From the IMG/VR virus record IMGVR_UViG_3300033984_000205, positions 30,106 through 94,105 of that record: a DNA stretch of 64,000 nucleotides; one strand, written 5' to 3'. Positions 1-64,000 of this stretch are shown piece after piece. The translations under genes and the position numbers were made by a program. Every line of letters starts with the position of its first letter. Position 1 is the stretch's first letter. This DNA comes from a virus. The notes below the pieces were generated by a model, which was not told the DNA's origin, made no database searches, and worked only from the letters and a program-made list of their open reading frames with translations.

Positions 1-3000
1 AGAAGACTTAATATAAACAATTCTGTTTACATCTTGTTCTTTATTGATATAACTACCTGTGTGTACAGGTTTAATAGGTTGAAAGACAACATTAAGTTCT
101 TCTTTAGTTAAGTCTTCTCCTTTAGCTAATTTATCATTAATCACTTTTAACTCTTTATCAGAGAGTCTTCCCATTCTGTGAAGAATAGAAACATGTTCTG
201 CAGCTGTAGAATACTCTTGAGCATCAGTAGATTCAATATCAAAATAAGCAGAAAGATCTGAAAATTCTTTAGACAAACTTTCTCTAAGTTCTTTCATATC
301 ATTCTTAGCTTTAGCATAAAGTTCAGGAGTAATATCAACAATTCCTTGTTCATATCTATCTATTATTTTAGCAGCTACATCATGCTTTTCAAGTAAAGGA
401 GTAGCTTTAGTTAAAGCTTCTTCTCCATAGTAGTTTTTAATTAAGTACTCAGCATTTTCAGTAATATCTATAGAGTCATTTAAGAATATCTGATTATACT
501 CTTCATTTCTAGAGTTAGCTATTTTATTACCAGGAGCAATAAGTAAAGCCAACCTTTTACCTAAGTTAGTACCAATTTGTTTATTGATAGAGATATAAGA
601 CTCCTCATTAGAAAAATCCCAAGCATTGATCTTAGTTTTTTCTTGTTCATTAGTCTCTTTATTTAATCTTTGTTCTGTAAATAATTTGTCTTGACTGTAG
701 TTTGCTATATCTCCAGCAAACACTTTAAACATTTCAGCATTAAATAATAGATTGTTTAATACAAAATCATTTATAGCTAAATCATAATCAATAGAAGGGT
801 CTCTTCCTGCTTCTGTAAAATAGTTTTTATCCAACATTTTAGAAGTAGTCTTACCATTTTTAGTTTCAGTATAAGGGGCCCAAGATTCTTTTTTAAACTC
901 TACTTCTTGTTGTACTACATCTTCAATAGCATTTTGAAAAGTCTCTCTAAACTCTTCTACAGCTTCATCTATAGTATAATTTAAAGTAGGACTTGCTAAT
1001 TTTTCTATAATTCTTACTCCATCTTCAGCTTTTAAAGTATTCATTATAGGAAGTAAGTGAAACAATTGAGCACCTTTGTCATAGTTTTTAATATTAGTTA
1101 CTCCTACTTCTCTATGGAATTTTACAATTCTTTTAAGTTCAGGTAAAACTAATCTATCAAATAACATTTCTTTTAATTGTGTTTTAAATCCTGAGATAGT
1201 ACCATCTTCTTCTACTTTAAATAAAAGAGATTTATCAGCCATAAAATCAAAAACAGCAGTCTCCATAAAAAGACCTGTAGTTTTATCAGACATAGTAGGA
1301 GAAAGCATATGAGCCATTCTCATAGTTATACCATCTATTTTAGTACCTGCAGGTAGTTTATCTACTTTTCTATCTTGAAATCCTGTTAAAGCATTCATAT
1401 CAAAATCTGTATCACTTAAATCAGTTAAACTTGCTTTAGTAGGGCTATCTCCTTTTTCTTTAATAGCAGTCAAAGCAACATGATGCACTTGAAACATGCT
1501 TTTAAATGCAGGCACATTTTTTAGTAAGTCAAGAATAACAGAATCTTCTGAAAAAGATAAAGACTGTAAGTCATCTATCAAAGTATTACTTTCATCAACA
1601 GCAGACCTTTTTAAGTTCTGAACCATATCAGTTACATACTTTGTAGGTACAAGAGTAGAAATGTTTTTACCAGTATCTCTAAAAGATAAAGCAATAAGAT
1701 TAGGATTGTATTTAGTTTCAACAGCACTCAAAGCTTTTGTAACTCCTCCTAGATTAGAAAATACATTTGTATTCACATCAAATTTCATTCCTGTTGGATC
1801 ATTTTTAGCTTTAGTTAAAAAGTCTACAATAGGTACAAATAATCCTCCTGCATTGACATTATACAAGTCTTTGAAAGGTACATCTCTTTGAGCATTAAAA
1901 ATTCCTTTTTCATATATCTGAGTCCAAGCAGCATCTTGAAAACTAAAGCCTAATTTACCTAGCCAATTTCTTAAATCTGTTTGAGGAACTGTAGTATGAT
2001 CTTTATCCCAAGATTTAAACTCTTCTATTAATTTATCTGCAAAAGCAACATCTACAGTTCCATCTTTTTTATAAAGACCTGAAACCATATTATCATTTTT
2101 CCATTTGTTATTAATAATTCTAGAAGCTTCATTAGCATTAGTGTTGTACATTTTAAGTGTTACTCCATTAGGACCACTTTCATACATACCAAATTTAGAA
2201 GACAAAGTATGTCTAACAAAATTGTAAACAAATTCATTTTTAATTTGTTGATCAGCTTTGTCTAGTTTACTAAGTATATCTTTTACAAAAGCAGACTCAC
2301 TTTGTTTTAATTTTTCAATTAACTTATCATAGTCAGACTCTACTTCAGACCCCATACTAAGAACTTTACTTAGCTCATTGTAAACATCATTAAAACTCAT
2401 GTAAGATGGTAACCCTAAATATGTTGTTTGAGCAACACCTTTAGCATCATACCTATTTATTTTGTGTAAAAATCTTCTAAGTCTATATGAAGCCTTAGCT
2501 TTACCTGACTCTTCAATAGATTCTTTGTTATAATCTTTTACATTCTGAGTTTCTTCATCTATATTAGTACTTTCTGTTTCTTTTTCTTTTTCAACTAACT
2601 GAGTTTGTTTTTGAATATCAGTAAAAGCTTTATCAAATAAAGGAGTAAAGTTTGCTTTAATATCTTTTATGTTTTCAAGTGTAGTTGAATAAGCTTCTTT
2701 CAATAAAGCAACTCTTTCATCTGTAGAGTTACTATTATTTAATTCAGTAAGCAAAGTTCTTAATTGAGTTTCAAGACCTACTAGTATAGGATCTAACTCA
2801 TTCTTAATATCTTCTTTTAACTTAACTTTAGAAACATTAGATTTATATTCTATACTTACTTTTTCTCCAATATTATGTACAATAAATTGTCTGATAGCTT
2901 TTTCTTGAAGAATATTTAAGTTACCTAATGTCTTAAACAAGTTAGCTAACTTAGAAGTATTCTCAATCATATCATCTCTTAGTTCAAACTCATCTAAACT

Positions 3001-6000
3001 AATACCTAAATTATTTAATAACTCAACATGTTTATCAATGTCTAAAGGTTCAGCAACTAGTTCTTTAGCTAATTCTACATTTTCAGTTTGTTGAATTTCA
3101 ATTTGTTGAGGACCTGTTACTTCTACAACTGGAGTATAAGAGACAGTAAAAGTAGGTTGAGCTACAGTAGCATACACAGGTTTTTCTTCTGTACCTACAT
3201 TAACAGATTTAAGATTACTTTTTAAAGTATCTTTTAAATAATCTTCATAATTTTTATTACTAGAAATTACTTTACCATTTACAATAGACACTATCTTGGC
3301 TTTTTTATTTCCAAGTAATGCTAAGTTAGTGTGTTGTTTAATATTAGGATAGTTTTCTTTATCAAATAAAACTTTCTTGTAAGATTCAAGTTTATCCCCT
3401 TGAATTGAAGTTTGAAAAAAAGTTTTAATAAAAGATACTAATTCTAAGTGACTTCCAATATTAAATCCCATATTTTTATTAATATCTGATAAAATCTTTT
3501 CAGCATTTTCTTTAGTCATTTCAAATTCAGTGCCTTTAATAAGATCTGTTCTTCCTTCTAAAGTCATATAGGCTGATAAAGCCCATCTTGCAGTTTCAAT
3601 TTCATCATCAGGTACTGCTCTAAGCACAGGATAAGCTCTATACTGAGGTACTATTTCTCCTTTATCATTTTTAATAGTTCCTATTTGAGAAACCATCCAA
3701 GTATGTCCATTAGTTCCATCTTTTCCAGCCATAAATAACTGTCTGTCAATTATTTTTCCTTGAAATTTGGCACTAAAAGTTGTATGTAAATCTGTCCCTC
3801 TTTGAACTACTAAGACTGCTTGAGGATTAGATTCTCTTACACTTATTGCAGGTTGAGTTTCAGGAATTTTAATAGGAGAACCTTCAGCACTCCTAGTTAA
3901 TGTAACTTCTCTTAGACCATTATTAATATTATCTCTTAATGCTCTAGCATTGTCAACACCTTTCTGAATATGATTACTCCAAATAGGATCTTGTGCAGCT
4001 CTCTTAGGATTTTTAGAACTACCTGCTGGATTTTTAATAGTGTAAGCATTAAACTTATCTACTTCTTGTACATACCCTAATCTTTTACCTTTTGAGTCTG
4101 TATAAAACATAGGAACTTTATCTCTAAACTCTTGAGTCTCTTTAAAGTTGGGATTAGTTTTTTCTCTTTCAGCTAACCATTTGTCAAAAGTGGTCATTAT
4201 AACTTTACCTTCTGCATCTCTACCATTAGTAGCTGGGATTTGACTCCAAATAGAAGGGTCAGCAATTTCAATAGAAAGTTTAGTTCCTGTTGGATTTAAG
4301 TTTGGATTAATTAAATCTCTTGGGTCTATTAAATCTCCTTCTTTATAAGCCAAATCAGTACCTTGAACAGTAACTTGAACACCTCCTTCAGTATTTACTG
4401 TAGTAGTACTCATAGCAGAGTAACCTATTCTAGGCGTAATATTAATGTTATTTGTTATTTCTTCTTCAGTTTGAGCAGTTTGAACTATAGCCATATTTTC
4501 TTCATCATAACCAATAGTAGTTACATTGTTTTGTAAAACTTGCTCTTCAATTTTTTCAGACTGTTCTGAAAATTCAGTATAAGGACTTTTATCTTCTACA
4601 GGCACAACAGTTTCAAAAATGTTTTGCATGTTCTTCATATAATCAGTTACTGCAGTTTCATAGGGATTAAATAAATCATTAAATATAGCTTGAAAATCTG
4701 TAGACTCATAACCATTTTCTTGCCATCCTCTAACCATGTGAGGAAATAAATTTCTTAAAGCTTTTTTATCTGGTGAATATTTATAAGTCTGCTCAGCAAA
4801 TTCTTTAAAAGTTGGTCTTCTACCTAGTCTTTCAGAAATTGTATCTACAGAGTCCTTAGTAAAAGCTTTGATTGATGCTAATTGTTCAGGAGCATAACTA
4901 TTTTTAGTATCAATAGATGCATCAAATTCAGAGTCATCTACAATAATTCCAGTAGTATCTGACTTTTCATTTTCTAATAAAGGGGTTATTAACTTGTCGT
5001 ATTTATCATAGATTTTATTAAGGCTAACATGACCCTCTTCTCCAAGTCCAGGATTGTTATCATATTCTTTTTGCTCTTCAGCTCTTAAATCAGCAATTTG
5101 CTCTTTATTAGTTTTAGTTTCTTCTTTTGTAGAAGTATTAACTACAGGAGTAGGTAACTCTGCAGGTATAGGAAACACATCTAAAAGACTGTCTACACTT
5201 ACTCTCACAAAATTTTGATACTCTGCTTCAGCCACATCATCTATAATAGTTACAGTAGCATCACTAGGAACTACAATAGGACTTTCTTCTGTAAAATCAG
5301 TTTCTCCTTGATAACCAGCTTGTTCTGCTCTTTTTAATAAAAGAGATTGTAGATTAGCTGCTTCAAGTTTTTCTTTATTTCTAAGTTGATTTAATTCTAA
5401 AAGACCTTTTCTTTTATTAGCAACCTCTTCAAAAAAAGTATCTGCAACTCTGCCTTTGTATTGAGTTTTAATTCTTGCTATTGTTTCATCAACTAATTCA
5501 GGAGTCTCTTCTAATTGATTATTATAATTATATGTAGCATTTTCAGGAGTGACTATATCATTTTGATAATCTCTTAAAGTCTGCTCATAAATTTTTTCAA
5601 TTCCTTTTTTAGTTTCTAATCTTTCTTCATATTCAGGACTAGTTTCATCATTAATGTCTTTGTTTAATTGACTATTATCCATTTGGAAACCAGCTTTTTC
5701 CATAAGAAGTCCTCCAAATAAACTTACTCTTGTAAGATTTTCTTCATTTAGTCCTTGAATAAAATCATTATATTCTTGTTCTTTCTCAGGAGATTCAAAC
5801 TCTTCTTTAGTTAAAAGAGTATCAATATCATAATCAATACTTAAACCTTTTCTTTGGATAAAAGCATCAATGTCTTCTTTAGCTCCTTCTTTTTGTTTTA
5901 CTAACTCTTCATCAATAAGTTTTATAGTTTGATCATTAGCTAGTTTTCTTTCTGATAAATTAAAGATTGTAGCAAAATTATCTTTTTCAGAATGTTTATT

Positions 6001-8454
6001 ATAGATTTCCATTAAACCATCAATTCTTGCTGTAGCTAAAGCAAGATTCTGTTTAGTAGAAACACTCATATCTGGATTACTTTGTATTGCTTCTAAGTTC
6101 TTTTTAAAGTTTTCTACAGTCCCTGTTCTAATAGCCATAGCTGCCAAGTTAGTAAACTTGTTTTGTTCAAGTCTATCTGCTTTAACATTGGAGTCTGCAG
6201 TGTTTTCTCTTCTTAAAGTCATAATCTTATGATCATAATCTAAAGGACTATATATAGTACCTCCAGTATTCATAAGAATATTATTAGCAACATCATCATC
6301 AGTAACAGCAGCATCAAGAGCTTTATACATCTCTTTTAACCTAGCTTTATCATTCATGTAGTTTCTTCCTCTACCTACCATACCTATTCCTCCAAAAGCA
6401 ACTCCTTGGATTAAAGTTTGTGCAACTACATCTCTATAAAAAGAGGTATCTTTTAAACTTTCTAATTGTTGAGCATAGTCTTGTTTATAAGTAGGTACAA
6501 ATTGATTCCAAATTTCTTCTGCAACTTCTCCAGGAAGACTATGAATTAAACTTGCTCTACCTGTATGAGCAATAGCATTGCCTGATAACTTACCAAGAGA
6601 TAAGTTATTTACAATATTTCTAGCATAGTTGTATCCTTTAATAGGTGCTGATACAGTTTTACCAAAACCACTTTGTTCAAATTTTTCAACTCCTGTTGTA
6701 ATTCCTTTTGCAATTTTATTGCCAATACCTGTCTTAGCTAATTTTCTCATTAGCATATTATTGGTAATACCTGGCAAAGCACTTCCTACATATTTCTCAG
6801 AAAAGTTTTCTTTTGCATTTTCAGAAAAACCATACCATAAAGATTCTCCCCAAGTGTTAGGTTTGTAAAGAGTATCAAACTCTTCAGTAATATTTTCTAA
6901 TCCTGCCTTAAGACCTTCTAGTTTTTGTTCTTCTTTATCAGTCCTTTTGTCTTTTTTCTCAAGCTCTGCAATATCATATTTTATAAGGTCTGCTTTTTTA
7001 TTGAAGTCTTTTTTATAATAGTTATATCTTTGTTCTCCAACTATTAATTTTTGTTTACCATTTTCATCAGTAATAAATTCCATATTACCTGTCTTAGCTT
7101 TAGCAGCCATAGCATAAGTACCAGGAGCAAGTAAAGAAGATACACCAATATTAGCAGCTCCTCCAGCAGCTTTAGCCCCTAGATTAGATAATAAAAACTT
7201 ACTTCCTCCTTCTCTCCATGCTTGTTTTAATGTAGTTTTAGCTGCATCTTTTATAAGAGCATTTGCAATAGTTTCTTCTGCAGCTCCTGCAATTCCTCCT
7301 GAAAGTAAAGTTGCTTCCATAAAAACAGCAGAAGTGGCTACTCCTTGTCCCCAACTGTAACCTAACTTGTTTTCAAATAGATTTTTAGCAGCTAACTCTT
7401 GAGTGTGTCCTTCAGCTTCTAAAAGACTTTGTTCATTTTCTGAAAGTCTTTCTTTAGGTTTATAGTTAATATTTTTACTATTAAGAACTTTTTCTTTTTC
7501 AATTCTATCTGCTTTATCTTTTATCTTAGCAACAGTTAAAGCATCTCCCATACCATATAAACCTACTGTAAGAAGTTCTTTTTTCTGAGTACCAAATCCA
7601 TCCCAAAATCCTGCTTTACCTGATGTGTAATCATCAATTTGAGTAATTAAATCATTGTATTTTGCAGCAGCTCTTAAAGACATGTCCATATCTGCAGATT
7701 GCCCAGGAGCAGTATCAAAATCTGTTCTGAGTTGTCCTTTATGTTCTTGTTGCCACTTTAAATATTCAGGAGATTTAGTATGATTAAGAGTAGCTTGTTT
7801 GTGTCTTTCTTGAGCCTTTTTTGCTTCTTGTTCATATTGAACTCTAAGTTCTGTTAAAGCAGGTTGTAAATCTTTTCTTTGTTGAGCAGTAAGGTCATTA
7901 TATTGTTGTTGTTCTTTTTTATTAAGTCCTATTCTAGTGTCACTAAAAGTATCATTAAAAAGATTAGAGATTTTACCAACTACAGCCATAATAGGAACTG
8001 CAAAATTCAAATTATATGTACCTTTTGGTCCACTTTTATCAATAAAAGAAGCATCAGATCTTGAGTATGCAGTGAAAGGGTTTTTTTCTTCTAGTGCTTT
8101 TATTTTTCCAGCATTGTCTAATACAGACAAAGCTTTTTCAACTCCATTCTTTTCAGCTACTTTAGTAAGAACTCTGTCTTTTTTTACAGCTTGTTCTTTA
8201 GCAAGTTGCTTCATTTCTTTCTTAGCTTCAGAAGTCTCATATTCAATTTTATCTCTTTCTCCTTTATCCACATAGGTAGAAAGTAGTTGAGCACTAATGC
8301 TATTATTAGAAGCACTTTGAGATCTTAACTCTTCAAAACTTAATCCTACTCCTGATTCAACCCCTGTACCAGCAGAAAGACTTTCAGGTTCTTGTTGAAT
8401 TTCTTGTTTTGCTTTGGCAAAAGCTGATAAAATTTTTCTTGATGGAAATGTCAT
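1..8454 (-). CDS. Giant virion RNA polymerase / ejection polyprotein (crAss-like two-barrel vRNAP), partial, runs off the window start
   Basis: The ATG at 8454 gives MTFPSRKILSAFAK. The ORF track shows no closed minus-strand ORF here, consistent with a frame open to base 1 (2818 codons). Near base 1 it encodes KRLALLIAPG, STDAQEY, FQPIKPVHTG and RIVYIKSS, which resemble crAss-like vRNAP blocks. It lies after the ejection-protein genes. The catalytic DxDxD is not seen and is presumably outside the window. Confidence 0.8.
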   Translation of the reverse strand, partial: MTFPSRKILSAFAKAKQEIQQEPESLSAGTGVESGVGLSFEELRSQSASNNSISAQLLSTYVDKGERDKIEYETSEAKKEMKQLAKEQAVKKDRVLTKVAEKNGVEKALSVLDNAGKIKALEEKNPFTAYSRSDASFIDKSGPKGTYNLNFAVPIMAVVGKISNLFNDTFSDTRIGLNKKEQQQYNDLTAQQRKDLQPALTELRVQYEQEAKKAQERHKQATLNHTKSPEYLKWQQEHKGQLRTDFDTAPGQSADMDMSLRAAAKYNDLITQIDDYTSGKAGFWDGFGTQKKELLTVGLYGMGDALTVAKIKDKADRIEKEKVLNSKNINYKPKERLSENEQSLLEAEGHTQELAAKNLFENKLGYSWGQGVATSAVFMEATLLSGGIAGAAEETIANALIKDAAKTTLKQAWREGGSKFLLSNLGAKAAGGAANIGVSSLLAPGTYAMAAKAKTGNMEFITDENGKQKLIVGEQRYNYYKKDFNKKADLIKYDIAELEKKDKRTDKEEQKLEGLKAGLENITEEFDTLYKPNTWGESLWYGFSENAKENFSEKYVGSALPGITNNMLMRKLAKTGIGNKIAKGITTGVEKFEQSGFGKTVSAPIKGYNYARNIVNNLSLGKLSGNAIAHTGRASLIHSLPGEVAEEIWNQFVPTYKQDYAQQLESLKDTSFYRDVVAQTLIQGVAFGGIGMVGRGRNYMNDKARLKEMYKALDAAVTDDDVANNILMNTGGTIYSPLDYDHKIMTLRRENTADSNVKADRLEQNKFTNLAAMAIRTGTVENFKKNLEAIQSNPDMSVSTKQNLALATARIDGLMEIYNKHSEKDNFATIFNLSERKLANDQTIKLIDEELVKQKEGAKEDIDAFIQRKGLSIDYDIDTLLTKEEFESPEKEQEYNDFIQGLNEENLTRVSLFGGLLMEKAGFQMDNSQLNKDINDETSPEYEERLETKKGIEKIYEQTLRDYQNDIVTPENATYNYNNQLEETPELVDETIARIKTQYKGRVADTFFEEVANKRKGLLELNQLRNKEKLEAANLQSLLLKRAEQAGYQGETDFTEESPIVVPSDATVTIIDDVAEAEYQNFVRVSVDSLLDVFPIPAELPTPVVNTSTKEETKTNKEQIADLRAEEQKEYDNNPGLGEEGHVSLNKIYDKYDKLITPLLENEKSDTTGIIVDDSEFDASIDTKNSYAPEQLASIKAFTKDSVDTISERLGRRPTFKEFAEQTYKYSPDKKALRNLFPHMVRGWQENGYESTDFQAIFNDLFNPYETAVTDYMKNMQNIFETVVPVEDKSPYTEFSEQSEKIEEQVLQNNVTTIGYDEENMAIVQTAQTEEEITNNINITPRIGYSAMSTTTVNTEGGVQVTVQGTDLAYKEGDLIDPRDLINPNLNPTGTKLSIEIADPSIWSQIPATNGRDAEGKVIMTTFDKWLAEREKTNPNFKETQEFRDKVPMFYTDSKGKRLGYVQEVDKFNAYTIKNPAGSSKNPKRAAQDPIWSNHIQKGVDNARALRDNINNGLREVTLTRSAEGSPIKIPETQPAISVRESNPQAVLVVQRGTDLHTTFSAKFQGKIIDRQLFMAGKDGTNGHTWMVSQIGTIKNDKGEIVPQYRAYPVLRAVPDDEIETARWALSAYMTLEGRTDLIKGTEFEMTKENAEKILSDINKNMGFNIGSHLELVSFIKTFFQTSIQGDKLESYKKVLFDKENYPNIKQHTNLALLGNKKAKIVSIVNGKVISSNKNYEDYLKDTLKSNLKSVNVGTEEKPVYATVAQPTFTVSYTPVVEVTGPQQIEIQQTENVELAKELVAEPLDIDKHVELLNNLGISLDEFELRDDMIENTSKLANLFKTLGNLNILQEKAIRQFIVHNIGEKVSIEYKSNVSKVKLKEDIKNELDPILVGLETQLRTLLTELNNSNSTDERVALLKEAYSTTLENIKDIKANFTPLFDKAFTDIQKQTQLVEKEKETESTNIDEETQNVKDYNKESIEESGKAKASYRLRRFLHKINRYDAKGVAQTTYLGLPSYMSFNDVYNELSKVLSMGSEVESDYDKLIEKLKQSESAFVKDILSKLDKADQQIKNEFVYNFVRHTLSSKFGMYESGPNGVTLKMYNTNANEASRIINNKWKNDNMVSGLYKKDGTVDVAFADKLIEEFKSWDKDHTTVPQTDLRNWLGKLGFSFQDAAWTQIYEKGIFNAQRDVPFKDLYNVNAGGLFVPIVDFLTKAKNDPTGMKFDVNTNVFSNLGGVTKALSAVETKYNPNLIALSFRDTGKNISTLVPTKYVTDMVQNLKRSAVDESNTLIDDLQSLSFSEDSVILDLLKNVPAFKSMFQVHHVALTAIKEKGDSPTKASLTDLSDTDFDMNALTGFQDRKVDKLPAGTKIDGITMRMAHMLSPTMSDKTTGLFMETAVFDFMADKSLLFKVEEDGTISGFKTQLKEMLFDRLVLPELKRIVKFHREVGVTNIKNYDKGAQLFHLLPIMNTLKAEDGVRIIEKLASPTLNYTIDEAVEEFRETFQNAIEDVVQQEVEFKKESWAPYTETKNGKTTSKMLDKNYFTEAGRDPSIDYDLAINDFVLNNLLFNAEMFKVFAGDIANYSQDKLFTEQRLNKETNEQEKTKINAWDFSNEESYISINKQIGTNLGKRLALLIAPGNKIANSRNEEYNQIFLNDSIDITENAEYLIKNYYGEEALTKATPLLEKHDVAAKIIDRYEQGIVDITPELYAKAKNDMKELRESLSKEFSDLSAYFDIESTDAQEYSTAAEHVSILHRMGRLSDKELKVINDKLAKGEDLTKEELNVVFQPIKPVHTGSYINKEQDVNRIVYIKSS

Positions 8455-8484
8455 TTTTAATTAGTGTTAAAATTTATAAATCTA

Positions 8485-10626
8485 TTAAAGACCCATTACA
8501 ACTTTTTTAATTGCTTTTATACTTAAAGCATCAGTTCTTTCTACTCCATTCATGTAAGCTTTTCCCTTATTCATAGTGTAAACATTTCCTGCTTTATCTT
8601 TAGTTTCTTGTTTAATCATTTTCCAGTTAGTTTTAGAATTTTGATTTTCAAAATATAATGCATCATCATTTGCAGAAAACCAATTTCTAACTTCAGGACT
8701 TGAAACTTGGTTTACTCCAAGTGTAGCTCTAAAAGTATTGTTACCCATTTGTACATGAACTCCCATATTAGCTTGTCCTTGATTATCATATCCACTTACT
8801 GCACCAAAAGTTTCTTCTGCAACATCCATTCCAATTTGTTTACCATTTTCATAGAAAACATATTTTTTCTTACCATCTTTAGTAACAGAAAGACCAGCTA
8901 CACCTAATCTTTGAAGATCTGCAAAAGAGTGTTGTCCATCAGGACTATAAGCATAAGTAACCTTTTCTCCATTTCTATTTCCTACTTTTCCGTCAAGTGC
9001 TTTCTTAGTTGTAAAAGCAATCTTATCTCCTTTTTTATCTTCTAAAACTTGTTCATTTCCTTGAAGTCCTCCAAACTTAAATCTAAATTTGTCTAAATCA
9101 TCTACTATAACTTTTTTAAATGACTCTTTAGTACCTTTAGATAAGTCCATACCATTTAAACTTGTGATTTGATTTTCTACAGTAACAGCATTAAACTTTC
9201 CTTCAGCATGAGCTTTCTTTGTATACTCTTCATAAGCTTTAGCAATTTCAGTATTTGTTTGCCATCCTGGTTTATATATAATTTTTTGAAGATTAGCAGG
9301 AAGACTTTTTGCAAATGTTGCTAAACTTGAATTAGCTAGTGTACTTTCTGCTTTAGATCTTTTATATGATTTATCTAATTGATCTACAGTACTTGAAAAC
9401 CCTTCTTGCTTTGCACCTGCTGCTCTTAGTGCTGTAAAATTACCATTTTTTATTTGATTATATGCAACAGAGTTTGGTTTTATACCTAACTGTCCTGCTA
9501 TTTGTAAAGCAGAATTTATTGTAGAAGTCACTTTAGCAGAAGAACTGGCTCTGTTTTTTGTTAAAGAATTAAGAGTTGCGTCTCTAGTTGTAATAGGAGT
9601 TTCATCTATAGTCTCAGCAGTAACATTTTGCTCAGCTTCTTTTGCATCAGCTCTTTGCCAACCAGCTTGTGTCCAATATCCTGAATTTGTAGATAAAGTA
9701 TCCTTAACCTCAGAGTTACTTACTTTATAAGTTTCTCCAGCAGCTCCCATTTTCTTAGCCCAATAATTGTTAGGATTAAGAACTTCTTTCATTTTAGGTT
9801 GTCCATTCTCTATAACAGGTTTTCCTGAAGCATCTAATACAGGAGTCTTAGTATAGACTTCATTAAGACCTACACTTTCAAAACCTGATATTCCTAAAGC
9901 ATTTCTTCTTTCTAAAGCAGCTTTAGTAGCTGGATCAGCATTAGCTTGTAACATGTAGGCACTTATAATAGTATTAGGATTTAATGTTTCTGAACTTCCT
10001 TCATGTCTATATACCCAAGGACCTCCTGGAGTGTCTTTAGTTCTTGAAATTTTTTGAGCTTTTAAATGATTTAAAAAGCTATCATCAAAATCTAATTTAT
10101 AATAAGAATCTGCAATCTCAGGAGCTCCCATAGCTTTACCTTTTTCTTGGTCCCACTCTACTCCTTTATATTTTGCTAATATTTTTTTCTTTTCTGCAGC
10201 AACATAATCTGCTTCAAATCCTTTCTCTTTAGCTAACTTATCTAAGTCATCATACTCAGCCAACACTTTCTTTTTATTAGCTTCCATAGTTCCTACCTTA
10301 CCTGAAGTACCCCAAGTATTAGTAATGTCTCTTCCAAGAGTATTTAAGTCTGGAGTATACTTTTGATAATTCATAGGGTCACTAATAATACCTTGTACAG
10401 CATTATCAATTCTAGTTTGATATCGTTGTATAGTAGCCCTTAATTCAGGAGAGTCTTGTTCTAATACATCAGCTTTTAACTTATCTAAATACCCTTGATA
10501 TTGAGTAATAGTATCATCTATAGCTTTGTCTTTTTTATCAATCACAGCTCCCATTAACTCATAAGGAGCTTTGTACATCTTGTCATCAAGAAATGTGGCT
10601 TCTGTACCTTTATAAAACTGTCCCAT
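8485..10626 (-). CDS. Internal virion (ejection/cargo) protein
   Basis: 713 aa with a helical N-terminus (KMYKAPYELMGAV). It lies immediately upstream of the vRNAP gene, as crAss-like cargo genes do. Confidence 0.6.
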   Translation of the reverse strand: MGQFYKGTEATFLDDKMYKAPYELMGAVIDKKDKAIDDTITQYQGYLDKLKADVLEQDSPELRATIQRYQTRIDNAVQGIISDPMNYQKYTPDLNTLGRDITNTWGTSGKVGTMEANKKKVLAEYDDLDKLAKEKGFEADYVAAEKKKILAKYKGVEWDQEKGKAMGAPEIADSYYKLDFDDSFLNHLKAQKISRTKDTPGGPWVYRHEGSSETLNPNTIISAYMLQANADPATKAALERRNALGISGFESVGLNEVYTKTPVLDASGKPVIENGQPKMKEVLNPNNYWAKKMGAAGETYKVSNSEVKDTLSTNSGYWTQAGWQRADAKEAEQNVTAETIDETPITTRDATLNSLTKNRASSSAKVTSTINSALQIAGQLGIKPNSVAYNQIKNGNFTALRAAGAKQEGFSSTVDQLDKSYKRSKAESTLANSSLATFAKSLPANLQKIIYKPGWQTNTEIAKAYEEYTKKAHAEGKFNAVTVENQITSLNGMDLSKGTKESFKKVIVDDLDKFRFKFGGLQGNEQVLEDKKGDKIAFTTKKALDGKVGNRNGEKVTYAYSPDGQHSFADLQRLGVAGLSVTKDGKKKYVFYENGKQIGMDVAEETFGAVSGYDNQGQANMGVHVQMGNNTFRATLGVNQVSSPEVRNWFSANDDALYFENQNSKTNWKMIKQETKDKAGNVYTMNKGKAYMNGVERTDALSIKAIKKVVMGL

Positions 10627-10628
10627 GA

Positions 10629-13157
10629 TTATGTTGTTTGTGTAAGTTGACTCATCATTTTTTGTAATTCTTTTGCAGAAATTTTAATTGTTCCTCCTTT
10701 ACCATCAGGTATTTCTAATTGATTTTTAGTAGTTGCAACACTATTTTTATTAATCGTATTACCTTGACTATCAAGACCAAGATATTTTCCATAATCTTTC
10801 ATAAGATTTTCAATCATCTTATTTTGTTTCATAGCATTTAAGTCTTTACCTGTTTGTTGTAAAGCTAAAGACTGATCTTTAAGTCCCATTCCTTTAGCAG
10901 TATAGTAAGCATCTTTAGCAGCTTCATTAGCCATATTAGCTTGATATTGTCCTTGACCTTTTAATTGGTCTACACTTAAAGCAACATTACCTTTAGTCTT
11001 ATATATATCTGCAACTTGTCCTGCAGCTCCTGCACTAATATCCATAATGTTTTGTTGTAAAGCAGTGTCATATAACCAATCTAATCCTCTCATTTGATTA
11101 ACTCCTCTAGCAGCATTTCTAGCTGATTTTTTACTTCCTTGAGTATTAGTTGTTGCTTTTGTTATTGCTTGTGCTTTACTACCTTCAATAGAACTCATAG
11201 CTTTATCTAACTCTTTCTGAGTTTCTTTACCTGCATTTTTATAAACATTGGTGTGAGTTACATCAGTACTCCTAGATTCAGCAGCATTCTTAAGTCCTGC
11301 AGTTGCTCCAAGATAGTTTCCAAAGAGTCCAGCAAGATCACCTATACCTGGTATACCTCCTTGTTTACCTATTGCACCTAATCCTTTTTCAAGACCTCTA
11401 CTAAACATAGTTCCTTCAGGATTAACTTTAGTCATAGTTTCAGTCCCTTCAGGAACAAGGTTAGGTGTATAACCTATTGACTCTGGTATAGAATTTTTAA
11501 ACATCTCTGGATTAGATGTTTTAAAATCTTCTGCCCAATTAGAAAATATCCCTCCTGCAGTTCCATCTGGTGAAAAAGGATCTGCAGTTTTACCTACAGT
11601 ATTTTTCACTAATTGTTTTAAATTAGGTGCTTTCAAATCTATAGTAGAAGGTATATCTTGTCCTTGATTTTTAAAATAACCTTTAGGGATACCCACATCT
11701 TCTCCAGGAGTATAACCAACATAATCTTCTATCATATCAGTATAACCATTTAGATTTGCATCACCTTCTTGATATATCCAATCATTAGCAGGATTAGGAT
11801 CAGGGTCAGTAAGATAGTCAGTTCCATTAACATATTCAGTTACTCCCATAGCACCTGTACCACTACCATATCTCATAGAGTCTCCTACAGGATTACTTTG
11901 CAATCCTTCCATACTAGTACCAAATGCTTTTACCATAGTATCAGCCATAGCCTGCATATTGTTTACTTGCTCTTGAAACTGTAAATCAGATGCTTCTTCT
12001 TTTTGAATAGCCATCATCTTTCTTTGAGTAGCATTCTTAAGAGCAGCATCAATTAAAGGTTGAGAAGCAACTTTTTCAAGGTTAGCAATCTTTCTCTCTC
12101 TGGCTTCTTTTCTTTCAGCTAAAGTTTCTTTACCTACTTTAAGTCTATCAGAATATATCTTAGTTCCTTCTTCAACATCTTCTCCTACTTCTAATGGAAT
12201 ACCTCCTTGCTCATGACTAGGGCCTTCAAACTCTCCTGTTTCTCCTTGTGGAGTTTCATACATTTCTCCTCCTTCAACTTCAACATTAGACTTAACATTG
12301 TTCATACCATTAGCTGCTACAACTCCTGCACTATTACTTGCATCTATATCTGGAGTTGCACCTGGAGCTTTTTTGAAACTACCTGCTGCACTAATACCTT
12401 GTTGTAATAGTCCTCCAACTAATGAAACAATAGGGACTACAGAATTACTAGCTACTTGTTTATCAGTTTCTGCTAACATAATATTATAATCATTCAATAC
12501 TTCATTAGGAGTTTGAATATAATTATTAGGACCAACACCTTGAGTATTAGTGCCATTAGCATATTTTTTTCTAGGGTTCATTCTTTTTTTCATAATTCCT
12601 TCTTGGTTAGTTCCAAAAGCTAGTGCTTTAGGGTTATCAGTAATTTTTTCATCAACTTTATCTGTAACTTCTTCTTGAACTTTTTGACCTACACTTTCTT
12701 TTCCTAAATACTTTAAAAGCTGATTAAAAATAGGTTCTACAACAGCAGGAGCCTTCTCAAGAGCAAACCCCTTTTTTGCAGTTGCCCCTTTACCTTCAAA
12801 AGGAAAAAGAAGACTTAAAGCATCTATAGCATGATTTACAGTTTTTAATCCTTCTCTTTTTTTTAAATCTTTACTTTTATATTGATCTGCATTGTTTAAA
12901 TCCATATAAGTAGCAATGTCAGAAGCTAAATGAACAGGAGAACTTAAAACTTGTCTGATAGACCTAGTAAAAAAATTAGGGTCTTGCTCTTGATCTTTAG
13001 AAATCTTATCAAATTGTTTTTGTACAGGATTTCTTTTTTGAGCTATTCTCCAATCATTATACTTTACCCTAGAGTTATAATTTTCCTTACTCTCATTAGG
13101 TAATCTATTAGGATTTGTATCTAATTGTTGTGACCTTGATTTCTTAGGTTGTAACAT
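10629..13157 (-). CDS. Internal virion (ejection/cargo) protein
   Basis: 842 aa with an EVEGGE...GPSHEQGG motif typical of crAss-like cargo proteins. It also has repeated (Y/L/K)AxG(T/M) motifs and an Ala/Gln-rich coiled C-terminus. Confidence 0.65.
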   Translation of the reverse strand: MLQPKKSRSQQLDTNPNRLPNESKENYNSRVKYNDWRIAQKRNPVQKQFDKISKDQEQDPNFFTRSIRQVLSSPVHLASDIATYMDLNNADQYKSKDLKKREGLKTVNHAIDALSLLFPFEGKGATAKKGFALEKAPAVVEPIFNQLLKYLGKESVGQKVQEEVTDKVDEKITDNPKALAFGTNQEGIMKKRMNPRKKYANGTNTQGVGPNNYIQTPNEVLNDYNIMLAETDKQVASNSVVPIVSLVGGLLQQGISAAGSFKKAPGATPDIDASNSAGVVAANGMNNVKSNVEVEGGEMYETPQGETGEFEGPSHEQGGIPLEVGEDVEEGTKIYSDRLKVGKETLAERKEARERKIANLEKVASQPLIDAALKNATQRKMMAIQKEEASDLQFQEQVNNMQAMADTMVKAFGTSMEGLQSNPVGDSMRYGSGTGAMGVTEYVNGTDYLTDPDPNPANDWIYQEGDANLNGYTDMIEDYVGYTPGEDVGIPKGYFKNQGQDIPSTIDLKAPNLKQLVKNTVGKTADPFSPDGTAGGIFSNWAEDFKTSNPEMFKNSIPESIGYTPNLVPEGTETMTKVNPEGTMFSRGLEKGLGAIGKQGGIPGIGDLAGLFGNYLGATAGLKNAAESRSTDVTHTNVYKNAGKETQKELDKAMSSIEGSKAQAITKATTNTQGSKKSARNAARGVNQMRGLDWLYDTALQQNIMDISAGAAGQVADIYKTKGNVALSVDQLKGQGQYQANMANEAAKDAYYTAKGMGLKDQSLALQQTGKDLNAMKQNKMIENLMKDYGKYLGLDSQGNTINKNSVATTKNQLEIPDGKGGTIKISAKELQKMMSQLTQTT

Positions 13158-13185
13158 CTTTCTTTAGTTTATTAAAGGTTAATCT

Positions 13186-16100
13186 TTATCTTTCTGATTC
13201 AGTTCTTTGAAGAGCTGAAAAATTAAAGATTAATCTTGTATCAGCAAAGTTATCAAATATCAGTCTTACAACCAAGAACTTATCTCTAAAACTTTCAAGT
13301 TGAGTCCAATCTTTATTAAAGTCAATAGCAGTAGGATTAACTATCTTATCTATATAGTAATTACTTTGAAGAGCAGAACCATTTTTTAAGAACATAGGGA
13401 CAGTATAATTGTCTCTTATATCTCTTAAATTATTCATAGTCCAATCTCTTTCATTTCTATCTATAGTAGCTTGAGTTAAGTTATTTGTTGTTTGTTGTAA
13501 CAAGTAATTTACATTACTATCTTGTTTAGGTACTAAGTTAAGAACACCACTAATCTGCTGAGTATTATACAAAAGTATCTTATTAAAAGTTACATACCTT
13601 TGATCTAAGTACTCTTCAGAAACAGTATCAAATTTCTTAGCTTCAGTTTGGAATAATAAACTATCCCACACTTTAGTTGTCATAGCACTTGGATTATCTA
13701 CATACTCTACAATAAAAGGATACCTTACATTATAGAAAGTCTGATAATGATTAGGCCTATTATGTTTAAACAAGTATCTAGAATTTTCATTCCAAGAATA
13801 AAACTTCTCTTGTACATGCATATAGAAACTAGGTATATAAGGATGCCAACTTACCCATTCTTTTTTCTTTAAAGAGTAAGACATAGTGTATCCATTATTT
13901 ACAATCTGAGGTACAAATGTTGCTCCTTGACCTTGTTCAACAACAGGTACTGGTTTTGTACTAATTATTTCTATATCAATAGGAGTTTTTATAGCAGCAA
14001 GAATAGTATTCATATCTAAAGCAAATTGACAAGGAGATATAATAAGATTACTTGCAGGACAATCTATAGTTAAAGGACTTCCTACATTACTTCTATCAGG
14101 TTTTATATACCAACCATACTGTTCTAACCCTGGTTTTCCATCTGGTCCTAGTAAAGTAGAATATGGATTGTTTAAGAGTTGACTTTTTACAGATTCCCAT
14201 TCAGCATTTGAAAAGTACCTGTTTCTAGGTATAGCATTAACTTCTGCTAAAGTATAATTTCTCCCTTTTATAGCTCCTAAAGCATGTAATATAAAAGGTT
14301 TTGACTCTGCTACTGTAGCTATAGGATAATTAATACCTATAAAAGTTTCAAAAGTAGAGTGAATTCCTCCTGTTTTTGTAAAATTAAAATAATTATTTAC
14401 ATACCCACCATAAGGTTGATTTGCAAAATTTAATGTTACATCATTACCAAAATTATGATAAATAGGGCGTGACTCATTAACAAATGAAATTAGTAATACA
14501 TTTTTTCTTCTCTCTATAGGAATTAAACTGGCAAGATTTAACCATCTTTCAGTCTCATCATAAAATTCTCTTAATTGTCCTATCCAACCTGAAGGTATTA
14601 AGTCATTTGTAATCCAAGAGTTTAAACTTTGTTGAATTTGACTTCTGTCATTATCATCAAAAGAACCTGTCTTATCATAATAAACCCAAAGGTCAAGATC
14701 ATTAGGTACAGTAGTAAATCCTTGAACAATAGTAGTAACTTCTTGATCAACAACTTTTTCAAATTGCATTTTACAATCTTTTACTCCTATATAGTTCCAA
14801 CCATCTTCAAGTCTATCTGCAATAATTTGAGCAGGGTTAATAAAGATTACAGAGTCATCTCCTTCAGTACATAATTGATGAGGTACAGAAGGAAGATTAA
14901 CAATTTGCTTATCTTTTTTTGTAATAATTAATCTTTCTTTATTGCTATCATAAGTAGAAAGAAAACCTGTTCCTATTGGATTTGAAGGGTTGTTTCTATA
15001 TGGATAAGGTACAAGATTAGTATTATAATATTGTTGATCTACTGAAAAGTCCATGTGAGTTTTAAAGTAGTTACTATTCCCATTATCACTTACAGGTTCT
15101 AATTGTTGACCATTAAATAGATACCATTTCTTTTCTTTCCAAGAAGGGAAAAATACTCCAAACTTAGTCTTAGTTCTTGCCCACTTATGAATATTTCCAG
15201 CAGAAGAATTTGCATCATCTACAATCTTTCTAGGAGGTACTGAGAAGTATTCTCCTGTACCAATAAAAGATATAATATCAGAAGTGATTCTTTCTTGGAA
15301 AGTCTGAGGACAATGCCATAACCCTTCTTCAGTGTGTATATACAAATTATTTTGTATTCTGAATATGTCTGTTATTCTTCCTGTTTCAGCTTCAAGGTCT
15401 TTATAATTATTAGGTAAAAAAGCTCTAAAATTATCTGTAAGTTCTTCTTGAAAGGCTTGTTCAGACCAATGAAATCTATGAGGAAAGGTTTCTACACAAT
15501 CTGAACAACAATCATATTCTAATCCTAAATGATTATATGCTTTTTGACGATTTCTTCTTTTATAGTCAGGGTTAAGTGCATATACTTCTGCACCTGCTAC
15601 TCCATAATAACCTCTTCCTCCTTTTCTATTAGCATCTAAATAAGTTAATTTCTTAACCATGTGAAAATCTAAAGCAGTTGTAGGTTCTATCTCTTCAGTT
15701 CTTACAGACCAAATATCAAAATACTCACGATTTCTTTCAACTACAGTAGAACCTGTTTCAATTAAACCTGGAGCATTTAAGAAGTCAGGAGTATTATCTG
15801 AAGCTCCATGTCTTAACCCTACATTAACTGCAGACTCAAACCATAAATTAGCACAATCTCCTAACCACTGAATTTCATCATCTGATGGATTTTTTTCAAA
15901 TCCTCTTTGATCTCCTGAAACTGGGTCTATATCATATTGTACATAATCATCTTTAATAGTATCTCTAAGTCCTTGATTATAAAGAACATTGTAAGCTTTA
16001 TTCCAAGCTTCTTGATTAAGTCCTGATATAGTTAAAGTAGTTGCTATACCTACTGCAGCTCCTGCTACTGCTAAACCTGCTGCTGCAACTATTAAAGGAG

Positions 16101-19047
16101 TACCTGCTCCAAGAGAAAATATAGTTAATACTACTGCACCAATTAATAATAGTCCAGCCCCAATAAATTTCCAAACAGAAGTTTTACCTGCTCTCTGTTT
16201 CATTCTAATGTCATGATAAATACTATTTACATATCTCATAGAACTTACATAAGTATCTCCATTCCAAATAGCAGTAGTCCCTGTATTTGTAAGATTATCA
16301 AATACTTCAGGATTTTTACTTTCTTTATAATATGGAGTTAACCTAAAATTAGAATAAGGTTCAAAGTTATCTCTATATAGATATACATAAGGAAGACTTG
16401 ATACAGTTTCAAAAGAATAGTTTTGAAGTAATTGTATAATACCTACTTTATTATCACATGCTAAGTTAAATACATCTACTCCTTTATTAGCACTGTCTTT
16501 AGTCAACTTATCCTCTAAAGCAGATAAATAATAAAGGTCTTTAATATTAGAAGGACTAAGAGTAAAAGAAGTAGAAGAAGCAAACTCAGTTATGTTATCT
16601 CTAGTTTTTATATGAAGACTTAGTCCATCATCATCACTTTCTCCTTTTTTATGTTTACCTGATACATATCCACTACCATCAACTATATCTCTAATTTTAG
16701 CCATACTTTTAATGACTTGAGTCTTATTAAATTGTCCTTGTTGAACAATTTTACTAAAAGTAGCATATTTTTTATCATTAAATTTATGTTCAGGATATAT
16801 TAATCCTAAAGTATCCTTTTTAATCTTAGAAGCTATTGTACCATATTGAGGAAATAAAAGTCCTTGTGCTACAAAATTCTTTTGTTGAGTTGTAGAAGTT
16901 AGTACAGCACTATCAATAACAGTTTTATCTGATTCTGTTCTTTCATTTCTTACTATGTAATATCCTGTAATTTTTAATCCATTAGTATCAATTAAAGAAG
17001 GTCTATAAATATTAGAGAAATTAAGACCAAAAACTTCAGTAGTATATAAAGGATCTGAATTTTCTCTTATTCCTACTCCTATAACAATAGTATAAGTAAC
17101 TTTTGTTACAGTAGAAGTTCCTGTATACTGATACATTCCTGAAGTAGGATTTAAAGTAGGGCCAGTTAGTACAACTGTATTAACATCAGAAGGAATAGGT
17201 GCAACTTGAGGATAAGTACCATATGCAAAGTTTTCTACAAGACTAGTTACAAGAGGAGCTGTATCACCATACAAGTTTCCTGAATTAGTAGTATAACTTA
17301 CATTTGCAGTAGTATTGTTTCCTACTTCAACAGCATAATCATAAGGATCTACTACACCAGTAAAAGTACTTTGTGTAGAATCTTCAGTATATTTTAAAGT
17401 AAAATCATAAGCTTCAAAAGTTACTGGATTTCCAAAATCAGCAAGAGTTGCTGTACAATTTTCAGGGTCAGAACATTCTGCAGGAACTTTGGCTCCTGTC
17501 CTTGTAGTAAGAACAGATATATTTTTTACAAAACTTGGTGCTTGATTATCAGGGACTTTAGTTATAAAAGGAATATTATGATCTGTTCTTAAAGGAAACC
17601 TATGATGTCTTATAGATCTACCATTTAAAGGGTCTCCTTTAGAGTCTGTCCCCCAATAATCTTCTACTCCACAAAGACTATTATCAGTGTAATTTGTCTC
17701 TTCACAACTGTTATTAGTATTACTCATAGGATAAATCTCATCACCTGTGGCAAACTTTAAATCTGAAGCATAGTTATTATTTTTTCCAGGGATATGAAAT
17801 ACAGGAGTTGTTGTATTGTCTTCAAAAATATAAACAATACCTAAAGAATATATTTCTCCTGGCATATATCCAAGGCCATTAAAATGAGCTGCAGGATCTT
17901 TAGCATTACTCTTATCAGGTTCAGAGACTATTACAGTTTTAGTAATTAAATCTGTATTGATTTTACTTGCATACTTTTGAAGTTTACAATAGTTTACTTG
18001 TTTACCTTCTACATCTCCAAGTATTAGTCTATTTTCAATCTGTTCTATACTTTGAGCTTTCTCAATAATATTATTAAACATTGTAATCTCTGCCTGAGTA
18101 CCTGTGCTTTCATAATTAGAACCTGTATAATAAAATACATTATTTCTTGTAGAAATTTCAGCAGTATATTTAGTATCACTAATTTCTCCATTACCTGCTG
18201 CAGCTTCAGTAACAGCTAATCTATAAAAAGGAAAAGTAGTATCTAAACTATTAATATCAAAAGTTATTTTGATAGCTTTATTACTAACTTCAAAGTTTAA
18301 ATAACTATCATTTCTTTCCATAGTAACTCCTCTCTTATCTCTATAAGATATAGTAGAAGGAGTGTTATAAATAGAAATAGTTTCAGTGCTTGTAACAAAC
18401 TCTGTAGGGTTAAAGTCTTCATCAAGATACTGAATAGAAAAGTTATAAGAACCTGGAGCCAAAGTCCCTGCTCCATCTACAACTGTAATATCATCTACAA
18501 TTGGAATCTTTTTGTAAGTCTTAAATAAGTTAAATTTAGAAATATCCCAATTCCCTGAAGGATCTTGAAACTCTTCTTCTTTATCAAAAATAAATATTCT
18601 AGGTTTTGGATCAACCCAATATATAACTCTTTCACATCCTCTTCTTAATCTAAAGGTTGCATCAATTTGTTGAGTAACCTTAAAACCTAATTTTTCTAAC
18701 TGGTCATGGTCACTTACAGCAACAGTAGAATTACATTCTTTATCAACAATAATTATAGCAGAGTCTCCATTAGAGTGGGCTAAGAATATTGCATTATTTT
18801 CTTCACCTATGTAACACTTACCTATAGGAATATATCCTGAAGGTAATAGTCCATCAACAGTTAAATCATAACACTCTTGGTTAGACTCTTCATTTGCAAT
18901 AAAACCATAATCTCCTTCTTTAGTTTCATTTACTCCTGTAAGAACAAATCTAGTTGTTCCTTCAGGTTGATTTACTAAAGAGGAATCTGTATTTAATCCT
19001 CCAGGAATGTTTACACTAACTCCTCCTTGTTGTTTTTCTTTAGCCAT
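13186..19047 (-). CDS. Tail stabilisation / muzzle-type protein (P22 gp10-like, crAss-type)
   Basis: 1953 aa. The N-terminus reads GGLNTDSS...G.IANEESN and the C-terminus reads TMSYSL..KEWVSWHPYIP and FRDKFLVVRL. It lies between the ring protein and the cargo genes. Confidence 0.7.
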   Translation of the reverse strand: MAKEKQQGGVSVNIPGGLNTDSSLVNQPEGTTRFVLTGVNETKEGDYGFIANEESNQECYDLTVDGLLPSGYIPIGKCYIGEENNAIFLAHSNGDSAIIIVDKECNSTVAVSDHDQLEKLGFKVTQQIDATFRLRRGCERVIYWVDPKPRIFIFDKEEEFQDPSGNWDISKFNLFKTYKKIPIVDDITVVDGAGTLAPGSYNFSIQYLDEDFNPTEFVTSTETISIYNTPSTISYRDKRGVTMERNDSYLNFEVSNKAIKITFDINSLDTTFPFYRLAVTEAAAGNGEISDTKYTAEISTRNNVFYYTGSNYESTGTQAEITMFNNIIEKAQSIEQIENRLILGDVEGKQVNYCKLQKYASKINTDLITKTVIVSEPDKSNAKDPAAHFNGLGYMPGEIYSLGIVYIFEDNTTTPVFHIPGKNNNYASDLKFATGDEIYPMSNTNNSCEETNYTDNSLCGVEDYWGTDSKGDPLNGRSIRHHRFPLRTDHNIPFITKVPDNQAPSFVKNISVLTTRTGAKVPAECSDPENCTATLADFGNPVTFEAYDFTLKYTEDSTQSTFTGVVDPYDYAVEVGNNTTANVSYTTNSGNLYGDTAPLVTSLVENFAYGTYPQVAPIPSDVNTVVLTGPTLNPTSGMYQYTGTSTVTKVTYTIVIGVGIRENSDPLYTTEVFGLNFSNIYRPSLIDTNGLKITGYYIVRNERTESDKTVIDSAVLTSTTQQKNFVAQGLLFPQYGTIASKIKKDTLGLIYPEHKFNDKKYATFSKIVQQGQFNKTQVIKSMAKIRDIVDGSGYVSGKHKKGESDDDGLSLHIKTRDNITEFASSTSFTLSPSNIKDLYYLSALEDKLTKDSANKGVDVFNLACDNKVGIIQLLQNYSFETVSSLPYVYLYRDNFEPYSNFRLTPYYKESKNPEVFDNLTNTGTTAIWNGDTYVSSMRYVNSIYHDIRMKQRAGKTSVWKFIGAGLLLIGAVVLTIFSLGAGTPLIVAAAGLAVAGAAVGIATTLTISGLNQEAWNKAYNVLYNQGLRDTIKDDYVQYDIDPVSGDQRGFEKNPSDDEIQWLGDCANLWFESAVNVGLRHGASDNTPDFLNAPGLIETGSTVVERNREYFDIWSVRTEEIEPTTALDFHMVKKLTYLDANRKGGRGYYGVAGAEVYALNPDYKRRNRQKAYNHLGLEYDCCSDCVETFPHRFHWSEQAFQEELTDNFRAFLPNNYKDLEAETGRITDIFRIQNNLYIHTEEGLWHCPQTFQERITSDIISFIGTGEYFSVPPRKIVDDANSSAGNIHKWARTKTKFGVFFPSWKEKKWYLFNGQQLEPVSDNGNSNYFKTHMDFSVDQQYYNTNLVPYPYRNNPSNPIGTGFLSTYDSNKERLIITKKDKQIVNLPSVPHQLCTEGDDSVIFINPAQIIADRLEDGWNYIGVKDCKMQFEKVVDQEVTTIVQGFTTVPNDLDLWVYYDKTGSFDDNDRSQIQQSLNSWITNDLIPSGWIGQLREFYDETERWLNLASLIPIERRKNVLLISFVNESRPIYHNFGNDVTLNFANQPYGGYVNNYFNFTKTGGIHSTFETFIGINYPIATVAESKPFILHALGAIKGRNYTLAEVNAIPRNRYFSNAEWESVKSQLLNNPYSTLLGPDGKPGLEQYGWYIKPDRSNVGSPLTIDCPASNLIISPCQFALDMNTILAAIKTPIDIEIISTKPVPVVEQGQGATFVPQIVNNGYTMSYSLKKKEWVSWHPYIPSFYMHVQEKFYSWNENSRYLFKHNRPNHYQTFYNVRYPFIVEYVDNPSAMTTKVWDSLLFQTEAKKFDTVSEEYLDQRYVTFNKILLYNTQQISGVLNLVPKQDSNVNYLLQQTTNNLTQATIDRNERDWTMNNLRDIRDNYTVPMFLKNGSALQSNYYIDKIVNPTAIDFNKDWTQLESFRDKFLVVRLIFDNFADTRLIFNFSALQRTESER

Positions 19048-19049
19048 AA

Positions 19050-20066
19050 TTATCTCATATAAGATGAGTTACCTGATGTATATCTATATTTGTTTGTAAA
19101 GTTAGGATCATTAAAGATTCTATCTTCTGCTTGTCCAAGTTTTCCAAAGAAACCATAGTATCTTTTTCTTCTTGGTAATAAGTAGTTACTACCTTCCATA
19201 AGGTCTTCATACTCATCAGTTCCCCAAGGCATCTTGGCTTTGTTCTTAAATTGCTTAATGTATTTTAACCACCTTGCTTCAGCTACTTGAGCTATTTGCA
19301 TAGCCCCTTCTCTGTGATTCCAAGCTTCTCTTTCTTTAGTTTTCCAACCTAAGTAATAAGTAATAGCAGCCTTAGCAGATTCATCATCAGGAATCATAGG
19401 ATAACCTGTTTCTTGATCTACTCTTTGTCTTAAGTAAGCTACTGCTACATATCCTTCTTTAAAACTAAATCTAAGTTGGTCTCCAACAATAGTATATTCA
19501 TCTGAAAGACTTGAAGTATTCTCATTATACAATCCTGCATTACATTCTGTCTGACAAACTAGACTATTAAAGAAACTATGATTAGCTAATCTAACAGGAG
19601 TAAATTTAGTTCTGTAAGCTTTAGAATGAACCCAACCTAAGTATTCATATTGTAAATCAAAATAAGGTCTGTAATAACCTATTTCTTGATCTCCAATTAA
19701 TTCTCCTTGGCAATCTACAGCAACTAAATCATCTGTCCAGCCACCACAACAAGAATCTGGAGAACTAATAGGTACTAACTCTTCAGCAATAACTTGTGGT
19801 GTACAAGATACAACATCAGTAGGAGACCAAGCATTATTCTTGGCAACCTGAATAATATAATGTAATCCATTAGGTAAAGCTGCTTGATAATTTCTAACTT
19901 CAAGAAAGGCAATACCTTCTTCAGAAGCAGAAGCCATTTGCATAAATCCTAGTGCCTCTCCTATCCATTCTATAGCCTCATCTTCATTAAGTTCAACCCC
20001 TCTGAAGTCTCTCATATACTTAGATAGTATAGTGTCTACTGTAACATATTGAAATCTATCTTGCAT
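19050..20066 (-). CDS. Tail ring / tubular protein
   Basis: 338 aa with AIEWIGEAL and FSFKEGYV.VAY...D..GYPMIPD motifs of crAss-like ring proteins. Confidence 0.65.
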   Translation of the reverse strand: MQDRFQYVTVDTILSKYMRDFRGVELNEDEAIEWIGEALGFMQMASASEEGIAFLEVRNYQAALPNGLHYIIQVAKNNAWSPTDVVSCTPQVIAEELVPISSPDSCCGGWTDDLVAVDCQGELIGDQEIGYYRPYFDLQYEYLGWVHSKAYRTKFTPVRLANHSFFNSLVCQTECNAGLYNENTSSLSDEYTIVGDQLRFSFKEGYVAVAYLRQRVDQETGYPMIPDDESAKAAITYYLGWKTKEREAWNHREGAMQIAQVAEARWLKYIKQFKNKAKMPWGTDEYEDLMEGSNYLLPRRKRYYGFFGKLGQAEDRIFNDPNFTNKYRYTSGNSSYMR

Positions 20067-20080
20067 AATCTTTTATTTAT

Positions 20081-21097
20081 TTAAGGTACACAAATATAAG
20101 TACCATTTATATATATTTTACTATTAGTAGTAAATATAACTGGAGTTCCTTGAATTAGTAAACTTTCAATTAAAGGTTTGGGAGTTGCTGTAGTTTCTTT
20201 TAACCAATGCAAATCTAACACTAAAGAATTAGGCAAATGATCAGCAACCATTTGTATATGTCCATTTAATTCATCAGGAGGTAAGGCTGTATTAACCCAA
20301 GACCATGCAGAAAAATGATTTGCTGCTGTAGGTATAGGTAAAAATGGAAGTTCTGTTTTAAACTGTCCTGTCCCAAAATTAGTAACAGTAGACAAATCTA
20401 TAACAATATTAAATGAAACCATTTGTCCAAACCTTACATAATAAGAATTATAGGTAGGATATGTTCCATTACTTCCTGTAAAAGTTAAACCTGTTGCTTG
20501 AAATACAGGAGACCAACTAGTAGTAACTGGTCCAATAGTAGAAGCATCTGCCCAAGTTGTATTATAATTAGAACCATTAACTTTTACTAAGACTTGTCCA
20601 GCAGTTCCTCCTATAGCAACTCCTGGTCCAACTGCTCCTTGTATTCCTTGGTCACCTTTGTCACCAGTATTTCCTGTGTCTCCTTTTATTCCCTGAATAC
20701 CTTGTTGACCTTGTATCCCCTGTATTCCTTGAATTCCTTGTATTCCTTGCAATCCTTGAGGTCCTTGTAGATCTCCTACATCATCCCAAGTATTAGTTAT
20801 TGTATGCCATACATATAAAGAGCCATCAGAAATAAGTAACCAAGCTTCTCCAGGATTTCCAGGAGCACTTCCAGCTCCAACTTGAAATGCTGCAAGATCA
20901 GGGTAAGAACCAAGCACTGTTAAAGCTGCTCCTACTTCTCCTTGAATCCCTTGTGTACCCTGAATTCCCTGAGTTCCCTGAGGACCTTGGATTCCTTGTG
21001 GTCCTGGAGTAGTCTCTACTTCAGCCACCTTGTGATAAAGATCAACAATTCTTTGTTCAGCTTTACTTATTCTTGGTAATATCTGTCTTTCTTGCAT
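20081..21097 (-). CDS. Collagen-repeat tail fibre/adhesin
   Basis: Two GxQ triplet runs (GPQGIQ...) separated by a G.AWLL..G.LYVW...W.DVG.LQGP module, followed by a beta-rich C-terminal tip. Confidence 0.75.
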   Translation of the reverse strand: MQERQILPRISKAEQRIVDLYHKVAEVETTPGPQGIQGPQGTQGIQGTQGIQGEVGAALTVLGSYPDLAAFQVGAGSAPGNPGEAWLLISDGSLYVWHTITNTWDDVGDLQGPQGLQGIQGIQGIQGIQGQQGIQGIKGDTGNTGDKGDQGIQGAVGPGVAIGGTAGQVLVKVNGSNYNTTWADASTIGPVTTSWSPVFQATGLTFTGSNGTYPTYNSYYVRFGQMVSFNIVIDLSTVTNFGTGQFKTELPFLPIPTAANHFSAWSWVNTALPPDELNGHIQMVADHLPNSLVLDLHWLKETTATPKPLIESLLIQGTPVIFTTNSKIYINGTYICVP

Positions 21098-21103
21098 GGT
21101 TTA

Positions 21104-24100
21104 TCATGTTATTATTGTTGTTATTCCTCCATCTGCTATTCTCCAATTATTTGGTGCTGCTTCTAGTTCTCCTCTTTTTATACTTGAGTTTGCTGTATAC
21201 CTAGCTGATCCAAAACTTATGTTTGTTGCAAGTGGCGATGATATATTTGGTTGTACACCATTTACTATCCATCCATTATATATTGCATCTAGGTTAGTTG
21301 ATGAGAATGTGGCTGGTGTTTTGCCAGTCATAAAATTAGTAAAATTAGTTACTCCAAAAACATTCCACGAACCTATATTTTGGTTAAAATTAGTAACACT
21401 ATAGGTGCTACTAGCAAACATACTAGACATATTAGTCACTTTACTCACATCCCAATTTTCAAGAGACTCATTAAAAGCAAAAGCACCCTGAAACATAGCA
21501 CTCATATTAGTAACATTACCAACATTCCAAGTTCCAATAGGTTGGTTAAAGGTACTAACTGGTGCATTGTCATTATAGAACATAAATGACATATTAGTTA
21601 CCTTACTTGTATTCCACATACTTATGTCTTGATTAAAATAACCATTTCGTAAAAACATTGAACTCATATTTATTGTTGTTACTGATGCATCTCCACCAAT
21701 GTTCAATAAGTTTAATGGTTGGTTGTATCTGCTTGCAGTAAACATACTTCCAAAATTATTAACTTTAGGCACATTCCAACCACTTATTGTCTGATTAAAT
21801 GCATTATTATATGTAAACATACTATTCATAGTAGTAACATTGCTAACATTCCAGTTACTAATATCTTGGTTAAAAGTAGTAAAACCAACATTAAAAAAGC
21901 CAGCAAACATATTACTCATATCAGTCACATTACTCACATTCCAATTTCCAATAGGTCTATTGAATAAGAAAGCTTGATGAAACATTTTGCTCATAGTGGT
22001 AACACTACTTAAACTAGAAACATTTGGTGTAATTCTTTCCCATCCAGCAAGAGGTTGATTAAATGCTCTAGCATTTTCAAACATACTTACCATATTAGTT
22101 ACCTTACTCACATTCCAAGAGTCAATAAGTCGATTAAAAGCAGAAGCACCATTAAACATATCAAACATACTAACTGATGTTGCAGTGGTATTTATGTTCC
22201 AACCATTTATTCCTATTGGTCTCGGTACTGGATTCTCTGGATTCTCTTGATTGTTGTCTCCATTATTAAAGGCAGTAGCACCAGCAAACATTTTTACAAA
22301 TGCTGTTACTTTAGATACGTTCCACTTACTAATATCTTGATTGAAATTAGGGGCAACCCAAAACATAGCAGTCATATCAACTGATGCTGCTTCAGTGTTT
22401 ATGTTCCAATCTCCAATATATTTATTAAAGTCTCTAGCACCTTGGAACATACCATAAAATGACGTCACCTTATTTACATTCCATAGATTAATATCTTGAT
22501 TAAATGCTAAACTATATTGGAACATGGTACCCATATTAGTAATATTGCCCATTGTAGATACATTACCTGGTGTACTTCTTTCCCAATTGCCAATAGGTTG
22601 ATTAAAGGCAGAAGCATAAGCAAACATACTATTAGTACTAGTCGCCTTACTTACATTCCAACTACTAATATCTCTGTTGAAAACAGATGCACTAGCAAAC
22701 ATACTATTTAAACTAACTGATGTTACACTTCCTCCTATATTCCAATTATTTATTTTAGATTTTGTAATATCATCTTCATTTCCATTATTAAATCTAGATG
22801 CTCCATTAAACATACTTGTAAAATTATTAACTTTACTAACATCCCATGGTGTAGCCCCTGTTCCTAAATTAGAGTTAAATGCAGGAGCAGGAGAAAACAT
22901 AGAATCCATATTAATTGGACCTGTTATATTACCACCTATATTCCAAGGTAATTGATTTCCTACTCCATCTCCAAGTGCAAATCCATTATTAAAAGTATTA
23001 CAACCGTAGAACATTTTATTAAAGGTTGTCACTTTAGATACATTAAATAATGATATGTTAGAGTTAAATGCAGGAGCACTTACAAACATACCAGCCATTG
23101 TAGTACAAGAAGATGTATCCCAATTTAATTGGTTTCCTGTTCCAACACCAGGAGCAAATCCATTATTAAATACTATACAGCTATCAAACATGCCTGACAT
23201 TATAGTCACGTTAGATGTATTCCAATCACCTATATATCTATTGAATTTTTTACAAAGAATAAATGGATAGTTTAATGACACTGATGATGTTGTACTAAAT
23301 CTCCAATCATTTAATGGTGTACTATTATCCCCATTGTTAAATTCCCAACAATTATAAAACATTCCTTCAAAAGTAGTAACATTAGATACATTCCAACCAC
23401 CTATACATTGATTAAATAAAACACAACCATTAAACACAGCGCCCATAATAGTAACACCACTAGTATTCCATTCATTCATTCTACCAACAGTAGTAATTTT
23501 AGAACAATTTAAAAATGCACTACTAAGACTAGTCACTCCAGTTAAATCAATCACATCAGTTATTCCAGACATGGTCATATTAGAACATCCATTAAAAGAA
23601 GCTTGAGATATTTTTAATTTACCCCAACTAGATATAGACTTTATTTTTAATCTATCATTGACACTATTAGTATTCCCAAATCCAAAATTGAAATTATCTC
23701 CAAGTATCCTTACTGTATATTCTCCTGGTGTTGTATATGTGTGTATTCTATTTGCAACAATATTAGTACTATTCATAGTACTATACTGATTATCACCCCA
23801 GTCTATCCATATTGATTTTCCAACAGGAATACTAGTTATTGGTAATTGTATTTGATTAGCAGCTGATGAACTTTGTAATATACTTAACTTTACATTTCCA
23901 ACAAAACCTACTGGTGTAATTCTGAAATTAGCTGGAAGGGTTGTTGTTGTTGTTAAATTTATTGTGGTGCTAAGATTGTTAGTAGACACTGTAACACTAG
24001 GTGCATCCCCGAAGTTAATTATAACCTCACCTGTTGAGCCTGCAGAAAATGTACATATTATTTGCCAACTCTGCCCCGCAGTCATAGCCATGCCAAATAG

Positions 24101-24313
24101 TAATGGATTTGAACCTGATGCATTATGAGTGTATCCAGCATTGTTTAGAGTTGTTCCACCCCCAGGTCCAAGTGCCCAATCAGAAGGTACTGGTGCTGAC
24201 GCTCCTCTAGCTGCTTGGTCACCTCCTCCAGTACTAGTAGTATCTGTCTTCCAAACAGATTGAAAGGGAGCTGCTTTTTTTGTTCCGTATATTTGGAATG
24301 CTAAGTTATTCAT
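21104..24313 (-). CDS. BspA/DUF285-type LRR-like repeat surface protein
   Basis: About 20 repeats of FNQxIxxWNVSxVTxMxxMF, preceded by a PKD-like IDWGD...HTYxxPGxYTVRI segment. Confidence 0.85.
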   Translation of the reverse strand: MNNLAFQIYGTKKAAPFQSVWKTDTTSTGGGDQAARGASAPVPSDWALGPGGGTTLNNAGYTHNASGSNPLLFGMAMTAGQSWQIICTFSAGSTGEVIINFGDAPSVTVSTNNLSTTINLTTTTTLPANFRITPVGFVGNVKLSILQSSSAANQIQLPITSIPVGKSIWIDWGDNQYSTMNSTNIVANRIHTYTTPGEYTVRILGDNFNFGFGNTNSVNDRLKIKSISSWGKLKISQASFNGCSNMTMSGITDVIDLTGVTSLSSAFLNCSKITTVGRMNEWNTSGVTIMGAVFNGCVLFNQCIGGWNVSNVTTFEGMFYNCWEFNNGDNSTPLNDWRFSTTSSVSLNYPFILCKKFNRYIGDWNTSNVTIMSGMFDSCIVFNNGFAPGVGTGNQLNWDTSSCTTMAGMFVSAPAFNSNISLFNVSKVTTFNKMFYGCNTFNNGFALGDGVGNQLPWNIGGNITGPINMDSMFSPAPAFNSNLGTGATPWDVSKVNNFTSMFNGASRFNNGNEDDITKSKINNWNIGGSVTSVSLNSMFASASVFNRDISSWNVSKATSTNSMFAYASAFNQPIGNWERSTPGNVSTMGNITNMGTMFQYSLAFNQDINLWNVNKVTSFYGMFQGARDFNKYIGDWNINTEAASVDMTAMFWVAPNFNQDISKWNVSKVTAFVKMFAGATAFNNGDNNQENPENPVPRPIGINGWNINTTATSVSMFDMFNGASAFNRLIDSWNVSKVTNMVSMFENARAFNQPLAGWERITPNVSSLSSVTTMSKMFHQAFLFNRPIGNWNVSNVTDMSNMFAGFFNVGFTTFNQDISNWNVSNVTTMNSMFTYNNAFNQTISGWNVPKVNNFGSMFTASRYNQPLNLLNIGGDASVTTINMSSMFLRNGYFNQDISMWNTSKVTNMSFMFYNDNAPVSTFNQPIGTWNVGNVTNMSAMFQGAFAFNESLENWDVSKVTNMSSMFASSTYSVTNFNQNIGSWNVFGVTNFTNFMTGKTPATFSSTNLDAIYNGWIVNGVQPNISSPLATNISFGSARYTANSSIKRGELEAAPNNWRIADGGITTIIT

Positions 24314-24315
24314 AA

Positions 24316-26910
24316 TTATAGGTTTCCTGTTGCTATGAATGTGTTTGCAGCTATCATTCTCTTTAATGTAAAACTTAATTGTGGTGGTAGTACATTATTT
24401 CCAGTAGGGTTTGGTGCATTGTTTAATGTATTACCTGTAGAAACAACTGTTAATGTTACACCAGCCAAAGTAACAAATGTACACTCAAATCCAGCTACAA
24501 GTCCTGTTGGTATTGTTAGTGTTGCAGATGCTGTAAATATGATTACACTTCCACTATCTGCATTTACTAGTGGGTAGTTCCCTGACTTTTCTGATACTAC
24601 TCTATCATTTAATACTGTTTCAAAAAGAAAAGTTGTATAGTTGTAATTTTTAGTAACAGTATTAAAAGGACTTGCTACATTTACATTTTGATAGTATAAA
24701 GCAGAACTATAATCTGAACGTATTATCCCACCATTTGTACTTTCAGATATTCTTATTTGTTTTGTAGAAAGAATTAGATTATCTGCAGTTTGATTTTGTC
24801 CAAAGTAATTATTGTAATTTACATTTGTAAGTTTTGAACTAAATAACTTAAACTGATTGTAATCTGTCTCATTTTCAGGACCATTAGAATAAGTAAATAA
24901 TCCTCCTCCTGAAATAGTAGAATTATTTAATTGCATACTAGCTACTCCACATCCAATTAAACAGTTTTTAAGACTTGACATTTGACCATTTAAAGTCAAC
25001 CATCTAACAGGAGTATTAGCTGGAACAGAACCCATCCCACTAAATGCAGTACCATAAGGTAAAGAACCTATTATTGTATTTGAAATACTTACATCAAGGA
25101 AACTTATATATAGATAACTTAATGCATTTATATTTGATAATGATATATTGGTACCAAACATCTCTACTTTATCAAGTAAAACTACATTATTAAGATTTGT
25201 TCCTGAACATTTAATATTAGGGTATCCAAAAAAAGTACTATTAAAAAAGTTTATGTCATTACCTACCTTTAGATTTCCTTTTTGAGTAGCATCTGTGTTT
25301 ATAAATATTGTATTTTCTAAATTATCTATTATACAATTTTCTACTTCAACAGGTTCTAAAAATGAGTCTAACTCAAATATTGCATAATCTCTAAATTTTA
25401 CAATACTTTCTGTAGAATTTAATCCTCCAGTTCCATCTATTACTATTGGAAAAGAAGTTGAGGAACCTGTAATTCCAGCAGTCAAACTAGTAGTTTCAAT
25501 CTTTCTACAAATATACATATACGAAGTACTATTAACATTTAATAGTTCACTTGTATAAAGATACTTACTTTGAAATGCTAGATATGTATTTGTGTTTGGA
25601 AGATCTATATTAAGTAATTTTTTTCTGTAGTCAGAGTCAACTGTAGCTACAGGAACCATCCATCTTCTGTATCTTTGAACTCTCCAATCTTTATCAATAT
25701 CTATATTAATATCTTTATTAAATCTTCTTTTTATAAAACCATTTCTTGTTCCAATTTGTTCTTTATTATCATTATAAACAATATTAGAAGTAAAGTCATA
25801 AATTAACTCATCATTTAGATACGTTAAACTATAACAATTTTCATAAAAAGCATTTGTACTTTTTGCTTTTAACACTATACTTTCAACAGGAGCAGGGAAG
25901 TTTTCACTACCATTTAAATCTCCATATGGAGTACCATCATGCACATCAGTATTTAAGACTCCTCCTGGTTTTAGTATTACTTTATTATAAGCATCATATA
26001 CAGTTGCATTATTTAAATCTGTACGAGTAGCAAATCTTGCATATGAATAGGATATTTCTACTCCTAAAATGCTTGGATCCCAGTTCATACCATTAGCAAA
26101 TCTATAGTAATAGTTATATTGTTGTTCACTAACTGTTGTAGTATTTCCTACTACTAATCCTCCTGTATATGTTGGAGGTAAGTATTCTATAGTTACAACA
26201 GTTCCTACATTTAAGTCATAAGCATTGTCATCATCAAAAACTAAAAAATTAGCAATTTTAGATGTAACTGTTTTAAATACTTTTTTTGCAGAAGTATTAC
26301 TCTCATCTATACAATACTTGTGTTGATAGTCAGTAATAGCATAATATCTTTCAGGAAGTAGTGCATTATTATTAATTTTTTCAACATATTCTGCATAAGT
26401 TCCACTTTCAATCCTATCTACATATTGTTTTGTAGCAGCACCTAAAGCAGTGTCAGGATCTGCATTAAGTATCAAGTCTCCAAACATTGTATCACCAGCT
26501 TTGTTAATTGGTGTATATCCTAAGTCTGTCCCTCCATTACCACCTGTGCCAGCAGGACCTTGAGGTCCAGTAGGGCCCTGCTCTCCTTGTATACCTTGTG
26601 CACCTTGAGAAGCAAGTAATGCCCAATGTGTTGTATCTAAGTCTGGAGTTGTAGTTCCTGATGTAGCCAATATACAAAACCAAGAAGCTCCATCATATCC
26701 CACAGCATCATCTGCAACATAAGATGTCTCTGAAACCCAAGAACCTTGCCACTCTAATCCAGCAGGACCAACAGCACCTGCTGTTCCTGGAATACCTTGT
26801 ACTCCTTGAGGACCTATTGGGCCTTGAGGTCCTTCATTGCCCTCTGAACAACATAGACCTCTTACTTTTCTTTCTACAGATGTTACTCTTTCTTGTATTG
26901 ACTTTGCCAT
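24316..26910 (-). CDS. Tail fibre with collagen repeats and a CBM5/12-like module
   Basis: The start was moved to MAKSIQERV (26910) to avoid overlapping the upstream gene. GPQ repeats flank WQGSW...YVADDAVGYDGASWFC...HW, followed by a beta-helix-like region. Confidence 0.7.
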   Translation of the reverse strand: MAKSIQERVTSVERKVRGLCCSEGNEGPQGPIGPQGVQGIPGTAGAVGPAGLEWQGSWVSETSYVADDAVGYDGASWFCILATSGTTTPDLDTTHWALLASQGAQGIQGEQGPTGPQGPAGTGGNGGTDLGYTPINKAGDTMFGDLILNADPDTALGAATKQYVDRIESGTYAEYVEKINNNALLPERYYAITDYQHKYCIDESNTSAKKVFKTVTSKIANFLVFDDDNAYDLNVGTVVTIEYLPPTYTGGLVVGNTTTVSEQQYNYYYRFANGMNWDPSILGVEISYSYARFATRTDLNNATVYDAYNKVILKPGGVLNTDVHDGTPYGDLNGSENFPAPVESIVLKAKSTNAFYENCYSLTYLNDELIYDFTSNIVYNDNKEQIGTRNGFIKRRFNKDINIDIDKDWRVQRYRRWMVPVATVDSDYRKKLLNIDLPNTNTYLAFQSKYLYTSELLNVNSTSYMYICRKIETTSLTAGITGSSTSFPIVIDGTGGLNSTESIVKFRDYAIFELDSFLEPVEVENCIIDNLENTIFINTDATQKGNLKVGNDINFFNSTFFGYPNIKCSGTNLNNVVLLDKVEMFGTNISLSNINALSYLYISFLDVSISNTIIGSLPYGTAFSGMGSVPANTPVRWLTLNGQMSSLKNCLIGCGVASMQLNNSTISGGGLFTYSNGPENETDYNQFKLFSSKLTNVNYNNYFGQNQTADNLILSTKQIRISESTNGGIIRSDYSSALYYQNVNVASPFNTVTKNYNYTTFLFETVLNDRVVSEKSGNYPLVNADSGSVIIFTASATLTIPTGLVAGFECTFVTLAGVTLTVVSTGNTLNNAPNPTGNNVLPPQLSFTLKRMIAANTFIATGNL

Positions 26911-26921
26911 CTTATTATTAT

Positions 26922-27725
26922 TTAATTGTATACTCTTATTTCTATTGATACTGGATAAACCCAATCATTTTCAGAAGCACCACTATCAGTAGTTTGGATT
27001 AAACTTACTCTTGTTGAAGATATTCTAGAAGCTGCTAGAACTACTCCAAAAGATCCAGTGGGTTGCACTTGTACAAAAACAGCAGTTTTATCTGCAGTAA
27101 ATAACCCTGATGAGTCTATATTATATATACCAATACCATCATAACTAAGTGTAATTGTACCTAGTGTATTTTCTAAAACAATTGGAGGTTCTACAGAAGC
27201 ACCTGTTCTTTTTAATAAAGCTGTATACACTTTATATGGTCTTGAATCTACAGGTACTTGCAATTCCCAAACAGCATTTTCTTCTGTATTATCAGTACAT
27301 ACATAAATATCCCCATTGTCTAATATCCATCTACTACTAGATACAAATCCTCTAGTAATATCATCATTAACTCCTGGAGTAAGTGTAAAGTTATGACTCA
27401 CTTCTCTAATAGTAAATCCGTCTTGTTGCATAACATACTGTCTTCCTGCTTCCCATTTTAATTCGTAGTCTATAGAACATACTTGAGCAATACCACCATT
27501 ACCACCAGTTTCACTATTAGTAGTTCCTTTTTGTAATCTTGAGCCATTATCAAAAAGAATTTTAGCTCCATCATTAAACTCTACATTATTTGTAGTTGTA
27601 CTACCTTGAGTTGTAACTGCTTGTAAGTCTCCTGCTGAAGATATATTTATGTTTTTTATTTTAGAATAGAGGTCTACTACTCTTTGTTCTAAATTTTTAA
27701 TTGCATAAAGAATTTGATTGTTCAT
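26922..27725 (-). CDS. Tail fibre-associated protein
   Basis: The N-terminal EQRVVDLY anchor is shared with the 20081 gene. It also has an LQAVTTQGSTTT shaft motif and a C-terminal YKVYTALL...LENTLG...IEIRVY domain. Confidence 0.6.
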   Translation of the reverse strand: MNNQILYAIKNLEQRVVDLYSKIKNINISSAGDLQAVTTQGSTTTNNVEFNDGAKILFDNGSRLQKGTTNSETGGNGGIAQVCSIDYELKWEAGRQYVMQQDGFTIREVSHNFTLTPGVNDDITRGFVSSSRWILDNGDIYVCTDNTEENAVWELQVPVDSRPYKVYTALLKRTGASVEPPIVLENTLGTITLSYDGIGIYNIDSSGLFTADKTAVFVQVQPTGSFGVVLAASRISSTRVSLIQTTDSGASENDWVYPVSIEIRVYN

Positions 27726-27729
27726 GATA

Positions 27730-28200
27730 TTAAGTTTTAATTATATATTCTTTTCCCTGTTTTATCTGATTGTAGATATTTCTTTTATTCTCTCTTGTTA
27801 ACCTAAAACTATAAAATAATTTATTCTCTATTGGTACTCTGTTTTTAGACCAATGTAACTTATAAACTACACCATTTGTTTCTTCATTAAGACAATAAAC
27901 TATTTTTTTTGTTGCTTTAGCATCAGGACTTCTTTCCCATAATTTCTTAGTCTCACCCCAATTAGGTGGAAGCATTGGTACACCATCTTTATTAAAAGTG
28001 AGTTTCTTTTTTACTCCTTGTATAAATAAGGTTCCAAGTTTTGCTGGCAGAGTAACTTCTTCTCCTGCAATAACTTTCTTCATTAGAAAATCCATATACC
28101 CATTAGCAATAGGAATAAAAGTATCAATCTCAATAGGTTTCTTTACTTCTTTAGAATACCTTTTAAAAGAACTTCTTATATTTAGATTTGTTTTCTCCAT
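27730..28200 (-). CDS. IHF/HU-like DNA-binding protein (crAss tail-region type)
   Basis: GEEVTLPAKLGTLFI resembles the HU/IHF GxxVxLxxFGTF signature. The protein is basic. Confidence 0.65.
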   Translation of the reverse strand: MEKTNLNIRSSFKRYSKEVKKPIEIDTFIPIANGYMDFLMKKVIAGEEVTLPAKLGTLFIQGVKKKLTFNKDGVPMLPPNWGETKKLWERSPDAKATKKIVYCLNEETNGVVYKLHWSKNRVPIENKLFYSFRLTRENKRNIYNQIKQGKEYIIKT

Positions 28201-28211
28201 TATCTATTACC

Positions 28212-28898
28212 TCACTCAGACCTTTGAGTATCTTTTGATTTATTTTCTTTTTTCTGACCAAAGATAACAATAATTTCTTGAACACAGATGTCAATTAATG
28301 GTTCAATTAAATCACCATCAATATCAAAAGTGTGGTCAGGAGTTGGAATACAATCTAAACATTCTTGGCACTCTTCACACATAGAAGGATAGTAATGTGC
28401 TTTTAAAGGATCTTCAGCAAGAAGTTTAATCTTTACTATTCCTGGATTTTTCTTTAGGGGAAAGTAAAGGTAACCATTCTCAAATAAGTACTTAGGTTTA
28501 GTCCCTGTGTACTTGTTTCCTTTTAAATAAAGAACACCTTGTCTTGTTACTTCTTCTATTCTAATACTGTTTTCTATAGACATAACATATTCAATGTAGT
28601 GTCTATTAGAATCTGTTAATATTCTTGGTATTTTAAATTTAGTTCTATAAACATCACAACCTAAATCTCCAAGACAAGGGCACTCATGATTAGGTACTTT
28701 AATTAGTTCAACACAAGGAAGAACAGTATAGTTCCAATCACTAAGTCTTTGTTTCTTTTTTAATTGTTGAGAAAGTAATTGCATTCTAACAGACAATGCT
28801 TTATTATAAACATGTCTGTCAGATAGTCTAGATTCATCACTAGACACCCCTTTAGAATAAAGAGATTGAATTCTTTCTACTATTTCAGCTATTAACAT
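28212..28898 (-). CDS. Tail ring / head-tail adaptor protein
   Basis: 228 aa with SDESRLSDR, PCVELIKV, YLFENGYLY and EDP motifs of crAss-like ring proteins. Confidence 0.6.
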   Translation of the reverse strand: MLIAEIVERIQSLYSKGVSSDESRLSDRHVYNKALSVRMQLLSQQLKKKQRLSDWNYTVLPCVELIKVPNHECPCLGDLGCDVYRTKFKIPRILTDSNRHYIEYVMSIENSIRIEEVTRQGVLYLKGNKYTGTKPKYLFENGYLYFPLKKNPGIVKIKLLAEDPLKAHYYPSMCEECQECLDCIPTPDHTFDIDGDLIEPLIDICVQEIIVIFGQKKENKSKDTQRSE

Positions 28899-28899
28899 A

Positions 28900-29238
28900 T
28901 TAAACTATTTCTATAATGATACCATCATCTTCTTTTATTTCAGCAGCAAAAGAAATAGCTGAACTTCTAAAAGAAGAATTAATGTTGTATATAATTACTT
29001 TAGGGTAATCCCCTTCTTTAACAAATGCTGTAGCTTTCTTTACAGTCCAATCTGTAAAAGTTCTAATGTAGTTTACAGCAGCAGTTTGTTTCCCTACAGG
29101 AACAGAAACTAAAACTAAATCATATTGTTTTCCAATACCATGTTTTTGTTCTAATCTTTTATTTTCATTAGGAAAAAAAAGTTTAAAAATACTGTTACCT
29201 ATAATCTTTTTAAATCTGTGTAATTGTAAATGTTTCAT
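28900..29238 (-). CDS. Ribosomal protein bL12 (L7/L12) C-terminal-domain-like protein
   Basis: YDLVLVSVPVGKQTAAVNYIRTFTDWTVKKATAFV...AAEIKEDDGIIIEIV aligns by eye with the L12 CTD pattern FDVIL...KxxVIKxVRxxTGLGLKEAKxLV...LEExGAxVEVK. Confidence 0.65.
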   Translation of the reverse strand: MKHLQLHRFKKIIGNSIFKLFFPNENKRLEQKHGIGKQYDLVLVSVPVGKQTAAVNYIRTFTDWTVKKATAFVKEGDYPKVIIYNINSSFRSSAISFAAEIKEDDGIIIEIV

Positions 29239-29241
29239 GAC

Positions 29242-29946
29242 TTAATTGTTTAATGTTAATTTTAAAATACTTGTTACATCATCAGTTTGAATACTAGTAA
29301 ATTTACCATCTAAACCTAACCATATAATTATCCTTTTACTAACTCTTACTCCTATTTGTTCTAGCAGTAATTGATAGTAAGAAAGTTGAACTACATAATG
29401 ATTTAAAGGACAATCTAATAATGCTTCAAAAGGAGCTAACATAGTCTTGTTTTTATAATTCTTAAACAAGTCTTTATTGGTCTTGTAATCTGCAATTATA
29501 TATGATTGTGTTTTAGTGTCAAATAGGATGATGTCTGCTGTACCTGCAAACATGTACTTAAAGTGGTACATTCTAAGTTCTGCAGCTACTGGAATAATGT
29601 GTTCTGGTACACTTTCCCAAAAGGCTACAAGAGCTTCTTCTTGAGGACAGGAAGGTTTTAAACTTCTGTTAAATTGGTAGAGTTCTCCAAAGGCATGTAC
29701 TCTATGTCCTCTATCCCTAGACTCTTGGTTTATGTCAGCCCATTGTTTTAGGACTTCTTCTGTGGTAATCCCTAATTTTCTAGCAGAATAAGGGGCAATT
29801 GCTTCAGCATCAAAATGCTCATAATACTCTGAAATTAAACCTGAGACAGATGTCTTAATAGGTTTATCTTCAACAAAGTACCTATGCTTTTTTTCTTCAA
29901 AAGTCAAGGCACTAAAAGGCTTTGTTATTTTTTCTAATAAATCCAT
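29242..29946 (-). CDS. PD-(D/E)XK (RecB/Cas4-like) nuclease
   Basis: RGHRVH, AELRM, AGTADII, IADYKTN and YVVQLSYY motifs. Confidence 0.85.
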   Translation of the reverse strand: MDLLEKITKPFSALTFEEKKHRYFVEDKPIKTSVSGLISEYYEHFDAEAIAPYSARKLGITTEEVLKQWADINQESRDRGHRVHAFGELYQFNRSLKPSCPQEEALVAFWESVPEHIIPVAAELRMYHFKYMFAGTADIILFDTKTQSYIIADYKTNKDLFKNYKNKTMLAPFEALLDCPLNHYVVQLSYYQLLLEQIGVRVSKRIIIWLGLDGKFTSIQTDDVTSILKLTLNN

Positions 29947-29950
29947 ATCA

Positions 29951-29958
29951 CAAAGATA
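29951..29958 (-). promoter_or_regulatory. Bacteroidota -7 element TATCTTTG upstream of the nuclease (near-leaderless)
   Basis: TAnnTTTG 4 nt from ATG 29946. Confidence 0.5.
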
Positions 29959-29968
29959 TGGTTTTATT

Positions 29969-30553
29969 TTATTTCTCTACTTGAAAGACAATCTTTTTTA
30001 TACTGTTAACTACTTTAAGAAATCTTTTTGCAATATCAAATCCCATCTTTTTAAAATTCTCAAATACAATAGAGTAGAACTCTATTGCACAACAGAAACC
30101 AGTAAAGATTAAAGTTACAGTTAGATCTTCTGTACTTACATTATCAAACTTAAAAGTCTTTATAAAGAAGACCTTTTCAATTCCCCAAACTCCTAAGATA
30201 GCACTAGCATAAGTGAAGGCTTTTACAGCTGAGAGTTTAAGTTTATCTGAAGAAATTAAAGCTGTACCTTTAAGGGAAGGGTCTAATTTTTCTTCATCTT
30301 TTTTAATTTTCCAAGATGCTATTATACCTGTTATAAAATCTAGTATAAAAAATAATAATAAAAGTAACAAAGCTTTTTGGATTGAAGTTAAAACAGAAGC
30401 TACAACTATTGTACTTCCTGATATAACTCCTGATGGACTTGATGCCATTGCTTTTAAGTTAATTCCTAACTTAAGAAAATACTTAGTGTATAGACTTAAC
30501 CATTCCATAATGCTGCTTTTTAATATTATTATAATGTTGTATGACTTTTTCAT
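29969..30553 (-). CDS. Holin
   Basis: Several hydrophobic helices, with LLFFILDFITGIIAS and EFYSIVFENFKKMG motifs. The start may be at MEWLSLY. Confidence 0.75.
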   Translation of the reverse strand: MKKSYNIIIILKSSIMEWLSLYTKYFLKLGINLKAMASSPSGVISGSTIVVASVLTSIQKALLLLLLFFILDFITGIIASWKIKKDEEKLDPSLKGTALISSDKLKLSAVKAFTYASAILGVWGIEKVFFIKTFKFDNVSTEDLTVTLIFTGFCCAIEFYSIVFENFKKMGFDIAKRFLKVVNSIKKIVFQVEK

Positions 30554-30567
30554 AGTAATAGTCTTTA

Positions 30568-30575
30568 CAAAAATA
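30568..30575 (-). promoter_or_regulatory. Bacteroidota -7 element TATTTTTG upstream of holin
   Basis: TAnnTTTG in an intergenic gap. Confidence 0.5.
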
Positions 30576-30586
30576 GTTAAAATATT

Positions 30587-30724
30587 TTACCTTCCTTGTC
30601 CTTTATAAAGTTTTTTATAGTTTTTTGAAGATTTAAGTTTAGATACTTTAGACTTTGCGTGAACTCCTGGTCTACTTACTTTAATTTTTACTTTCTTTTC
30701 TACTGTGTTAGTTTGTTTTGCCAT
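30587..30724 (-). CDS. Small Lys-rich basic protein (45 aa), not in the ORF track
   Basis: MAKQTNTVEKKVKIKVSRPGVHAKSKVSKLKSSKNYKKLYKGQGR fills the gap between co-oriented genes. Confidence 0.75.
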   Translation of the reverse strand: MAKQTNTVEKKVKIKVSRPGVHAKSKVSKLKSSKNYKKLYKGQGR

Positions 30725-30736
30725 GATTTATAGTAT

Positions 30737-30994
30737 TTATATTTGTATTGCAGCTCCTATAAGTGTGCAGTCTAAAAATGCAACTGCACTTTTTGGAACT
30801 AGTTGATTAGATGCATATGCATTAAGATTAGTTGAACCTAAATTATACTTTGCAAGTACTTGTGCTTTAGTCATACATTGATTAGCAGCAGGAAGAGTTA
30901 CAAGATGAGATTGACCTGCTAGTAGAGGAAGTCCACTAGTTGATATATCTAAATGACTAATCATTTGATTTGCTAATAAATCATTCCAAGCCAT
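30737..30994 (-). CDS. Small fibre-associated protein
   Basis: 85 aa, coupled to the fibre gene's stop codon. Its C-terminal LDCTLIGAA motif is shared with the S/T-rich proteins. Confidence 0.55.
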   Translation of the reverse strand: MAWNDLLANQMISHLDISTSGLPLLAGQSHLVTLPAANQCMTKAQVLAKYNLGSTNLNAYASNQLVPKSAVAFLDCTLIGAAIQI

Positions 30995-33900
30995 TATTTC
31001 TCTAATTGTTTTATTCTATTCTCTAATTCTTGAATCTTAGCAACAAGTACTTCTATATAATTTACAGATAACATTTTATTTTCTCCTTCAGATACTTGAT
31101 CAGGATATTTTTCTTGAATTTCTTGTGCAACATATCCTATGTGTACTTTGTCATCTCTCTTGTCTTTCCAAGTAAATTTAATAGTATCACCATCTTGTTC
31201 TATAATATCTTTTAGTCTAGCATCAGAAGAATTAAAAAATCCTAAAGCTGTTACATTTCCAACATTAGAAACTGTAAAAACAGTACCACTTTGTTTTATT
31301 ACTCCATTTAAAACTGTTTCAGTTATTTGGTCATTACCTAAAACAGCTTGGTTGTTTTTAGTTGTAAATGAATTATACCCTATAGCAATACTATTGCTAA
31401 CAGTGGTTACTTGTGGGGATATGGTATTATCATCTTGTGATCCAAGAAAAGTATTTCTAGCACCAGTTACAGTATAACCTGCTTTGTAACCAAGTCCTGT
31501 GTTTAAGCTTGAATTTATATTAGCTTTAAGTGAATCTACACCTATTGAAGTGTTATATGTACCACCAAAATTTGAATATGATGCATATCTACCAACAGCA
31601 GTGTTTTGATACCCAGCAACATTACCTTGAAGTGCACTTGAGCCAACAGCAGTGTTCCAATTTGCATCAGTATTCTGTCTAAGTGCATCTTTACCAACTG
31701 CTGTATTTTCTTCTCCACTATTGTTTGTTTTAAGTGCTTCAGATCCTATTGCAGTATTTTGAAAACCTATTGTATTAGCTGTAAGTGTTCCTATACCAAG
31801 TGCTGTATTGTTATTTCCAGTGTTAAATTTAAGAGACTCAAACCCTACTGCTGTATTATAAATGCCAACAAAAGGTATTGTAGGATCTACAGAACTAGAT
31901 TCTCCTACATTATTTAAAAGAGCATTTACTCCAATAGCTGTATTTTGAAAACCTCCAACATTATTTGCTAGAGCACTTTTACCAATTGCTGTATTATTAT
32001 TTGCAGTATTTACTTTAAGAGCATCTATTCCAATTGCTGTATTATTAACTGCGCTATTGGGTACAGTTGATCCCTTACCAACAGTTAAACCATTAACTAC
32101 TAAGTCTTCAGTAAAACTTTTTATTCCTGCAAATGTTTGTGGATCAATTGTTACTACTCCTCCAAAATTAAGTGAAGCAGGTTGTAAGTTTAAAACACTT
32201 CCTGTTATTGTAGCTCCATTTACATTAGGTGCAGAACCTATAGGATTTAATGTTATTGTTCCTCCAGTCCCAACACCAATAGCAGTTCTGAAATCTGCAG
32301 CACTTAAAAGACTTACTGTATTATTTGCATTAGCTCTTAAGAATGTTATTGCTCCAGGATTTGTTACTGTAAAAATATTTGATCCAATTGTAGTTGCTCC
32401 TAAATTGGTTCTTGCTCCTGTTGCAGTAGTTGCACCTGTTCCTCCATTTGCAATAGCTAAAGTACCAGCTAATGTAATTATTCCAGATGTGGCTGTACTT
32501 GGAGTTAATCCTGTTGTCCCTCCTGAAAATGAAGTAACTGCTGAAGTCAAGTATGTACTTGTATCATAACTAATAACACCAGCAGTAGATTTTACAAACC
32601 CTGTTCCTGATAAAGTATTTTGTTTAGATGTTGCTAAACCACTATATAAACTATTTACTGCATTATCTCCTGAGTTGTTGTTAGTTGTATTATTAAGAAC
32701 AACTAATTTTGCATCAGTAACATATCTTCTATTTGTTGAATCAGCTATATCAGCAGTAGTTGCATCTGCTCCTACTGTAACTAATCCCTTAGAGTCATAA
32801 GTAATTTTTGTTTTAGTTGCTCCTGTTATTGCAGTATTTGGAGTAAGTTTATCATTAAATGTTGTCCAATCACTAGCTGTCAATAAACCTCTTCTATTTG
32901 TTGCAGAAGATGCATTTGGAATATTAAATGTATGAGTAATATCAGTTGAATTAATATTAAAATCGTTACCTAATGCTCCTGTTGCAAATAATTGTGATGC
33001 AGATGTCAAACCATTTAATGAAGCAAGACCTGTTGTAAATGTACTTTGTATTGAACTTAAGTTAGAATTTTGTGTATATAATGTAATAGTATTTCCTGAA
33101 CTTAAATTTTTAGGGTAAAACCTAATAGCAATTCTGTCAGAAGTTGTTAATGGTGCATACTCTGGTACAGCACATGTAAATGTATATAAATCAACTGTTG
33201 TTCCATTTGTTATAACCTCAACTAAAGAGGTGGCTAAAACATAAAATGTAGATCCATTATAAACTTCAACAGTTGCATAAACTTGTAAAACATTAGAAGC
33301 AGATGCAGATAAATAACACTGAAAAAGCCAAACTCCTGCAGGTACAACTTCTTGAGTTGGTTTACCTATATCTGTAATAAAGTTTGCAAATGCAACATCA
33401 TTTACAGTTCCTGATGTAAAATTAGCACTAGTACCTAAATTTGCTCCAGTAGATAATTGATAAAAGTTATTTGCATCTATAGTTCCTTGAGATGTTCCTC
33501 CATTACAATAGTAAACTTGTCCTCCACCTCCTCCTGCTATTTCAGGAAAGGAAGCTAGCTGACCATCCCCTCTTATATATTGTGAAGCTAATCCTGCCCC
33601 TGTTACTGTAAGAGTATCACTTGATGTTACAGGACTATTAGTAACTTGAAATGCACTTGGCATACTTAGTCCTACAGATGTTACTGTTCCACTAGTAAGA
33701 GTTGGAAATGTTGCAAGTGTACCATTACCTCTTAAATATTGAGAGATAGTACCTATTGGATATGGGTAATATGCAGTAGAATCTGTTGAACCATTAGCCT
33801 TTAAAAACTGAGATGACGTGCCACCTACTACCTTATCCACTTTTAATGCATCTTGAGTGTCAACATAACTTGTTGTAGCTAATCCATTAGTAGATGGAAT

Positions 33901-34416
33901 AACAGGTTTGTTCAATATCTGTGCATCTCCACTTGTAGCATTCCAATCAGCCTTGACATTAACTTCTGCTCCTGTAGCAATCCCAGCTAATTTATTCTTT
34001 TCAGCAGTTGTATAATCATTTAAAGTAGCACCTGCTGAAGTTCCATTTCCTAATGGAATAGTTGCATCTGTTCCTGTATCACTACTAATAGTAAAATTAG
34101 TAGTTGTTTGAGTTGGAGATAAATTAGTAACACCACTAGCAGAAGGTTCTTCTACTAACAAATGTCCTGTGCCTAAGTCTGCCCAATAATTACTATTAGT
34201 AGGAGGATATTGATTATCATTTATAAGACTTTTATATACATGCCCTTCAAACCATACAAAACAATCTAAGATATAAGGATTACCTAATGCCACAGAATGA
34301 TTTGTAGACCACTCTATAGCACTTAAAGGAGAGTCTAAATCACTCTTTCTTATTAGACATTTTATTTGATCAACTAACCAATTAATGTCTTTCTTTATTT
34401 TTAATAGTTCTAACAT
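30994..34416 (-). CDS. Long tail fibre with peptidase S74 intramolecular chaperone
   Basis: It carries NTAIGxxAL beta-roll repeats and GTLAIANGGTGATTA shaft motifs. The C-terminus reads SSDARLK...IGYVAQE...VNY followed by a coiled coil. Confidence 0.85.
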   Translation of the reverse strand: MLELLKIKKDINWLVDQIKCLIRKSDLDSPLSAIEWSTNHSVALGNPYILDCFVWFEGHVYKSLINDNQYPPTNSNYWADLGTGHLLVEEPSASGVTNLSPTQTTTNFTISSDTGTDATIPLGNGTSAGATLNDYTTAEKNKLAGIATGAEVNVKADWNATSGDAQILNKPVIPSTNGLATTSYVDTQDALKVDKVVGGTSSQFLKANGSTDSTAYYPYPIGTISQYLRGNGTLATFPTLTSGTVTSVGLSMPSAFQVTNSPVTSSDTLTVTGAGLASQYIRGDGQLASFPEIAGGGGGQVYYCNGGTSQGTIDANNFYQLSTGANLGTSANFTSGTVNDVAFANFITDIGKPTQEVVPAGVWLFQCYLSASASNVLQVYATVEVYNGSTFYVLATSLVEVITNGTTVDLYTFTCAVPEYAPLTTSDRIAIRFYPKNLSSGNTITLYTQNSNLSSIQSTFTTGLASLNGLTSASQLFATGALGNDFNINSTDITHTFNIPNASSATNRRGLLTASDWTTFNDKLTPNTAITGATKTKITYDSKGLVTVGADATTADIADSTNRRYVTDAKLVVLNNTTNNNSGDNAVNSLYSGLATSKQNTLSGTGFVKSTAGVISYDTSTYLTSAVTSFSGGTTGLTPSTATSGIITLAGTLAIANGGTGATTATGARTNLGATTIGSNIFTVTNPGAITFLRANANNTVSLLSAADFRTAIGVGTGGTITLNPIGSAPNVNGATITGSVLNLQPASLNFGGVVTIDPQTFAGIKSFTEDLVVNGLTVGKGSTVPNSAVNNTAIGIDALKVNTANNNTAIGKSALANNVGGFQNTAIGVNALLNNVGESSSVDPTIPFVGIYNTAVGFESLKFNTGNNNTALGIGTLTANTIGFQNTAIGSEALKTNNSGEENTAVGKDALRQNTDANWNTAVGSSALQGNVAGYQNTAVGRYASYSNFGGTYNTSIGVDSLKANINSSLNTGLGYKAGYTVTGARNTFLGSQDDNTISPQVTTVSNSIAIGYNSFTTKNNQAVLGNDQITETVLNGVIKQSGTVFTVSNVGNVTALGFFNSSDARLKDIIEQDGDTIKFTWKDKRDDKVHIGYVAQEIQEKYPDQVSEGENKMLSVNYIEVLVAKIQELENRIKQLEK

Positions 34417-34427
34417 GAGATATAATA

Positions 34428-35024
34428 TTATTTTGTTAAATCAAACAGTAACATACATTTATCATTGTAATGAGGATAACCTTCTTGACAATTTTCATTA
34501 ATTAAATATACAGGATTCATATAAAAAGGAGCAATCATTAAATTAATACACTTCCAACCTCCATCTATTATATCAGGATTTTGACTCCACTTAGTAAAAC
34601 TAGTTGCTAATAGATATTTACTTCCACTTCTTTTTATATTTTCTAAAGCTTTTAATACATTTTCATTACTTAAATGTCCTAGACAATCTCTAACAAAAAC
34701 TAAATCTGCTTTAGGTAACTCATCTTCAATTAAATTTAATACAGTAAAAGATTTATTAGGATACTTAGTATTATTACTTTGTATTAATTCTTCAACTATA
34801 TCTGCTCCTAAATAATTTATTTCACTTAAATCTACTTCTTTCATCCAATTAAAATCTCCACAAGGAATGTCTAACACAGATGTGATCTCATATTTTTTAA
34901 AGAGTATAGATAACTCTTTTCTTAATACTTCTGTATTTTGTAACTCTGAGCCTGAACCACTTTTACTTTCAGCAGATGCCCAAAGGTTATCAGTATAAAT
35001 TTTTGTAAAAGTTTCTTTTATCAT
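34428..35024 (-). CDS. Class I SAM-dependent methyltransferase
   Basis: SGSGS, VLDIPCGDFNWM (motif I), YLGADIV and DLVFVRDCLGHL. Confidence 0.85.
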   Translation of the reverse strand: MIKETFTKIYTDNLWASAESKSGSGSELQNTEVLRKELSILFKKYEITSVLDIPCGDFNWMKEVDLSEINYLGADIVEELIQSNNTKYPNKSFTVLNLIEDELPKADLVFVRDCLGHLSNENVLKALENIKRSGSKYLLATSFTKWSQNPDIIDGGWKCINLMIAPFYMNPVYLINENCQEGYPHYNDKCMLLFDLTK

Positions 35025-35028
35025 ATTT

Positions 35029-35955
35029 TTATATTAAGATTGTTTGTTTTCCTGTTTCTTGAACTTCTTTCCAATAATGTGAACTTGCTCTGTTTTCATC
35101 TATTTGAAGTGTATCATTATAAGGAAGTCTAGTCATATATTTTGCTTTATAAAAAAGATTTACATCTTTTTCAGAAACTCCTGCATTATGTAATATAAAG
35201 TATTTTTCTACAGAAGAAATAGGATCTGTACTCCAACCAAAATCTAATCTAGAATCTACTTTTGTTTCATAACCTTTTAACCAAATGTTCCAAAGCAAAG
35301 ACCACATTCCTGCTGTCCATTTCTGTATTGGATAATCATTAGGATATTTTTCAACATGAAACTGTTCTGTATTACAAAAGTAAGAATAAAGTTTGACACT
35401 ATCACTCTCTACTTTATTCCAAAATTCAAAACTTTCTCCTATAGTAACATACTGAGCTCCTCCTGAATGACTGTTTAATAATTTAGGTATTAGTCTATCT
35501 ATACCTATAATCTCACACATCTTTTTATAAATATGGTTACCTTTTTGTTGGATGTAATCATAGTTAATATAAGAGTTTGTATTACTTAAATACCATACAT
35601 TACCTGGCATTGCCCAATCTACTTCAGGAGGTCTTGTAAACACTATGTCACAATCATGTAGAAACAATCTTTGACCTATAAGATCTGGGTTTGCTTTCAT
35701 ATGACTACTCATAAGATTGAAGTAAATAGAAGGAACATAACTCTTATCTGCTCTAGTATCATTATAAAAAAAGAACCTGACTGTATTATAGTGGTTTTGT
35801 AGTTTTCTCCAAACTTCAGGGACTACATCATTATCTATAGCACAAAGGATGTCAATCTTATTAGGATTGACACCATGCTTTTTAAAATTATTTATTACTA
35901 CTTCCACCTGCCAAGTGTAAAAATTATTTGCAGGTTGTGCACAAATATATCTCAT
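35029..35955 (-). CDS. Putative GT-A fold glycosyltransferase
   Basis: N-terminal YTWQVEV, a hydrophobic strand followed by DCD (DxD) in LFLHDCDIVF, plus GGAQY, KWTAGMWS and ILHNAGV. The pattern resembles GT95/GT96-type protein O-glycosyltransferases. Confidence 0.6.
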   Translation of the reverse strand: MRYICAQPANNFYTWQVEVVINNFKKHGVNPNKIDILCAIDNDVVPEVWRKLQNHYNTVRFFFYNDTRADKSYVPSIYFNLMSSHMKANPDLIGQRLFLHDCDIVFTRPPEVDWAMPGNVWYLSNTNSYINYDYIQQKGNHIYKKMCEIIGIDRLIPKLLNSHSGGAQYVTIGESFEFWNKVESDSVKLYSYFCNTEQFHVEKYPNDYPIQKWTAGMWSLLWNIWLKGYETKVDSRLDFGWSTDPISSVEKYFILHNAGVSEKDVNLFYKAKYMTRLPYNDTLQIDENRASSHYWKEVQETGKQTILI

Positions 35956-35968
35956 ATCTTATATCTTA

Positions 35969-37126
35969 TTATTCACAGGTATTTGCAGAAGATGTTGGGA
36001 AGAAATTTCCTGGAGTGCCACCTTCACTATATGTATCATAAACAATAGTAAAATTTCCTTGTCTTACTCTAAGATTAGTGACTAAAGTTCCTCCAAATGT
36101 TACTGAATAAACAGGATTAGGATTGTTTTCTCCTTGCCATCCTACATAAGTTCCATAAGTTCCTATATTTGTAGTTTCACCTATATCTAATTGTGTAACA
36201 CCAAATACACTTGTAGCAGGTATTACAGTACCATTATTCATAGTAGAATATGAAATAAGATATATCTCTGATTGATAAACATCTACTGATTCTCCCATAA
36301 TTAAAGAACTATTAAAATCTATAGTACCGTCAAAATAACTTTCTCTGTCAAAATAATAACTACTAAAAGTTCCACAAACAGTTATAAGATCAGGTAGTTC
36401 TATTACTGTTGCAGTTATTCCACATAATGGTGGAAGAGTAGTAGTAATATTTTCAAAATTATGCTCAAAACAGTTATTAAAATACGAAGTTAATCTACTT
36501 TGATTATATGCTGGTATAGTTATTATTTGTTCTATAGTATTAGAACTTCCATTTGTAAATACTACATTAAAAGAATAAGCTAACGAAGTTATTGTGCCAC
36601 TTGCAAAGTCAATATATGCTGGAAGTAGTTTATTACTCAATGTTGCTACAGTTGAAGAAGAACTAAAAGTAAAGTTCATAGGAATTGAATAATGAAATTC
36701 TTGAAGAAACATATCTCCTGGGGCTGTAAATCTTGTCAAAGACGCTGAAGATGCAGTGGGGTTTATTGTTCTTCCAGCAGCTACAGCAGTAAAGTCTAGA
36801 ACAGCATTAATAACTATATTTATATTTCTATCATTTGTTGCTGTCCAATTTATACAGTGTTCTTGAGTGGTGAAAGATAGACCTATATAAGTACCTTCCC
36901 CAGCTTCACAATTTCCTAAAGACACAACTTCAGCATAGCCCCCAATTGTTGATGCTGGGAATGGTATATCTACCACATACCCTTCTAATAGTATAGATTT
37001 TGGCACTGGGGTTGGATTTATTTTTGATCTTTCATAACCATTATTGCTTATGTTATTATGATAGACATATACATCAAATGGTCCTGTACCTGATTGAGCT
37101 TCTGTTAATTTTATAAGTACGGTCAT
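35969..37126 (-). CDS. Modular virion decoration protein (MTVL...GPFD family)
   Basis: The N-terminus MTVLIKLTEAQSGTGPFDVY is paralogous to the neighbouring genes. The protein is S/T-rich and beta-rich. Confidence 0.55.
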   Translation of the reverse strand: MTVLIKLTEAQSGTGPFDVYVYHNNISNNGYERSKINPTPVPKSILLEGYVVDIPFPASTIGGYAEVVSLGNCEAGEGTYIGLSFTTQEHCINWTATNDRNINIVINAVLDFTAVAAGRTINPTASSASLTRFTAPGDMFLQEFHYSIPMNFTFSSSSTVATLSNKLLPAYIDFASGTITSLAYSFNVVFTNGSSNTIEQIITIPAYNQSRLTSYFNNCFEHNFENITTTLPPLCGITATVIELPDLITVCGTFSSYYFDRESYFDGTIDFNSSLIMGESVDVYQSEIYLISYSTMNNGTVIPATSVFGVTQLDIGETTNIGTYGTYVGWQGENNPNPVYSVTFGGTLVTNLRVRQGNFTIVYDTYSEGGTPGNFFPTSSANTCE

Positions 37127-37142
37127 CTTGTTTTATTTAAAA

Positions 37143-37790
37143 TTAGTTTCTAAAAAATTTTCTTATTGCAATAGCATTAATTCCTGTGTTCCAATTATAT
37201 AACCAAGTTCTAACACCAGTTGAAAAATTAAAACTTACAGCTTGATCTGAGTAAGCATTAAGTCCCCAAGTAGTACCTGCAGGAAGAGTCACTCCTAAAG
37301 AAGCTCTAACTCTGTACATCTCTTCTAATTGAAATATATTAGGTAGATCCCAATCACTATACCCTCCATCTACTAGTGCTCTACATGCAGCAATAGCTCC
37401 AGCATGATTATATCCTCCTAATGAAGGTAATCTTAATACTATTCCATAAGAATAATCAGGGGCTACTTCTGTAATTATTCCTCCTTCATAAGTTTGACCA
37501 ACATATAATGGAGAAAATGGACTAACAGTAGTTGTAGTAGTTGTAGGACCAGGAAGAAGTGTTACATTCACATCTACATAATCAGTGCAACCTTCTCCTC
37601 CAGTTGCTACAGATTTTACTCTAACTTTAACTGTATTATTTGGTACTATTGTTATATAACCAGCAACTAACTGTGATTTTGCAACTTCTGCTTCGTGTCC
37701 TATATAATTAGTTCCATCACTACTTATAAATAAATCATAAAAAGGACCTGATTCTACTCCTGCTGAATTTATTGTTATATTAAGTTTCAT
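37143..37790 (-). CDS. Modular virion protein with a Thr linker and Lcl/DUF1566-like C-type lectin-fold domain
   Basis: Shared N-domain (SAGVESGPFYDLF), PTTTTTT linker, VGQTYEGGII, GGYSDWDLPNIFQL and a terminal AIAIRKF. Confidence 0.7.
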   Translation of the reverse strand: MKLNITINSAGVESGPFYDLFISSDGTNYIGHEAEVAKSQLVAGYITIVPNNTVKVRVKSVATGGEGCTDYVDVNVTLLPGPTTTTTTVSPFSPLYVGQTYEGGIITEVAPDYSYGIVLRLPSLGGYNHAGAIAACRALVDGGYSDWDLPNIFQLEEMYRVRASLGVTLPAGTTWGLNAYSDQAVSFNFSTGVRTWLYNWNTGINAIAIRKFFRN

Positions 37791-37821
37791 AAGTTTATTA
37801 TTATTAATTAGTAGTTAGTAG

Positions 37822-39018
37822 TTATTCTTGTGGTTCTTCTGGTGGAACATATTCTGTTGTTGTTGTTGGATAAACATAATATCCTTCAGCTACTTCTCCT
37901 ATTCCTGTAAAGAAACAAGAATTTTCTTTTAACAGTCTTATTGAAGCTCCAGTGCCCATATGTCTATTACTTTCTATGCTTCCACCAGGGATTCCCATAT
38001 AAGGTGACCAATAACTAAGCCAATCAACAGAAGCAGTAGTAGCCCAACCTTCAATTTGAACATCATATGATTTAGCAGCCCACCATAAGCCTTCGTTTCC
38101 TAATTCATTAAAATATCCTGCACTTGCTGGATAACCTGGTTGTGCTGGATAACCCCTATAACGCACCCCTCCTGGAAGAGCTGTAAAACCAATAGTATTA
38201 GTTCCAAGAGGATTTGCTTCACCAGGGCTTGGAGTATATGCAGTCCATAGTCCTCCACTTCCAATAGTTCCTGTTGCTTTTAACATCTTTCCTGTATAGT
38301 AAGGGTAACTACTTGTTCTATTTACAGCCCAATATAATTTCTCCCAATCATGTTGATAAGGTATACGATACCCTAAAGGAGCTATATTTTTTCTTGCTGC
38401 TACTTGTTCAAGGGTTGGTGGAACTGACTCTTCTGTATGTATTCCCATAAATGCATACCAATTGTATAATTTACCATAGATAGGGCCATTTGCAGAATTA
38501 TTGTCGTAATAACACCAAGCTCCTGTTTTTAATGTGTCCCATTGTGCTTGGTCTGTTACTTGTGGAATAGGTGTTCCATCTCTATACGTTTCAACATTTA
38601 GATTACAAGGTAACCATATCATATCCTCTATATTAACATCAGGTAATGAACATAAAGAAAGAGGTGCAGTAGTGGTACTTGAAGTAGAAGTAGAAGTAGA
38701 AGATGTGCTAGTACTAGTACTAGAGGTACTAGTGCTAGTACTTGAAGTTGAAGTAGAACTACTTGAAGTACTACTTGTACTTGAACTTGTACTTGTTATA
38801 GTTAAATCTATACTAGTAGGACAGGAGACACTTGTAGAAGTTACTCTAATCTTAGTTGAACCATTTGGTACTGCTGAAGAAGAATATCCTTGCCCAACTA
38901 ATACTGATTTTTGAATACCTGAAACAAGTAATGTAAAGGTTGTTCCATTAATACTTGTGTATAAATCAAATGGGCCAGTACCTGTACCTGCTGCTGATAA
39001 TGTTGTTAAGACTGTCAT
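37822..39018 (-). CDS. Modular virion protein with an S/T linker and Fib_succ_major (FISUMP) domain
   Basis: MTVLTTLSAAGTGTGPFDLY and a Ser/Thr tract of about 40 residues. These are followed by NLNVETYRDG, AWCYYDN, YGKLYNWYA, GFTALPGG and GASIRLLKE. Confidence 0.8.
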   Translation of the reverse strand: MTVLTTLSAAGTGTGPFDLYTSINGTTFTLLVSGIQKSVLVGQGYSSSAVPNGSTKIRVTSTSVSCPTSIDLTITSTSSSTSSTSSSSTSTSSTSTSTSSTSTSTSSTSTSTSSTTTAPLSLCSLPDVNIEDMIWLPCNLNVETYRDGTPIPQVTDQAQWDTLKTGAWCYYDNNSANGPIYGKLYNWYAFMGIHTEESVPPTLEQVAARKNIAPLGYRIPYQHDWEKLYWAVNRTSSYPYYTGKMLKATGTIGSGGLWTAYTPSPGEANPLGTNTIGFTALPGGVRYRGYPAQPGYPASAGYFNELGNEGLWWAAKSYDVQIEGWATTASVDWLSYWSPYMGIPGGSIESNRHMGTGASIRLLKENSCFFTGIGEVAEGYYVYPTTTTEYVPPEEPQE

Positions 39019-39038
39019 AAGTTTATTTTTTTATTATT

Positions 39039-39845
39039 TTAAGTTGAGACTGCATTTCCTACAAGAGTGCAGTCTAAAATTGTTGTTGTACTTGTTGTAC
39101 TAGTAGTTGTTGTTGCAACCTTTCTATAATCCCATATTAAATACGCATAACTTGATTGTGTAGGATTAACATCATAAAGAAAACTATCCCCTTCCCATGT
39201 AGGAGGATTTCCTGGCAGTAATTGTATATTTTGAATTTGAGTTGCATTAGCAAGTATAGTTGCAATTTGTGCAGATGTGTATTCTACTGATGAAATCAAA
39301 TACCACATTTTATTACCAAGAGTAGGATTAAATACAATATCATTAGGTAAAAAACTTTGAAAATCTTGACGTACCATAATCATGTCATTGACTTGTGGAG
39401 ATGAGAAATCGTACAATGATGTAACATTTGTTTGAAAAAGAGAAGGTTGTTGTACAGTTAGTATTACTCCACTATTATAATACCAATCTCCTGAAGGTAA
39501 ATGGCTAGTATAATTATATGATGGACTATAAGTAACTTTTCCACTATCTTCAGGGTCATTAATAATTATTCCTGTTAAAGAATTAATTTGAGGTGGTTCA
39601 GTAGTAGTACTAGTTGTAGTTAACAAACTTATAGGTATATCTATAGAATTACTACAATTATCTGTAGCAACTACTCTTATTATAGTTGCATTATTTGGAA
39701 CATTAGATAAAGAGTATCCTTGTTGTTGTTGTAATTGTAATTTTGTTATTCCTGTTACAATAGGAGTATTATAGTCTATATTAGAATAAAGACTAAAAAG
39801 TGTTGTACTTGTCCCTGCTACTGATAATTTAACTAATACTGTCAT
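39039..39845 (-). CDS. Modular virion protein with two Thr/Ser tracts
   Basis: The start was moved to MTVLVKLSVAG (39845) to match its paralogs. It has TTTSTTT and TTTTSTTSTTT tracts, YAYLIWDYR and a C-terminal LDCTLVGNA. Confidence 0.6.
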   Translation of the reverse strand: MTVLVKLSVAGTSTTLFSLYSNIDYNTPIVTGITKLQLQQQQGYSLSNVPNNATIIRVVATDNCSNSIDIPISLLTTTSTTTEPPQINSLTGIIINDPEDSGKVTYSPSYNYTSHLPSGDWYYNSGVILTVQQPSLFQTNVTSLYDFSSPQVNDMIMVRQDFQSFLPNDIVFNPTLGNKMWYLISSVEYTSAQIATILANATQIQNIQLLPGNPPTWEGDSFLYDVNPTQSSYAYLIWDYRKVATTTTSTTSTTTILDCTLVGNAVST

Positions 39846-39847
39846 AA

Positions 39848-40891
39848 TTATATTTGTTGAGCACTTCCTATCATAATACAAGGATTTGTAGTAGTACTTG
39901 TACTGCTTGTACTGCTTGTACTAGTTGAAGAAGTACTAGATGTACTTGTACTTGAAGTACTTGTGCTAGATGTGCTACTAATAGGTATAGTAGTAGTACT
40001 AGAGGTACTTGAAGTACTCGATGTACTAGAGGTACTTGAAATAGGTAATGTAGTTGTACTACTTGTGCTACTTGTAGAACTTGTACTAGAAATAGGTAGA
40101 GTAGTTGTAGGTGCAGCAGTAGTTATAGAAGAAGGGTCTGTAGGTATAATACCTATCTCTCTTATACATGTACTTACTATATCAAAATTATACTTACTTG
40201 TAATATAATCTTTTTCTTCTTGACTTACTGCCAAAGCTTTGTCTTGGTAGTAAAAACTTAAATAATAAGAACTAATAATACTTAACATAGTTCTTTCTAT
40301 TTTTGCATTTCCATATATTTTTTCATGTAATAAACTGCAAAGTACTTCTTGAGTATAAAGACAAATATTATTTTGTGTAGTTTGATTTATATAATTTTGA
40401 TATGTAGGATAATTAATTGTGTTAAAAGCTTGAGCTTTCATAAAAGCTTCTAAGTAATCTTCACATTGATTGTATCCTCCACAGTCTCCACATTTACCTC
40501 CTGACCCTGAGTGTCCTCCTGAATGTCCTCCTGAATTTGAATTTGATCCAGAGTTTGAACCCATCCCTGAACTTGAACTTGAACCTCCTCCCCCTGAACT
40601 TGTCCCACATATAGTTTGTTGTGCCATTAAGACAAAAGAACTTAATAGATTCTCGTAATATTTAATAGTAAAAGGAACACTGGTTTCTGTAGAAGAACTT
40701 AAATAAATAGAATAGTTTCCATCTGTTGCAAAAGTTAAAACTACTGTTTGATTAGGTGTAATTACTCCTGTCTTTATTTCAGTAGTTGCATCACAAGTTA
40801 CTTTACTTACATGGTAAGTAAGATCTACTGTTCCAGTATTTTTAAGTGTGTGAGTGTCTTTGTATTTTAAGTATGTGTAATTCAAAGCCAT
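39848..40891 (-). CDS. Virion structural protein with a Gly/Ser loop and mucin-like S/T-rich C-terminus
   Basis: An Ig-like N-domain (FATDGNYSI) and a helical Cys-containing domain. The S/T tail is about 80 residues and includes three TTT(L/I)PISSTSSTS repeats. Confidence 0.65.
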   Translation of the reverse strand: MALNYTYLKYKDTHTLKNTGTVDLTYHVSKVTCDATTEIKTGVITPNQTVVLTFATDGNYSIYLSSSTETSVPFTIKYYENLLSSFVLMAQQTICGTSSGGGGSSSSSGMGSNSGSNSNSGGHSGGHSGSGGKCGDCGGYNQCEDYLEAFMKAQAFNTINYPTYQNYINQTTQNNICLYTQEVLCSLLHEKIYGNAKIERTMLSIISSYYLSFYYQDKALAVSQEEKDYITSKYNFDIVSTCIREIGIIPTDPSSITTAAPTTTLPISSTSSTSSTSSTTTLPISSTSSTSSTSSTSSTTTIPISSTSSTSTSSTSTSSTSSTSTSSTSSTSTTTNPCIMIGSAQQI

Positions 40892-40910
40892 GGGAAAGTG
40901 TTTTAAATGT

Positions 40911-40918
40911 CAAATATA
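40911..40918 (-). promoter_or_regulatory. Bacteroidota -7 element TATATTTG driving the S/T-protein/GT/MTase/fibre operon
   Basis: TAnnTTTG just after a terminator and upstream of ATG 40891. Confidence 0.65.
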
Positions 40919-40924
40919 CAAAAT

Positions 40925-40957
40925 AAAAAAACATCTCTATAGAAATAGAGATGTTTT
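40925..40957 (-). terminator. Intrinsic terminator after the 40990 gene
   Basis: AAAACATCTCTAT-AGAA-ATAGAGATGTTTT, with a U-tract on the minus strand. Confidence 0.75.
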
Positions 40958-40989
40958 ATTAAATAGCTTTATTTTAATAATCCTTTTGA

Positions 40990-42129
40990 TTAATCAATCA
41001 AAGGAGTATTAGTAATAAAAGCAGTCAAGAAGTTTTTTATAGAGTTTCCTAAGTTACAGTCATCACACTCATATGCAAAGATTGTACTTAATGGATTACT
41101 ATATTCTTGCCACCCTGATTCAGAACTTTGGTTATATTCCAAAATAATTTGGTCATAATTAGTATTCTTATCAGCTAAGTAAGAGATATTACCATAAGCA
41201 GTACCTGTTACTCCTGACAATTTGTAAGGACCTGAACCTGCATTTCCTGAAGCATGGTATTCTTTTTGTAAAATATTATTACCAGTACCTTCTGCATACA
41301 CAGGGTATTGATTAATAGTAGTTGCACCTGAACATCCAAAACCTTCAATTAGAGAAACAATAAGAACTGTTTCCAATAATTTGTAGTATTGTAAGTTTAC
41401 TTGGCAAAAAGAACCAATAGAAAGAGGTTGACTTACTAATTGAAAATCAGCAAATACTTGAGCAGCAGCTAAAGCAGTTTTATTGAACACAATTAAATCA
41501 TCAACATCAGCACTAGTCATTACTGCACCAGCAGCATAATTAACAGAAGTTCCATGAGTAGCAGTAGTTAAAGCTTGTCTTGCAACAGGCTGAGCAATAA
41601 CTAATCCAGACTCATCTGCATTAATATTAGCTACAAATAATTGAGTCAATACATTTGCATCTAAAGAACCACATCCTTCAGCACAATCATCACAACAAGG
41701 AGTTGTAACCATATAAGCTTTGCTAAATTGGTTATAACCTTGAATTCTGTTAATTCTTGCATTACGGAATTCTATTCTTACTCCATACTCAGTATCACAC
41801 TCAGCTTTGAAGTTACCTACAGTTACCTTCATAGGGGCTCCTGTTGAACAAAGTTTTTCAGTAAAACCTACTACACCTTGTCTTTGTATTACTTGACCTG
41901 CAGAAGTTCTGTAGTCAATACCTCCTGAAGGAGTAGTATAAGCCAAAGCAAAGAAAACTTCTTTAGGCATTGGACTTGTAAATTGATCTACAGCTAAGTT
42001 AGTAGCTGCATCAAATGCACCTAATTGACCTACAGCTAAATTCTCTATAGATACTCCTGCTCCAGGATCTAAAAGGTTACAGTTAGTTACTGGTAACACT
42101 TTAAAAACGTCATTGTTACGATTACTCAT
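40990..42129 (-). CDS. Structural protein, probably auxiliary capsid/decoration
   Basis: 379 aa, located in the conserved block downstream of the MCP and followed by a terminator. It contains Y.EGTG. Confidence 0.55.
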   Translation of the reverse strand: MSNRNNDVFKVLPVTNCNLLDPGAGVSIENLAVGQLGAFDAATNLAVDQFTSPMPKEVFFALAYTTPSGGIDYRTSAGQVIQRQGVVGFTEKLCSTGAPMKVTVGNFKAECDTEYGVRIEFRNARINRIQGYNQFSKAYMVTTPCCDDCAEGCGSLDANVLTQLFVANINADESGLVIAQPVARQALTTATHGTSVNYAAGAVMTSADVDDLIVFNKTALAAAQVFADFQLVSQPLSIGSFCQVNLQYYKLLETVLIVSLIEGFGCSGATTINQYPVYAEGTGNNILQKEYHASGNAGSGPYKLSGVTGTAYGNISYLADKNTNYDQIILEYNQSSESGWQEYSNPLSTIFAYECDDCNLGNSIKNFLTAFITNTPLID

Positions 42130-42147
42130 AATTTCTCTTTTTTTTAA

Positions 42148-42849
42148 TTAAACAATTTGATTAAAACCTAACTTACTGATTTTACCCTGTAAGTCTGAAG
42201 TTTGCACTTCACTTGCAGCAAGCATTACTGCTATATCAACAATTTCCCTATGGGTGTGGTCTGGGAGATCACAATTCACAGCACCTGATAAGGTGACACC
42301 TGAAGGATGAGCATATGACCCTGACCCAAAATCTTGGGCATTATGTACATATGCTGGTTTGCGTATATAAGACAACTTTGCTTCATTTATTGTAAAAGTA
42401 CCATCTGTAAAAGTTTGGATACCTTGTGATTCATAAACTCCATTTACTTCTCTCCACTCAAAAGAACTATTATAAAACTCACTTTCTTCAAAAAGATCAT
42501 CATGTTCTTGTATATAAAGAACTGCTTCTTGATCTGTACAATTACCTTTTGACAACTTTACTCTGCATCTTACAAAGTATAAATAGTTAGAAGGTAAGGC
42601 AATAACATTATTTGTTACAGGAGTCCATGTTCCTCCAACAACAAGAGTTTTAATATCTTCAACTATTCTTTGAGACATTTCAAAACCAAGACCATTATCA
42701 ACTTTAGGTTGTGCAACTCTTTTAATAAAAAGTTCAACTGCTTCATTAAGAAGCCAGTCAATTTCAGGGACCAATAGTCCCTTATTTTTTTGACTGTCTA
42801 TTTTATTAAACTTCTGTTTGAAGTCATAGTGCATTTCCCTAGTTGTCAT
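42148..42849 (-). CDS. Head-tail adaptor / ring protein
   Basis: MHYDFKQKFNKIDS...EIDWLLNEA, LSYIRKP and CDLPDHTHREIVDIAV, a crAss-like conserved pattern. Confidence 0.7.
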   Translation of the reverse strand: MTTREMHYDFKQKFNKIDSQKNKGLLVPEIDWLLNEAVELFIKRVAQPKVDNGLGFEMSQRIVEDIKTLVVGGTWTPVTNNVIALPSNYLYFVRCRVKLSKGNCTDQEAVLYIQEHDDLFEESEFYNSSFEWREVNGVYESQGIQTFTDGTFTINEAKLSYIRKPAYVHNAQDFGSGSYAHPSGVTLSGAVNCDLPDHTHREIVDIAVMLAASEVQTSDLQGKISKLGFNQIV

Positions 42850-42854
42850 AACTC

Positions 42855-43667
42855 TTAGTTATTAATTTTAGACAATATTAGAAGTTTAATATCCTGGTTT
42901 TCTTCTTTAGAAAGGTATTCTGCAACTTCAATTTCATCAATACCTAAAGGAGAATCCATGTGGAATATTCTTTGTCCTTCTCTTCTTAATACTGATTTTT
43001 GAAGAGCTTCTAAAACAAGAGCATGTGATGCTGTTTGTTTTTTATCCATATTCAAAAATCTTAAAAACTCTCCTGCATCTTTGGTAATGATTTTATCAAG
43101 TTCTACAGCTACAAAATCTGCAGATTGATTCTTCATATTCTTACCTCCTAATACAAGTATTAATTGTACTTTTCTATCTAATGATAATTTAGATGCTTCA
43201 ATGATGGCAGTATTCTTTTGTTCTACTTTACTTGCCATTACTGATGCTTGTTCTGCTTCATCAAAAATAACATGAGTAGCTTCTGGCCACATCCCTAGAT
43301 CATATTCTGCCATTGAATTGGCAACATACTTACTAGCTTTCATCACTCTTACTTTAATATAGTCTAGAGGATTATCATTGTCAAAGAACATTGTATTATT
43401 TTCTAACTTTATAATTGCCATTCCTGAATCCCAAAATGGATGAGGAGCTTCTGAATTATAGTGTGGAGACAAATCATAGTTTACTCCTTTTTTAGCTAAC
43501 TCTTTAATGTCAGCTTCTGATAGCCCTGTAGCATACCTCATTGTAGTAGCATCTACTAAAGCTTGAATTTTTTTTGGTCTTGTGAAAGACTCTTGACCTG
43601 TTTTGTTGTGCCATCTTTTTGACTCAATAGGTCTGATTTCAACTTTTACTGAACTCATAATTTCCAA
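42855..43667 (-). CDS. Conserved crAss-like protein downstream of MCP
   Basis: YATGL, HPFW and DNPLDYIK motifs, in the syntenic position. Confidence 0.55.
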   Translation of the reverse strand: MEIMSSVKVEIRPIESKRWHNKTGQESFTRPKKIQALVDATTMRYATGLSEADIKELAKKGVNYDLSPHYNSEAPHPFWDSGMAIIKLENNTMFFDNDNPLDYIKVRVMKASKYVANSMAEYDLGMWPEATHVIFDEAEQASVMASKVEQKNTAIIEASKLSLDRKVQLILVLGGKNMKNQSADFVAVELDKIITKDAGEFLRFLNMDKKQTASHALVLEALQKSVLRREGQRIFHMDSPLGIDEIEVAEYLSKEENQDIKLLILSKINN

Positions 43668-43710
43668 TATTTATAATGAACTTAAGGAAATCCTTTTTCC
43701 CTTTACCACC

Positions 43711-43736
43711 AAAAGCTCCTTGTTACAGGAGCTTTT
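43711..43736 (-). terminator. Intrinsic terminator after MCP
   Basis: AAAAGCTCCT-TGTTAC-AGGAGCTTTT inverted repeat. Confidence 0.7.
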
Positions 43737-43755
43737 AATAGTTATATAAGTGATC

Positions 43756-45213
43756 TTAGTTACGAGACAAGATCAATTCTCCACATTTAGTGATGTCATG
43801 GATATGGATACCACATGATTTTTCAACATGCATTTCATAGTAAGAACCAGAGTGTGCAGAAGAACCACCATTTTTAGGACCATAAGGACCATACATACCT
43901 TCAACATAAGTAAAGGCAAAACCATCTTTTTTGTTCATGATTTTGATGTTAGAGTTTTTAGATTCTCCTGAGAAGTCTAAGAATGTAATTCTTTGAGACT
44001 CAATTGGGAAACCTGTAACTTCATCAATTTCAAAGTTAATCTCTCTATCATCATAAAGAGGATTGTGGATTAACTCAAGAGATGCACCATTTGCCATGTT
44101 GTATTTCACAAATTGGTAACCTGCTTCAAGAGAATTAGTATGTACTGAGTTAGTCACTTTGTTAGTGTAAACTTCAATATTTTTAATAAATCCTGATTTG
44201 TTTTGCCAATCTTGGATAGCTCTGTGGAATTGTAACATTCCATACTCTCCTGTGAATCCTTTAACCTGTCTTCCAGCACCTGGCTTAACACGAGAATAAA
44301 AGATGTCTTGCAAGTACTCTTCAATTAACTTAGCAGTTAAGTGAGAATATCTGTGTTGGTGAGAATCTTCCAATTGCTCTTGGATTCCAGGACCCATTCT
44401 TACTGGTCTACCATTAGCACCTAATACAGTATCTGCAGATCTTGAATACCAATATCCACGTTCTACTTCTCTGTACCATTGTTGCCAATATTCAACTTCA
44501 GCATAACGCATCCATGAATTGTGATAAGCACCTTTAGAATCAGGAATAGCTACAGCCAATACTTCAGTAGAAGCATAGTCAGTAATTCTGTATTCTTTTC
44601 TGTACTTAGACATTCTGTTTCTGAAGGCAATTGGCAAACTGAATACAGTTGAACCTGATTGCTCAGCAGCTTCCTCATATTGAGAGAAAAGTTTACCCCA
44701 TTGTTGTCCTGGTTTCAAATATTTAACAGGCATAAATGCTTGTGGGTCATCTGAATTCATTCTTACAGTGTAGACAGTACCATCTCCATGTTTTACTCCT
44801 TGATTTTGTACACGTACTTGGTATTTCTTGTTAGAAGTACCTGGCATGATAACATCTCCTGGTAAGTACCAGTTCTCATCAAGTTTAATTTTGAATGTTT
44901 TTTTGAATTTTCCTGGAGTAGTGTTACCCACTGCTTCAACATTTTCTACAACAACTAGAGGTCTAGTGTTTGCACCTTTCAACTCCCATTCCCATTCTGT
45001 GTTACCAATAGTTTCTTCTGTTTTAGAGTTACCCATCAACAAAGAAGACATTGGATTATCAGAGTAGTAGTTTTGAGCTGAGAACAATTTGTCCATTTCT
45101 CCAAGAATACGGTGTGGTTTAGCAATCAGAGCAGCACCTAAGTGAGATTGCTCAGTCATGTTGGCATTCCACTCCATCTCTTTTACGAGAAGCTTGCTTC
45201 CTAATGTAGCCAT
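43756..45213 (-). CDS. Major capsid protein
   Basis: 485 aa, following the portal and scaffold genes. It has EWEWEL, MGPGIQEQL, TGEYGMLQF and HNPLYDD motifs and ends CGELI, with a terminator downstream. Confidence 0.9.
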   Translation of the reverse strand: MATLGSKLLVKEMEWNANMTEQSHLGAALIAKPHRILGEMDKLFSAQNYYSDNPMSSLLMGNSKTEETIGNTEWEWELKGANTRPLVVVENVEAVGNTTPGKFKKTFKIKLDENWYLPGDVIMPGTSNKKYQVRVQNQGVKHGDGTVYTVRMNSDDPQAFMPVKYLKPGQQWGKLFSQYEEAAEQSGSTVFSLPIAFRNRMSKYRKEYRITDYASTEVLAVAIPDSKGAYHNSWMRYAEVEYWQQWYREVERGYWYSRSADTVLGANGRPVRMGPGIQEQLEDSHQHRYSHLTAKLIEEYLQDIFYSRVKPGAGRQVKGFTGEYGMLQFHRAIQDWQNKSGFIKNIEVYTNKVTNSVHTNSLEAGYQFVKYNMANGASLELIHNPLYDDREINFEIDEVTGFPIESQRITFLDFSGESKNSNIKIMNKKDGFAFTYVEGMYGPYGPKNGGSSAHSGSYYEMHVEKSCGIHIHDITKCGELILSRN

Positions 45214-45247
45214 TTTGATTTAATTTTAAGTTAATAATTAATTTAGT

Positions 45248-46408
45248 TTATCCCTCTAGCATATCCCAAAGGGCCTTTTTATTGGATTTGTGACCTCCAC
45301 TTTCTGAATTTGATAATTCCTTTCTGTCAACTCTTTCAACAGCTTCTCTGACTCCTCTTGCAGCTTGAGTTTGTTTCTTTCTCTCAATAGCACTAAAGTC
45401 AAAATCTGTTTTTAGAAGTTTAGCTAAAAGAACTATTTTATCTTTGTCAGCCATCACTTTGAATAAGTCTGCTTGCATTTCACTTACAAATCTACCATCT
45501 TGTAGTTCTACATTAGGTTCTGAGATATAAGTTGGAAGACTTGTCTTATCTTGTTTAGATAAAGGTAATCCTCCAGTTTCATTCAAACTATTAATATGAC
45601 TAGTAATGTTAGTCTTATATTCTCTAGCTTGTTTCTTTCTACTTTCTGCAATATCTTTTTGTCTTTGGACTTGACCTGCAGTTTCATTTTCTTGAGCTTC
45701 AATAATCTTATCATAAGACTTTTTAGCTATTCCTTCAAGTTTGTCTTTTTCTTTTAGAAACTCTATTTGAGAATCTATATACTCTTGATCATAACCTTGG
45801 CTTTTTAAATCCATTGTTACTGCAAGAACTTGAACATCCTCATTGTCAATATCACTATCTTTAGTAATACCTGAAGTTGCATGTTGAATCATCTTACCTA
45901 ATAGTTCTCCAACATTACCTCCTTTAGATGCAAACTTTACTAAGTCTTTAATATCTTGAGGAAGGTCTTTAATTGTAGCTTCTACTTCTAACTCTAAAGC
46001 TTTCTCCCAAGAGTCTTCAAGTAAATGTTCTGCATCTTCTTCAGTAAGTTCTACACCATCTTCTAACTCATAATCTACAAGACCTTTTTCTTTTAAGAAC
46101 TCAAGAGTCTGTTTATTATTTACATTAGTTACTGGTTCTTTTTTACCTGAAGAAGTTTTATCTTCTTCCTCATCTTCAGTTTGAACTTTAGGGGCATCTT
46201 TTTCAAAAGCTTTAAACTGATCATCAATCAATTCTTGTTCTTTTTTTTCTTCCTCTTCTTTTGCAAGATCTTCTTCTGTTTTAACATCATCTTTTAATGC
46301 TACATCTACTGCATCAACTTCTAGATTAGTTTCTCCAAAAAAATCATGTTGTTGTGATGAATCATCCCATCCTGCAAATTGGTCAATGGTTTTCTCTGTT
46401 CCACTCAT
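45248..46408 (-). CDS. Capsid scaffolding protein
   Basis: A highly acidic, coiled-coil protein between the portal and MCP genes. Confidence 0.7.
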   Translation of the reverse strand: MSGTEKTIDQFAGWDDSSQQHDFFGETNLEVDAVDVALKDDVKTEEDLAKEEEEKKEQELIDDQFKAFEKDAPKVQTEDEEEDKTSSGKKEPVTNVNNKQTLEFLKEKGLVDYELEDGVELTEEDAEHLLEDSWEKALELEVEATIKDLPQDIKDLVKFASKGGNVGELLGKMIQHATSGITKDSDIDNEDVQVLAVTMDLKSQGYDQEYIDSQIEFLKEKDKLEGIAKKSYDKIIEAQENETAGQVQRQKDIAESRKKQAREYKTNITSHINSLNETGGLPLSKQDKTSLPTYISEPNVELQDGRFVSEMQADLFKVMADKDKIVLLAKLLKTDFDFSAIERKKQTQAARGVREAVERVDRKELSNSESGGHKSNKKALWDMLEG

Positions 46409-46416
46409 AATTGTGA

Positions 46417-46424
46417 CAAATTTA
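46417..46424 (-). promoter_or_regulatory. Bacteroidota -7 element TAAATTTG upstream of scaffold/MCP
   Basis: TAnnTTTG 8 nt upstream of the scaffold ATG. Confidence 0.65.
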
Positions 46425-46492
46425 AGTTTAATTATTTAATTAATTACATATTCAAAATGAAGGTTTACTATTTAAAGTATAATAGCCTTATT

Positions 46493-48907
46493 TTATTTTC
46501 CTGCTCCCTTTTGAGCAATTTCTTTAGCCTTTAGTTTATTTTTCTCTTTGTCATCCTGTATTTGATGATCAATTAGTTTAGCTTGATTAGCAACTTGTGC
46601 TCTCTTAATTTCAGCATCAACTCCATATTTAGCAACTTCAAGTACATCAGGAGTGCCATCATTATCTTGGTCTTTATTAATATCAAATCCCATAGAAAGA
46701 ATAGTTTGTTTCTGAATCTCAGTTTTTCTTCTTTCTTCTTCTTTAAGAGTAATCATATCAGCTTCATGTGCCCATTCTTCTTTCTTAAACTCAAGTTCTT
46801 TTTGTTGGAAGTCTGCTTTAGCTTTTTCTTGTGCTTGTGCCTGTGCTTGTTCTCTATTAGATCTAAGTTCTTCAGAAACAAGTAAAGCTTCTTCAGCTTC
46901 TTGTATAGAATCTTGTTTAATAACTTTAAGGACATCAGATAATTCAATTTTTTGATTCTGCATTGCAGCATGAGCAAGTTGTTGAATAGTCTGTTTAATT
47001 TCTTCTGACATAGAAGAGTCTTCCATAAATAAACCTAATGTACTTTCATCAAGTAAGTTTATATCCATCTGTAACATCTCTATAGACATATCATCTAAGA
47101 TATAAGTGATATTCTTTTTATCAGAGTTAGCATAAGCTACCTTAGCAATATCAAGTAATCCTTGAAGTACATTTCTTTTAATACAATTGTGTAAGTCAAA
47201 GTAAGGTTCAAGCATATGAGAAGTCTGCACTAGGTTTTGTTGATTGTTTCCAACTCTTTCAGATACAGAAGTTTGACCTAATACAGGGTCTGTAATACCC
47301 ACAGATTTACCACATTTTTGTTCTAAGTAATCTGCAAGTTGAATATATTTCTGAATATCAGAAGCCAATGAAAGGTCTAGAGTCTTAGCAATAGTATTTA
47401 CATCACTTTGATTCATTCCTTCTTCATCAGGATTGTACCACATAAAAGGAGTACTTTCAAAGAAGTATTGCCACTTCTTAAGATCTATTCCAGAGTCAGT
47501 AGGAATAGCATTGATGTTCATTAAGATTTTCTTCCCTTTATCTGAAGCCAAGAGTAACTCTAATCTGTACATTACTATGTTATAGTAGTACTGATAAACT
47601 TTCATTCTATCCATTACAGAAGTAGGTTGAGAGTTTATGTTATCATAGATTGCACCATAATAAGGTAAATTACATTTATAGATATTGTCCATATCTTTAA
47701 ACTGTCCTGGAATTGGTCTCATTTCTTTGTAAATGTCAGCACCAATTTTATATCCTTCATATACTTCAGGAATCCATTCATACTTAATTTTTACATCTCC
47801 ATTTTCTTTATCAAGTCTATAAGTTTCATCAACCATAAACTTAGTTTGGAGAATACCATCTTGATCTATATAATCTAACCAACCTATTTTTCTAAGTCCT
47901 TTAAATACACAATGCAATACCCTTACTGCATTTTTATCTTCATAAGTTAGATACTCATCAAAGTTAAATAAGTTATCATGTACTCTTTGAGTAATATGAT
48001 GATTGTAATTTCTCCAAAGAGTATCTATTTCTTTATCAGTAAGTTCAAAAGTCTGTACAATTTGTGAAGGGTGCATTCTGTATTCTGCTGCAGCCCACTC
48101 TCCTTGTTCTATGTAGTCAAGGTCTGAAGCTTTATCACAAGAAAATCTAACAGGGTTTACAACTTTCATTGCTGGTTCTCCATTGATTATTCCTAACCAA
48201 TATACTTCATAAGCTGAGATTAAACCATGTTTCCAACCATTATTAAACTTCTTTTTGACATCAAGTTTCTTAATTAAGTAATTAACAATCTGTTGTCCTT
48301 GTACTTCAGCAGGGTCTCTATGATCCCTTTTCATGTATGCTCTTACTTTATCAGGAGTTGCAGCTTCAATTTCAGCTTGCATTTTTTCTTGCATTTGTTG
48401 AGACTCTTGTTCAGTGAGTTCTCTTCCTTTCATTTGAGCCTGATACTCTTTTTCTTTTTGTTGTGTAATAGGAGCCATTATAGAGTTAACAACAAAGTCA
48501 GTTATTCTTTTAGTCTCTTCTTCTACTTTTCTATTTGATGCTTCTTTATTAGTGGCAATGACTCTATAACCAAAAGGTCTTTTCATTTCCATACCAATTA
48601 AAGCTTTTACTCTATAAGAACAAATATCTCTATTTGCCATTTGAGCTGGCATCTCTCCCTGGTCAGCCCCATAAGGACTAGCTACATAAGCAAAGTCAGA
48701 GAGGTCAATTATGTTATTAAATAAATCATAATTTACCCTCATTCTTTTATACTCATTAACCCCTCCATATCCAATAGATAAGAAGTTGGCTTTAGTATCA
48801 TACATGTCAATCTTTTCTCTATACCAAAGAAAGTTATTATCTTCCTTTTCTCTTCTGCTAAGTCTCTCAGTAGAATATGACTTGGGTTGCGTAACTGGTT
48901 GATTCAT
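46493..48907 (-). CDS. Portal protein
   Basis: 804 aa directly after TerL. It has NYDLFN, LIGMEMKRPF, WIPEVYEGYKIG and YQYYYNIVMYRLELLLASDKGK motifs and a coiled-coil C-terminus. Confidence 0.9.
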   Translation of the reverse strand: MNQPVTQPKSYSTERLSRREKEDNNFLWYREKIDMYDTKANFLSIGYGGVNEYKRMRVNYDLFNNIIDLSDFAYVASPYGADQGEMPAQMANRDICSYRVKALIGMEMKRPFGYRVIATNKEASNRKVEEETKRITDFVVNSIMAPITQQKEKEYQAQMKGRELTEQESQQMQEKMQAEIEAATPDKVRAYMKRDHRDPAEVQGQQIVNYLIKKLDVKKKFNNGWKHGLISAYEVYWLGIINGEPAMKVVNPVRFSCDKASDLDYIEQGEWAAAEYRMHPSQIVQTFELTDKEIDTLWRNYNHHITQRVHDNLFNFDEYLTYEDKNAVRVLHCVFKGLRKIGWLDYIDQDGILQTKFMVDETYRLDKENGDVKIKYEWIPEVYEGYKIGADIYKEMRPIPGQFKDMDNIYKCNLPYYGAIYDNINSQPTSVMDRMKVYQYYYNIVMYRLELLLASDKGKKILMNINAIPTDSGIDLKKWQYFFESTPFMWYNPDEEGMNQSDVNTIAKTLDLSLASDIQKYIQLADYLEQKCGKSVGITDPVLGQTSVSERVGNNQQNLVQTSHMLEPYFDLHNCIKRNVLQGLLDIAKVAYANSDKKNITYILDDMSIEMLQMDINLLDESTLGLFMEDSSMSEEIKQTIQQLAHAAMQNQKIELSDVLKVIKQDSIQEAEEALLVSEELRSNREQAQAQAQEKAKADFQQKELEFKKEEWAHEADMITLKEEERRKTEIQKQTILSMGFDINKDQDNDGTPDVLEVAKYGVDAEIKRAQVANQAKLIDHQIQDDKEKNKLKAKEIAQKGAGK

Positions 48908-48929
48908 TTGTTTAAAAGATAAGTATTCA

Positions 48930-48937
48930 CAAAAGTA
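48930..48937 (-). promoter_or_regulatory. Bacteroidota -7 element TACTTTTG upstream of portal
   Basis: TAnnTTTG in the terL-portal gap. Confidence 0.6.
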
Positions 48938-48941
48938 ATAA

Positions 48942-51089
48942 TTATTTTAATGACTGTAGAGCATTTCTACCATTATTTTTTGAGTACATAGTTCCCATCA
49001 TATCTAAAAGTTGTTTTGCTTTAGCATTTCCTTTTGATTTTGGTTGGTATTCTTTTCCATGTAAGTCTTCTTGATCTTGAAACATAACTTGCATAAGTGC
49101 CATGACCCTATCAAAGTTTCCCTTTCTATTATAACTAATTAACTCTTCTAATAGTCCAATAGAATAAATTTGATCTAAAGCTCTAATAGGCATACCATCA
49201 TCATCAAAGTCAAGAGTCTCTAACAACCAAGATTTAATATACTTTTCTCCTGCATCTTTAAGTTGATCTATCATGTGACAACCATATAACCTATTTACTT
49301 TAGAATTCTTAACATTCTTCTTTATAACTTCATCAGGTTGATAAGCTAAATAGTGCAATTGTTTTCTTCTTCTGAAGTAATCTTTAACATGGGTTACTTC
49401 ATTCTCATGCATAATAGTAGTGTTGTATAACTCAGCAAATAATCTACAAATGTAGTTTACATCATCTGCTTCTCCAGGTCTACCTACATATTCTGCAACA
49501 ATTATTCTTTTAGTTCTATCTCCTATAATTACACTCTTATAGACATAAACAGCAGCAAGAGAAGTACCTTGTGCCTGTCTGTAAGGGTCATAACCTATTT
49601 TGTAAGCATTTCTTTGAGGTACTTCAGCAGGATATTCATAGATAACAGGACACCCTTCTAGAGAAGTATTGTCAGGTTTCATTCTATAAATTACATTAGC
49701 TGAGCCATCAAGTATAGGTTCTGCTTTAACTTTTTTAGATTCATAATCATAGAATAGTTTAACAGGAGTTCCCATAATCATATGAAGATTCTTTGCTTTA
49801 ACTATTTCTAATTGTCTCTTTAATTCAAGTACAGGAAAGTTATTTACACTGACCATACCAAAGGCTTCAAATGGGCCCAAAGGCTTCTCCTGCATTCTCT
49901 TCTGAATATCAGCAGATGTAGCACCATTATCTAATAAGATTTTTCTATTAGCAAGTTCTACTTGTTTAGCCCCTTCTCTATCAGAGTTGCCTTGTTCATC
50001 ATAGTAACCTTCCATATTCCAAGTAATAGGGTGGAAGAATCCACACTTCATATCCTCAGAATCTTCATCCCAAATATTTTGAAATGGTAGCATACCAAAT
50101 CTTAAAGGACTAGAGTGCATTTCAGAATAATCTGCAGTACCTCCTTCCATATCTCCTGATGTACCAAATACAGTAATCATACCTGTTTTAATATCTCCTG
50201 CCATAACACAATCCTGAGTAGCAGCATAAGAACTCTTAAGTAATCCAGGTGTACCAAAAGCTCCTGACTCTTCAAAGATTACATCTCTAGCATCTTTACC
50301 CCTGGCAGCATCTGCATTATCTTTAAAAGTAAGTGCCATTATCTCAGACATAAACCCAGTCTCAACCTTTACACCATTTCTGTATTCAATAGTAGAAGCT
50401 TTAACGTGGTCCATTTTATCTACAACATCCTTAGGATATACCCAAGCTGTATGAGCATTAATAAAGTTAAGGTAATTGGAAGCCATTGTATAGATACCTT
50501 TAGGGTAAAGGAATTTCTTTTCATAAGCAGCAAATATAGTAAGAGCTCTAGGATAACATAAGTAATTCTTAACAGCAATAGCTGCATTCTTATACGAGTA
50601 TCCCTTTCTTCTAGACTTACCTACAATAAGATTGTATCCTCCTGTTAGGTATTCTTCATCAATTTTAACTTCAAGTTGAAGTCCTTTATATAGTTCAGAT
50701 AAATTTTCAGACTCACTTAAAGGAATCCCTAATCCATCAACTATACCATTGAAAGCAATTTCTCTTGCCCAAAAATAATTATAATCTCCATCCCAGAAAT
50801 CTGGGAAATCTGTAACTTTAGCTGACTTCTTTGCACTCATATCCTCTACTTTAAGGATAGGACAGAAGTTTAAATAGAAATAATGATCTCCAGTAATTTT
50901 TACACCCCCTACAGAATAACCATTAATAATTCTATTTCTTTGTTCTTGCCAATAAGTATACCAATCAGGAGAACCCCAAGGATCTAGACAGTAGGTATTA
51001 TACCTCTGAAACTTTCTAGCTTCTTCTCTAAACACTTCTGTGTTTATCCAAATCCCATCTGGGTTTCTGATTGCTCCTAATTTACTCAT
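48942..51089 (-). CDS. terL: Terminase large subunit
   Basis: ITGDHYFYLNF, Walker A-like KSRRKGYSY, Walker B VIFEESG, FGTSGD, nuclease IGYDPY and C-terminal NFDRVMA. Confidence 0.92.
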   Translation of the reverse strand: MSKLGAIRNPDGIWINTEVFREEARKFQRYNTYCLDPWGSPDWYTYWQEQRNRIINGYSVGGVKITGDHYFYLNFCPILKVEDMSAKKSAKVTDFPDFWDGDYNYFWAREIAFNGIVDGLGIPLSESENLSELYKGLQLEVKIDEEYLTGGYNLIVGKSRRKGYSYKNAAIAVKNYLCYPRALTIFAAYEKKFLYPKGIYTMASNYLNFINAHTAWVYPKDVVDKMDHVKASTIEYRNGVKVETGFMSEIMALTFKDNADAARGKDARDVIFEESGAFGTPGLLKSSYAATQDCVMAGDIKTGMITVFGTSGDMEGGTADYSEMHSSPLRFGMLPFQNIWDEDSEDMKCGFFHPITWNMEGYYDEQGNSDREGAKQVELANRKILLDNGATSADIQKRMQEKPLGPFEAFGMVSVNNFPVLELKRQLEIVKAKNLHMIMGTPVKLFYDYESKKVKAEPILDGSANVIYRMKPDNTSLEGCPVIYEYPAEVPQRNAYKIGYDPYRQAQGTSLAAVYVYKSVIIGDRTKRIIVAEYVGRPGEADDVNYICRLFAELYNTTIMHENEVTHVKDYFRRRKQLHYLAYQPDEVIKKNVKNSKVNRLYGCHMIDQLKDAGEKYIKSWLLETLDFDDDGMPIRALDQIYSIGLLEELISYNRKGNFDRVMALMQVMFQDQEDLHGKEYQPKSKGNAKAKQLLDMMGTMYSKNNGRNALQSLK

Positions 51090-51665
51090 TTATTTTAAAC
51101 TGTTTGGGTCTGCAAATGGACTTACTATTTTCTGTCCTTTCTTTTTAACCTCTTCAAATACCTCATTATCAACTTTTTCTCTAAGAGTATTTAAGTTTTC
51201 TAGTACTCTAGAAGTATCATTTAAAGCTGAGGTTATATCTTTAGGTTTAAAGATTGGTGCACCTGTTCTGAGATTAACATCATTCATGCTGAATCCAATA
51301 AAGAACTGTTGCATCTTTTCAGCAGCTGATTTAGCAGCCATATAGTAATTATAAGTCACAGAAGCTTCAGCTTGAAACTCTTTAAGCTTAGCAATACCTC
51401 TAAGAAGTAAAGGATCATTTTGGTCCCACTCTGTCCTTGTGATTATATCTTTTATAATCTTATCAGGTCTCTGGTCTTCAGAGTATCCTGAGTAAGGATT
51501 AGATTTCTGAATAGATGCCATGAATTCAATATAAGAGAAGTCTTCTATAGCATATCTTTTATCTGCAGATTCATCTCTTTCCCATATCTCTTTGAATGGA
51601 GGTATAAGTAAAACTTGTGTTGTAGGAGAGACTACTTTGCTCTCTACTGTAAATAGTAAACTCAT
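51090..51665 (-). CDS. Conserved protein upstream of terL (possible small terminase)
   Basis: 191 aa abutting the terL start. It is helical and contains SNPYSGY. Confidence 0.45.
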   Translation of the reverse strand: MSLLFTVESKVVSPTTQVLLIPPFKEIWERDESADKRYAIEDFSYIEFMASIQKSNPYSGYSEDQRPDKIIKDIITRTEWDQNDPLLLRGIAKLKEFQAEASVTYNYYMAAKSAAEKMQQFFIGFSMNDVNLRTGAPIFKPKDITSALNDTSRVLENLNTLREKVDNEVFEEVKKKGQKIVSPFADPNSLK

Positions 51666-51916
51666 ATAGTTTGTTGTTGAGGGTTAAGTAACTGTTTTAA
51701 CTCTTCGTAAGTAAGTACACTAGCAAAGTTATCAGCTGCTGAATAGATTATACCATACTCAAAACCATCAGGTTCTTTAGCAATACCTATGGCATCTATC
51801 TTAAAGAAAGTCATTAGTCTTGTTTCACAATTAGTTACATGAGAAGTTAACCCCATTTTTTCTAGGTTATCAGTCTCATCTGTATTGAAGTAAATTTCTA
51901 ATTCAATTGGTAGCAT
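51662..51916 (-). CDS. Hypothetical protein
   Basis: 84 aa, overlapping the next gene in ATGA fashion. Confidence 0.6.
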   Translation of the reverse strand: MLPIELEIYFNTDETDNLEKMGLTSHVTNCETRLMTFFKIDAIGIAKEPDGFEYGIIYSAADNFASVLTYEELKQLLNPQQQTI

Positions 51917-51919
51917 AGT

Positions 51920-52498
51920 TTATACTTTAAAGATTGCTATTGATCTGTTTAACCAGCCTTTTAAAAACTTTTTAAGTTTAATATTTACTCTTACAAGACT
52001 ATTATAAACTGTATTTCTAGCTAAGTATAAACACTCTTCAGTTACATGAAGCATTTTCTCCCTAGTTGCAGGTCCAATGATCCCATCTTGTGGGACTTTT
52101 GCACAACCTTGCATTATTTTGATTGCTCTAGCATTTCCCATGTTATAAGCAGTATCAAAGTACATAAGTCTTGCTTCAAGAGGAAGGATAAATGCATTTA
52201 TTGCTCTATAATACTTAGTATAAGCAATAGCTGCAGCTTCTTCATAGGTAGTATCCTTAAAATCATCAAGATTTTTAAACATTTCTTTGTTGTGATTATA
52301 AGCAATCCCCCAAAGAGTCCAACCTCCAGAATCTCCAGCAACATTGTGAAGACTTCCCCCTGCTTTAGGGTTTTTTACGCCTTCCCAAACTAAAGTTCTG
52401 TTAAAAATGTACTCTTTAAAGTACTCGAATTCCTTTTCTACTGTTGGATTAGCCTTAGCTAGCCTTAAATAGTCTGCTATAGTGAGTTTATTTGCCAT
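51920..52498 (-). CDS. Endolysin, glycoside hydrolase family 108
   Basis: WEG...GDSGGWTLWGI, FDTAYNMG, DGIIGPAT and KFLKGWLNR. Confidence 0.88.
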   Translation of the reverse strand: MANKLTIADYLRLAKANPTVEKEFEYFKEYIFNRTLVWEGVKNPKAGGSLHNVAGDSGGWTLWGIAYNHNKEMFKNLDDFKDTTYEEAAAIAYTKYYRAINAFILPLEARLMYFDTAYNMGNARAIKIMQGCAKVPQDGIIGPATREKMLHVTEECLYLARNTVYNSLVRVNIKLKKFLKGWLNRSIAIFKV

Positions 52499-52791
52499 TA
52501 TCTAATCCTTGTTGCTTTAATAGTTAATATTTCTGTTATCTGATCTTCATATATAATGTCAATCCTTTTTGTAACTGATTGGGCCCCTTGAACTTGCTCA
52601 GGGATATTAGTATTACTATAAGTAATTACTAACTCTTTAGTTTGTTCATCATACTTAGTTGCAGTACATCCACAATAAGGCACTATTGCTGTTATTGTAG
52701 GTATGCTTTCTAAAGACCTGAAGATTATTTTTTTAGGAGAACCTGCTTTTATTATCCCTAAATTAATTTCTGATTTTTCCCAGTGACTCAT
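52498..52791 (-). CDS. DUF1573-like Ig-fold protein
   Basis: INLGII...PYCGCT...KRIDI pattern. Confidence 0.65.
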   Translation of the reverse strand: MSHWEKSEINLGIIKAGSPKKIIFRSLESIPTITAIVPYCGCTATKYDEQTKELVITYSNTNIPEQVQGAQSVTKRIDIIYEDQITEILTIKATRIR

Positions 52792-52794
52792 ATC

Positions 52795-53157
52795 TTAAAA
52801 TTTTTTATGGTGTGTTATTCTTAATTCAAAATCTCTTGACTTTCTTATATCCCAATACTTAAATTCAATATTATACTCTCTTTTGTAGATTAACCAATCA
52901 GTCTCATCTACCATTACAGGATAACATTTTGCATCACAAGTCTTGTTTGCCATTTGAAGTGCAGGAGTTGTGCAGCCACAGTGCACACATTCTCCATTAC
53001 TATAACATTCTTTATTCATAACAAACAACCTATAATTAATCTGCTCGAATATATGCAAAGGAAGTAACCAATTAAACCTTTTACTAAAGAAAAGTTTCTC
53101 TCTTAGATGTCCCTGAATATAAGCTTTGATGTTTTTATAATTAACTTTTGCTTTCAT
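52795..53157 (-). CDS. Cys-rich putative zinc-binding protein
   Basis: ECYSNGECVHCGC...KTCDAKCYP. Confidence 0.6.
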   Translation of the reverse strand: MKAKVNYKNIKAYIQGHLREKLFFSKRFNWLLPLHIFEQINYRLFVMNKECYSNGECVHCGCTTPALQMANKTCDAKCYPVMVDETDWLIYKREYNIEFKYWDIRKSRDFELRITHHKKF

Positions 53158-53470
53158 TTTCTATTTCTTTTCGTTTAATAGCTGACTCTAGTTGTTCTTT
53201 CTTTTTAAAATAATTTAAAGGAGCTATTCTTTGTTCCTTGAACATCTTAGCATAGACCTGTAAATGATAATTTAACTTCTTTGGATAAGATACAAATGTA
53301 CCAAAAAATTGTAACCTTACATTAACAAATGTACCAGATTCAATTCCTTGCCTTACTTCAATAAAAGGAGCAGAGCAAATTTCAATACATTGTTCCTTTG
53401 TAAGATTGGGGTACTTTCCTCTTATAGACTGATAGTACTCTTCAATTAAATCGGCATTTAATAACCTCAT
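53141..53470 (-). CDS. IHF/HU-like DNA-binding protein
   Basis: A helix-helix N-terminus followed by VNVRLQFFGTF. Confidence 0.6.
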   Translation of the reverse strand: MRLLNADLIEEYYQSIRGKYPNLTKEQCIEICSAPFIEVRQGIESGTFVNVRLQFFGTFVSYPKKLNYHLQVYAKMFKEQRIAPLNYFKKKEQLESAIKRKEIENESKS

Positions 53471-53703
53471 TACCTAAAAGTTTTTAAAAGGGCACTACCC
53501 TCTTTAGAATTTATTTCTACAATAGTTATAGGCATATCTTCAGGCAAAGTATAAACTTGAGGTCTACAATCTACTCCAGGAGTACTTCCTCTAGAGTCCC
53601 AAAATAATATTCTTTCTGTTTGATAAATTTCCATTACTTTGTCTACTGTTAAAGTAGATTCTTCTGGTAAGACATTGATGTCATAAATTAAAGTCTGTTT
53701 CAT
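53470..53703 (-). CDS. Hypothetical protein
   Basis: 77 aa, translationally coupled on both sides. Confidence 0.55.
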   Translation of the reverse strand: MKQTLIYDINVLPEESTLTVDKVMEIYQTERILFWDSRGSTPGVDCRPQVYTLPEDMPITIVEINSKEGSALLKTFR

Positions 53704-54056
53704 TCTTGTACTATTTTAAATTGATAAAATTGTTGTTTTTCTTCAGGGAGGAGTATACCAGCAACCTGGATAATTCCTCCTAAATCTTCTCTGATTGCAC
53801 CTTTACTCTTAAGAGAAGAAAGATGATTACTTAATCCACCATCTGACATAGAAAGTATGCTTTTTACTTCCTTTCTAAATGTAGTTCCAAACCTATCTTT
53901 CTCAGCAAGTTCCCCTTTAAATGACATAAATGTACCAAGAACTTCTCTTTCCTTTGGTGTCAATTCTATTGGTAAAAAGGGATTAATAATGCTTAAGTGA
54001 TAGATATAATATTGGGCATCTTTTAACCCAACAATTCCTTTTTGTATTATCTTCAT
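53700..54056 (-). CDS. Winged-helix DNA-binding protein
   Basis: LTPKEREVL...RKEVKSILSMSDGGLSNHLSSLKSKGAI, an HTH pattern. Confidence 0.7.
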   Translation of the reverse strand: MKIIQKGIVGLKDAQYYIYHLSIINPFLPIELTPKEREVLGTFMSFKGELAEKDRFGTTFRKEVKSILSMSDGGLSNHLSSLKSKGAIREDLGGIIQVAGILLPEEKQQFYQFKIVQE

Positions 54057-54066
54057 ATTTTATTTT

Positions 54067-54843
54067 TTATGGACAACATTGTGTGTAGAAAAAACTTAAA
54101 GCAGTCTCCTCACCATTACCCATGGCAAAAGTTAAGTCATTAATAACGCAAGGAGCACTTAAATTTGTACCTGTTAATAAATAATTTCTAACTCCAATAG
54201 TTCCTTGATTCCCAAACCCATTATCTTGAGTATTTCTCATTTGAATTAAGTTATTAATACGAAGTAAAGCGGGGTCAAACCTATAAATTACCATACCAAC
54301 TAAAGGACAAGCAAAATCAGAAGCACTAATAGTTAAAGCAGGATTTTCACTAGCTATAAATACAGAACCAACTTGAGACATAGCAGATAAATCTACTGCC
54401 CCAATATAATAACCATTCAAATAAATATCAAAGTTATCATCCGTAATACTATTCTCATTACATATCTGTAACACTACTACTCTATCAGAACAAGTGGGAG
54501 GGACAGGAATATCTTCATTTTCTACAATAAAAGCAACTTCACTTCCTACAGGTACAGGGTTACCTTCATCATCTAGTAACCTTACTGTATAATCCCCTAA
54601 TCCAGGATATACACTTTCAGATTCTGTAGTCCATCCTTGAGTCAATGTATTAAGTGTCTCAGGGGTTATAGTACTAGGATCAGTTCCACCTTCTACCCAA
54701 TCTACAACCTGACTTGCATAAGCCTTACTAATATACAAATTCCTTAATTCATTACCTGACATTACAACATAATTAGGATCAATTATATTGTCTTGAGTTA
54801 TAAAGCTTGCTTGTATATTGTAACTTCCTTGATCTTCTGCCAT
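54067..54843 (-). CDS. Acidic beta-rich protein, probably structural
   Basis: 258 aa with ICNENSITDDNFDIYLNG and several Cys. Confidence 0.5.
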   Translation of the reverse strand: MAEDQGSYNIQASFITQDNIIDPNYVVMSGNELRNLYISKAYASQVVDWVEGGTDPSTITPETLNTLTQGWTTESESVYPGLGDYTVRLLDDEGNPVPVGSEVAFIVENEDIPVPPTCSDRVVVLQICNENSITDDNFDIYLNGYYIGAVDLSAMSQVGSVFIASENPALTISASDFACPLVGMVIYRFDPALLRINNLIQMRNTQDNGFGNQGTIGVRNYLLTGTNLSAPCVINDLTFAMGNGEETALSFFYTQCCP

Positions 54844-54849
54844 AATATA

Positions 54850-55170
54850 TTATTTTAAATTAGTTAATCTATTTACTTCATTAATCTGATCATTGTCAAT
54901 TATATCTTGTCTGTTCAATACTCCTAACATAAGATACCTATGTACATTAGAATGAATGCCATGAATAGCTTTGGCTTCTGCAGGGTCAGCGTATTTCATA
55001 GGAATCAGATAATATTTACTATCATATCTCTTCCTAACCAAAGTGCTGAATTCAATACTACTGTCTGTGACTTCTCTCCTTACAATAGGATATAAAGGGT
55101 AACTATTCTTTAGACTTTCTGGAGTCTCTTCCTTTAATTCTTTAGCTCTTTGAGATAGAGTCTTAGCCAT
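54850..55170 (-). CDS. Hypothetical protein, first gene of the late arm
   Basis: The ATG start at 55170 (MAKTLSQ) is preferred because the track's TTG start lies inside a TAnnTTTG promoter. Confidence 0.55.
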   Translation of the reverse strand: MAKTLSQRAKELKEETPESLKNSYPLYPIVRREVTDSSIEFSTLVRKRYDSKYYLIPMKYADPAEAKAIHGIHSNVHRYLMLGVLNRQDIIDNDQINEVNRLTNLK

Positions 55171-55191
55171 AGTGTTCAGATTAATATTTAG

Positions 55192-55199
55192 CAAAGTTA
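55192..55199 (-). promoter_or_regulatory. Bacteroidota sigma -7 element TAACTTTG
   Basis: Matches TAnnTTTG, 21 nt upstream of the first minus-strand ATG. Confidence 0.65.
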
Positions 55200-55571
55200 A
55201 TAATAATATTTAATACTAGGGTATTTTGGTTATAAAAATTTTTAAAATTTTAAAGTTAGTTTAAATTTGGTAATTTATGAAAGTGTGATCCTCCCTAGAT
55301 CAAGACCCCCACCAAGATTTAGGATTACAGGGCCCCCCAAGGGCTAAATAGAACTAAAGTATTTCCTGCCCTATATTTATATAGAAAAAGGAGAGCAATC
55401 TTACTGACTTAGGTTTACCTAGTCTTGTGAGTCTACTGAGAGTTTTATGTCTTGTTGTTCTTTGTCTGTGTCCTGCTGGGCTCAGGCTTGGGTGTCTGTT
55501 GACTTGTGTTAGTATATATAATGTAATGTTATGTATCAAAACAATAGCAACTTTGACTTGGTGCTACGCAC

Positions 55572-55601
55572 CAAAACCCTCACTGATTATGAGTATTAAT
55601 C
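55572..55601 (+). promoter_or_regulatory. Repeated early-arm motif copy 1 (candidate phage promoter)
   Basis: CAAAACCCTCACTGATTATGAGTATTAATC upstream of 55653. Confidence 0.6.
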
Positions 55602-55652
55602 TAATTCAACAGTCTAATTGCAAGGACATTAAATACGTGCTCAACAAACACC

Positions 55653-55928
55653 ATGGCAACAATTGCTGAGATTAAAGTAAGATTGAACTATTCAGTATTA
55701 AACCTGAACACTGCTCTTGACAAGGACAATCAACCTACAGAGTGGATGAGACATTGGGACAATGATAACAGAATAGCTGTATCATTACACAAAGACACAT
55801 TAGCCAAGATTAAGGCTAACAACATGATGTCTAATCTAGTGCTTCAAACAGAAGAGAAAGCTGGAGCTCAAGGAGCATACACAGCTATACGCATAGTTGC
55901 TGTAGCTGAGGCTGAAGCAACATTGTAG
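55653..55928 (+). CDS. Early protein, paralog A (91 aa)
   Basis: 48/91 residues identical to the 56148 gene. It has its own upstream motif and terminator. Confidence 0.85.
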   Translation: MATIAEIKVRLNYSVLNLNTALDKDNQPTEWMRHWDNDNRIAVSLHKDTLAKIKANNMMSNLVLQTEEKAGAQGAYTAIRIVAVAEAEATL

Positions 55929-55940
55929 ATCAACATTAAG

Positions 55941-55985
55941 GAACAACATTAGTAGAGCAATCTACTGGTGTTGTTCTCTTTTTTT
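55941..55985 (+). terminator. Intrinsic terminator
   Basis: GAACAACATTAGTAGA-GCAA-TCTACTGGTGTTGTTC followed by a T-tract. Confidence 0.8.
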
Positions 55986-56099
55986 CTGTCCTTGAGGTGA
56001 AGTAGACTGAGAAATGATTTCTTTTTTCAAAACCCTAGGTGAAGTAGAGGGAGAAATGGTAGAGTAAAGATATGTCTCTTTAAAAGAAAATCCCCTGCT

Positions 56100-56129
56100 C
56101 AAAACCCTCACTAAATTGGAGTATTAATC
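56100..56129 (+). promoter_or_regulatory. Repeated early-arm motif copy 2
   Basis: CAAAACCCTCACTAAATTGGAGTATTAATC upstream of 56148. Confidence 0.6.
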
Positions 56130-56147
56130 CATTAAATTAAATAGAAT

Positions 56148-56423
56148 ATGGCAAACTTGTCAGAGATTAAAAGAACATTAGGTTATGATATGCTTAACCT
56201 AAACACAGTGGTTACAGAAAGTGGTGAACAAACTCCTTGGTTTAAACAATGGGATAATGACTCCAGAATAGCTGTGCTTGTACATAAGGATACATTTGCC
56301 AGAATTAAGGCAAATCCTGAACTAAGCTCATTAGGCTTAAATGTTCAGACTAAACAAGGTGCACAAGGTGAGTATACTGCTAAAACTATCTGTATTTATA
56401 CTGAAGCAGAGCAAACTTTGTAG
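56148..56423 (+). CDS. Early protein, paralog B (91 aa)
   Basis: Shares LNLNT, WDND, RIAV, HKDT and GAQG.YTA with 55653. Confidence 0.85.
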   Translation: MANLSEIKRTLGYDMLNLNTVVTESGEQTPWFKQWDNDSRIAVLVHKDTFARIKANPELSSLGLNVQTKQGAQGEYTAKTICIYTEAEQTL

Positions 56424-56636
56424 GCTAACTTGCTGATTAATTTGCAATTAAAGATGTAGGTGAAAACCCATACACCTTTAATTGCATCTTATTTCAAAAC
56501 TCAAATTAACTATCATACATTTTAATAGCCTTATTTTTAAAACATAGGGAGTACTTCATCCTCATATATCCTGTCAATGGCTCTATATGAGGATTAGCTC
56601 CACACATTATTTAACCAATTTAATCCAACAATAATC

Positions 56637-56849
56637 ATGAAACAGTTTTTATCAATTTTTGGCATCCTATTACTAGGAGCACTAATAGGTGGTGTTATGG
56701 CAAGACCTAATCCTACTTATCCTCAAGAAGAATATCAAGTTGTAGTACTAGATAACAATGAAGTCATATTAAAAGACTCTCATAGACATGAAATAGTAAC
56801 TACATCAATGGACAGTCTTGCTTATTATATTAACGAAGATAATTTCTAA
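56637..56849 (+). CDS. Small membrane-anchored protein
   Basis: N-terminal hydrophobic helix FLSIFGILLLGALIGGVMA. Confidence 0.65.
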   Translation: MKQFLSIFGILLLGALIGGVMARPNPTYPQEEYQVVVLDNNEVILKDSHRHEIVTTSMDSLAYYINEDNF

Positions 56850-56919
56850 TTTATTAGGCTCTTTAACTAGAGCCTATTAAATAGCCTTATTTTATAAACC
56901 AATCATTTAATCCAACACA

Positions 56920-57138
56920 ATGAAAAAATCAAACAAATCTCAATTTCAAAAAGACAATGCTAAACAAACTATGTGGGAAACATGGTTCTTTGTCTCATTT
57001 ACATTATTTGGTGCTTATCTATTTGTAGGCACATTAGAAGGCAGTGAATATATATTTCCTAATTGGCCTTATTTTGCAGGACTATCTAGTATTAACTTTT
57101 TAATCTGTCTATATTATGGCCTTAAAACTAGAAACTAA
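56920..57138 (+). CDS. Small two-TM membrane protein
   Basis: Two hydrophobic stretches in 72 aa. Confidence 0.6.
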   Translation: MKKSNKSQFQKDNAKQTMWETWFFVSFTLFGAYLFVGTLEGSEYIFPNWPYFAGLSSINFLICLYYGLKTRN

Positions 57139-57808
57139 ATTCATAGAAGGCACTAATAACCAATACTCCATCAGAAATGATGGAGTTGTTATTAGTCATT
57201 ATATTAATAAATATGATATTAACTTAAAAACAATGTCTATTTTTTACAGAGATAAGATAATTAAACCTAGGTTAACAGAAAGAGTTAATAATATCCTGGT
57301 TTCTGTACCTATTAATGGTAAGTTTAAAGAAGTAACTGTAAAAAGCTTAGTTGCAAAAGCTTTTAATATGCCTAATCCTTACATAAACAAAGGAAGTAGT
57401 ATACTGCTTTATTATAAAGATAATAATCCTTTTAACTGTTCTTATGACAATCTGTATTACAAAGCTAAAGTAGATTGTAAAGTTTACACTAATGAACAAG
57501 AAAAGAAAGAAGATCATGCACAAAGAAAAAGAAAACAAAGTTACATTAGATATAAAAACTTGTCAAAAGAACAGCAATTACATAAAATTGAAGTAACAAA
57601 GATTTGGCAAAAGAATAATCTGGAAAAAGTTTCAAAAATAAGAAAGATTAATGGTAAAAGACACACAGAAAATATAACTAGATGTTATGTTGCTGCTAAA
57701 TTACACATGTCAACAAAAAACTTATCTGAAGAGCTTTATGATTTATATAAAAATAATTTGTTATTACACCGTTTAATCAAATCTAAAAAACAATGTCAAA
57801 CACAATAA
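57116..57808 (+). CDS. NUMOD4/HNH homing-endonuclease-derived protein, catalytic His apparently lost
   Basis: NUMOD4-like KFIEG...YSIRNDGVVIS and SLVAKAF.PNP, then YKDNNPFNCSYDNL in place of HxDxNxxNNxxxNL. Confidence 0.65.
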   Translation: MALKLETKFIEGTNNQYSIRNDGVVISHYINKYDINLKTMSIFYRDKIIKPRLTERVNNILVSVPINGKFKEVTVKSLVAKAFNMPNPYINKGSSILLYYKDNNPFNCSYDNLYYKAKVDCKVYTNEQEKKEDHAQRKRKQSYIRYKNLSKEQQLHKIEVTKIWQKNNLEKVSKIRKINGKRHTENITRCYVAAKLHMSTKNLSEELYDLYKNNLLLHRLIKSKKQCQTQ

Positions 57809-58011
57809 TAATACCACCATCACCTGAAAATACTAATGAACTTATCACAGCCTTATTATATGTTTATAATGAAGTATTAAATGATAGGATGCCATTATTA
57901 AAAGCTCAAATTCTTGTAAACACAGCTAACTCTGTATGTAGATTGCAAAGAAATCACATTATACATGAATTAACTATGTCTAAAAACAAAATTAAACTTT
58001 TAGAAAACTAA
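57793..58011 (+). CDS. Hypothetical helical protein
   Basis: 72 aa overlapping the end of the upstream gene. Confidence 0.55.
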   Translation: MSNTIIIPPSPENTNELITALLYVYNEVLNDRMPLLKAQILVNTANSVCRLQRNHIIHELTMSKNKIKLLEN

Positions 58012-58013
58012 TT

Positions 58014-58139
58014 ATGATACAAGATTCTAAACCTTACATCATTGCAATAACACTCTTCATTGTAGTATTATTATGCTCAAGCTGTTCTAGTAACCATTGC
58101 TTCCATAAAACAAGCAAATGGACCCATAATGGTAGATAA
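58014..58139 (+). CDS. Small putative lipoprotein (41 aa), not in the ORF track
   Basis: MIQDSKPYIIAITLFIVVLLCSSCSSNHCFHKTSKWTHNGR has a hydrophobic core and a lipobox-like CSSC. Confidence 0.5.
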   Translation: MIQDSKPYIIAITLFIVVLLCSSCSSNHCFHKTSKWTHNGR

Positions 58140-58385
58140 AACAAAAACCTCTAGTCTTTCCTGACCAGAGGTTTACTTTTATACCTACAAAGAAAAAAAG
58201 TACCAAAAAAAGAAACTCAGAACCCATTCCAAAGCCACCTGAAGGTGGTTCTGAATTTATTCCTGTGCATGCTGATGCACTGAGAAACTCAGAGAGACAA
58301 AGTTATAGGTTTTATTTTTAATAATCAAGTAAATAACTATATAAACTAATAAAGTTATTAACAATTTAATTAACAAAATAAGAAG

Positions 58386-58637
58386 ATGAAAAAACTAATT
58401 GTATTAATGGCTATGCCATTGTTGTTTGCATGTAGCTCAGAAGATGAGGGTAAAGATTGCAATTGTGGGTTAATAGTAAGAGATAATGTAAAAGACTATT
58501 CTGTTACTATAAGAAATGCTTGTTCAGGTAACGAACAAACATTTATATTACAACCAGGAGATTGGGTTAATGCTCATGTTGGTAGTGACTATTGTATTAC
58601 TAATGTTAGTAATTGGAAATTAGCACCAAAGAAATAA
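58386..58637 (+). CDS. Lipoprotein, probably surface-exposed
   Basis: MKKLIVLMAMPLLFAC lipobox followed by acidic SSEDE, with four further Cys. Confidence 0.8.
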   Translation: MKKLIVLMAMPLLFACSSEDEGKDCNCGLIVRDNVKDYSVTIRNACSGNEQTFILQPGDWVNAHVGSDYCITNVSNWKLAPKK

Positions 58638-58638
58638 T

Positions 58639-58752
58639 ATGTGTACATATATAAAAGATAGTAGTACACCTTGTGAAACCTGTCCTAGACTAATAACAGC
58701 ATTATACACTTGTGAATTATTAAAAGAAACATTTAAAGAAGAAGAGGAGTAA
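58639..58752 (+). CDS. Small Cys-rich protein (37 aa), not in the ORF track
   Basis: MCTYIKDSSTPCETCPRLITALYTCELLKETFKEEEE starts 1 nt after the upstream stop and is followed by a terminator hairpin and T-tract (about 58743-58770). Confidence 0.5.
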   Translation: MCTYIKDSSTPCETCPRLITALYTCELLKETFKEEEE

Positions 58753-58785
58753 TATCCTCTTTTTTTTTGTTTTTTAACCTCCTCT

Positions 58786-58815
58786 CAAAACCCTCACTAA
58801 TTTGTAGCATAAATG
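58786..58815 (+). promoter_or_regulatory. Repeated early-arm motif copy 3
   Basis: CAAAACCCTCACTAATTTGTAGCATAAATG directly after a terminator. Confidence 0.6.
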
Positions 58816-58884
58816 CAGTAAGTTCTTTTAGTACTGACATTTATGTGTTACATAACGGAAGTTTAATTTATATCCAATTCTAAA

Positions 58885-59052
58885 ATGATTCAAAAGAGAA
58901 CAAGAATCAAGTTTGCTACATTAGAGGCTTCTAGTAATCCTCATAGAAACATACTTGCTAAGAGATTAGTAATGGTAGTTAAATATGTAGCTGGATTTAG
59001 TCCAAGAGTCTTAAGCATAGAAGCTCAAGGAATAAAATCAAATCCCTATTAA
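58885..59052 (+). CDS. Small basic protein (55 aa), not in the ORF track
   Basis: MIQKRTRIKFATLEASSNPHRNILAKRLVMVVKYVAGFSPRVLSIEAQGIKSNPY, with an ATCCAA-containing A-rich leader like other early genes. Confidence 0.5.
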   Translation: MIQKRTRIKFATLEASSNPHRNILAKRLVMVVKYVAGFSPRVLSIEAQGIKSNPY

Positions 59053-59101
59053 TGGGCTAGAAATAGCCCTTAATAAATTATCTAATCAAAAATAAAATAT
59101 T

Positions 59102-59362
59102 ATGAAGAAGTTTTTTAGTTGGCTACAAGCCACAAAGAAGTCCTATTTGGATATTGAACCTGAAGTTCAAGCTGAATATGTGTCTAAAGTTGTTTATTTG
59201 TTAAGAAGAGATTTTAAATCTGATGAACAAAATGAAATCTTATTAGCTATTGCTTATAAGTTGTCTGATTTAAGAGTAAAAGACTTAGATCAAATGGCAA
59301 AAGATTATGCTAGACTACAAGAGAATACAGAAACTCTTAGATGTAGATTAGCATTAAGTTAA
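59102..59362 (+). CDS. Hypothetical coiled-coil protein
   Basis: 86 aa with an A-rich leader. Confidence 0.65.
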   Translation: MKKFFSWLQATKKSYLDIEPEVQAEYVSKVVYLLRRDFKSDEQNEILLAIAYKLSDLRVKDLDQMAKDYARLQENTETLRCRLALS

Positions 59363-59728
59363 ATTTAGGTTGGATTAAATTTAACGATAAGAGTATAAGG
59401 GAATAAATCTTCTATGGAAGTGTCCCTTTACCTCTTATTTATCCAACAAACTCTTAAAGTCTTAATCAGGATAGGAGAAGCTTCAGGAATCCTCCAAAAT
59501 TATATGTTAGTCACATTCCCACATTCCTGGTCACTGAAATAAGTTTATTCGCCTATTCTTAAAGTAGTGTATAAACAAGGTTAAGACTTTATCTTTTACT
59601 CTTATTAGTTATTAGAGTTGATACTATACTCAGCAGTAAACAAAGTATCTTAGTAAGAGTTTTTATTCTTTAGAGGCATATGGTGTAGTGGATTAAGTTT
59701 CCAAGCATACTAAAGAATTTTATTAATT

Positions 59729-60144
59729 GGGCCTGTCATGGTATTGATTAGGTATGTTATTTATTAGAAATCAGCACAGAGAGATAACTGTATAAAACTA
59801 AGGTGAATCATTTTAAATGGAAACACACAAGAGAATACCCAAGTACAAGCTAATATGGAGAAAGTATTTTCTCTTATCTCTTCAGTAGAAGTAGAACTAG
59901 CTGTGGCAGCTTAGCCAAAGAATAAGCAGATTAATACTCCCTTTTTCTATAGTATAGGGTAAAAGACTATAGTGGTGGATGTCTTCTGTTTACAGTTGAC
60001 CCTATTTCTTGCTGGTTAAGCAGAATTAAAAGATAAACATAACCAACTTGTTTGATAAGTGCAAGTATAAAATTGTATCAAAAAGCTGTATAAATTTCTA
60101 GTATTGAAGTATTTAAGACCTGGGTTCGATTCCCAGCAGGTCCA
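59729..60144 (+). ncRNA. ssrA: tmRNA (transfer-messenger RNA)
   Basis: 5' GGGCCTG pairs with 3' CAGGTCC-A, including the G3.U alanine identity pair. The T-arm is CTGGG-TTCGATT-CCCAG. The internal frame after TTAAAT (59819-59914) encodes GNTQENTQVQANMEKVFSLISSVEVELAVAA*. CCA is not encoded (ACTA). Confidence 0.92.
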
Positions 60145-60388
60145 CTACAAACATTGTCAGCAAGGCTCTCATCCTGTTGTATTCAAACAATATGTGCTTT
60201 TAAAGCTCTGAATATTGTAGTAATCCAGTAATAGACAAGTGCAGTACAGAGGTTTGGGTCAGAGTAATAGAAAGTGTTGGCTTCGCCTGATCTTTAAGAA
60301 AACCTCTCTGACTTTTAATTAACTAAAGGTAAATTTAAACAAAAATCAAATCATTAATCTGAGTATGGAATAGGTTATTACCTTTACT

Positions 60389-61063
60389 ATGAAGTATTTA
60401 GAAAAATTAAATCACATTACCATGAACAATGTTTCAAACACACAAGAACAAGGAGTAAGAAAACAAATGTCTAAAAGCCCTTTAGAGGTTACAAGAGTAC
60501 ATGCAACTGCTTACCAAAAAGAGGGAACTCTAACTGCAGAAATTAAACAGACTGTGACTACAAAGTCATTTTACCCATCAAAGTCTGTAAGTAACAACTT
60601 AAAAGATAATCCATTCAGTACATCTGAGTTTGGTTTTTCTGAAAGTGAATACACTTCTGAAGAAAGAAGAGTTGCTTGGGTTGAAGCACCTATTGGTTCT
60701 ACTGTAGAATCTATGGTAGCTAGACTTGCTACTCTTCCTGAAGCTACTATTTACAAGATTTTAGCTAATCACCCTATCTTATCTGATAGTCAAGAGTATG
60801 CTATTGAAGCAGGATTGACTTCTAAAGAATCTATTGCTGATAAGCAAGCAGTAAGATATGGAGAAGGACATCCTCAAGCAGGACAACTGATTTTAGACAA
60901 AGCTGGTAAACCTCAGTACAAACAAACTTTCTTTAAAAGAGAGGCTAAAGAAGATGAAGATTTGAGAACTGCAGATCCTGTAGATTTCTATTCTACTTCT
61001 GAAATGAGAGTTGAATTAGCTGGGGTATTAATCCCAACTTCTGTAGCACAAGATGTGCTATAA
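60389..61063 (+). CDS. Conserved replication-module protein (possible ssDNA-binding/annealing protein)
   Basis: 224 aa, probably starting at MNNVSN. It is the first gene of the replication block and is followed by a terminator. The function is inferred from position only. Confidence 0.4.
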   Translation: MKYLEKLNHITMNNVSNTQEQGVRKQMSKSPLEVTRVHATAYQKEGTLTAEIKQTVTTKSFYPSKSVSNNLKDNPFSTSEFGFSESEYTSEERRVAWVEAPIGSTVESMVARLATLPEATIYKILANHPILSDSQEYAIEAGLTSKESIADKQAVRYGEGHPQAGQLILDKAGKPQYKQTFFKREAKEDEDLRTADPVDFYSTSEMRVELAGVLIPTSVAQDVL

Positions 61064-61076
61064 TTATTAACCAAAT

Positions 61077-61115
61077 AGAGAGAGTAAGGATATTTCCTTA
61101 CTTTCTCTTTTTTTT
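61077..61115 (+). terminator. Intrinsic terminator
   Basis: AGAGAGAGTAAGGA-TATT-TCCTTACTTTCTCT plus a T-run. Confidence 0.75.
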
Positions 61116-61127
61116 ATCCAAACATAA

Positions 61128-62396
61128 ATGAGTAGTTTAACAAAGCATCAACAAGAAAAGTTTAGAGAGATACTAAATTTTATTAAGCAAGGAGAAACTG
61201 TAATTCTCTTAAAAGGTTCAGCAGGGGTAGGCAAAACGTGGTTAGTGCACACTTTAATAAAAGAGTTGACTTATACAATAAAACCTTTTAAAATTATGTG
61301 TTCAGCTCCAACACACAAAGCTTTAGCTGTTATTAATAGTAAAGTAAAAATAAAATTAGTAAAGTTTAGTACAGTACACAGTGCTTTACAATATAGAAGC
61401 AGTATCAATAAAGAAACAGGTAAAAGAGTATTTAGTTCTCATCCTAATGATAAGTGGCCTCCACTTAAAGATATTAAATATTGGATAATTGATGAAGCTT
61501 CTATGATAGATACTGATATGCTTAAAACTATTCTATTTCATGCTAAATTACAAGAAACAACAGTAATATTTGTAGGAGATGATAAGCAATTAAATCCTGT
61601 AGATGAAGAAGACAGCCCTGTCTTTAATCAAAAGTATCCTGAAGTAGAACTTACTGAGATTATTAGGCAAGGAGAAGGCAATCCTATCATTACTCTTAGT
61701 AGAGATATACCTAAAATTTGGGAAAGAAAATCTAATTTGTTAGGTGGACCTGAAGGACAAGATGTAGGTTATCTTCATACTCAAAATCTAGCTAGAATTA
61801 TTGAAGAGTTAGCTAAAGTTAATGGTACTGATGAGTTTAAATATCTTGCTTGGACTAACAAAGAAGTAGATAAAATCAATAAGCTAGTAAGGCACAGAAT
61901 ATATGGAGACAATCCTGATAAAATAGAATTAGGAGAAACAATTATATTCAATGCACCTTACAAGAATTACACTACTAATGAAACTGTAGAAGTTCTAGAA
62001 TTAGAAAAAACAACTATTAATCAGCAAATAGTATTGAAAGATCAAGGTACAAAACAAAGTATATCTGTTGAATTTAATATTTATATTATTAATAAAGATA
62101 TTAAAGTCTTGAATGATAGTTCTTTAGCAATATTTAAAAAGTATAGTACACTTACAAATAAAAATTGTAAAGACAAAATGCTTTCTTATGTAGAAAGAAA
62201 TTATTTTTTAAGTATTTTTGCTGACTTCAACTATAATCATGCACTTACAATTCATAAGAGCCAAGGTAGTACCTACAAGACTACTGTCCTTAATGTTAGG
62301 GATATAAATTTCAATCAAAAAGAAAAAGAAAAACAAAGGTTATTCTATACAGGAGTAACCAGAGCAAGTGATTTATTAATTTTATACAATGTTTAG
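61128..62396 (+). CDS. SF1B (Dda/RecD-like) helicase
   Basis: GSAGVGKT, APTHKA, IIDEASM, VGDDKQL.PV, LTEIIRQ, ALTIHKSQGST and YTGVTRA. Confidence 0.92.
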   Translation: MSSLTKHQQEKFREILNFIKQGETVILLKGSAGVGKTWLVHTLIKELTYTIKPFKIMCSAPTHKALAVINSKVKIKLVKFSTVHSALQYRSSINKETGKRVFSSHPNDKWPPLKDIKYWIIDEASMIDTDMLKTILFHAKLQETTVIFVGDDKQLNPVDEEDSPVFNQKYPEVELTEIIRQGEGNPIITLSRDIPKIWERKSNLLGGPEGQDVGYLHTQNLARIIEELAKVNGTDEFKYLAWTNKEVDKINKLVRHRIYGDNPDKIELGETIIFNAPYKNYTTNETVEVLELEKTTINQQIVLKDQGTKQSISVEFNIYIINKDIKVLNDSSLAIFKKYSTLTNKNCKDKMLSYVERNYFLSIFADFNYNHALTIHKSQGSTYKTTVLNVRDINFNQKEKEKQRLFYTGVTRASDLLILYNV

Positions 62397-62398
62397 CT

Positions 62399-62698
62399 AT
62401 GACTAACAGAAAACAGTTAACCCCATTTACTGGGTATTTTGAAAAAATGACCACACCTGAAACAATTGTGGCAGAGGGTAAAACCCCTAAAAAAAGAGCT
62501 TTAGTTACTATTGTAACAGATGATGGACAAAAAGCTTTCTTTGAAGTAAGAGATATAATAATTGCAAGGATTGAAAAGCTAGGTTTAAGACCTGGAGATC
62601 AGATTGAAATTGGTTTTGTATTTATAGGTTCTGAAAAGAATAACAAAGTCTATAATAATATCTTTATCAATCAAATAGATTATGTCAAATCTTACTGA
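62399..62698 (+). CDS. OB-fold protein (DUF3127-like, putative SSB)
   Basis: Beta-rich, 99 aa, with LRPGDQIEIGF...GSE.N.KVYNNI. Confidence 0.6.
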   Translation: MTNRKQLTPFTGYFEKMTTPETIVAEGKTPKKRALVTIVTDDGQKAFFEVRDIIIARIEKLGLRPGDQIEIGFVFIGSEKNNKVYNNIFINQIDYVKSY

Positions 62699-63089
62699 AG
62701 AAGAGTTGAAGTATAAGATTGATGATTCAAATCTTCAATTTGTGGTATTGCTACAATTAATCATAGAAAGAATAGAGTTTCTTGAAACTCAAAAATATGT
62801 CTATGGTTCAATAAAGCAGTTTCTTAAGAATTCTAAAGTTAAATATGAAAAGTTTATAGGAGATGTGTTTGCTAATCAAGAAAAAATTAATGGAGATTCA
62901 GCACAAAGAGCTACTAATAAACTATTTGTTATGCAAGAAAGAGTTGAAAAAGCTCTTGCTAATGAATATGTATTAACTGTAGATGAAAGAAGAGAAAGAA
63001 CTAAAGCTATACTTAGCACTTACATGATTAAACCTTTAGTTGAAAAGGCTTTAACAGAAATGGAATCCAAGAACCTTTTTAATTTTTAA
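62682..63089 (+). CDS. Hypothetical helical protein
   Basis: 135 aa within the replication operon. Confidence 0.6.
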   Translation: MSNLTEEELKYKIDDSNLQFVVLLQLIIERIEFLETQKYVYGSIKQFLKNSKVKYEKFIGDVFANQEKINGDSAQRATNKLFVMQERVEKALANEYVLTVDERRERTKAILSTYMIKPLVEKALTEMESKNLFNF

Positions 63090-63091
63090 TT

Positions 63092-64000
63092 ATGAGATAC
63101 ACAATCTTTGATATAGAAACAGATGGCTTATTAGATACTCTTACTACTTTTCATTGTCTTGTAGCACATACTTATGAAGGTAATCAACTGTTAGGCGAAA
63201 CTGTTGTGACTAATACTTGGGAGCTAGTAAACTTTCTTACTACACAAGATATACTTGTAGGTCATAACATAGTGAGATATGATTTTCCTGCTATTAAAAA
63301 GCTAACAGGATATACTCATACAGGGCCTGTAATTGATACTTTGGCTCTTTCTTGGTACTTATATCCAGAAAGGAAAGAACATGGCTTAGAGTCATGGGGT
63401 GAGACTGTTGGCATAGCTAAACCTGTTATCATAGATTGGGAAAACCAAGCACCAGAAGATTATATACATAGATGTACTACAGATGTGGTAATCAATTCTA
63501 TAATCTTTGGTAATTTCATAGCTTATCTTAAAGATATTTATGCAGATGAAGATTATCATAGACTTATGGCATATCTAACTTGGAAACTAAAGTGTGCTGC
63601 AGAACAAGAAGAGTATCCTTTGAGTATTAATAGAGAATATTGTAAAGAAACTTTGGCTAAACTTAATACTCTTGTAGAAGAAAGAAAAGCTAATTTATCA
63701 GCAGCAATGCCTAAAGTAGAAAAGTGGACTTCAAAGAGTCAACCCTCTAAGATGTTTACAGTAAAAGGAGAATTGACTAAAGCAGGGATTGCTTGGTTAG
63801 AACTCTTATCTGACAATGATTTAGAAGCAGACTTTGATGGAGAGATTAAAGTTCTCAAATCTGAAGAAGAACCTAATGCTACCTCAACAAGTCAATTAAA
63901 ATCTTGGCTTTTCAGTTTGGGATGGACACCAACAGTATTTAACTATGTAAAAGAAGAAGAGTCTACAAGAGCTGTACCTCAGATTCAAGATAAAGATAAA
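63092..64000 (+). CDS. Family A (T7-like) DNA polymerase, N-terminal 3'-5' exonuclease part, partial
   Basis: MRYTIFDIETDGLL (Exo I), VGHNIVRYD (Exo II), DTLALS, HGLESWG and RCTTDV (Exo III). It runs off the window end and is absent from the ORF track. Confidence 0.88.
   Translation, partial: MRYTIFDIETDGLLDTLTTFHCLVAHTYEGNQLLGETVVTNTWELVNFLTTQDILVGHNIVRYDFPAIKKLTGYTHTGPVIDTLALSWYLYPERKEHGLESWGETVGIAKPVIIDWENQAPEDYIHRCTTDVVINSIIFGNFIAYLKDIYADEDYHRLMAYLTWKLKCAAEQEEYPLSINREYCKETLAKLNTLVEERKANLSAAMPKVEKWTSKSQPSKMFTVKGELTKAGIAWLELLSDNDLEADFDGEIKVLKSEEEPNATSTSQLKSWLFSLGWTPTVFNYVKEEESTRAVPQIQDKDK

Follow-up and report, generated by a model that had tools for sequence, protein, structure and literature searches.

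A putative phage-encoded system for O-glycosylation and sugar methylation of Ser/Thr tracts in particle proteins of a probable crAss-like phage

To our knowledge, glycosylation of phage particles has been demonstrated experimentally in actinobacteriophages only, in which it alters antibody recognition. In PMC12619734, PMC13313380 and PMC12582341, which relay the work of Freeman et al. (2023, Cell Host Microbe), virion O-glycosylation is described for the phages Che8, Corndog and Myrna, with one or more phage-encoded glycosyltransferases, often accompanied by a methyltransferase, and with glycans that capsid and tail-tube subunits carry at their C-termini and that are attached in the cytoplasm, ahead of assembly or while it proceeds. 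A staining study of ten other phages found no glycoproteins, and none of the ten is known to carry a gene of phrog_4417, the glycosyltransferase (GT) family considered here. Our literature search found no description of this family, nor of virion glycosylation outside actinobacteriophages, and no biochemical or mass-spectrometric observation for any phrog_4417 member. In this report, we analyse a window of 64,000 nucleotides from a viral genome of 94,105 bp, and propose, with a probability of roughly 0.7, that the phage O-glycosylates its own Ser/Thr tracts in the cytoplasm and also methylates the sugar, a putative system as read from its genes.

The phage appears to be crAss-like, of a Flavobacterium type, and the crAss-like assignment is supported because its major capsid protein (45213-43756) matches crAss001 gp32 (E 5e-31). 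The gene for a 379-aa protein before the terminator had been taken for the capsid gene in an earlier, sequence-only reading of this DNA, which was wrong, and a PDB sequence search with the 379-aa and 347-aa proteins returned no structural-protein match. The gene order given in that reading was confirmed. Downstream of an intrinsic-terminator-like hairpin on the minus strand (40928..40957; a 13-bp stem and a T-run), which closes the upstream structural unit, the window reading frames form a tightly packed minus-strand unit (40891-30994), with intergenic gaps of 4-31 nt and one 4-nt overlap, in which five modular proteins are followed by a 308-aa DxD protein, a SAM methyltransferase and a tail fibre. 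The first gene after the terminator encodes a protein of 347 aa (39848..40891), and the next four encode paralogues 1 to 4, of 268 aa (39039..39845, counted from ATG, with an alternative TTG start at 39881), 398 aa (37822..39018), 215 aa (37143..37790) and 385 aa (35969..37126). The DxD protein gene (35029..35955) comes next, then, starting 4 nt past it, the gene of the 198-aa methyltransferase (34428..35024), and the final large gene in the unit encodes a tail-fibre/spike-like protein of 1140 aa (30994..34416), all on the minus strand. The fibre gene thus stands where it had been placed, but the S74 label does not carry over fully, since the C-terminal S74-chaperone-like segment scores 20.1 bits, under the Pfam cut-off of 22; no Ser/Thr run occurs in this protein. 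Twenty nucleotides ahead of the first ATG lies TATATTTG (40911..40918, minus strand), a TAnnTTTG, Bacteroidota -7-like element. Its position plausibly fits the promoter that had been proposed there, but TAnnTTTG alone means little because it occurs 108 times in the window where 100 copies are expected, which is chance level, and the motif was rejected as statistical support for a promoter.

The pure Ser/Thr tracts first noticed in four of the five structural-looking proteins are real, with runs of 6-43 residues, all in genes upstream of the GT gene. In the 347-aa protein, residues 262-335 (74 aa, DNA 39887-40108) are at least 85% Ser/Thr and include pure runs of 14, 17 and 31, while the 398-aa protein has one pure run of 43 residues (38668-38796), and the 268-aa protein has T-rich runs of 7 and 11 (39600-39620 and 39081-39113); for each of these three proteins, the observed run length was reached in 0 of 2000 shuffles. 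The weakest case is the 215-aa protein, with a T6 linker alone (37527-37544), reached in 8 of 2000 shuffles, and the 385-aa protein has no Ser/Thr run. Composition predicts about 0.005 Ser/Thr runs of at least 8 genome-wide, and runs matching [ST]{6,} are found in no ORF of the genome besides these four. The conserved N-module of the 347-aa protein (residues 1-253) consists of an Ig/FN3-like sandwich and a helical domain; a fold search with it returned a generic Ig/FN3 sandwich only, and no crAss001 protein was matched. This module is found in all relatives, whereas the Ser/Thr tract is found in GT-positive relatives only. The four paralogues have an N-terminal domain of about 75 aa in common and differ in what follows: the 398-aa protein ends in a FISUMP/Fib_succ_major domain (E 8e-26), the sole C-terminal head with a significant family match, the 215-aa protein has a weak Lcl_C/DUF1566-like C-domain, and the C-terminal part of the 385-aa protein has no family match. 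The idea of stiff, protease-resistant linkers that display lectin domains is conjectural, and the candidate acceptor proteins would sit in the virion as judged solely by gene position.

The AlphaFold model of the 308-aa protein (pLDDT 97, pTM 0.93) is a single Rossmann-like alpha/beta/alpha domain, to which solved GT-A enzymes align over most of its length. Foldseek matches, all at probability 1.0 and with E of 2e-7 or weaker, were UGGT (GT24), glycogenin and LgtC (GT8), alpha-1,3-GalT (GT6) and LARGE1, with glycogenin as the top structural match, WbbM and GlyE as further fold neighbours, and GT8, GT24 and GT6 as the nearest solved folds. The motif HDCD corresponds to D101-x-D103, directly after the fourth strand (96-100), and the C-terminal His, H256, lies within strand 254-256. 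Among 67 family sequences of 29-81% identity, D103, H256 and K270 are invariant, as are three tyrosines, and D101 is kept in at least 90%. On the strength of this model, we are confident that the DxD protein is a GT-A glycosyltransferase, so the suspicion first raised by its motifs held when 35029-35955 was compared with GT folds, and we propose that it acts as a Ser/Thr-tract O-glycosyltransferase. Neither a signal peptide nor a membrane segment is evident in its sequence. Sequence and profile searches of the PDB gave chance-level matches only, no match was found in NCBIfam or in a Pfam scan at E up to 0.1, and none of the 67 members matched GT8 (PF01501), even with E allowed up to 10; judged from the model, the likeness to GT8 is structural only.

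The sequence-only reading had also seen a resemblance to the GT95/GT96 peptide O-glycosyltransferases. HPAT (PF23452, GT95) is the top Pfam family of the phage GT family, although weakly, being matched by 2 of the 67 members with a best E of 1.3e-4 (model cut-off 23.9 bits), and atlas neighbours of the family carry HPAT on 10% of members. On the other side, the window protein itself is unmatched, the HPAT model matched nothing anywhere in its genome, nor in ten divergent phrog_4417 members, nor at the GT gene of five large phage records, where one spurious 11.8-bit match fell elsewhere, and no solved GT95 or GT96 structure is among the fold matches, of which the nearest are those named above. 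A kinship with GT95/GT96 is thus possible but weakly supported.

The 198-aa protein matches the phrog_3382 'methyltransferase' family (E 5e-52) and, at E 4e-5 to 1e-3 and under all curated cut-offs, Pfam Methyltransf_12/25/23/11; it has the glycine-rich SAM motif VLDIPCGDF at residues 50-58. By these signatures, it is a class I SAM-dependent methyltransferase, which the family searches did not place in any specific subfamily. Its relatives are fused to glycosyltransferases of at least four families (GT2, GT32, GT4, a GlcNAc-transferase and the phrog_4417 GT), while the GT domain for its part is fused to GT2, GT6, GT32, GT25 (weak), methyltransferases and radical-SAM/SPASM domains. These fusions support the suggested link between the methyltransferase and glycan chemistry, and we propose from them that it is a sugar O-methyltransferase. 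The methyltransferase is an accessory component because only 15 of the 80 viral GT loci carry it.

The association between the GT gene and Ser/Thr tracts extends far beyond this genome. Across 80 IMG/VR viral loci, 255 of 305 [ST]{8,} runs upstream of the GT gene on the same strand lie within 3 kb, with 150, 77, 28 and 20 in the first, second, third and fourth kb, against a background of about 0.06-0.13 per kb at 5-10 kb and none on the GT strand in the 10 kb downstream. Such a run is present at 70 of these loci and absent from 10, although, with kinship among many of the loci, independent events are fewer than the raw counts suggest. Among close relatives of the phage, Ser/Thr runs occur in 6/6 GT-positive loci (6-11 each) and in 0/17 GT-negative loci, the latter counted only where at least 3 kb of downstream sequence was present. 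On the gp17 tree, GT presence must have changed at least 2-3 times, and the GT-negative locus L111 is the sister of a GT-positive clade (support 100/99). In 12 annotated phages of Enterococcus, Lactococcus, Lactobacillus, Lacticaseibacillus, Staphylococcus, Clostridium, Arcanobacterium and Chryseobacterium, the GT gene lies directly behind the gene of the major tail or head protein, and neighbouring capsid or tail-tube proteins, or else small ORFs, end in poly-Thr; three GT-negative relatives have no poly-Thr tails. Cultured phages with the GT gene include VPE25 and phiFL1A of Enterococcus, bIL285 and 1706 of Lactococcus and iLp84 of Lacticaseibacillus. Within Coetzeevirus, the GT-positive phage R3.3 has poly-Thr tails on its capsid and tail protein, which are absent from the orthologues in the GT-negative phages phiJL-1 and Bassarid. 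In bacterial genomes, a Bacillota prophage-type cluster has a run within 3 kb upstream of the GT gene in 31/33 loci, while about 40% of eligible bacterial loci have no run. Most of the run-less loci, viral and bacterial, encode long fused forms and belong to Chitinophagia and Sphingobacteriia, and the GT domain therefore works in other contexts too. The expected link between GT homologues and tract-bearing structural genes was thus found to be tight and directional in unrelated phages, with co-variation of gene and tract in two lineages, and because the two appear and vanish together in this way, the phage probably glycosylates its own particle proteins.

We propose that the 308-aa protein works as a soluble, metal-dependent and probably retaining GT-A enzyme, made late in infection alongside its substrates, which would transfer sugar from a host nucleotide-sugar in the cytoplasm to the hydroxyls of the pure Ser/Thr tracts carried by the products of the genes immediately upstream. 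The substrates would be a conserved structural protein and paralogues composed of a docking domain, a Ser/Thr linker and a variable head, after which the adjacent SAM methyltransferase would O-methylate the attached sugar, giving mucin-like, glycan-clad linkers on particle-associated proteins. In this scheme, we infer that the tract itself is the acceptor, that the chemistry is retaining and that the methyl group falls on the sugar. The earlier suggestion that the phage glycosylates its own mucin-like stalks is strengthened by the GT-A fold, the genetic linkage and the methyltransferase fusions.

The alternative that survives best, although we regard it as unlikely, is that the GT modifies the DNA of the phage or a polymer of the host envelope (LPS/O-antigen, capsule or teichoic acid), the tracts being flexible linkers in the same accessory cassette. 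Phage glycosyltransferases are classically tied to DNA glucosylation and serotype conversion (as cited in PMC12619734), the fold neighbours LgtC and WbbM act on LPS/O-antigen, and Chitinophagia long-form homologues have no tract nearby. Such a target fits poorly with the occurrence of tracts on proteins as unlike as tail tube, capsid, Ig-decoration and fibre-like paralogues, always just upstream on the same strand, the gain or loss of the tract with the GT gene among orthologues in two lineages, the wedging of the gene into conserved siphophage head-tail modules, and a GT that lacks a membrane segment. A DNA target is disfavoured because no thymidylate-synthase-like hydroxymethylase gene was found in the window genome, and DNA hypermodification was set aside on this ground and because gene position and co-variation point to proteins.

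That the glycan on the tracts is begun by a host enzyme, with the phage GT confined to lengthening or capping it, seems very unlikely to us, even though several structural neighbours (UGGT, LARGE1, GlyE) extend glycans and do not start them, and additional GT domains are fused to many members of the family. The window genome has this GT as its single GT-family gene, with no GT2 gene, the same single-GT arrangement recurs in hosts as unlike as Flavobacteriia and Bacillota, and the tracts are gone where the phage gene is absent; we know of no cytoplasmic Ser/Thr-tract initiating enzyme that these two host groups share. A non-catalytic role as a tract-binding chaperone or assembly factor, or self-glycosylation as in glycogenin, which glucosylates its own tyrosine, is highly improbable, since the rank of glycogenin among the matches, the three invariant tyrosines and the tail-chaperone position of the gene in siphophages are set against the (near-)invariance, at about 30% identity, of the DxD after beta-4 and the C-terminal His and Lys, and against fusions to further GTs and sugar-type methyltransferases that suggest an active glycan pathway.

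If the phrog_4417 enzymes likewise glycosylate phage particles, many phages that infect gut, dairy, clinical and aquatic bacteria would bear sugar coats, crAss-like phages and phages already in laboratory use and therapy trials among them. This would bear on phage encounters with the immune system, mucus and host defences, as well as on the reading of virion masses, cryo-EM densities and structural-gene annotation. In addition, a small soluble GT with an apparently simple sequence-tag target is a candidate tool for glycosylating recombinant proteins. More tentatively, as a possibility that we do not rate as probable, phrog_4417 may be a large family of soluble Ser/Thr O-glycosyltransferases and the prokaryotic/viral sister of GT95/GT96, with which phages of at least two phyla build mucin-like, sometimes methyl-capped coats on capsid, tail-tube and fibre proteins, and whose chromosomal long forms glycosylate secreted ribosomal peptides; were this so, virion glycosylation would be common in well-studied Enterococcus, Lactococcus, Lactobacillus and Staphylococcus laboratory phages and in crAss-like phages alike.

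Among known systems, the serine-rich-repeat adhesins of Gram-positive bacteria receive their first sugar from the GT-B pair GtfA/GtfB and are extended by GT8 enzymes (GlyE, PDB 5gvv); their substrates are secreted bacterial adhesins and not phage proteins, and no sequence similarity to the phage GT is detectable. The retaining enzymes of GT8, GT24 and GT6 (glycogenin, LgtC, UGGT, alpha-1,3-galactosyltransferase) are only 6-13% identical to it, with no Pfam match to GT8 or GT6, no PDB sequence match and different acceptors. The plant and algal enzymes HPAT (GT95) and SGT1/SERGT1 (GT96) are membrane-anchored Golgi proteins, and resemble the proposed phage system in having a single GT-A domain directed at hydroxyls of low-complexity tracts. 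The Chlorovirus PBCV-1 glycosylates its capsid, and its multidomain A064R joins two glycosyltransferase domains to a sugar methyltransferase domain; virus-encoded cytoplasmic glycosylation and GT-methyltransferase fusions would be common to both, whereas PBCV-1 is a eukaryotic virus with atypical N-linked glycans, and the enzymes are unrelated as far as tested. Compared with the actinobacteriophages, phrog_4417 phages have hosts in other phyla (Bacteroidota and Bacillota), their enzyme family is unannotated and has no Pfam entry, and the candidate acceptor is a pure Ser/Thr run, which in the window is an internal linker and not a C-terminal tail. Nevertheless, both have a phage-encoded GT, genetically linked here to the structural proteins with the candidate acceptor, and the poly-Thr tails that Bacillota phages have at the C-termini of capsid and tail proteins are a close parallel.

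Pure Ser/Thr tracts had been claimed for four of the five proteins encoded upstream of the putative DxD glycosyltransferase (GT), and these tracts are real. The 347-aa protein (39848..40891, minus strand) has a 74-residue Ser/Thr tract with pure runs of 14, 17 and 31, the 398-aa protein a pure run of 43, the 268-aa protein runs of 7 and 11, and the 215-aa protein T6 alone; no Ser/Thr run was found in the 385-aa protein. The long-run cases (the 347-, 398- and 268-aa proteins) were never reproduced by shuffling, and in the complete 94,105-bp genome [ST]{6,} runs are limited to these four tract-bearing genes, directly upstream of the GT gene. The DNA encoding the runs (window 37527-40088) consists of imperfect tandem repeats of 6-27 nt (TRF scores 40-79), and tract length varies among the close relatives L087, L089 and L090, as expected for slippage-prone arrays.

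The ORF listing gives these genes as part of a compact row on the minus strand with intergenic gaps of 4-31 nt, in the order 347-aa protein, the paralogues of 268, 398, 215 and 385 aa (35969-39845), the 308-aa GT (35029-35955), a 198-aa SAM methyltransferase (34428-35024) and a 1140-aa fibre-like protein, all on the same strand. The row is preceded by a terminator hairpin with a 13-bp stem (40957-40928, minus strand), and a TATATTTG element (40918-40911, minus strand) lies 20 nt upstream of the first ATG; since this motif occurs at chance frequency in the window (108 copies vs 100 expected), it is position alone that speaks for a promoter role. The four paralogues have in common an N-terminal domain of about 75 aa (alignment A3). 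Gene position and domain types, which include FISUMP (E 8e-26), a weak Lcl_C/DUF1566-like match and an Ig/FN3-like sandwich, suggest that all five upstream proteins are located at the virion.

The window phage is crAss-like, and among cultured phages the FpV4-like phages of Flavobacterium psychrophilum are nearest to it. The 485-aa gene at 45213-43756 (minus strand; crAss001 gp32 match, E 5e-31) encodes its major capsid protein. The 379-aa gene directly before the terminator (40990-42129), considered as a capsid gene and rejected, is a homologue of FpV4 gp17 (phrog_15060, function unknown). When loci of the lineage were gathered through this gp17 homologue, and loci without a GT homologue (GT-) were counted only if they offered at least 3 kb of downstream sequence, Ser/Thr runs were present in all six GT+ loci (6-11 each) and in none of the 17 GT- loci. 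An orthologue of the 347-aa protein is found in every phage of this set: in GT- phages it measures 222-464 aa, with 11-20% Ser+Thr and without a tract, and in GT+ phages 400-481 aa, with 30-35% Ser+Thr and a conserved 253-residue N-module followed immediately by the tract. On the gp17 tree, GT presence must have changed at least two to three times, and the GT- phage L111 is sister to a GT+ clade (support 100/99). The four docking-domain paralogues are limited to GT+ members of the lineage and are missing from its GT- relatives, the FpV4-like phages included; they and the GT therefore behave as an insertable cassette, with the 347-aa gene on one side and the tail-fibre gene on the other. At residues 98-139 of the 347-aa protein (40474-40599), a segment with pLDDT below 50 in the model, the orthologues have a Cys-rich motif (consensus LCGCxKCxDCxECNECEDY), which in the window's copy is surrounded by a Gly/Ser/Asn/His-rich low-complexity insertion.

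The linkage of GT homologues to Ser/Thr-tract genes, proposed in the sequence-only reading, was borne out in five comparisons, the first being that within the window phage's own genome. Among 80 IMG/VR loci with a GT homologue of 42-76% identity, 70 had at least one same-strand run of at least eight Ser/Thr, and the runs numbered 150, 77, 28 and 20 in the first to fourth kb upstream of the GT; between 5 and 10 kb upstream their density was down to about 0.06-0.13 per kb, and the 10 kb downstream had none on that strand. A further 80 loci from bacterial genomes gave 57, 18 and 31 runs per upstream kb vs 0-3 per kb elsewhere, and in the prophage-type cluster of Bacillota a run was found in 31 of 33 loci. 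In addition, the GT gene lies immediately 3' of a major tail or major head protein gene in 12 annotated phages, whose hosts are Enterococcus, Lactococcus, Lactobacillus, Lacticaseibacillus, Staphylococcus, Clostridium, Arcanobacterium and Chryseobacterium, and poly-Thr tails stand at the ends of those proteins or of a small ORF between them and the GT. Thus, the phiFL1A tail protein ends ...TTTTTSTTTTTTSSTTTTTTTQASSK and that of bIL285 ...KTTTTTTTTTRHD, while head and tail proteins of iLp84 both finish in poly-Thr then SK. The GT+ Coetzeevirus R3.3 has poly-Thr tails on capsid and tail protein; in the GT- coetzeeviruses phiJL-1 and Bassarid the orthologues end ...FTATPKA / ...FTASPKA and ...TGTTGA / ...PGSGAA, and no Ser/Thr run occurs anywhere in the two whole genomes. 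Because many loci are related, the run counts are not independent events, and the GT+/GT- contrasts within the window lineage and among annotated phages are stronger evidence than the raw numbers. The tracts come in two styles. Of 54 tract-bearing ORFs from the bacterial genomes, 42 have theirs as a C-terminal tail on a major capsid or tail protein; among 103 from the IMG/VR loci, 95 have an internal linker from docking domain to head domain, which is also the style of the window. Just before the GT, Staphylococcus SA2 (L005:4667-4930), Arcanobacterium TPWB06 (L133:4720-4926) and Enterococcus VPE25 (L004:4725-4880) have a small Thr-rich ORF that, in another frame, either overlaps the 3' end of the gene for the major tail or capsid protein or comes straight after it. 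Frameshifting into this ORF could extend some of the subunits by a poly-Thr tail.

This linkage also bears on what the enzyme acts upon. That the GT targets DNA or an envelope polymer is improbable, as such a target leaves unexplained that capsid, tail and fibre-like orthologues gain a Ser/Thr run exactly in the phages that have the GT, and, for DNA, the window phage genome has no thymidylate-synthase-like hydroxymethylase. It is likewise unlikely that the first sugar is attached by a host enzyme and that the phage GT does no more than extend the glycan, given the single GT in the window phage genome and the breadth of hosts.

The reading favoured here is that the GT itself probably glycosylates the Ser/Thr tracts. 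The 308-aa protein has no sequence match in Pfam, NCBIfam or PDB, and belongs to PHROG 4417 (E 4e-68), a family of unknown function for which a protein collection at 90% identity contains more than 1200 homologues and a library at 50% identity 815 representatives. D101-x-D103 directly follows the strand 96-100, and H256 and K270 are invariant; together these residues make up the usual metal/nucleotide-sugar set, and with the catalytic set invariant a non-catalytic role is unlikely. Showing neither signal peptide nor membrane segment in its sequence, the GT should be active in the cytoplasm. Its fold neighbours (UGGT, glycogenin, LgtC, alpha-1,3-GalT and LARGE1) are all retaining enzymes, and for this reason we infer retaining chemistry for the window GT; among predicted viral structures, close matches were uncharacterised phage proteins only. 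The supposed kinship with GT95/GT96 is weakly supported: within Pfam, HPAT (PF23452) ranks first for the phage GT family, but with matches to only 2 of 67 members (best E 1.3e-4), and it is found on 10% of members in neighbouring Atlas clusters, whereas neither the window GT nor follow-up searches of other members and phage records gave an HPAT match. The enzyme is placed among the GT-A glycosyltransferases, in a family without a name that has GT8 nearest by structure, and is assigned to none of GT8, GT95 and GT96.

Long forms of the GT (510-620 aa) are encoded on chromosomes of Chitinophaga, Pedobacter, Mucilaginibacter and Sphingobacterium, with no Ser/Thr runs nearby. At the one long-form locus inspected, in Chitinophaga polysaccharea (L147:2035-12867), a 574-aa form lies in a cluster of the ribosomal-peptide-maturation type, alongside genes for a C39-peptidase ABC exporter, HlyD, one SPASM and one LanC-like protein. 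A candidate for a secreted, glycosylated peptide is the product of a 79-aa ORF in this cluster (6076-6315), which combines a double-glycine leader with a core rich in Ser, Thr, Asn and Asp. A 62%-identical GT relative (P0122) is fused to radical-SAM and SPASM domains. This cluster and this fusion again speak for peptides as acceptors, and not for polysaccharides or DNA.

The adjoining methyltransferase is a class I SAM enzyme (PHROG 3382, E 5e-52; all Pfam matches under cut-offs). It is no constant partner of the GT, being adjacent or fused to it in only 15 of 80 viral loci and present, among close GT+ relatives of the window phage, in L087 only. Almost all of its longer relatives are fused to glycosyltransferase domains, among them GT2, GT32 (Gly_transf_sug/Caps_synth), GT4, a GlcNAc-transferase and the PHROG 4417 GT itself, which is good Rosetta-stone evidence that it would act in a glycan pathway; its simplest role would be to O-methylate the sugar transferred by the GT. 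Five relatives (P0276, P0280, P0281, P0285 and P0286) are fused to a 2OG-Fe(II) oxygenase (PF13640), and these fusions, like those with radical-SAM/SPASM domains, are hints of further protein-modifying steps tied to the pathway in other phages.

The full-text literature searched yielded nothing on the PHROG 4417 enzyme family, nor on virion glycosylation in Bacillota, Bacteroidota or crAss-like phages. The source work on virion glycosylation in actinobacteriophages is reportedly that of Freeman et al. 2023. Glycosylation of actinobacteriophage virions by phage-encoded transferases, often together with a methyltransferase, is established, with the glycans carried on the C-terminal ends of the subunits of capsid and tail tube (PMC12619734, PMC13313380, PMC12582341).
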